The position numbers and the translations under genes were made by a program. From positions 1 to 5,288 of the forward strand of contig CAZXEQ010000013.1 in NCBI GenBank assembly GCA_964640155.1: DNA of 5,288 bases. The letters are read 5' to 3'. This DNA is from an uncultured bacterium (GTDB lineage: Bacteria; Auribacterota; JACPWU01). The notes under the pieces are model-generated. The model ran no database searches and was not told where the DNA came from. It saw nothing but the letters and a program-made list of their open reading frames with translations. Each line of letters begins with the position of its first letter. Positions within the stretch are counted from its first letter, which is position 1. Shown in pieces: positions 1 to 5,288 of the stretch.

Positions 1-111
1 TATCTATTCTTCTCACCATTCCCCCTGAATATTCGAGAAGATTTAATTGCAAGAATTCAGAAAACCAAACGCCATTATTATAGAGCGGTTAAAGAAAGAT
101 TGTCAATGTAG
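1..111 (+). CDS. Possible 3' end of an unidentified protein-coding gene (partial; 5' end lies outside the window)
   Basis: Frame 1 is open from the window edge to TAG at 109-111. It translates to YLFFSPFPLNIREDLIARIQKTKRHYYRAVKERLSM*, a charged amphipathic-helix-like tail. Frame 3 is also open for 27 codons, so frame choice and coding status are uncertain. I recognise no family. Confidence 0.3.
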   Translation, partial: YLFFSPFPLNIREDLIARIQKTKRHYYRAVKERLSM

Positions 112-125
112 TAAAGATTCTGATT
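111..125. repeat. Left copy of a perfect 15-bp direct repeat, GTAAAGATTCTGATT
   Basis: An identical 15-mer recurs at 385-399, 274 bp downstream. The first base is the G of the TAG stop at 109-111. Confidence 0.9.
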
Positions 126-129
126 TATT

Positions 130-151
130 CTAACCCCAGACGATTGGTACA
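130..151. repeat. Left terminal inverted repeat of the element
   Basis: ctaaccccagacgattggtaca pairs with 356-379: 10 bp plus a 2-nt bulge, a 4x4 internal loop, then 8 bp including one G-U. Confidence 0.7.
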
Positions 152-355
152 CATGGATAAGTATAGGGGGCCATCAAGCTACACTTGATGAGATTCGGAC
201 ACTCAACTCGTCTATTGTCCAACAGAGTGTGAAGACCATTGGAGATCAAGCGAGCAAGGTCCCCGATGTTCATCGGGGGAGCAAGATCTCCTTTGAGTTC
301 ATTTACCTCGCTGGGGTAAATGAACGTGTCTGAACACTCTGTTGGACAATTTACC

Positions 356-379
356 TGTACCAGGTGGCTGGGGGGTTAG
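356..379. repeat. Right terminal inverted repeat of the element
   Basis: tgtaccaggtggctggggggttag is the imperfect reverse complement of 130-151. Confidence 0.7.
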
Positions 380-384
380 TACAG

Positions 385-399
385 GTAAAGATTCTGATT
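385..399. repeat. Right copy of the perfect 15-bp direct repeat, GTAAAGATTCTGATT
   Basis: Identical to 111-125. Confidence 0.9.
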
Positions 400-427
400 G
401 TTAAGAGGCCCTTTATTTCATTAAAAT
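398..427 (+). promoter_or_regulatory. Candidate sigma70-like promoter upstream of lemA
   Basis: TTGTTA (398-403), an 18-nt spacer, then TAAAAT (422-427). This places the transcription start only about 1-2 nt before the ATG at 436, giving a leaderless or near-leaderless mRNA. That conflicts with use of the weak GGTGG Shine-Dalgarno at 428-432, so the call is tentative. Confidence 0.25.
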
Positions 428-435
428 GGTGGCTA

Positions 436-990
436 ATGAGAGTATACTCTGCTTTGTTTTTTATAGTGAGTTGTGCGATGGTGATCATCTGGTTTTACAA
501 TCGCATGATTTCTTTAAGAAAACGTGCTCAGGGTGCCTGGGCGGATGTGGATGTTCAGTTAAAGCGTCGACATGATTTGATTCCTTCGCTTGTGATGTGT
601 GTTGAAGGGTATATGTCTCATGAGAAAAAAACACTTTCTGAAGTGACTATAGCTCGATCCAGAGCTCAAGGGCAGGGAAATCTAGCCGAACGTTCTATAA
701 CCGAAACTGAGTTGGGTCAAAATCTTAAATCTTTAATTCTACTCGCAGAAAATTATCCCAATTTAAAAGCTAACACTACCTTTTTATCCCTTCAAGAAAA
801 ACTGACTGAAACAGAAAATATGCTTCAAAAGGCGAGGCGTTATTACAATGCTGTTGTGAGAGATCACAATACATTCATTCATCAATTCCCTCATCTCATC
901 ATAGCTAAGATTTTTAACTTTCAAGCGTTAGATTTTTTTCAGTTAGAAAGTAAAGAGGAATCAGCGGTCTCAAAAGTATCTTTGAATTAA
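436..990 (+). CDS. lemA: LemA family membrane protein
   Basis: N-terminal TM helix (VYSALFFIVSCAMVIIWFY) followed by LemA-type motifs: AWADVDVQLKRRHDLIPSLV, ENYPNLKAN, ARRYYNAVVRDHN. I prefer ATG 436 to the ORF-track GTG 364, because the 24 extra residues would overlap the structured or repeat region and are not LemA-like. Stop TAA at 988-990. Confidence 0.9.
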   Translation: MRVYSALFFIVSCAMVIIWFYNRMISLRKRAQGAWADVDVQLKRRHDLIPSLVMCVEGYMSHEKKTLSEVTIARSRAQGQGNLAERSITETELGQNLKSLILLAENYPNLKANTTFLSLQEKLTETENMLQKARRYYNAVVRDHNTFIHQFPHLIIAKIFNFQALDFFQLESKEESAVSKVSLN

Positions 991-996
991 AAGGGG
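991..996 (+). promoter_or_regulatory. Shine-Dalgarno for the DUF2207 gene
   Basis: AAGGGG lies 6 nt upstream of TTG 1003 and directly after the lemA stop. The 12-nt gap suggests co-translation in one operon. Confidence 0.6.
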
Positions 997-1002
997 TCTA
1001 TA

Positions 1003-2715
1003 TTGAAAAAATCATCCAGAATTCTTTTAGGAATTTGTTCTCTTGTTTTTTTATTTTCCCCTAATCACATTTTTGCTTGGGCGATTGACTCTTTTACTGT
1101 AGAGGCGTGGATTCAATCAGACAGGACAGTGACAGTGAAAGAAAGAATTATTGCTGATTTTACCCCTGATGAACATCATGGTATTTATCGCTATATCCCA
1201 CTGTCCTATATCAATCGCTTGGGCCAAAGTTTTCGTTTAAGAATGCATGTCGACGAATTAAAAAGCTCTCAAGATAAAGACCAATACTGGAAATCCTATT
1301 CCGGAGGAAGACTCTATATTAAAATAGGAAATCCAAATTTAGAATATAAAGGATTAGTCGGATACACTCTTCAATACACCTTACAGAATGTCATGACAGA
1401 TTTTCCTTCTCATAACGAGCTTTACTGGAATGTAACGGGCAATGAATGGAATGTTCCTATTCGAAAAGCAAAATTTATTATTCATTTGCCACCTGAATGC
1501 AAGAATCAAACGGTTCAATATGCTGCTTTTGTGGGTATGATGGGCAGTCGTGACAATACGAGCATTCAAGTTGAGAGGCGTGGACAAGAAATTGTTTATG
1601 AAGTGATGCGACCTTTGCAAGCTTATGAAGGACTCACAGCTGTTTTAGGTGTTCCTTTGGGAATGTTAAAGCAGGTCTCTTTATTTCAAAAGGTGAAATG
1701 GTTCTTCCAGGATAACTGGCCTTATGGAGCTCCTCTTTTGGTTTTCCTTTTTCTTTTTCTGAAATGGTGGAGGCACGGAAAAGATCCTCAAGGCAAAGGA
1801 ACAGTGGCGGTGACCTATGAGTCTCCGAATAATTTGACCCCAGCAGAAATAGGGACCTTGATTGATGAAAAAGTGGATATGCGTGATATTACGGCAACTT
1901 TAGTGGATCTTGCAGTGAAAGGGTATCTTAAAATTGAAGAAGAGGAAGACAAAGATTTTATTTTTAGAAAAACAATTCCTAAAATTGAAATTTCTATAAA
2001 GCCGCATGAAAAATTTATTTTGGATCATCTTTTTTTATATGGAGATTCTTGTAGACTCTCTGGCTTGAAATATAAATTCTCAGCGGATTATCTAAAGCCT
2101 ATTCGAGAAAGAATTTATCATTCTTTGATTGCACAAGGGTATTTTACTCATTCTCCTGACATCATACGAAAAGTATATCGTTTTGGAGGTATATTTTTGA
2201 TTGTTCTAGGGACGATTTTAGCCATATTGTTTTTTAACATTCCCCAACTTTCATGGATTGCAGCTCCTGTTCCTTTGGTGGTGAGTGGTGTTTTGAGTGG
2301 ATTGCTTTTCTTTATTTTTGCTCCTTTAATGCCTAAAAAAACAAGGGCAGGGGTGGAAACTTATGAAGAAATCAGAGGATTGGAAGAATACATTGCAAGA
2401 GCAGAAGCAGAAACATTTCAAAAGGCAGATCCAAAATTACTTTTTGAAACATTGCTACCTTTTGCAATTTCTTTTGGTCTAACAAAATCATGGATTAATA
2501 AATTTTCTAATCTTTTTCAAGATCCTCCTCAGTGGTATTCCTCTAGATCTTATTCCGCTTGGAATATGAATTATTTTTCTAGAAGCCTCAATCAAATGGA
2601 ACGTTCTTCAAGTCAAACATTCACTGCAGTCCCACGAACTTCAGGAGGCAGTGGATTTAGCAGTGGTGGATCTTCTGGTGGAGGATTTGGAGGAGGCGGG
2701 GGAGGGGCGTGGTAG
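1003..2715 (+). CDS. DUF2207 domain-containing membrane protein (the usual LemA partner)
   Basis: TTG start with a good SD. Signal-peptide-like N-terminus (MKKSSRILLGICSLVFLFSPNHIFA/WA). Extracytoplasmic N-domain of about 215 aa. TM segments near aa 243-257, 394-413 and 419-443. Gly/Ser-rich C-terminal tail SGGSGFSSGGSSGGGFGGGGGGAW. This architecture and the adjacency to lemA are typical of the DUF2207 family. Confidence 0.88.
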   Translation: MKKSSRILLGICSLVFLFSPNHIFAWAIDSFTVEAWIQSDRTVTVKERIIADFTPDEHHGIYRYIPLSYINRLGQSFRLRMHVDELKSSQDKDQYWKSYSGGRLYIKIGNPNLEYKGLVGYTLQYTLQNVMTDFPSHNELYWNVTGNEWNVPIRKAKFIIHLPPECKNQTVQYAAFVGMMGSRDNTSIQVERRGQEIVYEVMRPLQAYEGLTAVLGVPLGMLKQVSLFQKVKWFFQDNWPYGAPLLVFLFLFLKWWRHGKDPQGKGTVAVTYESPNNLTPAEIGTLIDEKVDMRDITATLVDLAVKGYLKIEEEEDKDFIFRKTIPKIEISIKPHEKFILDHLFLYGDSCRLSGLKYKFSADYLKPIRERIYHSLIAQGYFTHSPDIIRKVYRFGGIFLIVLGTILAILFFNIPQLSWIAAPVPLVVSGVLSGLLFFIFAPLMPKKTRAGVETYEEIRGLEEYIARAEAETFQKADPKLLFETLLPFAISFGLTKSWINKFSNLFQDPPQWYSSRSYSAWNMNYFSRSLNQMERSSSQTFTAVPRTSGGSGFSSGGSSGGGFGGGGGGAW

Positions 2716-2721
2716 AAATAA

Positions 2722-2742
2722 ATCAAATATCAAATATCAAAA
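2722..2742. repeat. Short tandem heptamer, ATCAAAT x2 plus ATCAAAA
   Basis: atcaaat atcaaat atcaaaa lies just after the DUF2207 stop (TAG 2713-2715). Confidence 0.5.
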
Positions 2743-2755
2743 ATAAGGTACATTT

Positions 2756-2780
2756 AAAAACTTACTAAGGCTAGTATTTT
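2756..2780. terminator. Weak candidate bidirectional terminator in the convergent intergenic region
   Basis: AAAAA, then a 5-bp stem tacta/tagta (2763-2767 / 2772-2776) with loop aggc, then TTTT. The stem is short and AT-rich, so support is poor. Confidence 0.2.
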
Positions 2781-2859
2781 GCTTCACTGGTTTTGATGAG
2801 AGTTAGAGTTTGTATAACCAGAAATAAATAAACTCCTGAATTTTAATTTTTGATTTGTC

Positions 2860-3567
2860 TTATAAAAGAAACTTCCCACATTGAATAATAAAATATTCAG
2901 CGACTCCAAGCATTAGCCAACCAAAGGCCTTTTTGATTCTTTCCATCCAAATGCCTGGTTTTGGAACAGAAGTTGCAAAAGATGTGAATGTTCCTAAAAG
3001 GATGAGTAATGTCCCCATTCCATAAGCAAACACAAAAAGAGAAAGAATTCCTGTCGTCACGCTTTGTCCTTTAGCAACGAATGTTAGAATCACGCCTAAG
3101 ACAGGCGCTGTACAAGGGGCCGCAACTAATCCTGCGGTTAAACCAATTAAAAAGGCTCCCAAATGTCCTTGAAGTTTTCCTTTCCCGGCAGATCCTCCTA
3201 GAAACTTGGGTGTTGGGATATTATAAACTCCCAGCATGCTTAAACCAAAAAGAAGAATGATGTTTCCTGTGATGAGATTGGCCCATGGACTTGTGCTGAT
3301 GTCTCCAAAAAATCCTCCGCTAAGTGCAGCAAATGCTCCCAAAGCAGAATAAGTGACCGAGATGCCCAGAACATGTGTTAAACAGAGAAAAAACCCTTTC
3401 CATTTAGATCCTGTTCCTCGAGCTCCAATGTAAGTCACCGTAATGGGAATGAGAGGATAAACACAGGGAGTAAAACTTGTTAAAACACCCCCGAGATATG
3501 CAGCTAGTAAAGCTAGAATAGGAGAGTGTTGCAAGTATTCACCAAAGTTATTTAGAAAATCTTGCAT
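2860..3567 (-). CDS. ccdA: Cytochrome c biogenesis / thiol-disulfide transporter, CcdA (DsbD transmembrane-domain) family
   Basis: Polytopic membrane protein with the two signature cysteine motifs: TPCVYPLIP (Cys35, nt 3463-3465) and APCTAPVLG (Cys152, nt 3112-3114). About 6 hydrophobic segments. SD AGGAG (complement of 3574-3578) lies 6 nt before the ATG. Confidence 0.9.
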   Translation of the reverse strand: MQDFLNNFGEYLQHSPILALLAAYLGGVLTSFTPCVYPLIPITVTYIGARGTGSKWKGFFLCLTHVLGISVTYSALGAFAALSGGFFGDISTSPWANLITGNIILLFGLSMLGVYNIPTPKFLGGSAGKGKLQGHLGAFLIGLTAGLVAAPCTAPVLGVILTFVAKGQSVTTGILSLFVFAYGMGTLLILLGTFTSFATSVPKPGIWMERIKKAFGWLMLGVAEYFIIQCGKFLL

Positions 3568-3647
3568 AAAAAACTCCTTTTCAGATTCTATAATTGCAAT
3601 TCGTAATTTTTTTACGCAAAACGCAGTACCCTCAACGTATAACTCTT

Positions 3648-4301
3648 TTATGACTGTTTTTTGGGAATTACAAGTTTCTGCCCTACACGAATGCTGCTAG
3701 GATTTGTGATGTTATTGGCTTGAGCCAGGGCTTGAGCACTAACGCCTAAACGGGCTGCAATCTTTGATAGACTGTCTCCAGGTTGAACAATATAAGAATC
3801 TCCGTTTGCAAAATTGGAGGAAGAAGAACTTGTTCTGGAGGAGCGCTGAATTTCTTGCCAGAGTCGATTATTTTCTTTAGAAACTTCTTCTAAAATAATA
3901 TTCAATTTTTTTTCTGTGGTTGCCTGATCAGAATTTCTCTGGGCTTGCAAAGCTTTAGACTGATCTTGGAAAGTTTTTTGAACATAAGCTTGCAACTGTT
4001 GTTGCTCAGATTGTATTTTCGAGATTTTTTGATCTACACTGTTTATTTGTTTTTGTAAAGCCTCAAGCTTTCCGGCAAGAGCTTGGATGTTACTGTGGGT
4101 GTCTTCTTTGAAATTTTTATTTTGATGAGAGGTTTCTTCTAAATCCACTTGGATTTGATTAAAATTTCTCTTCAGAACAATCATTTCTTCACTTAAAGTC
4201 CCTTGAACTTGAGTAACTTCTTGTTTGGTTGCAACTTCATTCATAGCGCAACCAGAGATGAGAAAACTAGAAAGGAAAAAAAAGGCGTAATGTAACTTCA
4301 T
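3648..4301 (-). CDS. Coiled-coil lipoprotein with a C-terminal LysM peptidoglycan-binding domain
   Basis: Lipobox LISGC (Cys18). Roughly aa 25-150 is Q/E/K-rich and heptad-like (ALAGKLEALQKQINSVDQKISKIQSEQQQLQAYVQK). Ser-rich linker (SSRTSSSSS). LysM motif YIVQPGDSLSKIAARLGVSAQALAQANNITNPSSIRVGQKLVIP (aa 170-213, nt 3663-3794). Confidence 0.85.
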   Translation of the reverse strand: MKLHYAFFFLSSFLISGCAMNEVATKQEVTQVQGTLSEEMIVLKRNFNQIQVDLEETSHQNKNFKEDTHSNIQALAGKLEALQKQINSVDQKISKIQSEQQQLQAYVQKTFQDQSKALQAQRNSDQATTEKKLNIILEEVSKENNRLWQEIQRSSRTSSSSSNFANGDSYIVQPGDSLSKIAARLGVSAQALAQANNITNPSSIRVGQKLVIPKKQS

Positions 4302-4342
4302 GAGAAGTACCTTTTAGAACTTTTTTACAGTCTAAATAGAGT

Positions 4343-4415
4343 TAAGAACAGGCTAAGAGTTAAGTGTAAAAGAAAAATACTTTTACTTAGCCCTTAACTC
4401 TTAGCCCTGTTTTTA
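4343..4415 (-). terminator. Long imperfect hairpin between pal and the LysM gene (possible terminator, attenuator, or REP-like element)
   Basis: Outer stem 4348-4364 / 4393-4410 is 17 bp with one bulged C4405, extendable by 5 more pairs to 4343/4415. Inner stem 4366-4372 / 4380-4386 is 7 bp with loop aaaaata. In the pal sense, the flank after the stem is only moderately U-rich. Confidence 0.45.
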
Positions 4416-4419
4416 TTAA

Positions 4420-4971
4420 TTATTGAGCAGAAACCAAGAAATGAGCTCTTCTGTTTTTGCTCCAAGCATCTTCGTTATGAGAAGGATCTAAGGGTTTTTC
4501 TTCTCCATAACTGACAGTGTGAAGACGGTCTGTGCTGATCCCTAATCCTGTCAAATATCGACGAACGGAAAGGGCTCTTTGTTCACCCAAAGCAAGATTA
4601 TATTCATTAGAACCTCGTTCATCGCAATGCCCTTCAATCATCAATTGAACATGGTCATGGCCGTTTAACCAGTTTGCGATTTTTTCCAGAGTAGAACGTC
4701 CTTCAGACCCGATGTCGGACTTGTCATAATCAAAGAGAACATCTGCGAAAACAAGTGGATCATTAGGCTCTATGAAATTTCCCATATCAGGTTGTTCGCC
4801 TAGAGGGATGTCTTCGCCTCTTAAAGCAGAAGCTTGTAAATCGTCCCCAGCAATACCTGTTCCCATGCCTTCAGAAACAATACCTTTTTTCTTCTTGGCG
4901 CATCCCTGGAAGCTTACTGATAAATAGCAAATACTGGTTAAAACCAAAAGACTCAAAATCAATTTACGCAT
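4420..4971 (-). CDS. pal: Peptidoglycan-associated lipoprotein Pal (OmpA-like C-terminal domain)
   Basis: Signal sequence plus a probable lipidation site (SFQGC, Cys24). Canonical Pal/OmpA block: FDYDKSDI...MIEGHCDERGSNEYNLALGEQRALSVRRYL...SYGEEKP...AWSKNRRAHF. Strong SD AAGGGGGA lies 5 nt upstream. It starts 13 nt after the tolB stop. Confidence 0.95.
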   Translation of the reverse strand: MRKLILSLLVLTSICYLSVSFQGCAKKKKGIVSEGMGTGIAGDDLQASALRGEDIPLGEQPDMGNFIEPNDPLVFADVLFDYDKSDIGSEGRSTLEKIANWLNGHDHVQLMIEGHCDERGSNEYNLALGEQRALSVRRYLTGLGISTDRLHTVSYGEEKPLDPSHNEDAWSKNRRAHFLVSAQ

Positions 4972-4984
4972 TCAATTCCCCCTT

Positions 4985-5288
4985 TCAAAAGGACCATGCT
5001 GGTGTTAAGTGATGTGTTCTGTCCTGCGTCAAACGAATCGTCTGACCATCTACAATATTTGTCATGAAAAGTTGGTGAACGCCACCTACTCTAGAACTGT
5101 AAATGATGTGCCGTCCATCAGGCGCCCATTCCGGTTCTTCAGCTTCACCACCTTCTTGGCTGACTATAGTAATGCTTTCGTCATTTAAATCCAAGACACA
5201 AATTTTAAATCCACCATACATATCAGAACTAAAAACAATTTTATCGCCTTTCGGTGACCAGGAAGGAGAAGCATTGTAACTTCCTTGA
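4985..5288 (-). CDS. tolB: Tol-Pal system beta-propeller protein TolB, C-terminal part (5' end lies outside the window)
   Basis: The frame stays open upstream of the ORF-track Met at 5221, right to the window edge: ...QGSYNASPSWSPKGDKIVFSSDMYGGFKI.... It shows TolB-type propeller repeats (SPSWSPKGDKIVF, EPEWAPDGRHIIYSS) and sits immediately upstream of pal. Confidence 0.9.
   Translation of the reverse strand, partial: QGSYNASPSWSPKGDKIVFSSDMYGGFKICVLDLNDESITIVSQEGGEAEEPEWAPDGRHIIYSSRVGGVHQLFMTNIVDGQTIRLTQDRTHHLTPAWSF

Follow-up and report, generated by a model that had tools for sequence, protein, structure and literature searches.

A candidate MITE-like insertion with a 15–16 bp direct repeat between divergent predicted promoters upstream of lemA in an uncultured bacterium

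Classical bacterial MITEs, including Correia/NEMIS, RUP, Nezha, and MITEAba12, are non-coding, intergenic, strongly folding elements of 100–400 bp with inverted ends, which are mobilized in trans, occur in many copies, and are flanked by target duplications of 2–9 bp. To our knowledge, bacterial MITEs with duplications of 15–16 bp have not been described, and a literature search on MITEs of bacteria or of Chlamydiae flanked by 15-bp duplications yielded nothing relevant. Casposons are large, mostly archaeal elements with cas1 and polB genes, and those described are located at the 3' ends of genes for tRNA or EF-2; they reportedly possess terminal inverted repeats, and their casposases are said to generate target duplications of 14–15 bp. 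Among insertion sequences, members of the ISTde1 subgroup of the IS1202 family have TGT tips and are flanked by direct repeats of 15–17 bp, and the IS1202 subgroup tolerates Ta/gT at its left end (Siguier et al., bioRxiv 10.1101/2022.12.17.520857; Harmer et al., 2023, PMC10132070, for the ISTde1 subgroup; Siguier et al. for the IS1202 subgroup). The IS1202 family nests within IS481, of which "not a few" members make duplications of ∼15 bp, and the IS481EU elements of parabasalid eukaryotes combine TNT..AYA tips with 15–16 bp duplications and include non-autonomous derivatives (Kojima, 2023, PMC10045372). A MITE of the IS1202 family is mentioned neither in Harmer et al. (PMC10132070) nor in the main text of the Siguier preprint, where the term "MITE" occurs 0 times, and for the long-duplication groups no targets were found (Harmer et al., 2023, PMC10132070).

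The window described here, that is, the whole stretch of DNA that was analysed (5288 bp), contains lemA followed by genes for DUF2207, a DsbD_TM/CcdA-like protein, a LysM protein, pal (OmpA/Pal), and tolB. The lemA gene (436–990, plus strand) encodes 184 aa (Pfam LemA, E 1e-52), and its closest named homologues, at 58–65% identity, come from Chlamydiae/Chlamydiota MAGs. The closest relative on record, whose LemA is 80% identical, is represented by an NCBI MAG contig (L002, GCA_041906865.1) and by an independent Logan contig (L003), both with the same gene order as the window. At the left edge of the window (1–19, minus strand) lie the first codons of an inverse-autotransporter-like gene, which has a conserved start region, begins at about 16–19, and runs leftwards out of the window; its ortholog in L002 (1–627, minus strand) matches Pfam IAT_beta (E 2e-13). 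With this gene on the minus strand and lemA on the plus strand, positions 20–435 form a divergent intergenic region. The TAG at 109–111, which the first-pass annotation had read as a stop codon ahead of the inserted segment, is not one, since the neighbouring gene is encoded on the minus strand, and the segment lies between divergent promoters.

One promoter match, TTGACA-18-TATAAT (77–106, minus strand), agrees with the consensus at all 12 positions and points toward the inverse-autotransporter gene and away from the element, and both of its hexamers are conserved in L002. The putative lemA promoter, TTGTTA-18-TAAAAT (398–427, plus strand), agrees at 9 of 12 positions, with hexamers and spacing to the ATG likewise conserved in L002; its −35 box shares 2 nt with the right copy of the duplication described below, and its −10 box ends 8 nt ahead of the ATG. 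The consensus matches and their conservation suggest that both promoters are functional. Once the element and one repeat copy are removed, the two −35 boxes stand 17 bp apart, a spacer that the duplication fills almost exactly. The element sits between two divergent predicted promoters, which its insertion has moved 274 bp apart while apparently leaving both of them intact.

The perfect 15-mer GTAAAGATTCTGATT occurs at 111–125 and again at 385–399, as had been reported in the first-pass annotation, and it is the sole 15-mer repeat within the 5288-bp window. Of 2000 sequences simulated from the window with a first-order Markov model, 4.5% contain some 15-mer repeat, a frequency consistent with the chance expectation of 0.01–0.05 given in that annotation, and the GTAAAGATTCTGATT duplication taken alone is a weak signal and only mildly unusual. 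It gains significance from what lies between its two copies: inverted termini, the region's most stable fold, and exactly that segment which is absent in the relative. The terminal inverted repeats are real and reach beyond the 130–151 and 356–379 originally noted: the left one spans 126–151 (plus strand, TATTCTAACCCCAGACGATTGGTACA) and the right one 356–383 (minus strand, reverse complement TGTACTAACCCCCCAGCCACCTGGTACA), with 20 of 26 positions matching and one 2-nt gap. They are imperfect and extend to the very tips of the enclosed segment. The ends are in register only with A383 as the last base of the element, so that the duplication becomes 16 bp with one mismatch (left copy 110–125, right copy 384–399) and the tips become TAT...ACA; when each is read inward, the left tip is TAT and the right tip TGT. 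The other choice of boundary gives a perfect 15-bp duplication plus a stray G384. The inserted element, non-coding and missing from the L002 and L003 locus, accordingly occupies 126–383 and measures 258 bp, or 259 bp when G384 is counted. An IS630-type TA duplication was also considered from the sequence and rejected, as the TA is asymmetric and the 15-mer is left unexplained.

These features show part of what is expected of a MITE in general, namely, a length below ∼600 bp, no coding capacity, inverted ends flanked by a duplication, and presence/absence polymorphism; occurrence in several copies, each with its own duplication, is central to the definition, and a single copy is known here. As to the type of element, the best reading is a MITE or else an insertion sequence that has suffered internal deletion. 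That the locus records the insertion of a mobile element with target duplication is, in our judgement, probable. The fuller proposition, that 126–383 is an orphan MITE-like non-autonomous transposon moved by a long-duplication DDE transposase of IS481/IS1202 type, stands slightly above an even chance and is the explanation preferred here. No host function for the element need be assumed.

In both L002 and L003, the intergenic region is ∼80% identical to that of the window and the 258 bp are absent; homology stops exactly at the repeats and resumes there at ∼80%. The segment is therefore a real insertion/deletion difference between organisms. The first-pass annotation had asked for an empty site in a related strain, and one was found: the segment is missing and homology breaks at the repeats, but the site is not clean. 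In L002, it reads GGGGAAGATTCTTAAGATTCAGATT, in which 9 bp of the repeat core are imperfectly duplicated in tandem, and its length exceeds the reconstruction with one repeat by 8 nt and falls 7 nt short of that with two. The insertion-type event itself, with a target duplication outside inverted termini, is supported by these comparisons, although the relative's empty site is imperfect.

The same site bears on the converse possibility, that the segment is ancestral and not necessarily mobile, perhaps encoding a structured RNA or acting as a hairpin in regulation, between repeats that arose as an old local duplication, and that the relative has lost it by deletion between those repeats. L002 retains ∼1.5 copies of the repeat core (AAGATTCT/TAAGATTCA), a state intermediate between one repeat and two, and the more distant relatives have different genes upstream of lemA, so that there is no alignable outgroup to polarise the event. 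However, the two repeats of the window are identical at 15 of 15 positions amid intergenic DNA that has diverged by ∼20%, and identity over 15 positions would be expected in only ∼3.5% of cases at that divergence (0.8^15), so that the duplication probably arose after the two organisms had separated. The element also has a G+C content of 48%, 15 points above the 33% of the flanking intergenic DNA, an excess that points to a foreign origin. Identical repeats amid diverged DNA and this difference in composition together favour insertion over deletion, and we regard an ancestral segment as unlikely.

The interior of the element is dominated by palindromes. Its fold is far more stable than those of shuffled sequences on both strands and as DNA (z −6.5, −6.9, and −8.0), and the internal palindromes are predicted to make it a strong hairpin or cruciform former. 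The outer stem consists of the two termini paired with each other. A 62-nt segment found on the left only holds a hairpin with a perfect 7-bp stem, CATCAAG/CTTGATG (172–190), and further inward lie the arms of an inner inverted repeat, of which the left one (214–236, ATTGTCCAACAGAGTGT...) contains ATTGTCC and pairs with the right one (328–350) at 91% complementarity, including 17 bp of perfect pairing. Between these arms, the fold places two central hairpins, the first at 241–291, in which GGAGATC...GATCTCC encloses CCCCGAT-GTTC-ATCGGGG, and the second at 297–325, with a perfect 11-bp stem of GTTCATTTACC and GGTAAATGAAC. The idea that the inner inverted repeat (214–350) delimits a nested MITE was rejected from the sequence, as no duplication flanks it.

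Coding capacity is practically absent, as the first-pass annotation had found no credible open reading frame: the only ORFs in the element are of 47 aa and 34 aa, and a search of 5.8 billion proteins with a concatenated six-frame pseudo-protein gave no homologue at E up to 1. If the ancestral segment were an RNA gene, its very stable fold would be in keeping, and the G-U pairs of the fold (7 on the plus strand vs. 4 on the minus strand) slightly favour the plus strand, with counts this close leaving the relevant strand undecided. Against an RNA gene, no Rfam 15 match was found in the element in a scan of the whole window, nor in 100–410 on either strand at E up to 10, and no promoter-like site was found within the element; T(A/G)T...ACA tips within inverted repeats would not be expected of an RNA gene either. 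ARAGORN detected no tRNA or tmRNA in the element. A leader of lemA is also argued against, because the conserved candidate lemA promoter lies downstream of the element.

The possibility of an assembly artefact or a chimera in a metagenome-assembled contig was weighed at the two junctions. The window is an entire MAG contig, the evidence for the left junction comes from this NCBI contig only, and an independent Logan assembly of the same organism (L001) breaks within the element at window position 292. A search with the relative's inverse-autotransporter protein for confirmation of the left junction gave no close homologue on record (best 45% identity). The right junction, however, is confirmed by L001, which is identical to the window over the element's last 93 bp on the right side, the repeat that follows, and lemA, and a chimera would not yield a perfect target duplication around inverted ends that are in register. 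An artefact is accordingly the least probable of the explanations considered and can hardly be credited.

Direct repeats that abut in-register inverted ends with T(A/G)T...ACA tips are the trace left by DDE transposases of the retroviral-integrase type. No bacterial group other than IS481/IS1202 is known in which such tips occur together with duplications of ∼15–17 bp, and the enzyme would most likely belong to this group; by itself, the assignment of the mobilizing enzyme to this group is tentative, falling somewhat short of an even chance. Under the proposed mechanism, a transposase encoded elsewhere would bind the inverted termini of 26–28 bp and cleave the T(A/G)T...ACA tips, the cut ends would be joined to target cuts staggered by 15–16 bp, and gap repair would then produce the direct repeat, the insertion having entered the 17 bp that separate the −35 boxes of the divergent promoters. 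Mobilization in trans, which the first-pass annotation had already anticipated, is what we infer for an element of this kind, and no transposase was found within the window or in the collections searched, nor was an autonomous partner with matching ends present in the window or the fetched loci.

Site-specific integration offers a different account of the same repeats, in which a small circle with the 15-mer as att core was integrated at an identical 15-mer of the chromosome by a tyrosine or serine recombinase acting in trans, the result resembling a cis-mobilisable remnant of an integrative element. The first-pass annotation had preferred such an att core on the grounds that a transposase would make a duplication shorter than 15 bp, a preference that is not supported, since the DDE transposases of the IS481 and IS1202 families regularly make duplications of 15–17 bp and their elements have TGT...ACA tips. 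A perfect direct repeat does flank the element, inverted sequences lie just inside it in the manner of C and C' arms, and a transposase is lacking in the window. Nevertheless, the reconstructed circular junction places the inverted arms GGGGTTAG and CTAACCCC 24 bp apart, unlike the 6–8 bp core of a tyrosine recombinase, and the outer flanks of the repeats bear no resemblance to these arms, contrary to what is expected of B and B' arms. The target is also a promoter spacer and neither a tRNA gene nor a gene 3' end, and no integrase is present. We know of no precedent for an integrative element of 258 bp, and site-specific integration is considered improbable, to about the same degree as an ancestral segment.

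Integration by a Cas1-type casposase, with the element as a miniature derivative of a casposon, would accommodate a duplication of 15–16 bp together with inverted ends, and the length of the duplication and the inverted ends are indeed shared with casposons. The size, the cas1 and polB genes, and the tRNA or EF-2 target are not shared; neither cas1 nor polB is present in the window, there is no tRNA, and the target is a promoter spacer. The TNT...ACA tips are moreover characteristic of DDE enzymes of the retroviral-integrase type, and a casposon origin is very unlikely.

The transposon reading preferred here invites comparison with described groups. Like classical MITEs, it is small, non-coding, and intergenic, with inverted ends and a strong fold, its extreme fold stability being a MITE-typical trait; unlike them, it has a duplication of 15–16 bp in place of 2–9 bp and has been seen in one copy rather than many. 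Like the ISTde1 subgroup, it has a duplication within 15–17 bp, TGT (Ta/gT) ends, and inverted ends of ∼24–28 bp, but at 258 bp it lacks a transposase gene, and it also lacks the AATGTC block at positions 19–24. The TNT...AYA tips, short inverted ends, and ∼15–16 bp duplications are likewise shared with those IS481 members that make ∼15 bp duplications and with IS481EU/Banshee, a likeness in features as described for these elements. In contrast to the element, IS481EU belongs to parabasalid eukaryotes and has no known link to a Chlamydiota-like host.

Membership of the ISTde1 subgroup was assessed with a profile built from 57 published ends (Supplementary Table 1 of Siguier et al., bioRxiv 10.1101/2022.12.17.520857), on which the two ends of the element score −16.9 and −25.4 bits, compared with +0.9 to +32 (median +24) for real ends scored leave-one-out. 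In the ends of the element, GGTACA stands near the place of the family-wide AATGTC block. The best internal match to the ISTde1 motif, AAATTGTCC at 343–357 in the inner repeat, scores 5.3 bits, and ∼0.25 such matches are expected by chance in the element. Neither TGTACTAA nor CTAACCCC occurs in the published ends of the IS1202 family, the sole CTAACCCC of the table being in a flank, and no published IS1202-family end resembles TGTACTAACCCC. Subgroup membership was rejected on the end-sequence profile, the internal match being at chance level. By analogy, the element would work like a derivative of the IS1202 group, but it cannot be filed in the ISTde1 subgroup. MITEs of this kind would be a sign that long-duplication IS481/IS1202 transposases, which have received little study, are active in Chlamydiota-like bacteria.

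Further copies of the element were sought in several collections. Exact matching of a 23-mer from the inner stem gave 0 matches in the contigs of 185,579 species-representative genomes, and a 21-mer from the same stem gave 0 matches in JGI metagenome contigs. A 17-mer gave six matches in IMG/VR viral contigs, all of them single, one-strand matches attributable to chance, where a genuine copy would give two; the best of these (L009) extends to 22 nt and lies within a phage coding sequence. Degenerate multi-seed scans, conducted via an 87-codon open frame across the element, returned nothing from genomes, metagenomes, or viral contigs, and BLASTN against plasmids and phages returned no copy. Among all the fetched loci, blastn and nhmmer recovered the Logan counterpart of the element and nothing else. 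The window's own 23-mer is missing from the genome collection, so that these negative results concern collections that do not include the source genome, and a single copy is known. For the locus itself, little depends on this probably selfish insertion.

The flanks adjoining the left inverted repeat (IRL) of published long-duplication insertions end in TGTCAA. For 38 such flanks (21 of the ISTde1 group and 17 of the IS1202 group), copied from Supplementary Table 1 of the Siguier preprint (bioRxiv 10.1101/2022.12.17.520857), the opposite strand gives TTGAC-N17-TAnAAT as its consensus, the −35 box directly adjoining the duplication. At least four of six matches in both hexamers at a fixed position were found in 20 of the 38 flanks, compared with 1.2% of shuffled flanks. 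This pattern is our own derivation from the published table and not a published criterion; it is mentioned neither in the Siguier preprint (bioRxiv 10.1101/2022.12.17.520857) nor by Harmer et al. (PMC10132070). As a by-product of the analysis, it is of more interest than the element itself.

A more specific proposal can be built on this pattern, namely, that the element is the first non-autonomous member of an undescribed IS481/IS1202-like branch with new ends (a TGTAC tip and GGTACA at about position 22), which would share with long-duplication elements of the IS1202 family the habit of targeting sites just upstream of sigma-70 −35 boxes, possibly guided by promoter DNA or by bound RNA polymerase. 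We hold this to be speculative and rather doubtful. The pattern in the published flanks, if confirmed, would provide a testable model of promoter-guided transposition and possibly a tool for promoter-proximal insertion. By our reading of the table, insertions of the ISTde1 group lie beside the −35 box of an outward-facing promoter of the sigma-70 type, a setting that the element may share, with the difference that the −35 box of the perfect promoter in the window is 3–4 bp from the left duplication and not flush with it. By this comparison, the context of the window would support an IS1202-like choice of target with a different offset, and an insertion at random into the 142-bp divergent promoter region would itself have a fair chance of landing near a −35 box. 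The weaker −35 box extends 2 nt into the right duplication; the copied flanks include three 15-bp cases, and one of them, ISArba1, shows the same overlap.

Long-duplication insertions of the IS1202 family (ISTde1 and IS1202 subgroups) can carry a promoter-like sequence next to the target duplication, where the flank on the side of the left inverted repeat (IRL), read on the opposite strand, gives TTGAC-N17-TAnAAT with its -35 box directly abutting the duplication. This pattern was found in 20 of 38 such insertions, compared with 1.2% of shuffles (flanks from Supplementary Table 1, bioRxiv 10.1101/2022.12.17.520857), and suggests, as a pattern in flanking sequence, that these elements insert immediately upstream of sigma-70 promoters. 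No target is reported for the ISTde1 and IS1202 long-duplication groups in that preprint or by Harmer et al. (2023; PMC10132070). The stretch of the window to compare with these flanks is 77–125. A perfect match to the sigma-70 consensus (TTGACA-18-TATAAT, 12/12) lies on the minus strand at 77–106, and this predicted promoter serves a minus-strand, inverse-autotransporter-like gene, of which only the first codons fall inside the window (1–19). A plus-strand ORF ending in TAG at 109–111 was rejected as spurious, the neighboring gene being the inverse-autotransporter-like one on the minus strand.

At the "empty" site of the relative (L002, from GCA_041906865.1), the repeat core occurs as an imperfect 9-bp tandem duplication, GAAGATTCT / TAAGATTCA, at 713–737, and the Logan contig of the same relative (L003) has the same sequence there. 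Due to this duplication, the L002 site exceeds a clean site with one repeat by 8 nt and falls 7 nt short of one with two repeats. The duplication could be a footprint left by excision, could mark a hot spot for insertion, or could have arisen by slippage unrelated to the element. The independent Logan contig of the window's own organism (L001) begins at window position 292, so that this assembly breaks within the element and not at its edge, which could reflect low coverage, hairpins, or sequence common to other copies in that sample.

Downstream, a candidate lemA promoter (region 398–438) has the -10 box TAAAAT at 422–427, with 8 nt between the box and the ATG at 436, and the same distance is found in the relative; judged from this spacing, the lemA mRNA may thus be leaderless or nearly so when translated. 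A long hairpin occupies the interval between pal and the LysM gene (4351–4406; 4573–4625 in L002), with a 14-bp stem, GGCTAAGAGTTAAG / CTTAACTCTTAGCC, that is unchanged in L002 and a loop region that differs. Its sole Rfam match is a plant microRNA, below threshold, and the hairpin may act as a terminator or as a processing or regulatory element. The C-terminal tail of the DUF2207 protein, SGGSGFSSGGSSGGGFGGGGGGAW, encoded at 2641–2715, is rich in Gly and Ser. In the locus of a more distant Chlamydiae MAG (L004), the contig starts with an IS200/IS605-like gene (Y1_Tnp; 1–339) that also matches DnaA_C weakly, and a stretch of 728 bp upstream of lemA (4273–5000) is free of genes; judged by eye only, this stretch appears to retain remnants of one minus-strand ORF.

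Follow-up and report, generated by a model that had tools for sequence, protein, structure and literature searches.

A probable MITE-like insertion with a strongly folded inner domain between two divergent promoters of a Candidatus Auribacterota genome

The stretch of DNA analysed here (the window, 5,288 nt) encodes LemA, a DUF2207 protein, a DsbD/CcdA-type membrane protein, a LysM protein, Pal/OmpA and TolB. Its nearest public relative, as judged by DUF2207 (78-79% identity), is contig JAYRIK010000047.1 (L012/L014) of a Candidatus Auribacterota MAG, in which the order of the genes is identical. LemA starts at ATG 436, and a further gene lies upstream of it on the minus strand, with its start near position 21 of the window. 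Homologues of the L012 counterpart of this upstream gene carry the inverse-autotransporter beta domain PF11924; a search with the upstream gene retrieved no close orthologue. A fully conserved stretch of 24 nt (18-41) corresponds to the leader and ribosome-binding region of the gene. Two other gene models were considered for this end of the window and rejected, namely an upstream plus-strand gene ending at TAG 109-111, since the conserved gene is a minus-strand one, and GTG 364 as the start of LemA, since both the orthologue and the gene call on a Logan contig begin at ATG 436. The GTG-364 extension of LemA is a product of the insertion described below.

Farther along the window, the spacer between Pal and LysM (window 4332-4427, minus strand; L012 4522-4638) holds a long imperfect hairpin, GGGCUAAGAGUUAAG...CUUAACUCUUAGCC, with a z-score of -3.9 in the window. 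Its stem sequence is almost base-for-base conserved in the Auribacterota relative, the Rfam match to MIR1888 at this site is weak and far below threshold, and the hairpin may be an intercistronic terminator, an attenuator or a processing site. The C-terminal tail of DUF2207 is glycine/serine-rich (SGGSGFSSGGSSGGGFGGGGGGAW, window 2641-2712), and an AAATATC-type short tandem repeat follows the gene at 2716-2745, where both Logan contigs of the species end.

The subject of the present analysis is the spacer between the upstream gene and LemA, where a block of 259 nt (126-384) is bounded by perfect 15-nt direct repeats. The block carries terminal inverted repeats (TIRs) and lies between two promoters that point in opposite directions. 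The features of this region are the following:

77-106, minus strand: sigma-70 promoter of the divergent upstream gene, TTGACA-18-TATAAT, 12/12 consensus, conserved in L012
111-125: left direct repeat GTAAAGATTCTGATT (target-site duplication), 15/15 identity with 385-399
126-151: left TIR, 5'-TATTCTAACCCCAGACGATTGGTACA, which includes the 5' arms of helices P1 and P1'
214-350: Y-shaped inner domain of 137 nt, in which helix P3 closes the hairpins P4/P4' (241-291) and P5 (297-325)
356-384: right TIR, given as reverse complement, 5'-(C)TGTACTAACCCCCCAGCCACCTGGTACA; the end reads ...GTACA-G
385-399: right direct repeat, 15 nt, identical to 111-125
398-427, plus strand: LemA promoter-like site, TTGTTA-18-TAAAAT, with the same hexamers and spacing in L012

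The TIRs are imperfect, 26-28 nt long and matched at about 78% of positions. Their layout is bipartite: a terminal T(A/G)T is followed by a CTAACCCC block and, at about position 20-28, by TGGTACA; the two latter blocks are common to both ends, and the ends of the element read TGTNCTAACCCC...TGGTACA. Both copies of the direct repeat are found within 5 nt of a TIR. The left terminus is TAT and not TGT, and at the right end ...ACA is separated from the repeat by an extra G (384); if this G is counted, the duplication is 16 nt long with one mismatch, and otherwise it is 15 nt long and perfect. The GC content of the block, 48%, is higher than that of the adjacent spacer (34%) and of the remainder of the window (38%). 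It may be added that TTTACC (350-355) is able to pair with GGTAAA (384-389) across the junction of element and duplication.

Both promoters fire away from the block, the -35 box of LemA has 2 nt in common with the end of the right repeat, and the block fills what was formerly a gap of 17 nt between the two -35 boxes. Owing to the duplication, both promoters retain their native upstream bases, which fits an insertion that is tolerated, and each of the divergent promoters is left with its own copy of the repeat. The -10 box of LemA (TAAAAT, 422-427) ends 8 nt ahead of ATG 436 in the window and in the relative alike; judged from this position, the LemA mRNA is probably leaderless or near-leaderless.

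The same site is empty in the closest relative. The spacer upstream of LemA in L012 measures 155 nt and does not contain the block, and the window without 126-399 is collinear with it but for some short indels, of which the largest, at the very site of the insertion, gives L012 8 extra nt. L012 carries there a single, shifted version of the 15-nt repeat, and the alignment reveals no residue of the block. In three more distant relatives the LemA upstream spacers are 52-141 nt long and likewise hold no such block. We considered an excision footprint in L012 and rejected it, as the 8 extra nt are a local tandem duplication (AAGATTCT / TAAGATTC, L012 715-745, against window 107-125) and not a residue of the element. 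This tandem duplication indicates that the spacer between the promoters is made up of short repeats of the GATTC type, possibly an operator common to both divergent promoters. Only short Logan contigs represent the same species elsewhere. One of them, L001 (SRR8893623), is independent of the window and contains an identical right junction, which shows that the insertion did not arise in assembly. This contig begins inside the element, at window position 292 between P4 and P5, and not at a boundary, a break most simply ascribed to low coverage, although it could also reflect a repeat or a variant in the sample.

Seven nested helices had been described in this block by an earlier note, which proposed that they form a novel structured RNA. 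All seven are present on the plus strand, where they appear in the centroid structure and add up, as had been noted, to 68 bp:

P1, 130-139/368-379: CTAACCCCAG / CTGGGGGGTTAG, 10 bp plus a GG bulge
P1', 144-151/356-363: TTGGTACA / TGTACCAG, 8 bp
P2 hairpin, 172-178/184-190 (172-190): CATCAAG / CTTGATG, 7 bp, 5-nt loop
P3, 214-230/334-350: 17 bp, perfect; extended, 23 nt with 91% complementarity
P4, 241-247/285-291: GGAGATC / GATCTCC, 7 bp
P4', 260-267/272-279: TCCCCGAT / ATCGGGGG, 8 bp, GUUC loop
P5, 297-307/315-325: GTTCATTTACC / GGTAAATGAAC, 11 bp, 7-nt loop

Folded as RNA, the plus strand of 126-384 has an energy of -109.2 kcal/mol, where dinucleotide-preserving shuffles average -74.3 (z -6.9), and none of 200 shuffles was as good. 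The best-defined part of the fold is the inner domain 214-350 (-74.3 kcal/mol, z -10.1), whose minimum free energy (MFE) structure accounts for 14.5% of the ensemble. Its P3 stem begins with the 17 perfect pairs and continues through a tandem GA mismatch (231-232 / 332-333, GA/AG on the plus strand) into 4 further bp. The region that contains P2 (152-213) does not go beyond its shuffles on either strand (z +0.2 on the plus and -1.4 on the minus strand), and P2 alone is thus without weight. The inner domain lies off the axis of the TIRs, with symmetry centres at 282 for P3 and 254.5 for the TIRs, in agreement with the values given before. Moreover, a global alignment of the block with its own reverse complement is good only at the TIRs and at the arms of the P4/P4' hairpin, which bears out the previous statement that the fold is more than a single long palindrome.

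Attempts to find relatives of the block were extensive and negative. Rfam returned no match in 100-410 on either strand, even at E<=10 and with lax short-query filters, and nothing in the element when the whole window was searched at E<=1; as the earlier note had supposed, no described RNA family accounts for it. Collecting homologues by BLASTN/nhmmer-type searches, which the same note had proposed, yielded no relative in any collection searched. A 19-mer from the P3 arm, which matches both arms, had 0 matches in a collection of 185,579 species with one genome apiece, from which the source MAG is absent, and a single match in JGI metagenomes, in unrelated high-GC sequence and attributable to chance. 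In viral contigs the P3 arm gave six single-arm matches, all due to chance, and the hairpins P4' and P5 as well as a gapped TIR-to-TIR pattern gave chance matches only. Plasmids and phages searched by blastn in 'distant' mode contained no match to the element, and nhmmer, blastn and a covariance model of the P3 domain, run over 1.3-1.4 Mb of related loci, recovered nothing other than the element itself. Likewise, the TIR-like ends of a possible partner insertion sequence (IS) had no match in 1.4 Mb of related loci.

The block is also without coding capacity. Its six-frame translation matched none of 5.8 billion proteins at E<=10, and the exact 47-aa ORF has no record. Stop-free frames run through the element at 124-330 (plus strand, 69 codons) and 133-375 (minus strand, 81 codons), neither with a protein homologue; against 1.84 billion representatives, the 81-codon frame had a single chance match to a tandem-repeat protein.

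TIRs, an exact duplication on the two flanks, an orthologous site that is empty in the relative, a foreign GC content and the lack of coding capacity together make up the signature of a non-autonomous DNA transposon. We therefore consider that the block 126-384 is probably a small, non-coding, non-autonomous MITE-like transposon that inserted between the divergent promoters. A transposase encoded elsewhere would bind the two imperfect TIRs of 26-28 nt and join their ...ACA-3' ends to a target cut with a stagger of about 15-16 bp, and repair of the gaps would yield the flanking GTAAAGATTCTGATT duplication. The strong fold would then be a consequence, at the level of DNA, of the TIRs together with the 137-nt foldback domain carried as cargo. 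The window encodes no transposase that could be tied to the element.

Among known elements, bacterial MITEs such as Correia/NEMIS and MITEAba12 share with the block a length of about 100-300 bp, the absence of coding sequence, TIRs and a target duplication, as well as an intergenic, promoter-proximal location and a strong predicted fold if transcribed. The small size, the lack of coding capacity, the TIRs, the duplication and the empty site in the relative are all MITE properties. Multiple copies, the defining property of a MITE, were not found in the collections searched, to which the source genome does not belong. The block further differs from bacterial MITEs in its unusually long duplication of 15 nt and in an internal domain that is off-axis and composed of several helices, where theirs is a single long hairpin; the cargo of MITEs is typically simpler than this domain. 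Tn3-type TIMEs, IS630/TA elements, IS200/605 PATEs, integron attC sites, retrons and Xer-dif sites were considered and rejected, as their ends or duplication lengths do not fit.

The length of the duplication and the TRT...ACA ends best resemble the long-duplication subsets of the IS481 and IS1202 (ISTde1) families of DDE transposases. IS1202/ISTde1 elements produce target-site duplications (TSDs) of 15-17 bp and have TGT...ACA ends, imperfect TIRs of 22-29 bp and a second conserved TIR block near position 20 (bioRxiv 10.1101/2022.12.17.520857; PMC10132070), and part of the IS481 family has TSDs of about 15 bp (PMC10045372). Elements of the ISTde1 group occur in many environmental phyla (bioRxiv 10.1101/2022.12.17.520857). 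Compared by these described features, the block agrees with IS1202 (ISTde1) and long-TSD IS481 elements in the length of the duplication, the imperfect TIRs and the block near position 20, but it has no transposase gene, its left end is TAT and an extra G stands at its right junction. Because of the left TAT and G384, the fit to IS481/IS1202 termini is only approximate.

What the inner domain contributes to such an element may be answered in several ways: it may be cargo, a nested repeat or a protein-binding inverted repeat, and a functional RNA or single-stranded DNA structure is the least likely option on present evidence. A nested repeat is the basis of a composite explanation, in which an outer MITE of about 122 nt (126-213 and 351-384), the older of the two, was invaded by a younger foldback element (214-350), so that two unrelated palindromes lie one within the other. 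The perfect 17 bp of the inner repeat, set against outer TIRs matched at about 78%, suggest that the two differ in age, and both the displacement of the inner domain from the outer axis and the lack of significant structure in the outer remainder 152-213 agree with such a history. However, no target duplication surrounds 214-350, a single T being common to both sides, and the 19-mer of the inner arm has no related match in the species genomes or in the JGI metagenomes. In addition, the collinear motif ATTTACCT...GCTGGGG is present twice, in P5 (301-316) and at the outer right end (349-373), and the P5 hairpin thus resembles a shortened copy of the right end of the element, which ties the inner part to the outer. 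We regard the composite history as unlikely.

Less probable again is the reading from which the analysis started, that the element carries, or is, a plus-strand gene for a structured non-coding RNA with the P3-closed three-way junction as its functional core. The exceptionally well-defined fold of 214-350 speaks for it, as does the lack of a known family that would account for the block. The plus strand is, moreover, the more stable in absolute energy, by 3.7 kcal/mol over the whole element and by 6 kcal/mol over the P3 domain. This edge stems from three G.U pairs and the tandem GA/AG in P3, which are favourable on the plus strand only; the sequence confirms both wobbles noted before (T144.G363 and T260.G279), and P5 is extendable by a third (T308.G314). 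All four non-Watson-Crick positions favour the plus strand, but the chance of such agreement is about 1 in 8 (p ~0.125), and a one-sided bias at four positions is a hint, not evidence. Relative to shuffles, the minus strand folds as well, with z-scores of -8.05 for the whole element (-105.5 kcal/mol) and -9.4 for the P3 domain (-68.3 kcal/mol). Nor does the context favour a gene for RNA. A consensus scan, which is not a measurement of expression, detected no promoter-like site on the plus or the minus strand of the element, and the one terminator-like hairpin that it found (273-296) is weak; with both flanking promoters directed outwards there is no evident route to a transcript. With no homologue in the collections searched there is no covariation to draw on either; the TIRs, the perfect duplication and the empty site mark an insertion of DNA, and a block that is missing from the closest relative is not a conserved gene. 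The nested fold, its distinction from a simple palindrome and the lack of a match to known RNA families stand, and the claim of an RNA gene finds no support in the strands, the promoters and the marks of insertion. None of the observations that the earlier note had named as speaking against an RNA has been made, so this reading is unproven and disfavoured by its context, not disproved; on balance, we hold it to be improbable.

A related idea confines the function to the inner part: the Y-shaped domain would be a strand-specific functional nucleic acid, either RNA or single-stranded DNA recognised by a recombinase, carried on a mobile element of an uncultured phylum and belonging to a new class without a described relative. 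The bridge RNA/seekRNA of IS110 and the omega RNA/reRNA of IS200/605 offer a parallel in that they, too, are multi-helix non-coding segments on mobile elements. Those RNAs, however, adjoin the gene of their recombinase, the block has no match in Rfam, and IS110 and IS200/605 elements are not known to make a long target duplication. The chance that the domain is of this kind appears slight.

The block might not be mobile at all. It could be filler DNA that arose once through repair or replication slippage, or an ancestral segment that the relative deleted between the 15-nt repeats, recombination between which could remove such a block. Only two genomes are alignable here, so the change is not formally polarised as a gain or a loss, and the block is a singleton in every search. 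Against both versions stand the TIRs within 5 nt of both copies of the repeat, a GC content foreign to the surroundings, the site in the relative without any residue of the block and the absence of the block from the more distant relatives as well, and we consider either version very unlikely.

An integration machinery of another type is at the far end of the scale, be it a casposase (Cas1-type) acting on a miniature casposon or a recombinase whose attL/attR cores would surround a heavily deleted integrative element. Tyrosine-recombinase core sites of a length similar to that of the 15-bp repeats are known, which counts in its favour. Casposons, which are large DNA transposons, carry genes for a Cas1-type casposase and a PolB-like polymerase, and the A. 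boonei casposon lies beside a tRNA gene, with duplications of exactly 15 bp adjoining its TIRs (PMC5137440). This last feature is the only one in common, and the explanation is highly improbable, as the window contains no cas1 (casposase), polB or integrase gene, the target lies between two promoters and is not tRNA-adjacent, the termini resemble the TRT...ACA ends of DDE-type elements, and a 259-bp remnant with matching TIRs is not expected after deletion of an integrative element.

The case also has a bearing on how such folds are read. A very strong nested fold and a blank in Rfam do not by themselves argue for an RNA gene; more was learned here from the duplication on the flanks, the empty site and the geometry of the promoters. 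The inner domain would represent a new class of RNA only if it were transcribed and conserved. If the preferred interpretation is correct, the block would be a routine case of a small mobile element whose presence between two promoters is tolerated. It would also be a first repeat element noted in Candidatus Auribacterota and would derive, in miniature form, from the long-duplication IS481/IS1202 transposases, which are poorly studied.
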